Below are positions 1 through 64,000 of a stretch of DNA of 64,000 bases, piece after piece. Under the pieces are notes generated by a model. That model searched no databases. It was given only the letters and a program-made list of their open reading frames with translations, and was not told the DNA's origin. Position numbers and translations under genes: made by a program. This DNA is from Anthoceros angustus. Its lineage: Eukaryota > Plantae > Anthocerotophyta. The stretch is taken from NCBI GenBank assembly GCA_010909165.1, contig MU008158.1:1203478-1267477 (forward strand). Direction: 5' to 3'. How positions within the stretch are numbered: the stretch's first letter is position 1; every line of letters starts with the position of its first letter.

Positions 1-915
1 GAATGAAGGTTTTATCTCGCTCGTTATATCCTCGTTTAACTTCTCCGATCTCTCGATGTGTGAGCACTGCTTATATGGGAAATGTATAAAATCATCACAT
101 CGAACAAGAGGAAAAAGGTAGGAGTAAACCTCTTGAGTTGGTTCACGTGATGTATGTGGACCTATGCTCATCGCATCATTAGGCGGTGCCTCCTATTTTG
201 TCACTTATAGATGATTTCTCACGCAAGGTGTGGGTTTATCCTTTGAGGAAAAAGGATGAAGTTCGACGTGTTTCGTAAATTTGTCACCCTTGTAGAGAAT
301 CACCGCCACCGATTGAAGTGTCTAAGGACGTATAATGGTGGAGAGTATGTTTCAAAGCTTTCAGCCATTCCGTGATTCCAAGGAATCAAAAGAGAATTGA
401 TCGCCAGATACTCCTCCACAAAATGGTGTGCCGAGCGGATGAATGTAACCATTCGAGAGGATGCGAGTTTGTTGTCAAACTCGATTGCCTAATGGGTTTT
501 GGGCGTATGGTTCATCGCAGCTTCATCTTATTAATGATCTCCTAATAAAATTTGTTGATGGCGAGTTCGAGGAGCTATGGTCCGAAAGAAACCATCCTAC
601 AAGCATCCGCGAGTGTTTGGTGAGGCATACCGCCATGTTCCAAAAGAGTTTCGACAAGTTGGCACCTAAGTCCAAGAAATGTATTTTTCTTGGCTATGGT
701 GATTCCGTGAGATGGGATACCGCTTTGTGGGATCCAAGCTAGAAAGGTTGTTCAGATTAACGACGTGTTCTTCAATGAGAACAAGATGCACAGGAAGCCT
801 ACTCCAATTGTGGAGGTGCGAAGGGTGATCTTCCAAGAAGATGGACACGATCATCATGGGCGGTTGATAATCGTGGTAATGTGCAGAGCACATTCCTCCA
901 CCGGTAGATGAACCA
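1..915 (+). mobile_element. Ty1/copia retrotransposon, degraded GAG-pre-integrase/integrase region (5' part outside the window)
   Basis: Frameshifted motifs CEHCLYG, DVCGPM..SLGGASYFVT..DDFSRKVWVY, NGGEY, TPPQNGVAERMN, KLAPKSKKCIFLGY. The frame resumes after the CACTA insertion (PVDEP|RVEQAP). Confidence 0.9.
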
Positions 916-3900
916 CACTACTAGGAAAAGTATACTTTTACTAATTGCGCTTTACAACAGGGTGCATTTTACCACGACGCCCATTTTACTACGCCAATTG
1001 AAGGCACCGCTTCAAGTCCATGTATTATTTTCAAGTATAGCCTCAATTTACTAAACCTCATTCCAACTTTACTAGGCTTGTTTTGCCAAAGGCGCAATGA
1101 CGTGGCAAAAACAAAATGGATTTTACTACGGGCACTTACTTTACAACAGAGCTTATGGACGCTACAACGATGGCATGTTTGTTTACTACGGGCCATCAAT
1201 TTACTACAGACTTTCTCCATTACAACGGGTTCTTTTACAACATGCCAATGGTATTTTACAACATCCCATAGTTTACTACACACCTGTAGGGTTTTCAACA
1301 AGACCCTTTACGACTAGACACCGGTCGTTTACAACAGCACTAATTTAGAATGGGTTTTGATGATAACCCACATCTTTTTACCCTAAAAAGAAAAAAAGTA
1401 GAGGTAACCGGGGTGTACATCAGTTACGGCTTGGGCTAGGCCGACCCTAAACGAGAACAAGCGGGGACATGCTGAAAAATCCTCCATATGCATCCACATC
1501 CCTATGCATCCATATTTTCTTCAAAGACAACGCGTTTTCCACGTGCAGTGGTCCCGACAACCACTTTATTGTCATACAAAAAAGTTTGAATTAGTTTGGG
1601 TGACACAAGGGTAAAGGGATCATCTTGAACTCTGGTAGAAGGATAACAAGATCTAGGGTTCACTATGTGCATTCCAATTGTCCTTCTTCAATCCCTTGTG
1701 ATCATTTGCATCCTCATAAACTAGTTTGAACCACTTAACCTTTAAAAATTAGCTGTTGATGACAACCCAAAGTCAACCTTTAAAATTTTCTGCACTATTC
1801 CCACATATGGCCGAGGAGAAGTGTGGCCGAGGATTAGGGTTTGGGTCAAATTAACCTTGGCCTTCAAAATCGAGTTGAATATGTCGGATGAGGGTTAGGG
1901 TTTGGTTAAAGTAACCTTGGGCTTGGATTCGCATGGAATATGCTAGCTTGAGGTCTAGGGTTCGGGTAAAGTCCTATTATCACCGATATCCAAGGAAGAA
2001 GAAGGCTATAAATGCAATGATAATGTGCTAATTCACCAAGCCATATCCAGGGTTTGAGCTCCATTCCCACCAGAGCAAAAACATCATGCAAAAAACACGC
2101 ACTGGCGAGTGCTGCGAAATTCCTGCTCAACCTAATGGCGGGAAGTCCTGACTATGAGTCATTTCCCGCCGGCGTTTCACACCGCGGTCAAGGGAGAGAC
2201 GCTGTACAAGTGTATGGAAAACCCTTCGTCTCGTATCATGACTCAGAGAGGCAAGCCCGCACCAGAATCGCTGACGCCAGCCATGGCCGCCACGCTAAAC
2301 CCTGGAGATGGAGATGGAGGCAGCTAGTCGTCGAAGTCGCGCCAAGGAGAGTGCCTGCAGCTATCTTAGAAACTCAAGTGCTTTCGTTGTTCCAGCCAGA
2401 TTTGGGCTCAAGGGTTGCAAGGATTGATGTTTCTGTGTCCCGCTGCAGTGCCAGGTGCGACTTACCCGACTCCAAGCTGCCTGGTGCAGGCAGCCCATCA
2501 ACAAAGTCGTTCCCACGACTCCTAGAAACCTGCACGTGAGCAGATTTCATGTCACTTCGACGACTAACTGCGAGATCTGAGTGCGTCTGGGCTTAGAGCA
2601 GGTGGCTACGCACCCACAGCAAGGCACCACCTCCCCGCCTCACTAGCCGCAGCAGCGTTGCAGCCACAGCAACGCTGATCCAACAAGTTTGGGGTTTCCA
2701 ACCTTCCAGGGTCATAGCGCCCGCGTTACAGGTCGGTTGCCGTTGATTCTTATACCAAACTGCTCGCCTTGATGAGGCGAGTCTAATGGTATACTGTGTG
2801 TCCAATTTGGAGCCCTATCCAGGGACTGATTGCGTTTGAAAGTTTCGAACAGCAGGGTTTTGCTCTTGCTGCATTTGCTTTGATTTTCAATCTGGCATCG
2901 CGAGTGAGCGAGGCCGTGTGCTACAAGCTTTGCATGTGAGCTGGAGTTTTGCTGTGCTGTGTTTCTCAATCCTAGGGCAGACATAGGGGACCGAGGTGCC
3001 GCATGATCAAAGCAGTTGAACTTTCTATTTTGTGCTAGGGAGGAGGGTGCCATGAAGAGGGTGAAGGATACAGGTAGCAATACCTACACATGCTTTGGCC
3101 ATGGGGGCAGCGTGGTTTTCTGGATAGGTTCAGAGGAAAGTTTGGGAGGGAGCCAACCGTGGATGAGATCAGAGCTGTTGGTACAGTTCACGGAAATTGG
3201 CTGGTGAAGCTGCGAGCGTTTTGGATGAATTCCAAAATCACAAGTCCTGCTTTGGGTCCACAGGTTAACTCACAGGGGATTGACACTGCTATTAACGTGT
3301 GAAACCAGTTGGTTGAGGCAGGTTACCCAACCGATGAATGCGATACCCAATCATGGGGCTTGGCTTATAAAGTTGAAAGAGTTTTGGATGCAGTCTGGAA
3401 CTAGAACTCCAGCTTTGGGTCTGCAAGTGGACTCAAAGGGGCAGAAGGACAAGGCGATTAATGTGTGGACCTTGTTGAAGGATGCAGGCTATTCCATCAA
3501 GGAGTGCGATGAGAAGGTCATGGAGGCCATCCTAAAGCAGAATGTCATAGATGACGGTGGATGGTGGGGCATTATCTTCCCGCAAAGTTGCAAGACAAGC
3601 TGAGGATGCTTGAGCATGATTCTGGTTAGGTCGTTGTCCAGGACTATTGTGTCTATTTTGTGATAGCCTGAAGTTCTGTGAACTTGAACTGATTTAAGTT
3701 CGTGGTTCTCTTTTTGCAGGTGGCAAACCTTTGGGGCACGGTCTTTGAGTTGAGGTGCTGGGTGGAGAAAATTCTTAGATGCCCTGTAGCATGTAGGGGC
3801 TGGGAGTCTAATATATTGTAGGATGTAGGTGCAATCCCGAATTCGGTACCCCATAACCCACACACCCGCCTAGCACTCCTTCATTTTACTACAACAGAGT

Positions 3901-4421
3901 GCACTTTACTACAGCAATATAAATCCGTATTTACTTTACTACGGTCCTGATTACATCAGATTTTTACTACGCGCCTTATTTTGCAGCCATGTGTTTTACA
4001 ACGGCCCGTTATAACTACAGTTCACTGATTAACCTAACCATGGTTACATAACTATGGTTTATAAACTACTGTTATTTAACTTCAGTTAATAAACTTGAGT
4101 TAATTCATATTGGTTACTTAACCATATTTTATTAACCACGATTAGAGTTGTTGTAAATGCCGTTGTAGATCACTGTAGTAATTGTTGTTGTAAAGTGAAC
4201 TGTAGTTAAACCCTAACTGATGTACGGTCAACTCCGTAAAGTATATCGTATGTACGTATGTCACATACGAATACAATATATAGCCATGGTATACGGTGTG
4301 AAGACATTACCACGGAAATTAATGCTATGTGTTTACAACGGGCATTTTACTACAGGTGTAGTAATTCTGTAGTAATGTCCGTAGTAAATTCCGTTGTAAA
4401 GGACACGTTTTCCTAGAAGTG
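916..4421. mobile_element. CACTA (En/Spm) DNA transposon, probably non-autonomous, inserted into the copia pol
   Basis: 5' TIR CACTACTAGGAAAA at 916 and 3' TIR TTTTCCTAGAAGTG ending at 4421. 3-bp TSD CCA at 913-915 and 4422-4424. Dense subterminal TTTAC(T/A)AC repeats at both ends. Confidence 0.92.
3040..3860 (+). pseudogene. Degraded TnpA/Ptta-like (Transposase_24-like) coding remnant inside the CACTA element
   Basis: Joining frames gives YTCFGHGG.RGFLDRFRGKFGREPTVDEIRAVGTVH, resembling the Ptta/En-Spm 'H..G..G...K.GREPT..E' motif. Frameshifted; no DDE TnpD seen. Confidence 0.45.
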
Positions 4422-6068
4422 CCAAGAGTCGAACAAGCACCTATAGAGGTGCCTGTGCTTCGTCGGTCAGGCAGGATTACACGGCCTCCTGACAGGTATG
4501 ATCCATCTCTGGATTATGTCATGCTGACAGATTGTGGGGAACCCTCTTCTTACAAAGAGGCCATGTCAATGAGTAACAAAGAGAAGTGGGAGAAGGCCAT
4601 GCAGTCAGAAATGAATTCGCTGCATAAGAACCAAACTTGGGAGTTGGTTCGGTTGCCTAGGGATAAGAAGGCACTCTGCAAATGGGTGTACAAGATGAAG
4701 GTCATACCCCTTGATGGCAAACCAAAGTACAAGGCACGATTGGTTGCTAAGGGTTTCAAGCAACAACCGTGCATTGACTTTGATGAGATTTTCTCACCAG
4801 TAGTCAAAATGACAACTTTGCGATGTGTTCTTGCTTTGGTTGCCAGGAATGATATGGAACTTGTACAGATGGATGTCAAGACGGCATTCTTGCATGGTGA
4901 CCTTCAAGAGGAAGTCTACATGCAGCAACCAGAAGGTTTTGTTGAGAAGGGCAAAGAGAATCTGGTGTGCAGGTTATGGAAGAGCCTTTATGGTTTGAAA
5001 CAGGCACCCAGAGAGTGGTATCACAAGTTCCACTCATTTATGCTTTCTCAAGGCTACAAACGTAGCGATGAGGATCATTGCCTCTATACGAAGCAAGCTA
5101 AGGATCAAAGCTTGCTCATTTTGATCCTCTATGTGGATGATATGCTAATTGTCGAACAGTACTGATGAGATTTCAGCGTTGAAGTCAAAGTTGAATGCTC
5201 ACTTTGAAATGACAGACTTGGGAGAGGCGAGCCATATACTTGGCATGCGTATTCGTCGGAACAGACATAAGCGTCTGCTTTATTTGTCTCGCATAATACA
5301 TTAACAGTGCTTCAACGCTTCAACATGGAGAAGGGAAACCATTGGGTACCCATTGCCTCCATATGTGAAACTTTCAAGCGGATTGCCCAAGCTCGAGGAG
5401 GACAAAGTCGAAATGGAGAAGGTCCCATACTCATCACCGTAGGGAGTTTGATGTATGCAATGATTGCTACACGCCCGACATTGCCTTTGCGGTGGGAGTG
5501 GTTAGCGAGTTTATGTCAAACCCCGCAAGAAGCATTGGGAGGCGAAAAGGAGTTATGAGGTATCCGAATGGTACAAAAGCTTTGTGCATATGTTTTGGTA
5601 GTGAAGATGCATGTGGTTGGGTACATGATGCCGATTATGCAGGGGATATGGACAAAAGGAGGTCCACATCAGGTTATGTCTTCATGTGCACTGGAGGGGC
5701 AGTCTCATGGCGATCTCGTTTGCAGTCGTGCATTACGCTATCTACCACAGAGGCCGAGTATGTTGCAAAGAATCGAGGCTTGCAAGGAAGCCATATGGCT
5801 TGCCTGCTTAGTGGGAGACTTGGGGATCAAGGTTGAGTCGCTGTTGCATTGTGATAGCCAGAGTGCTATCCAATTGGCAAAGAATCCAGTGTTTCATGCG
5901 AAGACTAAACATGTGGATGTGAAGTATCACTTCATTCGAGAGGTGTTGGATGACAAGAGGGTACAACTTGTCAAGGTTCACACCAGCCAGAACCCTGCAG
6001 ATATTCTTACCAAGGGACTCTCTACGGAGCAATTTGCACAAGCTCGGACACTGATGGGCATGAGGTAG
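4422..6068 (+). mobile_element. Ty1/copia reverse transcriptase + RNase H (frameshifted)
   Basis: KARLVAKG, QMDVKTAFLHG, LYGLKQAPREW, LYVDDML, DADYAGD..KRRSTSGY, LSTTEAEY, CDSQSAI, KHVDVKYHFIRE, NPADILTK. Confidence 0.95.
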
Positions 6069-6108
6069 TCCATTCTTCTGAAGGTAAATTGGCCTTTAAG
6101 TGGGAGGT

Positions 6109-6538
6109 TGTAAGGGTATTAAAGCTCAATGTACTTAGACTAATACACTTAGTCTAAGTTAGGTGTCGCTATATCATTAGTTTAGCTTAAGCTAATCACT
6201 AGGAAGCTTCTTGTTCTTCTTCCTAGTGGCTTCTTGTGGAGCTTCCTAGGGAGCCCTGTTGGAGGGTATAAATACCCTCCAAAGCCTCATCTCAATGTGA
6301 GAGAGTTACTCTTGCCTCCTCCTCTCCTCTCCTCTTTCCACCATCATGGGCTGTCACACGATCCTTCATAGGTGACTTTAGGTAGGGAGCTCAGTTGCTC
6401 CTCTCCACCTCGACCCCCAGGTCCCCTTTGGTTGTCCCCTCATGGATGGGCTAGCCCATATAGGAGGGGATGGGAAGAGCGCTCTTCCCATCATTTTTTC
6501 ACCTCAATAAAAACTTCTTCTACAAGTTCAATGCTACA
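6109..6538 (+). repeat. Putative 3' LTR of the copia element (3' boundary uncertain; contains a LINE-tail insertion)
   Basis: Polypurine tract AAGTGGGAGG (6098-6107) followed by TGTAAG; TATAAATA near 6267; candidate ...TACA ends at 6524 or 6538. Confidence 0.55.
6373..6513 (+). mobile_element. 5'-truncated 3' tail of the CRE-type LINE family (or a SINE sharing its tail)
   Basis: TGACTTTAGGTAGGGAGC(T/C)..TTGCTCCTCTCCAC...GGTCCCCTTTGGTTG...TTTTCACCTCAATAAAAA matches the reverse complement of 58844-58942. Confidence 0.8.
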
Positions 6539-6807
6539 AGTGGAATAAGTAATGAGCAGCAAACCCCTTTCATCAGTCACATGAACAAAATAGGTGGAGT
6601 AAGAGAACAAAATTAAAGTTAAGATTATCTGGTCTACCTAGCAAGAATTTTGGGCTACTTGTCATTAATAAATTATTATTTACGTTCTAGGTGACTACTC
6701 TCACTTCCCGACTAGAATGTCCTTGTCCATGGAAGTGGCTGGGTAATTTCCATAGCAAAAATACTATAGCACCAAGAACAAGGTGGAGGGAAGGGAAGAG
6801 TGATAGC

Positions 6808-7072
6808 TAATCGAGGAGTGATTGCTTAGGTAGAATGATCTTGAGGACGACATGACGAGGACAGGTCGAGGAGTGATCGTTAGTAGAATCAGGTTGAGGA
6901 CAACCTGATGTAGACAGGTCGAGGAGTGATCGTTAGTAGAATCAGGTTGAGGACAACCTGATGTAGACAGGTCGAGGAGTGATCGTTGGTAGAATGAGCT
7001 TGAGGACAACATGACGAGGACAGGTCAGGGAGTGATCACTAGTCGAATGAGCTTGAGGATAACCTGATAAGG
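6808..7072. repeat. Tandem repeat, about 5 x 53 bp, with an internal hairpin
   Basis: Unit GACAGGTCGAGGAGTGATCGTTAGTAGAATCAGGTTGAGGACAACCTGATGTA; two near-identical copies plus diverged flanking copies. Confidence 0.85.
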
Positions 7073-8227
7073 TCAGAGGATAGTGCACCAAAGGCAATGC
7101 TTGTTATTACATAGTGGACAGAAGACTGTACTTGTTATTATGAGATGGAGTTGTTATAAAGAAATCAAATAGATATTTATAAAGCTATTACAAAATAGTG
7201 GACAAAAGAAAATCGTGCTTGTTATTATGAGATAGAGTTGTTATGAAGAAATCAAATAGTACTTCTCTAGGTCGCTACCATAAGAATTATATGCAAGGGG
7301 TTTTCTAAGGAATGACCATTTTCTAGAAAGAACTTTTCAAGGGGAACGGAGAGAAGAAAGTGCAAACGACAAATTATAATCTAAGCCACACCAATATCTC
7401 TATTAAGATATGAGAAAAAAACATCTTGAGGTGCTCTTCGTCTTTCATGGGGAGGAGGGAAGAGCAAGCCCTGTCTACGGATCAAGTGAAGACTGGAGAG
7501 TTTGGTGTAATCGCATTTTGAGATAAACATGGACTAACGAGGGCCGCAGTATAGTCATGCTTAGGGAGGGCCACATAATTGTCATGCTGAGGAAGGAGGA
7601 AGAATTGGCTGTACAGGTTTCCCTTTATCTTTCTCAACAAAGGAAAGAGTTTGCAGGGCGCTGAAGATGCAACCGGAGGGCGGCAATCAATGTAACAAGA
7701 TATCATGAACTAACCAGGGCCACAATTTAATTTCGCTTTGGAAATTTCCAGATTGTGTTACAAAATTGTATATACAGGTTCTCTGGCCCCTTCTCGAGAA
7801 AAAGGAAAGAGCACAGCCCTGTAGATAAAAGCAAATGATGGCAATGGCATTCTAAAATTACAAGCAGAGGATGTCGATGGCAGACCCGAAGGGGGTATCG
7901 AGAGAAAGCTCTTTACCAAACCCCCCAGTCTCATCCTCAGTCTGAATGTGCGCGGACAACCATACACTTCACCGCACGCTAGTTCTTAGCCACATCCGAG
8001 TCAGAGTCTGAATCTGACCCAGCAGACCCGCTCCTAAACTCGCTGCCTGAGGAACCCCCGCTGGAAAACATATAGTCTTCAGCAGGTGCAGCGGCATTTT
8101 CTGGCTGCACCGCCTCAGCTGCTTCTCCCGGCAGCACCACATAAGCTACACCTGCTTCTTCGCGTCCTGGAGAACCGTCTGCCGCTTCCACAGCTCCAGG
8201 TTAGGGTTCAGATCGAGAAATCTCGAT

Positions 8228-10150
8228 TCAGTCTGATCCTTTCTCCCCATCTGAATCAGAGTCCGAATCTGACCCAGAAGACGACCCCGAAGACGACCCG
8301 TCGCTGCTAGATCCGGAGCCTGAGCTATCCGAGCTATCAGAATCTGATTCGTCGTCAGGTGCTGCAGCAGCAACGTCTGCCTCCGCTGCGTTTTCAGGCT
8401 GCACAGCCTCGGCTCGGCCTGCGTCCTCGCGACCGGGGGAGTCGTTCATGATGTCAACATCCTCTTCTTCGGCTTCCACAGCTGCAGGTAGAGGTAGAGG
8501 TCGAGAAGCCTTGACTTTACCTGCACCCTCCTCCTTCGGAACCTTAGGAGTCCTCAAGATCTTGCTCTTGCTCTTCTGCCAATTCATCGTGATCCGGAAG
8601 ATTTCAAACATAGTTCCGGTATCCAAAGAGCTCATATCAAATTCAGCGATTCCCTGCTGCTGGTCTGGCTGAGCTTGGACTTTCTTGGAAACCATAGCGT
8701 AGATTATGTTCTGCCGATCTTCTGGAAGATCCTGGACCGTGTTAGCCAGCCTGCACATCTCCTTCTGGGTAAGAACGCGGGGGCCACCATAGGCCTTGGC
8801 AGACTTCGATCTGCCCAACCGAGGATCGACAAGAACACCTGACTCTGGGTCCCGAACCACCGAACCTACCGCAGCTTTCTTGGGTTTCAGTGGCCTGGCT
8901 GGCTTTCTCTCACCCTCCTCATCCAAAGTACTGGGAGGCACCTTCCTCCGTGCCTTGTGGCTGGACTTACGGTGATCCCGGTCCTCATTCCCTTGCGCTT
9001 GCACCAAGCCACCTTCACTTCCAGCTCGCACTTTCGCGGCACCACGGTCAGTAGCTTGTCTGCTTGCCAGTCCTTCAACCCTAAATGACGGTACAGGAGG
9101 GGGAGGAGGCGGAGGAGCCGGCGCAGGAGCGCGAACTGGGGGGTTGGCCACTCTCCGCTCGACAGCTCTGAACCTGGAGTCAAACCTGGCTTTCAACCTC
9201 TTCGCAGCCTGGTAAAAGTCTGACGTCTTGTTGTTGTACTTCATAGCATTTGAGAATGTCAGTCTTACGTCCCTGGCACACTCCCTGGGATGCACGTACT
9301 CCCTTGACTCAAGCCTGGACATCACCGTGCCCAGATCCATCGGCTCCTTGATCAATTGGTAGTAATCTACCAGCCCGGGCCATAACACAGAGACTGGCTG
9401 CATGAACCCCCACGCTGCACTGTCCTGAGACAACTCAGACACAATGTCGATGCAATGCTGCCAAACCGTAGGATCTATGTCCTCCAGAGGTTTCAAGCGC
9501 TTGGGACTCGGAGCTGATCTGGGGATCCCGGCTGGCAACTTCCTCTTGCCATCCGATGATCGTTCCCCACTATGGTCCCAACCGACCTCCGGTCCTTCAT
9601 ACGCCAGATCCCCTTCCCCTGCAATGGACTCCCTCGGCTGGGCCGCATCCTTCTCTCTCGAGTGAGGCACACCCTTTTTCCTCTTGATCACCTGCAAATC
9701 TGCCTGGTCATGGGACGACTCCTTGCTACCATCAAAATCGTTACCAGCAACAGTCATCCTGGCTCCCACAACCCGCCGCTCCTTCGTAAAGACATCCGCA
9801 CCCGCTTGCCCCACCGACTCATGCTCCACCTCGTTAGCCCTCGCGCCTGCTCCAACTCCAGAACTCTGCCTAGACATGGAACCCGCCCTGTGCCCACGAG
9901 CTTCACCCGCCGGTTCTTGAACACCTCCAGAATCCCCGTGCACCGCCGACACCGCCGCATCACTACCAATGTTATTCCTCGAGTCGTGCGAGGACGTCGG
10001 TTCGGCTGCAAGCAGAGTTCTCTGCCTCGCACAAGCACGAGCGTGAAGTTCCTGCAGCTGAGCCAATTCCCTCTTGAGCCTTCTCCGTTTCTGACCTCTG
10101 TTTTCCGTCACCGTGCTAGACGGCGCTGCGCTCATATCGCTGCCATCCAT
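8228..10150 (-). CDS. BET/GTE-family bromodomain + extra-terminal (ET) domain protein, single coding exon
   Basis: Bromodomain (WGFMQPV..GLVDYYQLIKEPMDLGTV..RL..DVRLTFSNAMKYN), Pro-rich linker, ET domain (LTQKEMCRLANTVQDLP...EFDMSSLDTGTMFEI), Ser/Asp-rich tail. Confidence 0.92.
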   Translation of the reverse strand: MDGSDMSAAPSSTVTENRGQKRRRLKRELAQLQELHARACARQRTLLAAEPTSSHDSRNNIGSDAAVSAVHGDSGGVQEPAGEARGHRAGSMSRQSSGVGAGARANEVEHESVGQAGADVFTKERRVVGARMTVAGNDFDGSKESSHDQADLQVIKRKKGVPHSREKDAAQPRESIAGEGDLAYEGPEVGWDHSGERSSDGKRKLPAGIPRSAPSPKRLKPLEDIDPTVWQHCIDIVSELSQDSAAWGFMQPVSVLWPGLVDYYQLIKEPMDLGTVMSRLESREYVHPRECARDVRLTFSNAMKYNNKTSDFYQAAKRLKARFDSRFRAVERRVANPPVRAPAPAPPPPPPPVPSFRVEGLASRQATDRGAAKVRAGSEGGLVQAQGNEDRDHRKSSHKARRKVPPSTLDEEGERKPARPLKPKKAAVGSVVRDPESGVLVDPRLGRSKSAKAYGGPRVLTQKEMCRLANTVQDLPEDRQNIIYAMVSKKVQAQPDQQQGIAEFDMSSLDTGTMFEIFRITMNWQKSKSKILRTPKVPKEEGAGKVKASRPLPLPAAVEAEEEDVDIMNDSPGREDAGRAEAVQPENAAEADVAAAAPDDESDSDSSDSSGSGSSSDGSSSGSSSGSDSDSDSDGEKGSD

Positions 10151-11190
10151 TCAATGCTACAGGGGTAAGGAAGGTAGGAAGGAACCTTTCTGACAGGGAT
10201 AAGAGACAAGCGTACTGAAATCCTACTTTCTTAACATCCGTGACATCACATCAACAACACGGCGGAGCAACCAACACAGGGCTACACTCGACCAAGCCAC
10301 CCAACCAAAGCTGCAATGGCAGGCCCAGACAACGTTCCCGCATCCTCAATTTAAAGATTGAAACATTCCGCGCCCAGAGGACACCGGCCACAGCCAAACA
10401 GACTTGCGACCACAGGAAGCCCAAGGGATACCCAGGCCACACGCAGGTAATAGAACAATCCTCATAAGTATCGTTCATTGAATTCACATTGCATATTGAC
10501 AGTCACAGGATCAGAGCAGAGGCCATACCCTCCACCAAGGCCAAATAACTTGTCCGACAGACACGGAAGAAACGAGTGAGTACCTAGACGAAGGAGGGAT
10601 GACCAACAACGGCCCAGATCTCCACAGCAATCCCTATTTCCACCCTGATCCCGGGCACCCATTCAGCTCCCACAAACTACAGCTCAAACCCCCACCCCGG
10701 ATCTACAAGCTCAGATCAGTCTTCGAGCCAAATTTCCTCCACAGCTCCATCGACTCCCGCATCCAGCTCCCACTGACTGAGCCCGGAGCTGGAGGAGCCG
10801 AATGTCGAATCTTCCTCCCAGAGCCCTAACCCGCCACCGAAAACCTAAAATCCAGCTCCAGGGACTGGGGCCTCCAACGGCCCTCTCAACGGGCGTGCCA
10901 ACCAACACAGGGCAGCCCCGGAGCTCAGATCCCGCATGCACAAGCCGGGAGCAGAAGCCCCGGCATCTCCTTCAGCTCGGCGCGGCGGCCAGGGCCGGCT
11001 GGCTCCAGCCCGGCCGGCCTCCGGGGCACGTCGGGCTCCGCTTCGCGGCGCACTGGGCCGCTTAATCCTGAACCGAATCTCGGAGCAGAGGGACCCTGAG
11101 AGCATCAGGGCCAGGGAGGCGGGGAGCGGGACAGGGGTTCGGGGAGCAGGAAGGAAGAGAAGCACTGGAGACTATGGCTGGAGGCGGTGC

Positions 11191-11199
11191 GTATTTATA
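11191..11199 (-). promoter_or_regulatory. Putative TATA box of the GTE gene
   Basis: TATAAATAC on the minus strand at the upstream edge of a GC-rich leader-like region. Positional inference only. Confidence 0.4.
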
Positions 11200-11556
11200 C
11201 ATGGCGCACGGAACTTTCCGCTGTTACCGCGCCGCAAGTGACATCAGTTACCCATTGCAATGTAACTGGCTATCCGGCGTGCGCCAATCGGCTGCCCCTC
11301 CGCCAGATACTTACCACCTAGGGCTTACTCGGCGGGACACTTTCACTTTTAGGGCACGCAACACCCCCCGACACCCAGCCCCACACGCATAACACAAACC
11401 CACGCATACAAATACCATGCACCCCACCTATGAGGACTCAACATCAATTCATAACTTCTATCTTAACCACAACATGGTCAGTTATGGAAGATCACTTACC
11501 GCTCTTTCCTTTTTACTCCGACCCTTGGGGGTCTCCCCACTGCTGGATGGGCTCTC

Positions 11557-13655
11557 TTCATCATCTCTCCTCCCTCAATAATGTTTTCTTTCATATGGCG
11601 CCGTCGCTCATAACAACGCACTATCTTTCCTTCCATGTGGCGCCGTCGCTCATAACAACGCACTATCTTTCCTTCCATGCCCTGATATGTATAAGCAAAT
11701 GATTCTAACTATATTAGTCCTCATTATAAAATATATAATAAAAATATATTCTAATCTCTAGTGACATCATCAATCGTCAATTCTCTACGACATTTCATCC
11801 CTATTTCTACATGAAGAGAAGTCATCAAAATCAAAAACAACTTTGCCTGTCCATGATGGTTCCTCAAAGCCGCTCGGATTGCCTACCAAAGGCTATCTAT
11901 CACTAAAAGCCATTCTGGTAGCCGACCACCAAAGACTATCTACCTTCAAAGGCAGTTTAATGGCCTTCCAAGGACTTCAGGAATGGAGGACTCCCTACAC
12001 ATGCTAGTTGCATAAGCAAAAGACTGAATACTGAAAGAAGTCTCACGCCTCAAGATCTCTGGAGGACTCCCTACACATGCTAGTTGCCTAAGCAAAAGAC
12101 TGACTAAATCGAAAGAAGTCTCGCGCCTGTGTCTCCTAGTATCCCTCACAAGAGTTCTGACTAGTGAAAGAAGTCTCGCCTCGGTCTCCTAGTATCCCTC
12201 ACAAGAGTTATAGCTAGGAGACTTTGCAGACATGGATAGGAGACTTGGGGACGCCTCACCAAGATCCCGGAGTATCCCTCACATGACTATAGCTAGGAGG
12301 CATTGGAACACATGCAAATGGCACTTGAGACGCGGACGACTCGCATAGGAGACTCGGGAAATACATCTAAGACGTACTACTTGCACCGTGACTTAGGAAG
12401 TACAAAATATTTGACTCACACGAAAGCTAGGAGACTTCAAGAGAATTGGGGACTCGTAAGTATACAACTTGCACAAGGAGACTCGGCATACATGATGAAA
12501 GCTCCGGTGGCACACATATGTAGCCTTTTGCTGCGCAAATCCCGATAACATAATTCATGCGAGAATGCAAAGGACACGCGCGTCATCTTGAGATTATTCC
12601 TTCATCATCTCCTCCCTCAATAATGTTTTCTTTCATATGGCGCCGTCGCTCATAACAACGCACTATCTTTCCTTCCATGTGGCGCCGTCGCTCATAACAA
12701 CGCACTATCTTTCCTTCCATGCCCTGATATGTATAAGCAAATGATTCTAACTATATTAGTCCTCATTATAAAATATATAATAAAATATATTCTAATCTCT
12801 AGTGACATCATCAATCGTCAATTCTCTACGACATTTCATCCCTATTTCTACATGAAGAGAAGTCATCAAAATCAAAAACAACTTTGCCTGTCCATGATGG
12901 TTCCTCAAAGCCGCTCGGATTGCCTACCAAAGGCTATCTATCACTAAAAGCCATTACGGTAGCCGACCACCAAAGACTATCTACCTTCAAAGGCGGTTTA
13001 ATGGCCTTCCAAGGACTTGAATGGAGGACTCCTACACATGCTAGTTGCATAAGCAAAAGACTGAATACTGAAAGAAGTCTCACGCCTCAAGATCTCTGGA
13101 GGACTCCCTACACATGCTAGTTGCCTAAGCAAAAGACTGACTAAATACTGAAAGAAGTCTCGCGCCTCCAGGTCTCCTAGTATCCCTCACAAGAGTTACA
13201 GCTAGTGAAAGAAGTCTCGCGCCTCCAGGTCTCCTAGTATCCCTCACAAGAGTTATAGCTAGGAGACTTTGCAGGACATGGATAGGAGACTTCGGGACGT
13301 CTCGCGCCTGAAGATCCCGGAGTATCCCTCACAACAGCTATAGCTAGGAGGCATTGGAACACATGCAAATGGCACTTCGAGACGCGGACGACTCGCATAG
13401 GAGACTCGGGAAATACATCTAAGACGTACTACTTGCACACGTGACTTAGGAAGTACAAAATATTTGACTCACACGAAAGCTAGGAGACTTCAAGAGAATT
13501 GGGGACTCGTAAGTATACAACTTGCACAAGGAGACTCCGGCATACATGATATGAAAGCTCCTGGTGGCACACATATGTAGCCTTTTGCTGCGCAAATCCC
13601 GATAACATAATTCATGCGAGAATGCAAAGGACACGCGTCATCTTGAGATTATTCC
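11557..13655. repeat. Tandem duplication of a ~1.05-kb repetitive unit (11557-12600 / 12601-13655)
   Basis: Colinear near-identical copies differing mostly by small indels; internal sub-repeats such as GGAGGACTCCCTACACATGCTAGTTGC and GGCGCCGTCGCTCATAACAACGCAC. Confidence 0.9.
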
Positions 13656-15404
13656 GTCATCATATTTGAGCTCAGAGGACTTGCGTCATATTGAGATTAT
13701 TCCTTCATCATATTTGAGCCCGGAGGACACGCGTCATCTTGAGATTATTTCAAGGATAACTTCCTTACTATAAAGATATAGAGGACACGCGTCGGCCCTA
13801 GATTATTTCTTCATCATGTTAGATAAATAGAGCACGTGTTCGTCAAAGATTATTCCTCCCTCTATGGAGAAGTTAGATGATAGAAAATTAAATGTAGCGT
13901 TTCCAAGCACTGAGGACTAGATTAGGTGCCCAAGTTATGGTAGGAGCCTAGAGTAAAATAACTTTCCTTTAAATATGGAGAACTGGAAAAGTAAATTATT
14001 AAGTACAAAAATCTGCATTTTTTATTCAGCATAATACTTGTTTCTCTAGTTATGGAGGGAGCCGAAGTTTAACTAGAGGAGCCTAGGGTTGAACTAGTTT
14101 TTCATTCATATGTGGAAGACTCACGAGGTACATTATCTTACCTTTTCTTTACTTTTTCGTGACAACATGAGGATTTCACGTTTTTTTAGTAAAAATGATT
14201 TCACGTTTTTTTAGTAAAAATGTTTTCACGTTTTATTTGCTATTCGGTCCTAAAGTTTTTTATAGTAAATTATTTAAATGGATGCGAAAGAGCACTAAAA
14301 AAAGCTATTCAAATGGATATATGTGTATGGCACTAAAAAAAGCTATTTAAATGGATATATGTGTATGTTGTTTCAACTTAAAAAAACGATTGTATACAAA
14401 ATTTCTTAAGAACTTATACAGTAATGAATGGAAACTTCTAAGAAGTCTTAAGAGAGCCTTGTCCGATCACTATTACAATAAGAGATCACTACTACAATAG
14501 GAGATCACCTATCCTGATTGTCCTTGCCCCTTGTATATCGGCTTATCTATGAGTAAAGTATTTAGGACCCTGCTTAAAGGCCATTCGCGACTCTCTAGAG
14601 ACATATATGATCTCTGATTTGTGAAGCTCTTCGAGGCCTCTATTTTTCGAGGCCCCTATTGTAAGCCTTTCAAAGCAACTTCCGTCGCATCACTACCGGC
14701 ATGGGGGTAACCTCGGAAAATATTAACAGTAACCTCTGCTTGATAATGCGGAATAAGGATGCTCTGTGCTCCATATTGCGGAGCAGGGATCAGATGTGAC
14801 CATTCAATATGATCAAGTTTCTTTCATTAGCTTCCAAAAACTAATGCATCGTTTCTCCAATCTTGTCACCAACCAATCAACCAATAATGACATCTTAATA
14901 GTCTAACACGTATAGTCATAAATCCTCCTTATCTACTCGGTATAAGTTGTGGTAGTGAGAAAAAAATTTTGTTGTCAAATCTCTTATAAACTAGGGACGT
15001 GACATGCTCACCACATTGGTTGAAACGTTGGTCTTATTCTTTTGTTATTTTCTCATATATTATCATGTATTTTTCTCAAGATTCTTTATCCATCCCCACT
15101 ATGTCCATGCTATTCCACCAAGAAGGGCCAAAGTTTTTTCCATGTTTTTTTGGATTGATATTGGCCCTCTCATGGTTGTCACATTTGAGTGACTCACAAG
15201 AGTGCCGCAACATACACCCACACCTTTCAAGACACAAGGAACATTATTTCCAAAAAATTATGATTTTTTATTCAAAAAAAGAACAGCAAGACCATCTTAC
15301 CAACATGATACGATACACATTGTTTTTTAAAAGTTTCTTAAACTTATACATGCCTAATTTTTACTTAGTTTCTAAAAACTGACCCTAAATTTTCAAAATC
15401 GGGG

Positions 15405-16655
15405 CAACTGTGGCAAGAGTTAGTGCGTTGAAATTGTGTCGTACGAAGCTGGATGCAAGATGTAGGTACTTGGTCAGCTATTATTAGTCATGTTCGGTTA
15501 AAATAATTCATGGTCAAGGTAAGTTTCTTCCCCATTTCGTTGCTGTGAATAGTGAATTCAAGAAATTTTCTTTTCTAAAATATAAGGAACAAAGAGGATT
15601 GAAATTGCAATATAGCACATTGAACATACAAGCCATTCTTGGACTCCTTAAATAGAGGAGCCTCAGCAAGAATTGTGAATTGTGATAATTCCTCCTTAAT
15701 TACTCGTAGACAAAACCTATACACACACCGTTTATTTGAAGTATTAGGGAACGAACTCGTGGAGGGGCGTCACGGCCGAGAACGGTCGAGGTCGTTAGGC
15801 CGAGACCGTTTTAGGTCAGGCGCCCAACGCGCATCCATTCCTAAGCGTGGCGGCGGCCGAGTCTCAATGAGATGCGCCAATACTCGACGCAGAGGCGGAG
15901 CCGAGGTCTGTTAGAAATTTAAGATTTGCTGCTAGGTGTACCCGGCTTATAGTTCTTTTTTCTCTTGCGAAAATGAAAGCATATGCTGGACATTTACTCT
16001 CTCTTCTTTTTGCCCTATCCATTCCGCAAAAAATCGATTGGGCGCGTCGAGGCCTCAGCCGAGGCCGCGACTTTACGTTTCTAAAAGCGTGCCTGAATTA
16101 TTAATACAGGTACTCATCCGGGTCTCAAACCAAAAATTGATATCTCAAACTTGTCTAGCTACTACAGTGACACAAGACACGATTCAAGGTAAATAGCTTC
16201 CCCAGTTTATTTGGAAGAACCTAATTCCAAATAAACAGATATGTAACTATAAGCTTAGTTATGTTTGTAATTCTTCAATTCACTAGAGAACGGTCGGCTA
16301 TGGATCTAGCGTCTATTGATGTTTTTAGTATGTTAAATTGATAATATTTAGGAGATCGGGATCTCGAGTTTGAAGCAGCCTAGGTGTTCTTCAAAAGACA
16401 AGTTTGAAAGAGGGACAAAAAAAAAAAACAAATATGCAGCTGTGGCAAAAGTTAGTGCGCAGAAACTGCATCGTATAAAGCCAAGTGCAAGGCATGGAAC
16501 ATTGACCCCAATCAGTTTAGAAAATTCATGTTCAATTAGAATAATTCATGGTTTAAGGTAAGTTTTCTTCCCATTTTGTTGTCGAGTGGAGTCAATTCAA
16601 GGAACTGTTTTTCTAAAATATAAGATATAAATTGCAATGTAAAACATGGAACATA
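15405..16655 (+). repeat. Two diverged direct copies (~15405-15630, ~16438-16655) of a ~220-bp repeat
   Basis: Shared CTGTGGCAA(G/A)AGTTAGTGCG..GAAA.TG..TCGTA...AATAATTCATGGT..AAGGTAAGTTT..CTTCCCATTT...TTCTAAAATATAAG. Confidence 0.7.
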
Positions 16656-17839
16656 TGATGGAAGATGACATTACTTGGGATCTCGGCAATTAATGGATTC
16701 CATGGAATCGTTAGTTTTGAAGGCGGGCTGTCTGAAGTGGATGCTTTACTTTGCACCTATCATACTCTTACTTAACACCACACAGTCTGGTGATTGGCAT
16801 GGTGTCATTGTTTCTCGAAATTGGAACTTTTTTTTTGTTGAGATAGAAAGCTCAATTTCGAACTTTTTTTTGTTGAGATGAAAGCTCAATTTCAAGCTTT
16901 TCTTTGTTGAGATGAAAGCTTTTTAGGTTATTATGGATATCGTGAAATTGAAGGCTACTGTTCTGGTACATGTTGGGTCTCTTGATCCTATATGGCTTGA
17001 TGAATTACGGCCTTTGATTCAGCACTCATTCTTAGATTTTTAGTTTTTGGGGGTTTCGGGTTCACAAGGTTGGAGGCCTTAGAGTTGTTGGAATGGTTGT
17101 AGATTGCTCCTTTGCCTACTGCTCAAAGAACTATATTTTGCGATAAGTTTTTTTAGCGATTTCGAAGACTTTACGGATGTATCAAATTTGGTGCACATCA
17201 AAGCCCTGCACAAGGGTTTTATTTAGAAGGAGCCCCATGGGGCTCTTACAAAAGGCGGCCTCACACACTGCTGGGACGAGGGCAGGACTTCGCATACTGC
17301 GGGGACGAGGGCAAGACTTCATTCAGAAGTAACCACATAGGGCACTAACAACAAGTGACCCCGTACAGTCATGAAACAGGGGATAGATAGCACCCCATCC
17401 TGTGACTAATTGGTCCAAAGGACACTAATTTGGAGGTCATTCCTTTTTTAAATAAAAAGGGGGGACGTTTGGGATAACTTGGTTCTCTTGGTGTGGTGGC
17501 TGGGGGACCGTGTTCCGTGGGAACGCTTGGTTGCTTTTGTGTCGACCGCTATGCGTTTCCTGCTGGCTCTTAGAAAACGATTTTTGAACTCGGAGGATGT
17601 GTAGTGGTTCTTCTGTTCTTCTGGTGAAGTTTTTTTTTGCGTCTGGGCTTCTATGGGGTCGTTAACGGCTATCAGAGTTGAATAAGCTCGAGTCTACTTT
17701 AACTCAAAGTGAACTCGTTCTACTAAAATATGTCCGTTTTGGGCTATTTCGTTTTCCGATCATGTGAATGTAGCTATGCGGAGAGTTCAGCCTGTCCATG
17801 TTGAATGAGGAGTATTATCATATATATATATTTTATTTT

Positions 17840-17946
17840 GGAGAAGTCAAACTGGTAGTATGGAGAAGGCAAACTGGTAGTATGGAGAAGGCAAAGTGGT
17901 AGTATGGAGAAGGCAAAGTGGTAGTATGGAGAAGCCCAAGTGGTAG
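17840..17946. repeat. Minisatellite, about 5 x 22 bp (GGAGAAGGCAAA[C/G]TGGTAGTAT)
   Basis: Directly visible tandem copies. Confidence 0.9.
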
Positions 17947-19719
17947 GCACGTAACATGTATGGATATAGGAGAACGATGCGTGAGTATTTACCTAGTATT
18001 TTTCAACGTGATATTTTTTAATGGGTGACGAGTTTGTTATGCACATAGCTTCTACCGATGTGGGCAGAGTAGGTGGACGCTGAGATGGATTCAAACGAGA
18101 GGCTGGCGGTCGGAAAGCAGCAGCAGGTAAACATTGCTGTCTAATTCGGACGGTCGTAAGTCTGGTTATATTTTGCGTTTGCCGTGAGATGTTCCAGGTT
18201 GCTGTGCTTTCCTTCCCTTGTGTGGCTCGGTGGCTGGAAGTGGTGTCGCGGGCCTGCCTCGCGTCGCGCTTGTGTCTTCCTGCTCCTCCTTGGCTCTTCT
18301 CTTGCCTGCTCTGCTTATTTGCGTCTTCCGGCTACCTACCTGCAGGGAGTGTGACGCGTGCTGGGACATGCCGGGGCATCCATCGTCGGGATTCAGACTG
18401 CTCTGCTCTCCTCTGTTGCGCTGCGCTGCCTTGGCCTTGCCTTGCGTGCTCTGGAGGTGAAGGCGAAGTTGAAGCTCCGTGCGTGTGTGTTGGTGTGTGT
18501 TGGTGTGTGCTGGTGTCCCCGTCTCCGTCCCCGTCCCTCCTCTCCTCGACTCCCTTCCCTCGCCCGCACATCGAAGGAAGGCCCCGGCCCCGGCCCCGGC
18601 CCCCTCGCCCGCCTCTGCCTCCACAATTCGTTTGCCGTTGTTCTTTTTTCCCCCATTACCGCACGCTGCCAGCACGCTGCAGCGGGCGCTGCTGCTGCAG
18701 CTGCCCGGGGGGCATTGCCCGCAGCGGGCACGCCCGCCCCGCTGCTCAGGTGAGGTGGAGTGAGCACCCGGATTGTGGCCTGGCCAGGAGTGAGTGAGAG
18801 AGCGGAGCTTTGGAGATTGAGCAGTTGCCAGCGCCCGGATCCTAGGCCGCCAATTCTGCAAGAAACGCCCCGCCCCCGCATTGGACATGCGGATGTGAGC
18901 GCAGGATGGCACCACTCCGCGCGCGGCCCACTGCCAGTGCCAGATTCCGCGGGCCAAGCTAAGCGCCTCCAAAGAAGGCGTGGGATTGCGGCACCGGCAG
19001 CTTGCGAGTTAGGACTGGCACGGGCTGCCCCCTCCCGGGCTTTAGTAGCTGCCAGCACATTGCTCATTCCGCCTCCAAATTTGTGCAACATTCCTCGGCT
19101 GTGGCTGGATGGCGTCCCTCCCCTCAGGTAGGTGGCCAAGCTTGCATTGCTGCTGCTTTGCAAATTTCACTTCCCTCTCCCCCTCCCTCTGCTGCCTTGC
19201 CTTGCTTGCTTGCTTGCTTCTCTTTCTTTCCCGCCCCGCCTGCATCGCTTCCGCGATTCGCCTCTGACAGTTAGTTCCGTCTCCCTCCTTGCTTGCCTGG
19301 GGGAAGCTGATCATCGTAGGCTGCACGGATTTCTGGTGTCCTTCACCGATCGCTTCTATCTTGCCTGCCTGCCTGAGCGTCCTGTCAGGTGCTCCCAGTC
19401 CAAGTACTGTGCATGGGCTAACCACGATCGGGGGCTTATGGCGCAGGAATGGGGTCTTAGGCGTTACCGCCTACTGAGTACCTAGGTGGCTTCCCGGGGC
19501 GGAGTTGGCCTTTTGGGGCATGGCTGCTGCAACTGCACTAGAGGCGGTACGTACTCTTCACCCACCCCATCGTCGTTTCCAACCATGTCGCTGCGTGGAT
19601 TTGTGCGTGACGGATTCATCTTCCTCTTTTTCCATGTTCTCGCACCCAGTGTCCACTCCAATTCCAGTCAACTATTCTGTGCCTCTCGTGATATTTTTTT
19701 TGCAGGATGAAGTTTTCAG

Positions 19720-21697
19720 ATGGCCTCAAACTCTGGCTTTTGGGCACCAACTACAATTGTAGGAATGCCATACTTTTGCTGCTTGACCATGATTCCTCAC
19801 AATTGTAGCGATCTGCCTTGATCACACCTTCTTGTCACCGTCAACCTGTCTGCATGCTTGGTCTAGTAGTTTCTTCTCCTGGTTCTCTGTAGGCTTCCTG
19901 CCTGCCCATGGCTAGCCTAGGGCTACCCTCACTTAAAACCCCTCACACCATTCTTGTACACGATAACATTTCGCTGATGACTTGTCGCCCTTTTCGAATG
20001 TTGTTTGCAGTCCGCAGGAACACGCAGAGCAGTTGTCAGGAGTGAACGTTTTATGGAATGGCAGCGTGAACTGAGCAGGTAGTCGTTTGACTGGGACCGC
20101 TCAACGTTGTAATTTCTAGGTCCCGCTCCACGTGCTGGAAGCTATCTAACCATCACCTCTGAATACTGCATTGGTTTCGTGCTTCATCTAGCTCTCGTGC
20201 AACTTATGGGGGTCGCAAGCGTCATGATGATGCTGATGCCGTTGAGAATGCTGGCATCAAGAAATTCTATGGCAAAAGGTAGTATGTTTAACGACTGCCA
20301 CGGTTTTTCATTGGATGTTGTTGGCATCAGATATGGTGTATAGCAAATTTGGCATTTCCAGGCATTCAGAATTGCTGAGACCATATCCTCTTTGTCACAT
20401 TTCCAAAGGCACTCCAGTGATGAGGACGGTGTAAAGCTTCAAAGGCAGGAAGGGTCAGAGGAGCGTAATGGGGATGGCAATGAGCCTGTAACAGATTCGC
20501 AGGCTACAGAGGGAACCGGGGTGAATTCAAGGCCCCGAGTTAAAAAACAGCAGCACCAGCGGCAGAGGACAGATCCGAAAAAGCAGGGTAGGAAGGAAAG
20601 TGACGCTGATCAGAAAAAGGTTTCTCAGAGCAAGGATTCTGCTGCTCCTGCAGACGGAGGAAGGATGAGGAGGTGTAAACAGCAGGCTGCACAGCCATCC
20701 CAAACAGCTCATCCTCGACGTCAGCAACAGGCACAGCAACATGACCCTGAATCACAGCAGCAGACAAGCCTGACTCAACCCACGGGAAGGAGGAGGCAAA
20801 GGCGGGTTCCAAGGACATTCACTCCTCCAAAGGAAGAGGCTGAGAGGGAGTTGAGATCCTTGACTAGGTACCGGCGTTGGACTCCTCAGATAGATTGCAA
20901 CAGTGTCATGCATACTAGTTCAATCCGAGCTTGACACAGTCAGTTTCTCCTGCATTAGGGGATCCAGTATAGATGCAGATGGGTTGATTTGAGTTGCTAG
21001 TGTGTAGATTTTTGTCCTCTGATTCATCTGATTCCTGACTTGGCACTCATGACATGCATGAGTTGAAAAAGGTTTTGCTCGAAGGGCTGAATGCACAGGC
21101 TAAATGATGTGCTCACTATGTAGGCGGAAGAATGCTGACTCTCTTACTTGTCGTCTTGACATTGTGACAAATCTGAATAGGAACCGAGGGAGTGAGACTC
21201 CACCTCAGCCACCTGCAGCACCAGCTAGCAAGGCCACAAAGAGGTCCAAGCGTGTTGCTCAAAGACTGGCACATGAGGAGCCAACATGCACTCCTCCTTT
21301 GAAGCTGCCCAAGCTCCATTTGGTGCTTACTCGGAAGGAAATTCAAGAAGACTGGCTGAAAATAACCGGACACAAGTATACCGGGAAGCCAAAGAAGTCG
21401 ACTCTCATTCAACGTGTAAGTGCATGCATTTGGACTCTGTAGCTATTGTTGCATATGTTTTTTGTTCTCAAAGGTGCGACCTACATGCTTGGGTGATTCG
21501 CAGGCATCCTCTGCTCACACACCGAATGGTGTTCTTTGTGCAGGGGCTTGGCTTGTGCACTTCACTGACATGCCCTTCAACCATCCGCTACCTCAATGAG
21601 CCTCAATGTAAGTGCAGCCTCAGCTACGAGGATGCTGACTGACATGCGCCCAGAAGGATTCACTTATGCTGACCTGTTTGATTATGTGTTGCCAGGA
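19720..21697 (+). CDS. DUF1639-like plant protein, 6 coding exons (19720-19758, 20011-20078, 20409-20867, 21124-21415, 21544-21607, 21696-21697)
   Basis: C-terminal PKLHLVLTRKEIQEDWLKITGHKYTGKPKK resembles the DUF1639 'L(S/T)..EI.ED...(M/I)TG.KP..(R/K)PKK' motif. All junctions are GT-AG and phase-consistent. Confidence 0.7.
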
Positions 21698-22765
21698 TTG
21701 GCGTCGGAGAGCAGTGGTATGCTGTCCATTGTTTTCCAACTTTTTGGTGCAAAGAGCAATCCATTCTTTGCTTCTACACTGCTGGAGCTCCAAAACCAGG
21801 GGAGCATACAGAGCTGGAATCAGACACGCATGCATTAGAGCGGTTGGTCTTATTGTAAGAAGTAGCTGTCAAGTAGTTGTTATGGTCTGTTTTACAGTCA
21901 TTCAGGTTTTTATCTGGTAGCCTCTGAATTGTATGACGGAAAGATGGGCTTAGACTGAAGGACAGGGTGAACCGTCCAAGCATCGAAGTCTGCGAAGACT
22001 ATTATTTGGATGGTTTTCTCACTGCCTAGCCTGATGTGAAACCTAATCGGTTTCGGCATCCTTGCTCTGGTACCGTACTTGGTTCGCAACTGGCACCGAG
22101 TTCCTGGGCTGAGAGACCACCAGAGGCGATCGAAGTTTCACCTATTCGGTATTCTCTCTTGTCAGTTGAGAATGTACTTTATGTTTGAAATAAAGAACTG
22201 TAGGCACACAGAGTAGGAGCTGTAAAAGAACACTCTGTGAGAAACAGCAAGAACATTGTATCGGTTCCTTGTACGTCGCAGCGTGGCCCTTGTGGCGCCA
22301 TATGGGTAGGTATCCGGTTCCATCGCACGCGGCACCATACCTGTCGTTTGAAAGCTTTTTCCCTCGTAAATGATCATGTCAGCCTTCAAGTAGGTCGGCA
22401 TGAGCTGTGAGATGTGAGATTGCTTCGCTTTGAAGCTCACATACCATCCTTGGATTGTGCCTGCGCGGGGTGTTCGAGAAGCAGTACGCAATCCCCAACG
22501 GGCCAGCATTTGTTTATCGTGTATCGTCCAATGCGAAACTCAGGATGCTGTGATCCAAGAATCTTTTCTGACAAAAGGACAGTTGTGGTGGACCCTTGGG
22601 AAGAATCAGATGACTTGTGTTGTTTAACGAAGGCGGAATCATCAGGCATGGAGTTGCTGACAGTTCTGCACATCCAGCAGACCTTGTGGCCTTCCCACAC
22701 CCACGTTTTGAGATGTAGAATCCGAGATCTTGCATGCTTTTGACGCGCACCAATGGACCATGCTC

Positions 22766-25700
22766 TCAGGTTAGAGCGAGTACTTGAGACACTGAAGACG
22801 GGTCAGGTTTCTGAGTTTCCTTCCAAACAACTTGAACTGTGAACCTGTCGAACTTCCCTTGAGCTGGAAAATAGCCAGTCATAACCTTCCTTCCTCCGTA
22901 GAGACGTCCATGCAAGGAGGTGGCTGCTACCAGCGTATATTCCTCCCGGCCGTACTCCACGTAAATTTGGCCCCAGTTTCTGGGAAAATTGTCGGTCACC
23001 TTCCTTTTAGTGCTTGCTTGTTGGCTGGAGTCCGTCCCATCTACGGCCTCACAGATACTTGCTGTTCCGTTTGATCCGTCTTCCGTCGGCTGGTTCTCTG
23101 TTAAGATTTGAAGCTCAGGTCGACGTCCTAACGGGTAGTTGTTTCACGAAATTTACTGGAGTGTGAAGGCTCATTACCTGTTATGCCAGAGGGCACTTTG
23201 GGCCTGATGATATGCATGGCTTTGATAGTGCCAAACCTGCCAAATGGGAAGCATGCAGAAATGTAAGGGAGGAGCGCAGAGGGGAACGGCCCTGGGTGAC
23301 GGGAGACTAGGAAGCTGGGTCCTGAGCACCGCAGTACCTTGAACACTCTATCTTGATGTCGTCTATGTACTCAGCTACTTCCTCTTCTGACATGGACAAG
23401 AATTCCTCCTGTGACACCTAAAAGTTCCCGCAGCACAATCCCCACCACAGCAACCGCTCACTAATCACACAGAACTTCTGTTTCTCTCAGATTCTGGAGC
23501 AGAAAGTTGAGACAAACCAGGTTATGAAGTTCTAGAACGCGAGTCGGCGGTTCCAAAAGAGGAACAGCAGTTTCTGGTATGCCGTAGAATGGAGTGGCTC
23601 CTGACTGCGATGGCCACGTTTCACCTTGGTTATCTTCAGCAAGGGAGTTACTTGCTAGCTAAGACGTCAAGAAAGCAGAAAACTTAGCCGAAACCTGGGA
23701 CAGGACGTCGGGAGTTGCTTGGACACATGTCAGCGGATTGTTGGCAAGGCGTAATCCATTCAGGCCTGCACATGCTTTCAGAGTGACATCTGGATCCAGA
23801 TACTGGGGCCAGGGTTACAGTACACTCGTAAGATTCCTCCGAAAGCATACATTCATAGAGGACCAAAACGAAAACCAGTGTCGTCCAACTCACTTCTAGG
23901 ACTTACAAGCTTGAAAACACCCAAAGAGACAGATACTTGTGAGTTTTCTGTGCGAGTTCGTGCTTTGTATCCTATCCCCCAAACTGCAGGGAAGAAGAGG
24001 TGAAAAACTTGCCTCAAAATAAAGGTATCTCTTAGGTGGGAATTGGGTTAATACAACTTCGCAGTGAAATGCTTTCAGCTGTCCGAATGACGTGACGATT
24101 TCTTTAACCTGGAATGGGAACCAATTCCAGGATCAAACCTCGGACAATTCTCCAGTGCTGCAGTAGGAAGCTGACACCAATATCAAAGTTCTGGAAGTGC
24201 TCACAGCGGTTACCTTTTCTGGTGATAGCGACGAGGCTATGCCTCCTAGGAATATCTGTAATCAGGAAAACACAGGTATAGGGAAATAAGAAAGTAGCAC
24301 TAGCCCTGGAACCTGTGCTGGATGCTTTCACTGCAGAATGCTTTCATTTCTCCACAATTCACAAGATGACCATTTGGAGGCTTTTGTTTTGAGTTACAGT
24401 TCAAAAACACAATTGCAGGCCACAACCAAACAACAACCTTGCGAGGAGAGTCCGGCACCACGCTGGATACGAGGTTAGGAGCAGCGATGGTGGGAAGATT
24501 CTGTACCAAAAACAGCTCTGTTAGGCAGGAGACGTTGCAAGGTTTGACCAGCCAAATCACTAAAGCAAGTCGTTACAAATATCCTAAGAAACCTAGACAG
24601 TTAGTCAATATTATCCTAGACAATTCCGCATCAGAAAGCAGACGACTGGTGCAGAAGTCTACCACAGGGTGCACATAGTCTTTTGGCCTCCTGAGCTTCA
24701 CAACTGTTCCATGCAACATAACACCATCAAATGCGAGAGCAGCAGTAGTATCCTCAGGCGAAATGAATTCAGCAAAAGCATAGTTCTTCTCAGGATGGAC
24801 CTGTCCAAAAAATCAGACAAGGAGGCACCTAAGCAATATATGATCAGCTCCAGAACTATCAAACAGAAAAGACAACCCCATTAGTGCCCCACACAAGCAG
24901 GGATGGAGAACTCGACCATCTGTGTCTTACTGTGCAGCTGATACAGGGCTTAGTTCCCGGTATACTGTTGATGTTGGCAGACAGCAGAGCTGCGTTCATA
25001 AACTCCAGAAACTCGCCATCCGACACAGTGGATGGCACGTTCCCAGCATACAGCCTCCTGATGGATCGAGTGGCTTGAGTCAGAGTTAAAGACACCACCG
25101 GAACCATGAGTTGCTGCTGGAGAGCTGTGACTACCAAGGGATTGGCAGCTCCGAAAGGGGTACTGGGGAGAGGCACGGAAACCCCAGCAGGTGCATTCTG
25201 CACAGCACCACCTTGCTGAGCCTGTTGAGTAAGAGCTGCATCACCTACAAGCGGGGGCAGGTCCCAAGCTCGAGGTTTCTTCCTTTCGGGAGATCTCGTG
25301 GGCGGGGAGGGTGTGCTTGTAACATCTCTGGACCTACGCCGCCTCGGGGAGTACCCACCGAGCCCGCTTGAGCCTCCTCCATACTTATGATACCGTGATT
25401 CGTCTTCTTCCTCTCGGCTCTCGCTTCTGCGTGAATGGGATTGCACTTTGTCGAACCTCTTCCTGCGAGGAAGAGGGAACTCCAAGCCTTGCTCATCCTC
25501 GTATCTTCGACCATGAGGTCTCTCCGACCAACTGAATCTATACGACCTCCCTCTTGCACCATAGCCCAATCTCCCTCTCCGTCCATACCCGTCATGCCAT
25601 CGAGGTGACCAGTCATATGATCTTCCAGAGTACTTGTCGTAGCGTCCATAGACAAAATTGTGCATCCCTCTGTCCCAATACCTCCGTGGACGATGGAAGC

Positions 25701-27684
25701 CTCTGTAATACCTTCCACCATGGTGTTTGCGATGGTCAGAGTCCCTGCTGGGACTTGAGCTTCTCGAGCTTTTGGAGCTCGAACTCTTGGCGCTGCCCGA
25801 CACGGAGCTCCGACTGGAGCAGCTTCTTTCCCTTCTCCGATTCCTCCTTCTCCGTCTCCTCAGAGCCTCCAAAGCGCTCTGATCGCTGTCCGAGCGTTGC
25901 GCCCCGTCCGATTCTTCACTGGCCGCCTGCTCCGAGTCCTGCCCGCTGCTGCCGATGTCTTTGGACTTGGCACTACGAGCACTGTCCTTGCCAGTGCTCT
26001 CACTTGCAGCTGGGGCGGCGTGGGAGTCGGTATCCTGGGCGGACGGCTCATCCTGCACCTCAGGCTCTACGTTGCTGGCCTTGCCGTTCCTATCTGCCAG
26101 ACCGCAGGCATCCTGCTTGGCATCCGGCGGGGCAGGCCGCGTGCATGCTTCTTCGTGTAATTGTGCGGGAGAAGGAGGGACGACCTCAGCGATTGTGTTC
26201 GCTATGTCATTTGCTGGGCAACTTTCTTCATCACTGCGTGGCGTCTCAGGTGCAAGCGGGCTTCGTACCACTCCATCTTTCCTGCTGCCTTTCCTTTTGC
26301 CTTTCTTCTTCTCGATCGTGGGACTGTCTTCTTGTCCGGGAGATGTAACCAGTGTTTGACCAGAAGGTTTTACATTGCCGGCGTCTGTCTTCATCCCGCC
26401 ATCAGATATGCAGGTCGGTGGTTGAACAGGCAGTTTAACCTTGCCATCGCCTTGCGTCATCTCGCCATCAGCTATGGTGGTCGAAGATGTAACCGGTGTT
26501 GGAACGGGTGGTTTTACCTTACCCTTGTCTTTCTTCGTCTCGACATCAGATATGCAGGGATTCTCGCATGATCCTCGACTGGCATGTCCATCCTTCCCAT
26601 TCGAACTGGATTCCAGGATGCTAGCCGAATGCCCACCAGGATCTGACTCTCGAGGATGCCCCAATAGTCTTTCCTCGTTTAGGGCTGTCCCCTCACCAGG
26701 CCGGCTTCCGAAATCGTTACCACGCCCAGCTTCCATTCCCTCGGCCATGGACTCCTCTTTCTCCACAGTTGCAGCAGAAGAAGGGACTGGTTCCTCCACG
26801 CATTCCTCCTTGTCACTGCCGCAACGTACAGGTAATGTCTCGTCTGGCACGGGTGGTTGCTCTGCCTCTTTACTGCCTACTGCCTCCACAACTGATTGCG
26901 ATGGTGTGGGCAGCTGAGAGTCGAGAAGCCGTTCTTCCTCCAAAACTGCCACAGAAGGGACTGGTTCCTCTATGCATTCCTCCTTTCCACTGCCGCAGCC
27001 CACAGATACCGTCTCGTCTGGCACGGATTGTTGCTCTGCCTCTTTGCTGCTTCCTACCTCTACAACTGGTTGCAATGCTGTGTGCAGCTGAGAATAGAGA
27101 AGCCATTCTTTCTCCACAATCGCAGCAGAAGGGACCGCTTCCTCGCATCCCTCATCTTGACTGCCGCAGCCCACAGATAATATCGCGTCTGGCACGGGTG
27201 TTTGCTCTTCCTCTTTCCTGCCTCCTGTCTCTCCAACTGGTTGCGATGCTGTGTGCAGCTGAGAATAGAGAAGCCATTCGGCGTAAATCAACTGCTCCAT
27301 CTCGTCCTCGTCTCCAACAACAGGTTCCGCTTCTTGCCTTGCTCTTTTACTGCCTGTGTCGTCCTGGTCGTTGTCATCGTACTCAGAACGATGAGACCCA
27401 TCTCGGTGCCTTTCATGCCTCTCAACCACCTCATCACCGGCAGCATTTCTCCTCTTCCCCTCTTGTCTGGTCCCAGAACGTCCACCATGCTCCCGGCCAT
27501 GCTCTGATCTGACAGGCTTATGCCTTCCTCGCCGAGTCCCATCCCGGTGCTTATCAGAGTGTTCGCGATCCTTGTCACTCTCCTTGCCCTTTCTGCTGCC
27601 CCCTGCAGCTGGCATCTTTTCCCCCCGCTTCCTTGCCCAAGAAAATTCTTTACCCTTCTCTCCCTCCTCACGGCCGCTCTTCAT
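22766..27684 (-). CDS. U2AF large subunit (U2AF65)-like splicing factor with a very long N-terminal/RS region; multi-exon
   Basis: RS-rich region and RAWDLPP; RRM1 (RRLYAGNVP...AFAEFISPEDTTAALAFDG..KLRRPKDY); RRM2 (DSPRK|IFLGGI..KEIVTSFGQLKAF..YLD..VTLKACAGLNGLRL); UHM/RRM3 (RFGTIKAM...GQIYVEYGREE..AATSLHGRLYGGRKV..GYF). Start codon uncertain. Confidence 0.88.
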
Positions 27685-29379
27685 TGCGTCATCTTCTTTC
27701 CGCTTTTCCCTATCCCAAATCAGTTTCCAGAGACGGAGATAAAGTACAAGCAACAACTGTTCAAATGTTCTTGCATTGTGTGTATATAGATAGCTTTCAC
27801 CATTCCAGGACTGTAGAGTCTACAGAAGAGCTCTCTCTTTCGGGCATGGGGCAGCTGAGAACAAGCCGTGGGAACGGCTGAGATAGTGTGTGAAGGCAGT
27901 GCAGGCCTAACTGCCATTTGCCCAACAAATTGCCGGGCATCCCATAATTCTATCCACATAACAATTTAATATCCACCGTTTGGATAGGCAATGAAAATAT
28001 CGTAAAGGTCACTCACATCCTTTACCCTCACCTATCTACCCCGGGCGCGGGCGCGCGGTGACCCGGCGGCAGATTTTCAATTCAAATCGGTACCTACGAG
28101 GTCCGTAAGAATCGACAACCCTACGTATTTCCGTACAGTAGACAGTGGCAAGGAAGGAGCAAGGCACGCGCCCGGGCCCGGGGCGGGGCAGTGAAACCTT
28201 GAGGCGGGAACCTGTGACGAGAAACGGCATAGAAACGGGGGTCTCGCCGAAGTGACATTACGTCCCGTGTGGCGCCACTTTTTTCGTGACAACGAATGCG
28301 AGGCTTGTGTAACGCGCGGATTCCAGATAAGGGAAATCCGGGAGCACGAACCAGGAGATTCCAGGAGGACCCAGTCGAATCGATCGTTTCATGAGACGTG
28401 AAACGATTGAGAGACGTTTTTATGGGCTCACATCTCTCTGTCGTTCTCATGCCTCACTGCCATTTAATTTCTCTGCTTACGTCCTTCACTCTTCACTGAC
28501 AGAGAGAGTAAGCAGCAGTACCAAAGGCACAGGCACAGGCCCAGCCCAGCTTGGGGCCTACCGGTCCTTTGCTTTCTGGGCCCTCCAGCGGGATGATGGG
28601 CTTTGAAGGTGATCAAGAGCCATCGCTCTCGCACTCTTTGCACTCGCAGTGGCTCTGCCACCGCACTTCAAACTGGTGTTAGGTGGAGCTGCCGTCTCGT
28701 CACTCAGCTTCCTTGCTAACTTTGCATCTGCATTTACCACCGCTGTTTCTGCATGCCAGGACTTGTTGTGTGGAAGGTGGCAAGGACGAGGTCAGGTTTT
28801 GCCACTCCACAATTTCGGACGATGGTCGGTCCCTGTTGCGGACAATGGACGTAACAGCATTAAAATGATCCGTATCCGGAAAGAGATTGGCATGCCTAGC
28901 GGCCCATGGAAGGACCTCAAGCGGAAGAGTCCTAGCATAACTTGAAACTTCGCTCTTGTACATGTATATGTACATGCACTAGGAGTGTATACCTTAAACT
29001 CTAGCATTTTCATTGGTATTGCCTTCCATTTTTCCGAGGCTTTGTCATACAATCATCCATCAATGGACTATGTATATACAGACATGAGAACTATCTACCT
29101 TATATTCTTATACTCATGTTCATTGGTATTGCCTTCCATTTTTTTCAGGCTTTGTCATACAGTCATCTATCAATGACTATGTAAAAAAACAGATTTTTTT
29201 TCAAATTGATATTTATAATGATTTTCAATGGGTACTTACAAGAGATCAATTATTATGTGCTTAGTTTGTTTTACTTGTATCTAGAGGTTTCAAGAGAAAG
29301 GATTGTATTTATATATTCTTAATTTTCTTCAATAATAAAAATCAATTCATTCTGTTGACTACGCCCTCTTGGCATAGGC

Positions 29380-32010
29380 AACCAAACCTTTGTTCAAAGT
29401 TTAGGGTGTAGCTACCAAAACTTGATTCATAATTTATAATATAGCTAGCTAAGCCTCAGGTTAAAGTTTAGGGCATCGTCGCCCAAATATTCAACCATAC
29501 CACCATACCTTAGAGGATAACAAACCCAAGCCTGATTCACCTTTGCGGCGTAGCCACAGAAACTTTACTTGAAGATTTTGGGTTAAGCTCAAGGTTTATG
29601 GATGAGTTCAAGGTTTAGGTTGGGTCCAATTTACACTAGATATAAATTCATTTCAAAGTTTATGGTTAAGTAGTAATATGTTATAGGATGATTGAATTAT
29701 TTCTCATTAATGCCCAGAAGTGTTTGCCATCTACACCATAGCGCACATGTTGTGGCGTCAAGATAATACTGCACTTGATGTCATGTGATAACATGTGCTT
29801 ACATGAGACCAAGTGATTTACGCAATGTCTTGGCCTATCCATTGTAAGATACAAAGATGCATAAGGTTGGACAGTTCCAAGGAATTTTATACCGCTTCGT
29901 GCAGTTTGTTTGTTTCTTGCTGGATAACGATAAGGTTGGATGGTTTCATGTAACTTAATACAACTTCATGCGGTTTGTTTGTTTCTTTCCCAATAAGGAT
30001 AATATGTGTGGTTTGTTTGTTTCTTTCCCAATGAGGATAATGTGTGTTGTTTGTTTGTTTGTTTCCTAGTAAGGACGGTGTGTACAAAAGTCCGACGGCG
30101 TGAAAGATTATATTACTTTCGTGTAGTTTGTCTTTTTCTTACTCAACGGCATGAAAGATTATATTGCTTTTATGTAGTTTGTCTATTTCTTGCCCAATAA
30201 GGTCGATATGTACAAATGCCTGGATACTATGCAATATTGTTTCTTAGATACTTGACCATGATTGAAAACGTGTACGTACATACTCATTCATAGAACACTA
30301 TCTTTATCTAGAGATATAGCTTGTTTGCTAGTGGTCAGATAATGTATCACATAGTACATAAGTGTTAAGTTATCAAAAACACAGATTGCTTAGTGCATTT
30401 TCCAGGTGGACGCCCTAATATTTATTCAAGGGCGTGGTGGGAAGTAGAGGGGGCCGAAGGCGCCCAAGCACCTTCCGAGCCCAGAGCTCGTAGAAGGCCG
30501 CACTTGGTCACGATGTGAGAATCTTAGATTTCATTTACGGCATCGCCGTCAATCCTTTGTTCAAAGTTTAGGTGTAGTCACAAAGCTTATTGGTAATTTA
30601 TGGTATAGCTAGCTAAACCTCATATAAAATTTAGGTGTAGCGCCCAAATTTTGGACTTTACCTTAGAGTATAACAAACCTAAGTCTTAACAGATTGCTTA
30701 GTGCATTTTCCAGGTGGACGCCCTAATATTTATTCAAGGGCGTGGTGGGAAGTAGAGGGGGCCGAAGGCGCCCAAGCACCTTCCGAGCCCGAGCTCGAGA
30801 GAAGGCCGCACTTGGTCACGATGTGAGAATCTTAGATTTCATTTACGGCATCGCCGTCAATCCTTTGTTCAAAGTTTAGGTGTAGTCAAAGCTTATTGGT
30901 AATTTATGGTATAGCTAGCTAAACCTCATATAAAATTTAGGTGTAGCGCCCAAATTTTGGACTTTACCTTAGAGTATAACAAACCTAAGTCTTATTCACC
31001 TTTCGGCGTAGCTGACGAAGCGTTACTTTAAGATTTAGGGTTAAGTTCAAGGTTTTATGGATGAGTGCAAGGTGTAGGTTAGGTTCAATTTACACTAGTC
31101 GTAAGTTCATTTCAAGGTTTAGTGTTAAATAATAATATATTATGAGATGATCATGGCAAGTAATACAAATGGTTAATGTCATTGGTTTAATGATTGAATT
31201 ATTTCTCACTGCAATCTATGCAATCTACACCATAGCGCATATGTTGTGATGGTGTCATATAATGATGCACTTAGGTTTCATGAAAAAATGATGCACTTGG
31301 TGTGACATGATAACACGCACCTACACAAGACCAAGTGATTCGTGCAATGTGTTGGCTGTGCATTGTGAGATAAAAAGACAGATGAGGTCAAGTGATTCGC
31401 GCATTGACTTGTCCGTTGTGAGATAAAAAGACGAATGAAGTCAAGTGATTCGCACAATGTGTTGGCTTGTCCGATGTGAAATAAAAAGACGGATAAGGTT
31501 GGACGGTTTGAGAGAACTTCATATCGCTTCGTGCGGGTTGTTTGTTTCTTTCCTAGCAAGGACGATGTGTACAAAAGTGAGGAAACTTCATATCACTTCG
31601 TGTGGGTTGTTTGTTTCTTTCCCAGTAAGGACAATGAAAGATTATACTGCTTCCGTGGAGTTTGTCCTGCTTCTTGCCCAACATGGACGACATGTACAAA
31701 TGCCCCGCTTTCGTGCAGTTTTGTCTGGTTCTTGCCCAATAAGGATGACATGTACAAACGCCCCGCTTTCGTGCAGTTTGTCTGTTTCTTGCCCAATAAG
31801 GACGATATGTACAAATGCCCGCTTCGTGCGGTTTATGCATTTCTTGCCCAACATGGACGACATGTACAAACGCCCGCTTTCGTGCGGTTTATGCATTTCT
31901 TGCCCAACAAAGACGACATGTAAAACGGCCCGCTTTCGTGCAGTTTGTCTGTTTTTTGCCCAACAAAGACGATATGTAAAACGCCCCGCTTTCGTGCAGT
32001 TTGTCGGCTC
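29380..32010. repeat. Complex repeat block, probably TE-derived: diverged duplicate modules (29380-30220 vs 30860-32010), a 308-bp tandem (30381-30688/30689-30992) and a ~60-bp minisatellite (31520-32010)
   Basis: Visible repeats CTTTGTTCAAAGTTTAGG.., GCTTTCGTGCAGTTTGTCTGTTTCTTGCCCAATAAGGACGATATGTACAAA; degenerate TTTAGGG motifs. Confidence 0.8.
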
Positions 32011-34569
32011 ACAGTGGGACTTACGGCCTACATACTGTATATGCTAGGACGGACACCAAATATTTCTCACGGTCTATATGCTCATGGCAAGACTTCAACC
32101 GACATGTACATGTATCGAAATGGACACCATATATGTATGTACATAGTTCTCAAGGTCGATATGCGCACGGCAAGACTTCAACCGGCATGTACATGTGTTG
32201 AAAAGGACACCATATAGTTCTCAAGGTCGATATGCGCATGGCAAGGTTTGGGCCGACATATATATTGAGAAATATTTCTCACGGTCGATATGCTCATGTT
32301 AAAACTTACGACCAACATACGTGTTGAAGAGGACACATGATAATTCTCGCGGTCTACAAACTCGGGCTACTTCCTGCTGAGGAGGACACATAATATTTCT
32401 CGCGGTCTACAAACTCGGGCTACTTCGTGATCTCGCCCACCTAGAGAAGTATGTATACCACATGTTTCTCACGGTCAATATTCTTACCCAAGAGTGGCGG
32501 CACCAAAGTACAAATATTACTAGGGGTACCACGGAACGGGGCTCAAGTACATAATTAGGGCTGCCATGAAAATGTCTGGACTGTTGGACATATACTACCT
32601 GGAGATGTATGATTCACATGAAATAATCACCGCATAGAGCTACACTTTGTTTGGTTCTTGTCTGGTAGTCACATGTGCACTGACAATACAACATGGTCCA
32701 TAAGTGGCGGCATCAAGTACATATGTCTGTCCTTCGGGCTGCCACACGAAGGAGCAGCAAGTGTATTGAGAGTTTTATGGCTGCCACAAGAATGTCTTGG
32801 ACTCCTTTGACAAATGAGGGACATACTTCACTTCGTTCCGTCTGCTCGAGATCCTGAGGTACCAAGATGAACACCACATAAAGTTAAGTTACAGTTTGTT
32901 TGTTTTGGTCACATAATCAAATATGCACCTATAAGATAGTATGTATTATATATATAAGATTACAGAAAATTAAGTACATAAGTATTATGTATAGATTACA
33001 CGGCAAGAGGGGAGTACAGTTTCTTTGAGTCCTAAGGTGTTACGATTACAAGTATGTTTTTAGAGTAATTAAGTCACAAAGTCTTATAGCCCATATCATC
33101 TCAACGCAAGTTTGAACTAACGGCATATGTGAATGAGCAGGAAAACTTAAGCTATCTACCTAATTGAGATATCTTGTATGTTACTTTAATCTGTTATACT
33201 TATATTATAATAATATGTTTTTGTTAATCTGACCTACCTGGTATTGAAGAAGGGGTTGTCCGAAGTCGATGTTGAAGAGCCCCAAGTCGGAGGTGAGGAG
33301 GCAAATAAGATACCAGAGGCTAGGTGGTGTGTCCATTGGAGCAATTTAGGTGGTGGAGAGGTGGTTCAAATGTGTGTGCAGATTGCTTGGTGCATTTTCC
33401 AGGTGGAGGCCCCTGAAACTTATTCAGGGGCGTGGTGGTGGGAAGTAGAGGGGGCCGAAGGGGCCCGAGCACCTCCCAGCGGGAGGAGCTTGTAGAGAGA
33501 GCCCGCGCTCGGGCGGGGGCGGGGGCGTGGGGACCTTGGCTGCCCCGCAGTCGCTTTCCCGGCCGGCTGTAGTTCTGGGAGGCTTGTACCGAGCCACCTA
33601 CTCTCTGCTCGCCGCTGCTCTGCTGTGTCTGCTGCCCCGCCGTGAACGCAGTGAAGAGCAGTACGTGATTCTGGCTGGCCGGAGCCTGGCAGGCACGCCC
33701 TCTGCCCGCGCCATGCCCCTCTCTCTTGGCATCCGCTGCCGTGCTGCTGCTGCCACTCCTGAATCAATTCTTCCCCTCACTCTCTCTGCTCGATCCCTCC
33801 CAGATCTGCTGCCCCGCCTACAAAATCCCCCCCACTCGCCCTTTTTCGCCACCCAATTCTGCTGCCGAGCGCACCCGCACGCAATTCTTCTCCGAGCTCT
33901 GCTGCCTCCGCGCTCGCCTCCTCCTTGGTCAAGAAGCACGCCCGAGCTCCTCTCTCAGGAATGTGAGTCCAGGCGCTTTCGCTCCAGCACTTCATTTCAT
34001 GCATGCTTGCTATCTCTGAAACTTCATTTCCGCTGCCACCCGCCGTTCGTGCTCTAATTGTTTTGGCGGCCTCTCCAACGCTCGCCTACATTGCTCTAGT
34101 GTCTAGCAGGTTGTCTTCTCGTTGGGAGCCTTCGTTCCTCGAGGAGCGAAAAGGAATTCTTTCGGTGGTTGAGGAACCGGGGTGTTGCTCCTGGGAGGCT
34201 GTTTTCGTACAGAACGATCATCGTCAATTCGCCACCATCGTCAATCCGCTCGCGGAAGCTGCAACTGAATTCGACTACACGTTGCGCAGGGAAACGTCGC
34301 AGGTAAGCGCAATTTGTGTATCCGATTGCGGGTTTTGGGAAATTGCGTCTTTGTGGGTCCGATTTTCATCTTGGTGGCACCACTGAGGCTCTCCCGCAGG
34401 CTGTGCGTCTGTTTGGCACCTTTCCTGTGCTCGCTCTCACATTGGGCCACGAGCTAATTGCGCATGCCGTTTTTTCTAATTCCAATGGACTTCACAGTGG
34501 GGTGGTGGTTTGCGTGTTGTAGATGCGCGCTTTCGTGAGAAGCTGGAAGCCAAAGGCCCTTAGCTCTCA

Positions 34570-37500
34570 ATGAATGAACCTATGGATATTGATAAGAGCG
34601 AAGGTTGACCGCTCTGCGGAATCAAGCTTGCAATTCGGTCTTGTTCATTTTCTTGCTGAGTTTGAAACATTACTTCAGGATTATGATTCTGGTGTTTTCC
34701 ATGTCTTGCCGCTGGCTGACACAATGTTGTCGACCTGCCAGGTGCAGACTTTGCGGGACAATCTGCCACTGCGACGGATGCGCCTGCAGCTGTTGGTACC
34801 CTCAACGGAGGCTCTGATGTTGCGAGTGTTGTCGATGCAGACATTGCCCTTCCTCCGGTTGCATCAGAGGCCAATGCTCGAACACCGTCTGTGGAAGAAC
34901 CTGAGAGGTCTGGCTGCATTTCAGTTTCGGTTTTGCTCTCCTGACATGGCATCAAAGGTAAGCGACGTGTCAGTCTCACTCCGAGGTTCTGTCAGGCCGG
35001 CAACAGATGTGCATGATACGGAAAACCTTGAGGACGAGCCGGAAGAAAATGGAGGGAGTGAAGGGAGCTCTGATGAGGAGGACGATGACTCCTCTACCGA
35101 TGGGGACTCGGATGAAGATGAGACATGTAGTGATGAGCGTCTGGAAGAGAGTGAAACATGTGGTGACAACGATGACTCTTCACCTGTAAGTGTAGGCTCA
35201 CAACCTATTGCTTTGAACGTCTGAATTATGCAGTGCACCAGGTATTGGTGACCAGCGCCGGACTCTTATGTTGAAGTGTGTTGGACAGGTTCAGTACAGC
35301 GAGGAGAAGATAGATTATCTGCTGGAACGTCTTCTTCAGCGTGAAAGTGAGGTAGAGTGCTTAACTCAGATGTGCTGCGCATCCTTTTTCCTAGAGCTGT
35401 CGCGGTTTTGCTAATTCAAATCAAGCGAAGGAGTTTCGTCGAGTTTTGACCATTAGTTGGAATAGGTGTAAATGCTCTGTCGCTAAAGTTGAATTATTGA
35501 TAATTTCATTCTATAATTACTTCATATTTATATGGGTCGTAAACGACATGCCCATGGTGTAGCTCATTCTATTGAGTGAAAGTTGCATGCTAACTTTTAA
35601 CATGTGCTTCACAGCTCGCTGATAGCCACGAACATCTAGAGGAGGAAACAGTCTCTCGGGTTACAGCAGAAGTTACAGCAGAGCTTGCCGAAACGCTAAG
35701 CGAAGCAGAGGTAAGGATTACATCTCATCTGGTTTGTAATTTGAACTTGTTCAGGCTGGGCTGACAGCTTTTTCCACTCTGCAGCTGGATGCAGCTGTGA
35801 AAGAGGAGATGGCTACCTATGCTAGAATGTGGAGGAGAAAAGCTAAGAAGCTGGAGGAAAAGGTTTCCATCTTGCAGGTAAGGGTGTGCTTGGTGTCAGA
35901 TCAAAATCTAAGTGCTGTAGTCGCACAAGTCCTGTTCTGATGGATGATAATTGAACAACCGAGCAGGAGAAGCTAGAAGATGCAAAAATTAGCCTCCCCG
36001 AGTTTTACAAGTCACTCGACAGGAGAGCACCAGAGGAGAGTTTGACTGAGGTCTGGAAGCGAAACACACACTGGGCTGGACGTAATGCTCCTTTAGAGGC
36101 TATCCAATTGGCCCAGCAGGCGGAACAGCACCTTCAAAGACAGCGACCTGTGAAGAAGTATGTTGTTCTGCTAGCTGAGGGCCGTCTCAGCTCATCGTTT
36201 GTACTAGTCTGTCCCTGGTTCATGGCTTTGAGCTAACCAGGGAACTTGAGCTTTTTTATCTCTTGTGAAGCTTACCATTGTCCGGTGGTGTGTAGCCGCC
36301 ATGGAAAGCTTATTGAAGCAGGAGCGAGTGGTTTTCTCAAGAGAAAGATTGAAAGTGTTGGGGACGATATTCCTGATCGGCCAGTGGATGGTGATGAAGG
36401 GTGGTCTTTGATGGGTGGCTATCTTGTTGGTAACAATCATGGTGGTTGCCTGATGGGCACAGCTAGATGGGCAGCAGTGTATTCTGCAGCTACCCCAGAA
36501 GAGGCAACCAAGTTAGGCTTGAAACTTCCTGGTGAAGACAAGGTACAATCTCCGTAATATGTGCTGACAGCTATTCTCATGGTTCGTACTGTAGCTTCTG
36601 ACATTTTCCTTAAACATTGCAGATTGAGGAGATAGGTGACCTTGATACTGTAGGGGATCCTTTATATGCTGCGGCTCTTGCCAATGAAAGGTCCAGAGAC
36701 GTGAATGTCAACGTGAAGAAGGTTACTAGAGAATGACCCTGAGACTCTGCTGCAAAAGTCAGGTTCTTCAGTTGAACTGTTGTTGAAAATCTAGGTTTTA
36801 ATGCCCTGTTCTTACAGGTCAGGGAAGTGGACGATATTAGAAGAACCATACGATCGCACAGACTTGGGGGCCGTGAAGTTCGTGTCTCTAGGCGAAAACG
36901 AATTCCAGCAACAGTGGAGAGTGTAATTCTCAACATCCAGTTCTTGTTGCTAGCTGAGCACATTTTTTTAACTCACAATGTTAAATCCATTTGGTCTATT
37001 GTGTTGTTGTCTTGGAACTTTAACACAGCCGAGGCAGGTTCCTCCTTCAGACCTTGAAAAACTAGCTGAAGACTTGCAAGCAGACCGGGGAGTTCGAGAC
37101 TTCATGTCTGATGGAGGGGATCATGTCAACCATGTTGTCAGGGCAGATGAGATCAAAAATCATGGATGTGAAGACGGTGCAAATGCAGGTAGTGACCGAG
37201 AAGGATCTACCGATGTGGCTAATGGTGCCAGGGAAGCAAAGGCTTCCAGAAAGCGTCCTAGGTGGCTGCTTGATGTTCATGGCATTGCGCATGTGGAGAC
37301 TAGCAGTGAAGAGGGAACTGGGCAATATTTTCAACCCATGGAAGTTGATTTGAGGAGTCCGAAGAGACAGCTGCAGGAGGGGCAGGATCAAGAAATCAAT
37401 GAAGAGGTGCGCACAACAGTGGTCATTGATAGTGATGGCGAAAGAGAAGTGGAGGAGCATGTATCTGGATCTTGGACAAGGACTCCTAGATGTCGTAAAA

Positions 37501-40500
37501 TTGCCAGCTTGTCTAGCACAGAGATGGGTATGGTCGACCTAAACTTGGTGCCAACATCAACAGCTTCTGAGGGGTTGATTGGTTTACCTGAGACTATTCA
37601 GGACTGCCCTCACACAGTCTTGGCAGAGAAGGAAGATGTCAAGCCGGAGCCAGTTTTTGACAGCATCTTGGGACATGTTTCTCTAAAGGGAGACAAGTTT
37701 TGCTGTACAGGGTGCGGTGTCCTTATTAAGCAGTCGGATGTCCAGAAGCATCCCATCTTGCCTGTGGGCGTCTGCAGGGGGTGCTTCCAACGATATCATA
37801 GTGGCCCGTTTACTAGGGTACGTTTGGCTGCTTACTGTCAGATGCATTTTTTCAGAATATCCTTTTTTCAGAATATCCTTTGTTGATACATGGAAATCTC
37901 TTCAGGGTGAGGATGGATCAGAGGCAGAGTGTCGCTGGTGTGGGGATGGGGGGAGTATTGTTTGCTGCGAAAAATGTGACAAGGTCTTTTGTGAGAATTG
38001 TATACGACGTAATTTCGGGGAGAATGAACTCAATCGCATACTTCAAACAGAGTGGGAGTGTTACATATGCAACTCCGACCCACTGAAGTCATTGGCCCTA
38101 ACAGAAGTGCCTGGGGAGTTATCGGTGCCGGTGAATGGTCGCAAGAAATCAAGGTATATAGTGTGCGACCAAGACCTTTAGCTTGTGTGGTGATTTCAGA
38201 ACTACCTTTTTAGGCACAGATTTTCAGACTCTGCCTTGTTTTCAGTCAGTGTTTAAAAGCTTGGTTTGTGGCAGATCACGTCGCCGAAATATAAAAAAGA
38301 TAGCTGATGATGACGAAACGACCAAAGAGCTTCTACAAATGGAGAAGGTATGGTTTGCTTGAATTGTGGTTGATGCACCTGGTGATGTACCCAAGCATGT
38401 TGTGTGATTTGTTACAAACCTTACAGGACCGGCAAGAAAGACAGGAGAAGTGGCGTGAGGATGCGGCCAGGAAAGATGCTGCATCTATAGCTAAGAAAGC
38501 TGAAGCTGGTCAGAAGGATGAGATAGACCTCGTTGCTGGCAAAGTTGTGGGAGGATATGTTCTTAACACTAAGAAAGATGAAGAATTGGTTTGCGTGTGT
38601 CCAAGCATTTCCAGGCTGTTAAGGCCCCATCAGGTTGGATCTACTCTATCTTCAGGTTCATGAATGTATTTCACTGCCGTTTCTTGCTTGGGCCTCTTAA
38701 CTGTGCGAGCCTGACTTGCTATGCTGCTCTTCTTTGGTTTGTCCTGCTTTCAGGTCAATGGGGTACGATTTATGTGGCAAAATATTGTTGATTCTGTGGA
38801 TAGGGTGAAGTCAGGACAGTGTGGGACAGGATGTATATTAGCCCATAGCATGGGCTTGGGAAAAACATTGCAGGTATATCCAAGATAGCAGTTATTGCTG
38901 GATCTTTGTATGTTTTTAATTGGGAACAATCTTACTGAGGCCTATTTCTGATGTTATCAATCCGGCATGTGGAGTTTGACTCAGGTTATAGCATTCCTTC
39001 AAGCAGTATTAGCGAAGAAGGATTGGAGCCTCAGAAGTGCCCTTGTTGTAGTCCCAGTCAATGTATTGCACAACTGGCGAAATGAATTCAGGAAATGGAG
39101 GCCAGAAGAGATGGCACCGTTGTCTGTATACATGCTTGAAGAGCCATGCAGGTGAGGATGATGAATTTGAGCGATATCTGGTTTTGCATTTTTTTACCAA
39201 ACCTGGATTGAAAGCCAAAAGCGTCATTGCCAGGGATGAGACGCGGATTAGAGTGTTGCGGAAATGGCATGAGCGAGGTGGTGTCATGCTCATGGGGTAT
39301 ACATCTTTTCGAAGTTTCTTGACTGGGAAAAACAAAGACCAGTCTGTGCGGGCTGAATTTGCGCGCTATTTGCAGGTACTTTTGGTCTGATCCGTTAGAT
39401 CCTGTTTCTCTTGAAACATGTTAGTAACGTATGAAATGATGTGTTTTTAACAGAATCCAGGGCCAGATATCCTCGTATGTGATGAAGCTCACTTGATTAA
39501 GAACCAGTTAACGGAGATCACCAAAGCCTTGAGAAGTGTTAGGACTCGTCGACGTATTGCCTTGACAGGATCTCCATTGCAAAACAACCTGATGGAGTAC
39601 TACTGTGTATGTTGTTAGACTATGGACTTGTTCAATCATGTGTTGGTGAGACCTGTAGGTTCAATAGCTTATTCCTTGAATGTCTTCAATAGCTTACTAC
39701 CTTGAATCTCGTTCTTGTCCTGAGATCTCAGATGGTTGACTTCGTGAGAGAGGATTTTCTGGGGACCCCGCAAAAGTTCCGAAGCATGTAGGTGTTGTAT
39801 GATAGCATTTTTCACCTTGGGGTTTTAGTGACATTGAGCAAGATGAGCAATATCGGTGTTCTTTTCCATGGTGCATTGGTTCATTTGGATTGATCTCTGC
39901 CTACTGAGTTGTGCAGCTTTCTTAACCCTATCGAAAATGGTCAAATGGTCGATTCAACTCCAGAAGACGTGATGACCATGAAGGAGCAGGTAGTTGTTCT
40001 GCACAAGAGGCTGCAGGGGTTTGTACAGCGTGTAAGTATGACCGTGTTGAAGGATGAACTCCCCCCGAAGTGTGCCTATATCATAAGTGTTCGGCTATCA
40101 CCACTACAGCGACTTCTGTATGAAAATTATCTACAGTCCAATTCCCTGCAGTCGTTTGCTGCTATCACTGAGGAGAGGCGATCAAAAAAGAACGGTCTTT
40201 TTGGGGCTTATCATGCTTTGTCCAAAGTAAGAAAAGTTGTGGTACTCCGCCTTTTGAAGGTGGTCCCTTCTACTGTATTCCATCCTGCCACTGTGTCTCG
40301 CATTCTGACACTTGTTTTAATGGCCCCTCAGATTTGGAATCATCCTGAAGTTCTTTGGATTGCCAAAGAGACACGGAGTAAAGAGCCAATCCCAGAATCA
40401 GAAGATAGTGATAGTGAAAACGGTGAAGGGAAGCTGAATCTCGGTAAAATCTTTCCCAAACTTTCATTTCAGGAAGCCTGTCAGCCATGTGCGGTGTTAG

Positions 40501-42669
40501 GTGCTCAGCAGCATTCTGCCCATAACTGCAGGTCTTAAGGGTAAGCACGTGCAGCGCCAAGGCAACAAGGAGCTATCAGAGGTAAGAGCGAGAGTGTTTC
40601 TTGGTCTGCTTTGTGAAAGTGCATGCAGAGTGCCTGTGATTTTGGGTGGTTAAATCCTGCTGATTTTGTGAGCTGGGTTGATCTTTAGGCAGACAACAGG
40701 GTATGGTGGAAGGATGCATATCCTCCTGAAAGCCGAGGGCAGGAGGATACTAGTGGCAAGATGGTCCTACTACTTCACCTGCTTTCTCTATTCTCAGCTC
40801 GAGGAGATAAGGCTCTTGTTTTCAGTACAAGCCTTCCAATGCTTAGTCTTATTGAGAAACACCTGGAGAAGTATCCCCGGGCCTCAGGTGGCTGTTGGAG
40901 AAAAGGGATAGAGTGGTATAGGTACGTTCCCACTACTCCCACTAAGGTTGTGTGCTTATTTATACCTTACTGGTTCAGATTGAGTGATTGTTCGTTTATG
41001 CGGGGTTTGGTATGGCTTGGCAAAGGTATAGGCCTGTAACCGTACAGCTCATGCTTGATCAGGTTTGATGGGACCACTCTGGGAGCAGCGAGGCAAGACT
41101 TCGTCGATCGTTTCAATAATCCGGAGAACGTAGATGTTCGGTGCATGCTGATATCCACAAGAGCTGGATCACTCGGAATCAACCTACCATCAGCAAATCG
41201 TGTGGTCATGGTTGATGGTTCATGGAATCCCACACATGACTTACAGGCTCTTTTCAGGGTGTGGAGGTATTGTTCACATTTTGTTTCGAGGTTTGCAACT
41301 TTTGTTCTCAACGATGATGGCCCCCGTGTTGCCTAGTCTGGTGCTGTGTCTTTGATGTGAGGATTTCTGAATAAGATGCAATTTTGGCGTGCAGATTTGG
41401 GCAGAAAAAGCCTGTGTATGCCTATCGCCTTTGTGCACACGGAACTATGGAAGAGAAAATCTACAATCGCCAGGCAAGTTTTCCATATGTTTCCAGAGTA
41501 CCCTGCCACGTAGCACATAAGGTGAAGCTGTTACACCTATCCCGATTACTGCAGGCTAATATGATATTGTGGGAAACAGGTTTTCAAGGAGGGAATGGCT
41601 GCAAGGGTCCTGGATCAAATTCAGGTCAACAGGCATTTCACTGCCATTGATCTGTTGGCGTTGTTCAAGCTTGACAACGACAATGATGGTTACGACTTCG
41701 AGCAGGGAAAAATTGTCCTGGAGAGCAAAGCATCAAGTTCTGTACCTCCTGCTATGGTGACGGGAAAGCCAAGCAGTGGTTTACCTAGACTGCTGTCCGG
41801 CAATGGCCCTATTACAGACGATGTGATGAGGGATCTTCTTGCAGAGCATCATCCTAAGTAAGGTTCCTTAGCCGACAGGAGCACCTCACATGTTTGAGGA
41901 GTGCTATATGTGAAATGCATTAACATCTCGATGTGATCGTTCATGCAGGTGGATAATTGGATACCATGAGCATGAGCCTCTCCTTGAAGATATGGAGGAT
42001 GAGAAGCTTTCGGAGGAGGAAGTAGCTGTTGCCTGGGAGAAATACAACAAACAAGAGGCGCTTGCCTCCCAGCAACAGGCGGCGTATCAGCAACATGCTG
42101 CGCAGCAACAGCAACATGCTGCGCAGCAACAGCAACATGCGGCGCAGCATCTGCAACATGCGGCGCAGCAGCAGCACCATGCGGCCCAGCACCAGCACCA
42201 TGCGGCGCAGCAACAGCAAGCCTGGCTGGCAGTCCAAGCCTGGCAACAGCAGCAACAAGCTGCGCTGCAGCAGCAACAAGCTTCGGTGCAGCAGCAGCAA
42301 GCTTCGGTGCAGCAGCAGCAACAGCAAGCTTCGGTGCAGCAGCAGCAAGCTTTGGTGCAGCAGCAACAGCATGCGCAAGGAAAGTTTCCGTGGCAGACTT
42401 GTTTCCAGCATGGCAACAGTTCCCTCCAGGAGGTACATCAGCAACAAGGTGTACATATGCAGCAACATCGTCGGGGAGATACAGTGTCTCCGCAAGCGGG
42501 TAGGCAGTTGGAGCAATCTTCGACACGCAATATTGGCTTGGTGCACTACCCAACGTGTAGCCCAGAGGATCACGCGAGGTTCTTCAGTAGAGCTCGTCTC
42601 GCGCCTGGTGATCAGGTCATGTGCAACACCTGTAAGCAGGTTGTGGGCTGGGAGGTCGTAAACCGCTAA
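34570..42669 (+). CDS. ATRX: ATRX/CHR20-like SNF2 chromatin remodeler with ADD domain; many exons
   Basis: Plant ATRX N-terminal block ([28 protein letters not shown]; [13 protein letters not shown]); ADD Zn fingers (CTGC..HPIL..VCRGC; [30 protein letters not shown]); SNF2 motifs [54 protein letters not shown]; C-terminal CxxC. Confidence 0.95.
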
Positions 42670-43854
42670 GTTGTAGTCAGCCAAGCTGTGGCAAATTTTG
42701 TTGTACATTAGTTAGTCTCAAACAACTGATTCACTAAAACTTTCATAGGATTTGTGAGGTCATGATTGCCTCACTCGCTCACTCACTCACTCACATCCGC
42801 ATGCCAGGCCCAAGTTTTGCTCTTTTCTCCTGGGCATGGTCTGGGGGATCTGAGTCTGTCTTTGTGGTGGAAGTGGAAGGTTTCGTTATCCACAGCGGTG
42901 AGAAAAAGTTTGGGCATACCAGGTAATGAAATTTAGAGGGTGGCGGATGATGTTTGGATTTGAGGATATTTTATATAAATATTATTTTTATAGTATATAT
43001 ATATAGTTCTGTATCTATATATATATGTTATATTTAAAATTTATTAGCTAATTACAGCTTGTTCTCCTGAAGTAGTGAATAATGCTATAGCTACGGAGCT
43101 ATAGCTTTGTTGACTAGGTGGGTATAAGATGTATAGGATACATATCCTTCATTTTGTTTTTTAAGGATCTTTTAGTAAAAAATACCCTATCACCTAATAA
43201 AATTTCCTTGTCCTACCAAGGAGGTTTACGAGGTACATCCATCCATGTGAGAGTTTGTTTGAATGGATGTACATACATAATATGGGCCGTGTTGGAAGAG
43301 GGAGGGAAGTGTGAAGAAGGAGAGTCCGTTTGAAATTCGAAAAGCTGACACATGACTGTCGCACTCTGTACATTGGGTGCACATATCACTCTATTCCTAG
43401 CCCTAGCCATATATGTACATACATATGTACATGGGCTTCGGCCAGCTAAGATTCTGGCATGACGTGGTAAGGACATTTTTGCCGTGCTTGGCAACCAAAG
43501 GGAAAAAGGACGAGCTCGGCAAGGCAAAGGAAGGGAAGGCTGGAAGCGGGGGAGTTTGTGGATTCGTGAATGGTGAGTGGTGGAGTGGTGAGCAGTGGAG
43601 AGGCAGCGTCGCGTTGCGCCCCACTTGCTCTGCCAGAAGAGCAACAGAACAGGGGCTAGGCGAGGGTAGGGTAGGGTAGGCTGGGTTGTCATGGAATCCA
43701 ATCCGCACCTCCGCACACGTACCTGCACCCCGCACCCGCACACGCACCAACAAGCCTTTCATCCTTCCATCCTTTCACCCCTTCCTACATTCATCACCCA
43801 CTACGCTGGCCTGTCCCCGAACCGGCTGGCCTTGGAGTCGTCTGTTTCAGCCCG

Positions 43855-44226
43855 GCTGGGGGCTGGGGGCTGGGGCTGGGGCTGCGGCTGGGGCTGGGGC
43901 TGGGCTGTCTCTTGCAGGGCGGGCGGGCATGCAAGCCCTCTTCTCCTCTGCCCTCCCCGTTCCGTGCCCCCCTCACGGGACGGAACGGCACGGACGCAAT
44001 CTGTTCACGTGCACCAGCAAGGGGTCGGGTCCGGACTCCACACTCCCCCCTTCACCTACCTCGCCAGTCCCAGTCCCAGTCCCAGGCGAATATATGCGCC
44101 AGTCCCGAGGCGCCCCGATTTTTCCTCCCCCCGTTCCCCCACCCACTTCACCTTATTACCAAACTGCGTACAGTATGTATGTATGCGGCCAAATCCGAAT
44201 CCGAATCCGAATCCGAATCCGAATCC
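43855..44226. repeat. Simple repeats (GGGGCT)n at 43855-43905 and (GAATCC)n at 44191-44226
   Basis: Directly visible. Confidence 0.85.
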
Positions 44227-46114
44227 GTTGCAGCAGTTACGAATGACGTCATGTATGTGTACCACCGATTTTATTATTACCGCAGCAACGGAGGGTAGGC
44301 GAGGGTCAACAGCATGGACGACTAGCCGTCTAGGCGACTAGCCCGATGATGATGATGGATCCCATGTCCAGTGCGTCACCGCAAGCGCAAGCAGCCAAAT
44401 CCCGGCCGACGCCGACCAAAACTATTTTAATTAACTCTCGCCACTCGGCAGTCGCCAGACGCCAGTCGGCTAGTAGGCTAGTCGGCTAGTCTGCTAGTCG
44501 GGCAGTCGGCTAGCCGCCCCAGCCGCCCCAGCCGCCCCAGCCGCCCGACCGACCACGCTCCCCGCCTCTCTTCTCCTGCCACCCGCATCCCACGTTCTAT
44601 CCATGTACTGTACATACACCACACACACTTACGTACTGCCGTCCCACTGGCTACACTACGTGGCACTGACGTGGCGACGCCATTGGCCCAGCTGGAGCCT
44701 GGAGCCTGGAGCCTGGAGCTGGATGCTGGTCGGCCACCGCCAGACGCGTCCAAGGCGACCGCGTCTCCCCTCATTATATCCTCTCACGTCACTTTAACGC
44801 CGTTTCTTTCCGTTCGCGATTCGCACGTTCCAGGTACTGTCCGTTGGATCGATAGGCATGTCGGCCTTTTCACCTTCCTCCATATCATATTGTTTTTTAT
44901 GTCGCAAGGCTACATGATGACTTCATCTCATGTCCTCTTGTCATCGATAAATCAGCTGGTGTTTGGGCATCCATGCATGTTCCATGTAGCTAATATACCT
45001 AGTCTAATGCATTTTGCGCTGGCCGGCCCCGGCCCTGGCCCGGCCCCGCCCGGCCGCGGCAGTTAAAAATGGATCCCATCCCCGATTTCACCGCGCCCCG
45101 GGCCGCGCCACGAAAGATGGGTCCGGTCGTTGCTCTCATCACCCGCGATTTTCTGCTCTCCTTCCTCTCATGCGGGCTGTGGGCTGTGGCTTGCGCCGGC
45201 TTGCAGGCGACACCGGAGACCGCGGCATCGCGTCCCCGCCCGCCCGCCCTCACCTCGCGGGCCGAATGCCTCTTTCCCCGCTCTGCTACTCCTTCCTGGC
45301 CTCCAGCTCCCTGCGCGGAATGCGCGCCTGCTGCCAGGGGCCTCGCAGCACGCGCCAGATCTGCCCTTCCCGCTCTGCTCTGCCGCTGCTGCTGCCGCTG
45401 CGCCTGCGCCTGCGCCGCATTGTGCTGCCTTGTCTGCCTCGCTGCGTCTCGCACCTCCGTGCTGGCCAGTGAGGCCAAGCGCGGGGGCCTGCGCTTCAGA
45501 ATCTGCTGCCTTCGCCGCACCCGGGCGGCCATCATGTCGTGTGCTGCCCTCGCAATTACCTCGCTCGGGGTTGCATTTTGCTTCCGTTCCTGCTGCCAAG
45601 CCCTCTCCGTTTGAAACCACTGCTGCCGCTTGCAATCTCTGGGCCTCTCTGCTTTTGCTCGCCGCTGCTGCCGCCGCCGCCCGACCCTACCTCGCCTCGC
45701 GTCGGATGGAATGTACTATGGCGGATCCTCGGAGCTTGGCGTTTGGGAGGATGGATGTGTGCATGGCGCTGTCAACGGCAACGGCAACGGCAACGGCAGC
45801 GGCAGGTGGAGTGTGGCGACGGAAATGACTTGGCGTCGGGATGCCCTTCGCTTAACGAGGATGCGGGGTAGTGTTACGGCCTATGCTGCTGCTGCTGCTG
45901 CCGGTGCCGGGGGCATGGACGTTCATATGGATATAGATATCGGTATGGATATGCAGTGCACGCAGTAAGCACGGGGAAGGACGGACGAAGGGAAGGGGGA
46001 ATGGGACTCGGAGAAATGCACGCGCCTTGCCAACACCAGCGCGTTCTCCCGGCGGACCCTTGGATGCTGCAACAGCAATAGTGCCGCCTTGCCTCCCTGC
46101 GCCATCCCTCGGGG

Positions 46115-48354
46115 ATGGATCGTCGACCCGCTCAGCCTCTTCTCCAAGCCCTGATAGACCTGGTTCAGGATCTCTCCACAATTGTGGACCATGTCACAAG
46201 CTACAGGAAAGAATGTGTCAACCTGCTCCGCCGTGTCAAGCTTTTGGCTCCCCTTTTCGAGGAGCTCAGGGATTCCGGGGCCGCTCTCCCTGCCACGGCG
46301 GTCTCTTCGCTCCGTGCCTTAGAGGCTACTCTCAAGAAGTCGAAGCAGTTGCTGGAAGAATGCAGGGACGGGAGCCGCTTTGTTCTGGTAGGTTTTGGGA
46401 ACGTCACCCGCTTACTATTCGTCCATCCTCTTTCGCATTTTCTTTCCTCACACACACGCGGACTCGCCTGCTTCATCAGGTAATGGATCGAGACATATTC
46501 GCTGTCAGATTCCGGACACTGACCGCGGATCTCAGCAGAGCTCTGGACGGCCTTCCGCTCGACCTCTTGGATGTCTCCGATGAAGTTCATGAGCAGGTGC
46601 ACTTCCTTTCCGCCCGGGCCCCAGACACGCACTCTTCTCCTACGAACCCTCCGCTTGCTTACCATTTCACCGCCTTGTTCCCCAGGTCGAGTTGTTGCAT
46701 GCTCAATTGAAGAGAGCCAAAGGAAGGGTGGACAGTCAAGATGAGCAGTTGTACGTTGCGGTCAAGAACATTCTCAAGAGGGAAGGAGAGCCTGCGGCCG
46801 TCCTCGACAGCATCGCTGACAAGCTCCACCTCAGGTCAGAGAGTGCATGGAGACATGAGTTAGCGGCGCTGGAAGCCAAGAAAACGAGAATAGGTTCTGA
46901 GAGAGGCTGCTGGACGCACGATGAGATCGACCGGATTCTCAGAGTTGTGAATCGTATTCGTTGGGTGCCATCCACGGACGAGTACGATGACGGTGTCTTT
47001 CCTGCTTGGAGGGACAAGCCTTCCAGCTCCAAGGGATTCCATGCAAGGAACGGGGTCCCCAATCCTCCTGATGACTTCAAGTGTCCCATCTCTCTGGAGC
47101 TTCTCAAAGACCCCGTCATTGTAGCCACAGGCCAGGCAAGACAACTGTCCTTTCCCTTCCCTTCTGCCCTCCGTACCTTACTTCTGGTGTCAAATCATTT
47201 GGCACTGCTCGTTGCTGGCTCTAATTCAACCTACCTTACCTCTACTGCAGACATATGAACGAGCCTGCATCCAGAAATGGCTGGAGGAAGGCAACCGAAC
47301 GTGTCCAAAGACTCAGCAGACCCTTTCTCACCTGGTCTTGACACCTAATTATGTCCTTCGAAGCTTGATTGCGCAGTGGTGCGAAGCCAATGGCTTGGAG
47401 CCACCCAAGAGGCCCGGCAATGACAAGGGGGGTAAGAATGGTGGGAAGGGCGGCGATTTTGTGGTATCCGGTGGAGACCAGACTCTAGTGGAATCTCTGC
47501 TCCAAAAGTTGAAAAGCCCTCAGCCCGAGGTGCAGAGAGCAGCAGCTGGAGAATTGCGACTTCTTGCCAAAGTGAGCGCAGAAAACAGGGTGTGCATCGG
47601 CAAGTGTGGTGCCATTCCGCTTCTGGTTTCAGTCCTCAGCGCTCAAGATTTGAAGACTCAGGAACATGCAGTCACGGCGCTTCTCAACTTGTCCATTCAC
47701 GAAGGGAACAAGCGGGCAATTGTGTCAGCCAATGCTATCAACCCTATTGTGGAGGTCCTCAAGCATGGGAGCATTGAAGCTCGAGAGAATGCTGCTGCAA
47801 CTCTCTTCAGCCTGTCTGCTGTGCAGGAAAGTAAGGCCACTATCGGAGCCTCAGGCGCCATTCCAGCCTTGGTGGAGCTATTGAAAGATGGCAACAGCAG
47901 GGGCAAGAAAGATGCAGCCACCGCCCTTTTCAGCTTATGTATTTATCCAGACAACAAAGCTATCGCTGTGAAAGCCGGGATTGTCGCTCCCCTCTTGGAG
48001 CTGCTAGTAGACGCGAGCATAGGCATGGTGGATGAATCTCTTGCCATACTGTCTGTGTTGGCAACGCATTCAGAAGCAAGGACAGCCATCTCCAGAGCCT
48101 GTCCCACGGCTGTGCTGGTGGATCTCATCTCAAGTGGATCCTCCAAGAACAAGGAAAACGGTGCTGCTGTTCTTCTCCAGCTGTGTCGTGCTAGCAGCCA
48201 TCATATCACAGCAGGGTTGAAGCTAGGAGCCGCCGCCTGCTTGGAGGAGCTGTCTCAGTCAGGCACATCTCGAGCTAGGAGGAAGGCAACAGAGCTTCTG
48301 CAGCTCTTGAATGAGCAGGAGACTGTCTCAATTGGTTGCGGAAAAGTCCGGTAA
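46115..48354 (+). CDS. Plant U-box E3 ubiquitin ligase, UND-U-box-ARM class (PUB12/13/14-like); exons 46115-46387, 46481-46596, 46686-47135, 47251-48354
   Basis: UND ([23 protein letters not shown]; EVHEQ|[12 protein letters not shown]), U-box ([23 protein letters not shown]|[31 protein letters not shown]), ARM repeats ([36 protein letters not shown]). Confidence 0.95.
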
Positions 48355-50435
48355 ACAACCTGTTGAAAGTTGTGTGTCACCTTGTACTTTGGGAAAAGCG
48401 CAGAGTAGGTGGAAGGGATGTAATTGTAGCCTCTCCAGGTACTTGATATCTGGTGGAAGAGGGGAAATTCTCTTGTCCTTCTGCCCCTCAGGATTGTGTT
48501 AGTTATCAACAGCAGCAAGTTTTGGTACCTGTGCTCAGTAAGCTGCACAAGTAGCATCACTGGGTGCCATCTCTCTGTAGTGCCAGGTAGCAAGCTGGCC
48601 TTGTGTAAGTCACATTTAGGGGTTGTAAAATATAGACTGCAGCCATATTGCGCTGCAGGTTGAGGAGTGTTCGTATGCAAAAGTAGCAGTCGGTGTTGTG
48701 TTCTATTTGGAGGTCCGCTCTGGTGCTAACAAGGTTGGTTACGGTGCCTCAATGTTGATCTGCAGTGCTGGGTTTTGGTAGCGTTAAAGTTGGAAAGGGC
48801 CTTTGTTGCGCGATCACACATGAGCTGTTCCCTTGACAGCTGGTGTTCACGGAGGGCGCACATGGCAGCGATATTGCAACATTTGCCCTGCCCTGGTTGC
48901 TGATCACATGGTCACATCACGAGCATCCAACCGGTAAGCTCGGTAAGCTCAGGAGACAAACCAAAATTAGCAGTCCATGCTCCGAGTTTTGTGCAACTGT
49001 TCAAGATGACAGATGGTGAGCTACTCAACGGGGAGTTTTGATCCGCTGTACGTAGTCCTACCTGTCTCTATAAGCGACTTGACAGGTAGAATACAGCACA
49101 GAGGGAGGGCATTGTGCATACAGCAGGGATGGGCCGCATGGCTGTGCGTCTCTCTTAGAAAAGCAAATGCACGGAGATGGGCAGATTATCTTAGACTACA
49201 TGCTGTAACCTGTATCGAGGTCTATCAGTCCTAATTCCAGTTTAGCTTTTGAATGCAATCCATTGCACCGTCACCTTGACTCGGCACCCACTAATGTGCC
49301 ACCATAGCAGCAGCCGGTTCCTCGTGAATGGTTCAACGTCGGCACGAGGCACGCTTGCCTCGGTGGCACGATGCACTAGGCGCTCTGACAGCCCGAGTGC
49401 ATTGACGTGCCGAGGTGACAGCCTATATTCGGACATCATCACAGAGCTGGCTCCAGGAGTCGCACGACTTTCAAGTTTCTTTCGGCCCAGTGAAAGGATC
49501 GAGGGCGCGTAGAATATGCTGGAGTTATTACTATGGAAGGTTTTAGAAGAGAAGCCGAGATGCTAATTCAGCCAATGAGCATGCAGATTTGGAGCCTTTC
49601 CGCTTTCGAAGCTCTGTGACACTGAATCTGGGTCCGCTTCCAAAGCTGTTCATCGCTGAATCTGCGTCCGCATTGCATCCATGGCGCTCAGCTTTTACCC
49701 TTTTACCTGTTGCACTGGGATGCCCTTGTACAGATGCCAAGACAAGTGGTGGGCTAGCTACTGTATGGGTCTACGTGTGGAGTCCGATTTGTTGACTTTT
49801 CGAAGGGGAAGCTCTTGTTATCAAACACAGAGCTCATCCACCTGTTTGTTCACCAGTGGGATGATGTCCTCAAGAACGGGTGTGAAATTTAGCAAACATA
49901 CTTCTGAGTTTGCGAGGTTGTAAATAGTGTTTACAATTGTCGTGCCTTCCAACAGCGTCAGCTGCCTCCCATCATCCAATTGTTCTGCCTCCCAACATGC
50001 ACTTGTGCTGTCTCTCCACATGAAGTTATTCGGCCTCCCAACAGTATGTGCTGCCCTTCAACATACAGCTGTGCTGCCTCCGAACAGTGTGTGCTGCCCT
50101 TCCAAACAATGCGTGCTGCCTTCCAAACAGTGTGAGCTGCCTCCCACCCATGTGCTCTCGATTCTAACGAGAGTCCTGTACTCTAAGTTGTCTATCTTGC
50201 CAGGCTAGATAGGCTTGTGTCAGAGTGCTTGGTTAGGAGACTTGCGTCCCTGTATGCGACTACCTCAGCCAGCTGCGCTCTGCTTCAAGCTCCTCCTGTC
50301 TCAGCCAGCTGCGTTCTGCTTCAAGCTCCTCCTGAAGCAACAACAGTGCGTGTCTCATCGCCATACGTGCATACCGCATACGCATCCCCAGACTAGGCTC
50401 CTTCAGCAGGGCTAGTTCCGAAGCACGTCGGTCGG

Positions 50436-51634
50436 TCAGCGGAATTCAACAAGAGCCCGGCCAAGCACCTTCCCCTGACTCAAGGCCGAGTAGGCCTGAT
50501 CCGCCTCCTCCAGGCTGCATCTGTGGGTGACAGCAGCCTTGAGATCGAACGCCCCGGTCCGAGCCAAGGCGATGATATTGGGCAGATCCTGGCGAGCCCT
50601 GGCCCCGTATGAGCCGATGATACGAATCTGCCTCCTCACGAGACGGGTTATGTCAATTCCAGCCACTTCCCCCAGCTTCGGCAGCCCCACCATGACGGCC
50701 CTGCCCCCGTCCCGCACAGCCAGGGACGCCTGCACGAAAGTGGCGGCCTTCCCCAAGGCCTCCACCGCCACGTCCACCCCCTTCCCGCCCGTGATCTCCC
50801 GAATCCTCTCCACCGCGTCCTCCTCGGCGGCGTTCACCGTGTGCGTAGCCCCATTCCCCGCGCCTTCTCCAGCTTGCCCTGGTCCACATCCACTGCCACC
50901 ACGACGGTGGCGCCGAAGGCCTTGGCCAGCTGCACGCAGCCGCCCCGACCCCGCCCACCCCGACCACCGCCACGCTCTCCCCGGCCCGCAGATCCGCCGC
51001 ATTCCGCATCGCCCCGTAGGCGGTGAATATGGCGCACCCCATGATGGCCGACTCCGCGTACGGGAGCTCCTCGGGGAGCAGCGCCACCGCCGAGGCCGGT
51101 ACGACGCAGAACTCCGCCAGCCCGCCCATGCTGTACATGGCCACCGGCCGCCCGGACCCCGCCAGGAACAGCCGCGTGTGCCCGTCGTAGAGTGCGCCGT
51201 GCGCGCGGTTGTGGCGGAAGAACTGCTCGCACAGATCCTCCTGCCCCTTCACGCAGAAGAAGCATCCTCCGCAGGGCATGATGAACGCTCCCACCGCCCG
51301 GCTACCAATCGGGAGCCTCCGCGGGTGGCCGCGTCCGTCCCCGGCCCGTGCTCCACCACCTCCCCGCCACCTCGTGCCCCAGCACGGCGGGCAGCGGGAA
51401 CGGCTGCTCCGCCTTCATCACATGCAGATCGGAGTGGCACACCGCACGCCTCCGTCCGCAACAGCACCTCCCCAACTGCGGCCGCGGGATCTGCAGCTCC
51501 TCGATCACCATCGCCTTCCCCGGCTCCCACAGCACCGCTGCCCGCATCCTGGAAGCTCCCCCCGCCGCCGCCGCCGCCGTCGCCGCGGAATACTGCCGCC
51601 GCACCTGCATCAGCCAGCTCCATCTCTTCATCAT
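50436..51634 (-). CDS. HER2: Zn-dependent medium-chain alcohol dehydrogenase, At5g63620/HER2-like, probably mitochondrial; intronless, with several apparent frameshifts
   Basis: Across frames: MRAAVLWEPGK..EE..IPRP, CHSDLHVMK, GHEVAG, GAFIMPCGGCFFC..G..DLCE.FF..NRA.G.LYDG.TRLFL, MYSMGGLAE, GVDVAVEALGK, RLVRRQIRIIGSYGARARQDLP. N-terminus MMKRWSWLMQVRRQYS resembles a mitochondrial presequence. Confidence 0.85.
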
Positions 51635-52334
51635 CGCCGCCTGTCAGATTCCGAGCTCGGGTTCGCAAATCCCCTCAGTCCCTCGTGGCAGGAGCAGGAG
51701 GGGATACAACGAGGCTTAACTTTTGGACAAACTTCATCTTCCTGGAAAACGTTTCACGGCCCAAACATGTGGACAGATTTTGGACTCTTCTGCGTAACGT
51801 AGCTCAGCCACGCTCGGATATGTCTCTCTGGAGCTAGTTGGCGCGTACAGGCCATGGATGAGATCGAGACTCGGTGGGTGACATGTGGCCTGAGGAATGG
51901 CAGAGACAGCAGGGCCGCACGACGCGTGACACTTTGACAGCAGGCCAGCCTTCTACGCTTCGGAAAAGCTTGCGTCACGCAACGTGCCTGCCAGTGTTGT
52001 CCAAGTTCATAGAATATCCAACTCCTTGCCTCCGAGTCCGCGTTTGCCTATGCTTCAGCGCAGGAGCTTGAAAGAGAAACAAGCGCGGGCTAGTTGAGAG
52101 CAGTATCTGCAGAACGGATGCGGAAGAGAAGCATTGAGCATTGGAAAACATTTGTAGAAATTGGTACACTGTACTGGTGTTACAACCCATCCTGCCAGCA
52201 TTGTGCAGCATGGCACATTGCCGGATCAAGCCGAATCAAAAAACTTGGCAATGAAACACGCTGAGAGCTCCTGCTATGTAGATCCTAGGAGCTCGGTGGA
52301 ATGACATGCAACCGCGAGCACGCAGGGAAAAGCT

Positions 52335-52946
52335 TTAAAACACACCGAAGAATGGGAACAGCTGCACAAACGGAGCGGCCACCAGCAGGATGAGCCCGAC
52401 GGTGACCGGGATGCCCTTCTTCTCCGCGAACGCCTTCCTGAAGCCGCCGGCGGCGTTGATGTGCTCGTAGAGGAGATAGATACCGATAGCCAGGCTGATG
52501 AAGATGGCCAGGGCGGAGTAGCGGCCGACGGCGCTGCCGTACGCGAGGAAGAACGGGGACACCACGACCAGAAGGATGAGAGCCGCGGGGAGCTCCAGCA
52601 CGTCGGGGAAGTGGCGAGGGAAGAAGAGCTTGAGCACCACGGCGATGAAGGCGATCACCTTGCCGAAGCTTCCCCACAGCCAGTTGAAGATGAGGTCCGG
52701 GAGGTTGATGTAGAGGTAGGGGATGAGCAGCGCAGTGAGGAAGTTGGTGCGCCAGTTGGTGCGGTCCAGGACCAGCAGGTAGATGGCGGCGATGGCGGCC
52801 AGCCACTGCAGGAAGCTGGCGGTCCAGGATTCCTGCAGCACCTGCCCGGTGTGCATCGCCAGGCTGTTGACGGCCGCGGCCAGCGCCTTGACGTCGTCGG
52901 AGAGCCCGTCCGTGCGCTGCGCGATGAATGTCCGCTGGAGCCCCAT
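52335..52946 (-). CDS. COR413: COR413/WCOR413 cold-acclimation multi-pass membrane protein, intronless
   Basis: FLQWLAAIAAIYLLVLDRTNWRTNFLTALLIPY..NLP; IAFIAVVLKLFFPRHFPD.LELP; YLLYEHI.A.GGFRKAF. Confidence 0.93.
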   Translation of the reverse strand: MGLQRTFIAQRTDGLSDDVKALAAAVNSLAMHTGQVLQESWTASFLQWLAAIAAIYLLVLDRTNWRTNFLTALLIPYLYINLPDLIFNWLWGSFGKVIAFIAVVLKLFFPRHFPDVLELPAALILLVVVSPFFLAYGSAVGRYSALAIFISLAIGIYLLYEHINAAGGFRKAFAEKKGIPVTVGLILLVAAPFVQLFPFFGVF

Positions 52947-53067
52947 CGCAATCTGCTCTCAGACAGGCTCGATAGTGCAGGGTGGGGCGGGAACTCGCAA
53001 CAACAGCGATGGCAGTGGTGAGGGTGAAGAATGGGGAAGCTGGCTAGGAGCAAAGGAATGTTCGCGC

Positions 53068-53433
53068 TTTTAAATAGACGCACATTCGGGGTTCAATAAT
53101 ATCCCGGTCTGATGGCTGATTGTTAGGGTAAGGCTGCAATGTGGCCACCAGACGACAGGGCGCAGCGCTGGCGAGTCCATGGGACCACGTGCCGCCCTTT
53201 GGCCCCATCCACCTGGGGGCCCAGATTTGCAGCCAGCGCATGCTCAGGGCAAGCGTTTCTGCCGAGCCTTCCCGCCTTCACTTCCCGCGTTGGGATCTAG
53301 GTGGTAGCAATTCGGGTCCCAGGTCTGCTGCGAGCATTTTCAAGTCCTGAAGCTGGCACAGGAAAATGTGCATTCCAAACTAAGTTTTGCATTTTGTGAC
53401 TTTGGTCTTTTTTGCAAGGTCACAATGACGTGG
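53068..53433. promoter_or_regulatory. Divergent promoter elements between COR413 and the SdpI-like gene: TATA-like (53068-53076, -), G-box/ABRE CACGTG (53186-53191), TGACGTGG (53426-53433)
   Basis: Motifs seen directly; function inferred. Confidence 0.45.
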
Positions 53434-53649
53434 TTGATGGAGGGTGTGACGCACAGTGCTTGGCAGGGAAGAAGGGAAGAGGAAAAATTGGCTGACCGTG
53501 CTGTGTCTTATGGACTCCGTTGCTCCTGCGGTGTTCCAGGGTGATGCGGTGCTGGAGGGGGCGATGAAGAGGTCGAGCATGACGGAGGAGAAGTGAGGGA
53601 GGAGGTTGAGCTCGGCAGCCCCTTTCGGGAAGGGAGGGCGGAGGGCAAG

Positions 53650-54300
53650 ATGCAAGTCACGGGCTTCAAGGGGGTGCAGGCGGCTCTTTTTGCTGCGGTG
53701 CTGGGAGTGTTGTTGTCGCTGGGGTTCTTGGCATGGCTGCCGTCTTACATGGTCATATGGGGGATGCATGTGCCCCGGTTTGTGGGACTGTTTCTCATTC
53801 CCGTCTTGGGCCTGGTGCTTTCGGGGCTTCTCTCGCTCATTGTGAGTTGCGACCCACATCTGGTTGACCATTCCTCCAACTCCCGGGCCGCCATTTGGGG
53901 TGTGGTGGTCCTACCTTCGGTGTTCGCGGTGCCGGTGCACGCTGTTGCGCTCTGGGCTAACGCCAGACACGAGGATCTGGGCATCACCCCTTGGGTTTTT
54001 CTGTCGGGCTTGCTGCTTATATACTTGGGGGTGATATTCAGGTATGTGGAGCAGAATTATGTTGTGGGCATCAGGGATGTGTGGACTCTGAGAAGCTCTG
54101 AGGTGTGGGAGGACACTCATCGCTGCGCTGCTGTTTTGTTTGTGATCTTTGGAGTGGTGGGCCTTGTGCTTACTTGGTTCGTGCCCGCTGGGCTCCTTCA
54201 GATTGTGACCATCGTGGGCCTGTTTGTCGTCCCTAGTGTCATCTCCGTCGTGTATTCTTATATCATCAGGTCTGATAGGTATCAATACATTGTGAGGTAG
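53650..54300 (+). CDS. SdpI/YfhL-family six-TM membrane protein (bacterial toxin-immunity-like), intronless
   Basis: Six hydrophobic segments; signature QNYVVGIRDVWTLRSSEVWEDTHR matches the SdpI consensus N..GIRT.WTL....VW..THR; FVGLFLIP and CDP resemble the SdpI/DUF1648 N-terminal half; 216 aa from ATG 53650. Confidence 0.82.
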   Translation: MQVTGFKGVQAALFAAVLGVLLSLGFLAWLPSYMVIWGMHVPRFVGLFLIPVLGLVLSGLLSLIVSCDPHLVDHSSNSRAAIWGVVVLPSVFAVPVHAVALWANARHEDLGITPWVFLSGLLLIYLGVIFRYVEQNYVVGIRDVWTLRSSEVWEDTHRCAAVLFVIFGVVGLVLTWFVPAGLLQIVTIVGLFVVPSVISVVYSYIIRSDRYQYIVR

Positions 54301-55216
54301 GTCTACCTGTCTTTATTGCTCCAATATACCTTTTCTAGCTACCTATTTGGTACTTGAATGTCTTCCTAGCGCATTAGCATACCTACTATGTAAGGATAAG
54401 TTTTCACATCTCTCATGGCCAACTGGCTCTGGTACAAGGTGTTTTTTTTTGACACTCCTGATGAGCTGAGGACCTAGCACACGGGGATGTCTGTCACGAC
54501 AATCTCGTGTACATATTGTGGAACATAAAAAATGCGTGCCTCAAACCTGCCCATCATATATTTCCTCTGCAGCTAGAGCTCATCGTTGCCCTGAAGTTGG
54601 GATTCTCTGTGGTGGGCAAAACCACTTCAAAACAGACGACATCTTGACTTATGTGCCATCAGTTCATGCAAAGTTTAGAAACCCGGAAGGATCACATTAC
54701 ATAGCTACATCTCCTTTTATGAAGCAAACCAGATGGCTTCAACACAACAAAGATCATACATAGCCCTGCTGCAAAACTGGGTCATTCAAATATGTGAGCT
54801 ACCGAGGAGAAACTAATACAGCCCGGCATTGCTACAACATGCCGAGCTGGTTGTAAACAAGCCGAGCTGCAGGATGGCACCCACAAGGAGGCAGGGCTAG
54901 TCTGTTTGAGCGTCACTAACAGGTGGCCTACGTAGGTAGGTTTGCGCAAGGCTGAAAGGAAAAACAGCACCTGTCATTCCTGCTACTAGACCTGCCGTGG
55001 ACTAAAGCACGCTTGGCACGTCAGGCCCTGTGTTGCGCGGTTGCCTGGACATTTCACTTCAGGCTGGCTGGTTCATAGTTATGTGTATTTCTATAAAACT
55101 CTTGGATGGCACGTTTACCGCACATCATTTTGCTCTCTCCCTGTGTATCGGCAAATTCCGCAATAACGCTACGGCATCTGCTCGCTCCTGCCATTAGCAA
55201 GTCTGGTGTAGGGACG

Positions 55217-56552
55217 ATGTCAGCTATGGCCCAGGCCACGTATGAAGGTGTTACTTCGAGTTCCCGCCCGCTTCCTCATTTGCAGTATTGCGCCCTATTG
55301 CTGTCTCCGGATCATCCTGACTTTTGGGTGTGTGCTTTTCTGTTACTGAAGAGGAGCCAGCTCAAAATGCTCAAACTCCTACAGCTCGCTCGGCGGACGA
55401 GCAAAAAAGACTTGGGAGCGTGGCCCGCAACATCATTCCTCACATTTTGAACCTGTTCATCCTCTCTCACCTTCTATCCTCACCTATGAATTTTCAATTT
55501 CTCGTCCCAGTCCTCGGTTTGCATCGCAGACCTAAATTACTTCTCTCTGCCGGTGCAGCTATAATTGTACAGCTACCGCAAGCGATTTCGAAATCTACTC
55601 ACAAGATGCCACCTTTGAAGATCCTCTCATGCGTGCTCGCGGGTAACATCTCTGTCTCTCTCACCTTGCCAGGTGCAATGAAGTAGGTGGAAACAAGCTT
55701 AGGTCGGTCAGTGACTTCATGTCGTCCTGGTTACTGCAGTGTCCCACAGATCAAGTCCGCGTTCTATTCAATCCCTAAAGTAAGTCTTTAGTCCTCTTGG
55801 CAGTGTCTGACACTGCTTTGATGCTGAGAGCCAGGAGTTCATGACAGTGGCAAGGTATAACCTGTTGAACTTGGCAGGTATTCAAAGAGGCGAAGCTTGC
55901 AGAGTACGAAGTTGAAGAGGTAGAAACAAGTTCGGGAACTGGCGAAGTGAGTGCTTTCCCGATGGTTCTTTCACTTCCTTCGTCCAAAATATTACACTAA
56001 TTATTGCATACCTGTATGAAAACATTCCACACTTCCATACCTGGTGGCTTCGTTTGTGTCCAAGCAGATAAGGATCAAAAACCTGCAACATTATAAGATC
56101 GCGGGGCGACAAATCGACATGAATTCTCTCATTAAGTTGCAGGTCAGAGACCCTAGTGCTGCTTGGCTGGTTGTATCTTCAAGCTGTGATACCTTCCAGT
56201 GTTCACATTGAAAAATGGAGTATTCACTAACAACAGGTTCAACTTTTCGTTGGCGCGGGCTGATTCTTGCTGCCATCTGGTTGATGCAGGTTGAAAACGG
56301 TCTAGTTGTGAGGCATGAGGATTTGTAAGTACATGTTAACCTTACCCTTGTTATGCTACATGTTGGTTTCTTTTCCATTTTCATGATTGCCTGCGGCAAT
56401 ATTAGGTGGGAGGGAAACCCCTGTGGAACAAGGACACGATCAAGTGGCCGCTGGTCGGTCGTGCAGCATCGGCATTGCGGCGAGGGAACATGTTCGTGAC
56501 TCATGCTTTCATGGGTTTTGGGAAGGATCCAAAGCCGGAGGCAAACAGCTGA
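55217..56552 (+). CDS. NTF2/SnoaL-like plant protein (At5g04830-like), copy 1; 1-bp G deletion in the last exon (error or pseudogene)
   Basis: Spliced exons give IIPHILNLY..DFEIYSQDATFEDPLMRARGVPQIKSAFYSIPKVF..IKNLQHYKIAGRQIDMNSLIKLQVENGLVVRHEDLW..KPLWNKDT..PLVGR..RRG.MF.THAFMGFGKDP. Confidence 0.82.
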
Positions 56553-57313
56553 AATTGATTTCTGCAGTCCATAACCTTAACCCTCACGAAACCTGAGGCC
56601 CACTGTACATACAGATATGTAATACTCCTCTTTCATGCGTACAGAAAAGTTGTGAAAAATGAGTGGCTGGCATGGAAGTTTGGTTGCTCTCATTGTCTCC
56701 CACGTGTCACGGTGTGTTACGTATCTTTGCAAAATAACCATGAGATTTTTATTGAGGTGAAAAAGGATGGGAAAAGGAGGGACCAACCAAAGGGGACCGG
56801 GGTTGAGTGGAGAGGAGCAACTAAGCTCCCTACCTAAAGTCATCTACTGCACCCACAATGTCATAAATGGTCCGCAAACCACGAAGGTAGAGGAAGATGC
56901 GTCACCCATCGCCGCCGACTTGTGGAGGATCGCCATTGAGAGTGCCCGTTGAAGGGCAATTGAAACCCGTTGTCGAAGTATGCCGTGAAGTACGAGGGAT
57001 GTTTGAGCGTCACTAACAGGTGGCCTACGTAGGTAGGTTTGCGCAAGGCTGAAAGGAAAAACAGCACCTGTCATTCCTGCTACTAGACCTGCCGTGGACT
57101 AAAGCACGCTTGGCACGTCAGGCCCTGTGTTGCGCGGTTGCCTGGACATTTCACTTCAGGCTGGCTGGTTCATAGTTATGTGTATTTCTATAAAACTCTT
57201 GGATGGCACGTTTACCGCACATCATTTTGCTCTCTCCCTGTGTATCGGCAAATTCCGCAATAACGCTACGGCATCTGCTCGCTCCTGCCATTAGCAAGTC
57301 TGGTGTAGGGACG

Positions 57314-58648
57314 ATGTCAGCTATGGCCCAGGCCACGTATGAAGGTGTTACTTCGAGTTCCCGCCCGCTTCCTCATTTGCAGTATTGCGCCCTATTGCTG
57401 TCTCCGGATCATCCTGACTTTTGGGTGTGTGCTTTTCTGTTACTGAAGAGGAGCCAGCTCAAAATGCTCAAACTCCTACAGCTCGCTCGGCGGACGAGCA
57501 AAAAAGACTTGGGAGCGTGGCCCGCAACATCATTCCTCACATTTTGAACCTGTTCATCCTCTCTCACCTTCTATCCTCACCTATGAATTTTCAATTTCTC
57601 GTCCCAGTCCTCGGTTTGCATCGCAGACCTAAATTACTTCTCTCTGCCGGTGCAGCTATAATTGTACAGCTACCGCAAGCGATTTCGAAATCTACTCACA
57701 AGATGCCACCTTTGAAGATCCTCTCATGCGTGCTCGCGGGTAACATCTCTGTCTCTCTCACCTTGCCAGGTGCAATGAAGTAGGTGGAACAAGCTTAGGT
57801 CGGTCAGTGACTTCATGTCGTCCTGGTTACTGCAGTGTCCCACAGATCAAGTCCGCGTTCTATTCAATCCCTAAAGTAAGTCTTTAGTCCTCTTGGCAGT
57901 GTCTGACACTGCTTTGATGCTGAGCCAGGAGTTCATGACAGTGGCAAGGTATAACCTGTTGAACTTGGCAGGTATTCAAAGAGGCGAAGCTTGCAGAGTA
58001 CGAAGTTGAAGAGGTAGAAACAAGTTCGGGAACTGGCGAAGTGAGTGCTTTCCCGATGGTTCTTTCACTTCCTTCGTCCAAAATATTACACTAATTATTG
58101 CATACCTGTATGAAAACATTCCCACACTTCCATACCTGGTGGCTTCGTTTGTGTCCAAGCAGATAAGGATCAAAAACCTGCAACATTATAAGATCGCGGG
58201 GCGACAAATCGACATGAATTCTCTCATTAAGTTGCAGGTCAGAGACCCTAGTGCTGCTTGGCTGGTTGTATCTTCAAGCTGTGATACCTTCCAGTGTTCA
58301 CATTGAAAAATGGAGTATTCACTAACAACAGGTTCAACTTTTCGTTGGCGCGGGCTGATTCTTGCTGCCATCTGGTTGATGCAGGTTGAAAACGGTCTAG
58401 TTGTGAGGCATGAGGATTTGTAAGTACATGTTAACCTTACCCTTGTTATGCTACATGTTGGTTTCTTTTCCATTTTCATGATTGCCTGCGGCAATATTAG
58501 GTGGGAGGGGAAACCCCTGTGGAACAAGGACACGATCAAGTGGCCGCTGGTCGGTCGTGCAGCATCGGCATTGCGGCGAGGGAACATGTTCGTGACTCAT
58601 GCTTTCATGGGTTTTGGGAAGGATCCAAAGCCGGAGGCAAACAGCTGA
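57314..58648 (+). CDS. NTF2/SnoaL-like plant protein (At5g04830-like), copy 2, apparently intact, 8 exons
   Basis: Same exons as copy 1 with GT-AG sites; last exon open (RWEGKPLWNKDT...GFGKDPKPEANS*). Confidence 0.87.
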
Positions 58649-58843
58649 AATTGATTTCTGCAGTCCATAACCTTAACCCCTCACGAAACCCGAGGCCCAC
58701 TGTACATACAGATATGTAATACTCCTCTTTCATGCGTACAGAAAAGTTGTGAAAAATGAGTGGCTGGCCGCGGAAGTTTGGTTGCTCTCATTGTCTCCCA
58801 CGTGTCACGGTGTGTTACGTATCTTTGCAAAATAACCATGAGA

Positions 58844-61800
58844 TTTTTATTGAGGTGAAAAAAGGATGGGAAAAGGAGGGACCAACCAAAGGGGACCGGG
58901 GGTTGAGTGGAGAGGAGCAACTAAGCTCCCTACCTAAAGTCATCTACTGCACCCACAATGTCATAAATGGTCCGCAAACCACGAAGGTAGAGGAAGATGC
59001 GTCACCTACTGTCGCCGACTTGTGGAGGATCGCCATTGAGAGTGCCCGTTGAAGGGCAATTGAAACCCGTTGTCGAAAGTATGCTGTGAAGTACGACAGG
59101 GACAGCCCCGCACCGTGTTTGCGCGCATGGTTAGCTTTGGCACAGGACTTGACGAATTTGTCAAAGTCCTCAGCCATTGCCCCGTACGTTTCTAGTGCAA
59201 GCGGAATAAAGAGGTGGCCTGCTTGCATCCTGCTATATTTGCGGACCTTGAGAGCCGCTACTCCAGCAGCAGCCCAACCTGGACGGTTAGTGATGACCTA
59301 AGATGGTGTCTCGTGTAGAATCGGTAACCACCACATCTGCCACCGAAACCTGGTTGCCACGGACAAGGTATGTGTCACTGTTAAACATCCAGACGGAGAG
59401 TATACACCTGCTCCCTCCAGCCATGTAGCCACTTTCGCGAGCGATGGCGAACATGACATCGCGGATGGCGTCGTGAGTGGCAATGCGATGACCCCCGTAG
59501 GGACAACGAGCAAGGTGTTCCCCAGAATCATCGAGGGCAGAGCCGCACTCGCAAGTAAGGAGCGAAGAAGCCACATGCTGGAGCAGGCCAAGACGAAATC
59601 GCATCGCACTAGTGAAGGTGGTTGGTGCGATGTGAAGACCTCATATGCATGGGCAGGTCAGTAGCCAAGCACCTGCGCCCTTCCCAGAACAAGAGCGAAG
59701 CTGCGCTCTTCTAGACTTGGGGATGCAGGGGTCCTGGAGAACAGATTGGAAAGCCAGGCCGAGCTGCTTCTCAAGCAGGGATGCCTGCAACCCCCTGAAA
59801 CCATCAGTAATAAATGTCTAGAAAGGAGGGAAGTCTTTCCGAGCATCCACTGATAACATGTCCCTAGCTTGCCTCAAGTACATTTAGAGAGAGAAGGTTC
59901 CCTCCTCCACACCTAATACGAGATCCTCTAGAAAGAGCCTGTCATGGAGGATGAATCGAGAAGCCAAAGCAGGGGCAGAGAGGGCCCAACTGCCCAAGAA
60001 AGCCGCCGGGGAAGAGACCTCCAGTGAGTAGACTGCCTCCAAATTGCATGTAGGACGCTTGCTGGCTAGATCGCCCACAGGGCACTCAAAAGCCCCTGAG
60101 CCCAGGATGTCCCCAAGAGTATTTATAATCTTCCTATCAAACCGCCACAACCGGGACAAAAGGGTCGGGGACGGAGGCAGCGTACGGATGAGGTAACTAG
60201 GGCGCCTAGCAAAACAGGAGGAAAGAATTCCAAAGGCCACCTGTGTATCCTCCAGCAAAAGGAGGTCCTCGAGCAAATCGTCAATCGGCAATCCCAAAGC
60301 CGGAGCAATCTCCCTAACAAGAAACTGCAAAGTAGGTAGAATCCCCGACGGAGACCAGATGCGGCACTTGGACAGCTTGACCTTCAAGCCCACCAAAGAA
60401 AGCTCATGAGAGAAGAGGTAAAGGCCTCCTTGACTTTGTCCCCAGGCCCAAGGATGTGAGAATAGTCTGCCAGCGAAGGGAAGACATAGTCGCGTGCTGA
60501 GAAGGCGGCCCTAGATAGGGCCCTATAGTGAGCAATGGCGAAGAGAGCACCACCCAGGGGGTCGCCTTGCCTGGTACCTGTGGCCGATTCCAAGACTGAG
60601 ACAGCAAACCCTGAAGAGACGTTCTTTGTGCTGGTAGTAGAGGTTGGAGGACCTCCCGTAGAAGCACCAGACAAAAGGTATAAGGCTCCCCTGGACGCCG
60701 CCAGCATCCCTAAGTTCCTCGAAGATGACGCTCCTAGATATGGTATTAAAGGCGTTCTCGACATCAACCTGTAAGACCACCCACTCCGGATGGGTATCAA
60801 GGCATGCCTTCACTCCAAACACCATAGACTTACAGCCCCCGGAGTGGCAATGCCAAATTGAAGGGGGTTGAGGTGTTGCTAGAGAAGGGAGCGGCACTGA
60901 AGGGCAAAAGTGTGGCTGAGTAGCCGCATGAAGGCTTCCCCGACTGCGAGTGGGCGCACGCCTGACGTGTGCTTGTCCATAGCGACAAGCCTGCTAGCTG
61001 CAAGAACATGGGAAATCCGGTGAGGCGTTTCACCCCGAGCCTCCGCAACGGCCAGAGAAAAGAGCTCTGGGAAACCACTAGATGGATCTTCGGGGAGAAA
61101 AAGGTCCCTGAGTTGTTCAAACACCATTTCTGACAACCCGGCAGATGAAAGACGTGGGGCCGTAGAGAGTGCCAGAGCAAAAGCTGCTCGATCCAGAGAG
61201 AAGGGATCCTTCGGGACATAGTTGGATATGTCCGGGGGATGGCATCCTTGGGTGTTGGATGGAGGGCACGGAGGGCAACAATGGTCTCTTCAGAAGCGGG
61301 GGCCATAGGGAGGGGTCGAAGAGCCTTGGCAGCGTGAGCATATTCACCTACCTAACCAAGCAACTTGCAACGGCGCAGGTTTGTTGCATTATCCGGGACC
61401 TGTTCCAAGTGCTGTGCGGATTCCGCCCGAACCTTGGCAGCATGCAAAGCCTCCTCCTAGAGGGATGCCTAGTCACCATCGCGAAAGCGCCGAAGACGGC
61501 TAGCAACTTCCCGATGCCCAGAAACCCTACCCCTAGTACACCAAAGGCACCACCGGGGGAGAAGCAGGAGAAGGCACTAAGCTAGCTCGTCCTGGGGATC
61601 GAGCGCTAGGCAATCCAAGGGAAGACGGAACGCCAAACGGGCATCATAATGAAGGTGGCGGGGAAGCCTGCGGAAGATGCACGGGCATGGAAAGTGGGTT
61701 TCAAACATCCCAAGGATGTGATCCAGCTGACCCCGCAACCATTCCCAGGAAGAGAGAGGCACCCCAGGGAGGACGATACTGGATGCCGGAGCCTGGAGGT

Positions 61801-62230
61801 CGCAATGTGCACAGTAGTCTGGTCGAAATCTTTATGCATGTGCCCAATGTGGGTTTTCACCCCCTTGACACCGCAGCAGAGTTGAGCACAGACAGGACAC
61901 GGAGTGTTCTTGACAGTCATAGAAGGTGTAGACCGTGCCATTGGGTAGGGTACTAAAAGAGCCCGCAAACGCCAGTGGGAGGGTGACAGGGCCGAGGAGG
62001 TACTGGGGATTGGGGACAAAATGACCCCAGTCTTTACCGGATATACGGAGTGTGAGTTCGTATTGCGAACCCCAAAAGGCCGGCCAAAGAGCCCTGCCTA
62101 GAGGGACTGCAACCCACATAACCACTGCCGACCCACCAAACTAGCGCCCGCACCTGCAACTCGCAACCAAAAGCTGGGGTAGGAAATTCATCAGCTACCG
62201 AAAAGAAACTCAACAAAATCCTCTCTGAGT
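58844..62230 (-). mobile_element. CRE-clade-like non-LTR retrotransposon with restriction-like endonuclease; degraded, 5' end approximate
   Basis: N-terminal C2H2 (CPVC..CGVKGVKTHIGHMH); RT motifs GVRPLAVGEAFMRL, LQVDVENAFNTISR, TRQGDPLG, degenerate LAD(Y), GLKVKLSKC; CCHC knuckle CECG..LD..GEHLARC..RIATHDAIRD; RLE-like ADVVVTD...FIPLALETYG, RVSIALQRA; 3' end AATAAAAA. Confidence 0.88.
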
Positions 62231-62750
62231 CACGTCGCCAGCCCGTATGTACCTTAGTGTCTTCCCCTTGATACTTAAATCCTCCATGAGCGACCGAACA
62301 CCTTTCACCTTTCTACCTTGTTTCATCAGTGCCATTACTCAGGACCGGCTTGCGCTGACCCTGGTAACGGCGCATGCGCATGATCATGTACAGTCTGTAA
62401 GAATGTTTCTACCGACTGACCCATCCCGGGCATTTCTTGTAAACTAGGACTTGAAAACAGAAAATGGAGTGAAGTTGGCACGCTGTTGAGAGTCATCTTG
62501 AACCCCCAACTACGGCATGGACATGGAAGCATTTCAATCTAGTTATCCGGCGTACAAAATAATAGCCAGAGCACAGCTAGCAAGCAAACAGGAGAATTCA
62601 AAGCAGGGAAATAGAATAGAAGCTTCGCCATCCGGTTATCTGGCGTACAAAACAAGAGCCAGAGCACAGCCAGCAAGCAGGAGTTGGACATGGAATTCAA
62701 AGGGATGGAAAGGAGAGTGATTCACTGCAGCCGGGGCGCGAAAGCATGCG

Positions 62751-63858
62751 TCACATGAAGGCGCCTTCCAGCTTCTCGCATTTCTCCCGCGTCGGAATGG
62801 CAACTGGAGCCTTGAGGATGGTGGGAGCTGGCGGCGCCTGTGCTAGCAAGCGCAATCCCAGCTCGTAAGCAGAGAAAATAGCAGCATTCACAAGGTAGGC
62901 TCGCGCCACGGCCGTCCCTAGCCCTCGGAAAAGAACCGAGTACCCTTCCTCCCGCACGCTCTTCGCGGCGCAGTCCAGAGTGCCTGCATATCGGAGAATG
63001 GCAGGAGTCTGGCCCTGTATCCTGGACTTGATCACGTCCAGCGGGTAGCAGCACACCCAGCTCAACACTCCCGCAATGCCGCCCGCGTTCAGCACCGTCA
63101 TCAGGCTCTCCTTCCCCTCCTTCCTGCACCCCGGCGACAACGTATCGCAGATGTAATCGTACGTGACGAAGTAGACGGCGTGGCTGGGAGCGTCCCGCAA
63201 CAGAGTGATGGTGAAGCCGCGGTACAATCCCCGCAATCCTTCCACCCGCACAATGCTCTGCGCAAGCGCAAGCGAACCCCGTCGAGAATTTTCTGCCAGC
63301 CTGAAGCCGGTGGACAATCTTGAATCTACTTGGAGCTGCCGCCGAATTTTCATCAGATCCACCGGCGTCAGCACCGTGGTCTGAAACGCCCCCGCCCCGG
63401 CCCCGGCCAGGGCTACCTTAGCGTACGGCAATGGCTCGTCTGATCCCGGGTTCGAGAGCGCGTCCTTGAGAAGTGCGTATGCTTGGAAGGTGACCGCATT
63501 CTGCAGTTACATAACACAGCCATTAGCCGCGCTTCTCAACCCTGCAACCTGAAGAATTTAGTTGCATGGCTATAGCTGGTGGATATTTTTTCACCTGGAT
63601 AGCAATGGAAGCGAGGGGCGTGCCCATGCCCTTGAACAGGGCGAAGCTGCCTTCGGACGCCACCATTTTTCGCGCCACGGCCATGGCGGAAACAGCCTCA
63701 GGCGCAGCGAAGCGCTGTGGCTTCTGCAACCGGATCCTCACCGTGTCCAAGGGATGGCCGCACACAACGCCTGCCACTCCCCCCATGGCGCCAGCAAGAA
63801 ACTCCTTCCCCCATGCTCCCAACACGAATCCCCCCTCCTTCTCCTTTCTGGACTCCAT
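62751..63858 (-). CDS. BAC2: Mitochondrial carrier, basic amino acid carrier BAC2-like; exons 63858-63595 and 63500-62751
   Basis: WGKEFLAGAMGGVAGVVCGHPLDTVRIRLQ; three PX[D/E]XX[K/R] signatures (PLDTVR, PVDLMK, PLDVIK); GT-AG intron 63594-63501. Confidence 0.88.
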
Positions 63859-64000
63859 GATCTCCGAGTTCTGGTATAATGCAGGGTGAAGGCTGTCGAG
63901 GAACGTCCGACACAGGCCTAGCATTTGTCAGGTCTGCTCTGGACTGCGACAATGCAGAGTCTGGGGCGGGGAGGGGATCCGGAGCTGAGGCCTCGATGGA

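Follow-up and report, generated by a model that had tools for sequence, protein, structure and literature searches.

How a small membrane protein of a prokaryotic-type family came to be encoded among the genes of a hornwort, and what it might do there, is the question raised by one locus of Anthoceros angustus. It lies in a stretch of 64,000 nucleotides that was analysed as a whole and is referred to below as the window. Our preferred answer, to which we give a probability of about 45%, is that the locus is a spliced nuclear plant gene, likely derived from a prokaryote, whose product would tether a cytosolic plant protein at the membrane rather than capture a toxin.

The coding sequence extends over 53650..54300 of the plus strand, a stop-free frame of 216 amino acids plus the stop codon, and it matches a spliced contig from sequencing run X1. 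Translation, hydropathy analysis and an AlphaFold model reproduced the originally predicted frame with its six transmembrane segments, and the motif QNYVVGIRDVWTLRSSEVWEDTHR maps exactly to 54052-54123, as claimed. The hydrophobic segments fall at residues 12-30, 47-65, 85-103, 112-130, 160-178 and 183-201, and the model, computed from 130 sequences, consists of six long helices with a mean pLDDT of 93 and a pTM of 0.87. The predicted inner side carries nine of the 11 K/R residues, and the predicted topology is N-in/C-in. Against the Pfam SdpI profile (PF13630) the protein scores 54.3 bits (E 1.5e-14; cut-off 28.2), so that the family assignment made from the letters alone is upheld by profile search, and four further plant-type proteins score 47-49 bits. 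Motif 2 of the SdpI family is found between helices 4 and 5, with T143 and P144 altered; DUF1648 (PF07853) matched neither this protein nor any of the plant-type proteins scanned (6/6). The ORF belongs to the broad SdpI/YfhL family (PF13630), and its product is not of the complete SdpI-SdpR-SdpC type: the missing motif 1 excludes that type and not membership of the family, since members carrying one motif only are described in excerpts of PMC2910880. A weak match to NCBIfam MgtS fell below the cut-off, as did one to Pfam DUF4405, and neither was retained. Searches with the protein gave no sequence match in the PDB at E<=1 and no Foldseek match at E<=0.001, and the best VIA match (Z 8.3), a designed helical repeat, was rejected as a generic helical match.

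Linkage to plant DNA is given by a DNA contig from run X2 which covers 51672-56500 in one piece and at even depth, thereby spanning the upstream COR413 gene, the SdpI frame and the next gene downstream. The X1 contig, from the same sample, lacks the segment 53368-53539, which has GT..AG ends and is retained in the X2 DNA; it also omits the introns of the downstream gene, several of these joints being common to run X3, and over 53540-55242 it shows 0 differences and 0 gaps relative to the window. None of the sequencing runs is recorded as RNA and X1 is RNA by guess; its contig runs across several genes and gives neither the start nor the level of a transcript. The omitted segment reads GT-AG on the plus strand only and ends 110 nt before the ATG, and it was therefore assigned to the leader of the SdpI gene as an intron of 172 nt (53368..53539, plus strand). 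It separates the 3' end of leader exon 1 (53358..53367, plus strand) from the leader part of the second exon (53540..53649, plus strand), the contig being joined 53367->53540. The second-exon leader is 51% G and contains an in-frame stop at 53542-53544. Four out-of-frame ATGs precede the start codon in the spliced leader, one created by the splice joint and the others at 53544, 53564 and 53579, and they open frames of 5-10 codons; these upstream frames are not conserved, since five moss-type loci have no ATG within the 110 nt before the start codon. Possible alternative splice acceptors at 53597 and 53636 would give a short in-frame extension, and no contig uses either.

The earlier description of the ORF as intronless therefore holds for the coding part and not for the gene, given its leader intron. 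An upstream ATG at 53510, which was thought capable of adding an acidic N-terminal extension if the assembly had an indel, proves to be intronic; with the in-frame stop at 53542 and the gap-free match of the X1 contig, both the extension and the indel are refuted. We conclude that the SdpI gene is a spliced host plant gene and not contamination, in agreement with the original prediction, and that, going by a single spliced contig (X1, RNA by guess), it is expressed. In six runs of a related organism, B, the SdpI frame was uncovered at 80% likeness; four DNA or unlabelled runs among them missed COR413 too, so that this is no evidence of SdpI loss.

The flanking genes are those expected. The gene for a COR413 cold-regulated membrane protein (52335..52946, minus strand) is divergent from the SdpI gene, lies on the X2 contig and matches PF05562 with E 5.5e-63. 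The downstream gene (55106..56552, plus strand) is spliced as predicted, with GT-AG joints in X1 and X3 and an open spliced frame; going by its translation, it is presumably NTF2-like. The T-rich 3' flank was also real: 54301-54450 is 40% T as against 26% across the window. Plant genes of the window comprise, besides COR413, those for a U-box/ARM protein, a zinc dehydrogenase, a bromodomain-BET protein and a mitochondrial carrier, an SNF2 exon and an RVT_2 retroelement, a fragment of which lies at 4365-5165. Overall GC content is 49.7%, and introns of the genes near SdpI measure 97-147 nt. In accordance with the earlier remark that no sdpR-like gene is visible, an ArsR profile detected no ArsR/SdpR-like frame at E<=1 in the six frames of the window (control locus L093: E 1e-47), and it had no match in three 16.6-kb Sphagnum-type loci.

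Some further features of the region are recorded here in their own right. COR413 and the SdpI gene stand head to head, with about 420 nt from COR413 to the end of the first exon (52946-53367); a shared promoter with cold or stress co-regulation is possible, and the arrangement is not kept in the Sphagnum-type loci. The zinc dehydrogenase gene (50436-51620, minus strand) appears frameshifted, and runs X1, X3 and X9 carry an extra C in the C-runs at 50848, 51318, 51361, 51441 and 51469; a pseudogene was accordingly rejected and the frameshifts are attributed to homopolymer assembly errors. The downstream spliced gene is contained in a 2.1-kb tandem duplication (54903-56995 and 57000-59096; 99.1% identity), the copy being either recent in origin or an artefact of assembly. 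Another tandem duplication, about 1.07 kb long, occupies 11556-12608 and 12600-13663 (95.7% identity). Broken frames at 59287-61351 (minus strand), two of them lacking a Pfam match, presumably represent a non-LTR retroelement, which they resemble.

Word-index searches yielded P0002 (216 aa, 68% identical to the window protein) as the sole plant-type match, alongside prokaryotic-type proteins, and missed the Sphagnum proteins, so that their blanks are uninformative on range. A HMMER search of 1.84 billion representatives with a profile of P0001 and P0002 returned 2406 matches at E<=0.001. Among the best 150, which were examined, P0145 scored 216 bits, P0146 183 and P0147 102, the remainder reaching at most 76, and P0147 alone bridges the gap. 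The P0145 cluster has 25 members, and the 15 listed include Sphagnum fallax, S. magellanicum, S. jensenii, S. balticum and S. troendelagicum; the named Sphagnum orthologues sit on contigs of 16-30 Mb. A metagenome scan produced 12 loci from 114 pattern matches, four of Sphagnum type, three further ones of plant type (L085-L087, with 42-44% identity to the protein of the window) and five with weak matches that were excluded from further use. Taken together, plant-type orthologues on Sphagnum chromosomes and other plant-type contigs are 42-68% identical. The closest prokaryotic-type relative among 128 homologues in one alignment shows 33% identity, and no prokaryotic relative exceeded about 37% over most of the length. 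None of 34 pattern matches on viral contigs was a relative, no relative was found on plasmids, and the protein-cluster atlas, which holds clusters of at least 50 members, contained bacterial SdpI clusters only.

The Sphagnum gene (Sphfalx16G059500/Sphmag16G058700; KAH8938003.1, KAH9537550.1) encodes a protein 45% identical to that of the window over its full length, with the same short loop, CDP, GIRD-x-W and YQYIVR, in a single 657-bp coding block on LG16. It differs in having a spliced cyclophilin gene as its neighbour and no synteny with the window by tblastx, and its products are deposited as hypothetical or uncharacterised. Three sequences (P0174, P0217 and P0264) are fragmentary, degraded plant-type copies and probably pseudogenes. 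P0148, of 451 aa, is internally duplicated, with two full SdpI units, and is like the 12-helix type of PMC2910880 (excerpts).

In a quick unrooted tree of 47 rows the seven plant-type rows form one clade (SH-aLRT 87, below the starred level) which is nested among prokaryotic-type rows and splits into the window protein with P0002 (92) and Sphagnum with L085-L087 (98). P0147 is sister to this clade (SH-aLRT 99) on a branch 1.5 long, and the next row beyond it is a Myxococcales protein (support 80), with no donor assigned. A first tree (89 rows, two partial ORFs left out) had placed the plant pair on a stem 4.3 long and without a donor; that placement was dropped since additional plant rows shortened the branch. 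P0147 (241 aa) shows 36% identity to the window protein and has in common with it EPN/EQN, the loss of T143 and, beyond the last helix, IRE/IRS. It matches DUF1648 and retains a long outer loop; provided that the tree is correct, the loss of that loop, D143 and the tail arose once P0147 had split off. Its sequence also contains GIRNRW, and its tail ends in TPLLE, reminiscent of eukaryotic dileucine signals. The phylogeny thus bears out the anticipated prokaryotic affinity, with a single plant-type clade, and corrects the view of a gene peculiar to the Anthoceros genome, since it is shared with mosses.

Published tables extend this range. In Table S8 of PMC13069868 Pfam SdpI occurs in 109 of 115 genomes of bryophytes and three of 300 of tracheophytes, the corresponding figures for DUF1648 being 43 and four; these are counts of Pfam matches and not of confirmed orthologues, and the DUF1648 figure means that the outer loop may persist in some of the bryophyte copies. 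In its Table S3 the algal entry for SdpI is 0 combinations, as against 1-4 for six control domains. Table S4 carries SdpI three times, by column count each time as a loss (N10, N2 and the hornwort ancestor) and never as a gain, and among seven hornworts the domain does not reach the 80% core threshold. We read N2, from the way the table is laid out and from section 9 of the text, as ferns plus seed plants, which implies that lycophytes keep the domain. The main text of PMC13069868 never mentions SdpI and its file of transferred core domains has no match; the method drops domains found in 27 reference eukaryotes, which suggests that some non-plant eukaryote has SdpI. Since the gene is shared with mosses and the domain is present in 109/115 bryophyte genomes, any transfer was ancient, and descent inside plants has been vertical and broad. 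The idea that homologues might be widespread across green plants by vertical descent, raised originally as an argument against transfer, applies to bryophytes and fails for algae, where that survey lists none, and for vascular plants, where they are rare.

Moss-type orthologues are under purifying selection. Nei-Gojobori estimates of dN/dS are 0.20 for the Sphagnum-type alleles L081/L083 (eight synonymous and five non-synonymous changes) and 0.07 for L086/L087 (dS 1.26), and the supplement of PMC9946827 (excerpt) gives 0.233 for Sphfalx16G059500, described as a 657-bp autosomal gene of LG16 with an orthologue in a second species. These values come from moss-type pairs, those with the window gene being saturated (dS about 2), and they agree with the domestication that had been proposed. 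Horizontal acquisition followed by domestication accordingly stands as regards prokaryotic affinity, splicing and purifying selection, and it is modified in that there was no one-off transfer, the gene being shared with mosses.

The plant-type proteins are remodelled at three sites, as judged from seven sequences against 128 full-length HMMER representatives, kept from 146 candidates and presumed prokaryotic. The outer loop that links helices 1 and 2 (residues 31-51, the motif 1/DUF1648 region; 53740..53802, plus strand) had been suspected of being shorter than a typical DUF1648 loop, and is: the stretch P31-P51 measures 21-22 aa in 7/7 plant-type proteins and 26-34 aa in 128/128 others. The outer hairpin is 5-7 residues shorter, a His present at 93-98% in homologues is absent from all seven, and the G-x-x-D turn has gone; in the models, the hairpin has 4+4 strand residues as against 6+6 predicted for the Myxococcales protein. 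A second set of 128, including 58 from named prokaryotic genomes, was picked by a motif-2 pattern and is therefore biased towards motif 2. It reveals the same short loop, and of the positions conserved in it at 70% or more, the window protein and P0002 keep 2/12 in motif 1, where 7 residues are lacking, and 17/25 in motif 2. In the loop that joins helices 4 and 5 on the cytosolic side (residues 131-158, motif 2; 54040..54123, plus strand) T143, which is T at 84-97% in homologues, has become D in all seven. Finally, the C-terminal tail YQYIVR (54280..54297, plus strand), also present in 7/7, fits the YxxPhi consensus, a short motif found terminally in three of the 128 other homologues. This consensus binds adaptors, as described for mammalian proteins (PMC5297682, excerpt), and YQYIVR is thus a putative tyrosine sorting signal.

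Invariant positions among the seven amount to 17/28 in the inner loop, 8/12 in the tail and 3/15 in the outer loop, with 2-6 of about 20 in each helix, so that constraint falls on the cytosolic face and is by far the strongest in the inner loop and tail. Motif 2 is also the best-conserved part of the prokaryotic proteins and may be conserved for structural reasons. Helices 1-3 remain intact, with L30, P31, P51, D68 and P69 kept.

These changes can be set against what is described for prokaryotic members. According to excerpts of PMC2910880, whose 87 homologues are all prokaryotic, motif 1 lies outside and is postulated to bind SdpC, while motif 2 lies inside and is predicted to sequester SdpR, though it may bind a dissimilar protein. 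Bacillus subtilis SdpI, compared by description and unaligned (PMC2910880, PMC11995493, PMC13343845), resembles the plant protein in its Pfam SdpI match, length (about 210-220 aa), six helices, predicted N-in/C-in topology and motif 2 between helices 4 and 5. The plant protein differs in its short motif 1 and lack of a DUF1648 match, in the change of GIRTPW to GIRD-x-W and in the added YQYIVR, and its gene, unlike that in sdpRI, has no sdpR-like gene nearby, a spliceosomal leader intron and a eukaryotic host. In Corynebacterium glutamicum, whose genome has neither SdpR nor SdpC, TrpP retains the SdpR-binding half and is proposed to bind another protein (PMC11995493, excerpts); it is a bacterial protein of three helices only, with a different C-terminal extension, and it provides a precedent for a family member working without either partner. 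Around 59 of 80 prokaryotic loci, 62 upstream ORFs included ten ArsR, two GntR and ten SPFH/Band-7 genes, the rest being mixed or unnamed, and most homologues thus lie outside sdpRI-like pairs. An SPFH/Band-7 gene precedes the SdpI gene in ten Chloroflexota loci (L003, L004, L021, L022, L026, L031, L044, L061, L064 and L075), a pairing that hints at a membrane microdomain or quality-control link. Genes transferred anciently into bryophytes (PMC7027989, Table 31, and PMC12513842, both in excerpt) are likewise short and intron-poor, with prokaryotic affinity and a place among plant genes; SdpI is absent from the 11 bacterial-donor rows examined in Table 31 of PMC7027989.

We propose the following course of events. 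An ancestor would have taken an SdpI-family gene from a prokaryote no later than when land plants arose, and for this step, transfer and age together, we consider the case strong. The protein would enter the secretory pathway without an N-terminal extension, both ends remaining cytosolic, and YQYIVR would be read as a tyrosine sorting signal directing it to the plasma membrane, endosome or vacuole; on entry and sorting we are evenly divided. Once inserted, the motif-2 loop may hold a plant cytosolic partner in place of SdpR, the shared T-to-D change may mark the switch of partner, and capture or release of the partner may depend on the state of the membrane, a set of steps inferred throughout and held tentatively. 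The original prediction of a shield or sensor against microbial peptides divides here: the sensor or tether half fits better, and the shield is weakened, since the outer loop proposed for the toxin is short in 7/7 plant-type proteins. The fullest form of the proposal would be that a land-plant ancestor took a toxin-sensing component, cut away its toxin loop, added a sorting tail and rewired the repressor loop to a plant regulator, giving a membrane-stress switch that about 95% of bryophytes have retained and that ferns and seed plants have lost; taken as a whole, this is a speculative picture that we think improbable.

The main rival to the tether is a retained shield, in which helices 1-3 would bind hydrophobic microbial peptides within the membrane and protect microbe-exposed gametophyte cells without a regulator. 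Mutational data summarised in PMC2910880 (excerpts) map immunity to the first half of the Bacillus protein and not to the loop alone, and the persistence of helices 1-3 with their five conserved residues is compatible with this, as are the unregulated immunity proposed there for single-function members, the DUF1648 matches in 43/115 bryophytes (PMC13069868) and the fungi and cyanobacteria that live in hornwort thalli (PMC10030945). We nevertheless judge a shield unlikely: the hairpin and its His are reduced or gone in every plant-type protein, DUF1648 is unmatched in all six scanned, conservation of the outer loops is among the lowest in the protein, and a single-copy gene under purifying selection would be unlike an arms-race defence gene. 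Still somewhat less probable is a housekeeping role in the membrane, as a metabolic regulator or small-solute carrier, unrelated to SdpI functions and with an inner loop that is structural. It draws on TrpP, which in the absence of SdpC and SdpR has effects on tryptophan and Fe-S physiology and at one time carried a transporter annotation, and on the scarcity of sdpRI-like pairs among prokaryotic homologues; the same source (PMC11995493, excerpts) judges transport unlikely and favours protein binding, and the shared T143D and gained tail would point to new cytosolic interactions.

Other alternatives concern origin. The gene may have come through another eukaryote, or by descent from one, instead of passing straight from a prokaryote to early land plants, a route suggested by P0147 as a well-supported sister that keeps the long loop and shares the features listed above. 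PMC13069868 records SdpI as lost and never gained, leaves it out of its transferred core domains and excludes domains of its reference eukaryotes, which would fit a non-plant eukaryotic carrier. Conversely, the domain is missing from every algal genome of that survey, P0147 is the sole bridge among the best 150 of 2406 HMMER matches and, with its long branch, could be a divergent plant or prokaryotic sequence, and deep vertical descent would need very many losses; we regard such a relay as unlikely. A mention of DUF1648 in fungi (PMC7329392), one entry in a long list of domains, was rejected. Contamination, or a chimeric assembly of a bacterial fragment, could be suspected from the intronless coding part, the prokaryotic-type family and the homopolymer errors nearby, and is refuted by the evenly covered X2 contig, the spliced GT-AG leader intron, the orthologues on Sphagnum chromosomes and the distance from all prokaryotic relatives found.

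Bryophyte presence of SdpI has already been tabulated (PMC13069868), whereas a description of the remodelling and likely origin was not found. No dedicated paper on plant SdpI, as judged by titles and abstract openings, was found in the literature searched; PMC12513842, in its transfer lists, or Ma et al. 2022 may already include the family. A literature search with the Sphagnum gene identifiers led only to an unrelated poplar paper. Ancient transfers into bryophytes are common, with 1,809 families reported in PMC12513842 (excerpt), and as the domain is also tabulated, surprise at this one is limited. Its retention in 109 of 115 bryophytes against three of 300 vascular plants marks a function that matters to mosses, liverworts and some hornworts and was mostly dropped in vascular plants. 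The gene is small and its coding block unbroken, so that a knock-out is possible in moss, liverwort and hornwort models, and the remodelling is sharp and common to lineages, which makes each change directly testable. According to one paper, the Bacillus subtilis protein is the only characterised member of the SdpI family, and the plant gene would inform on a family that is scarcely characterised.
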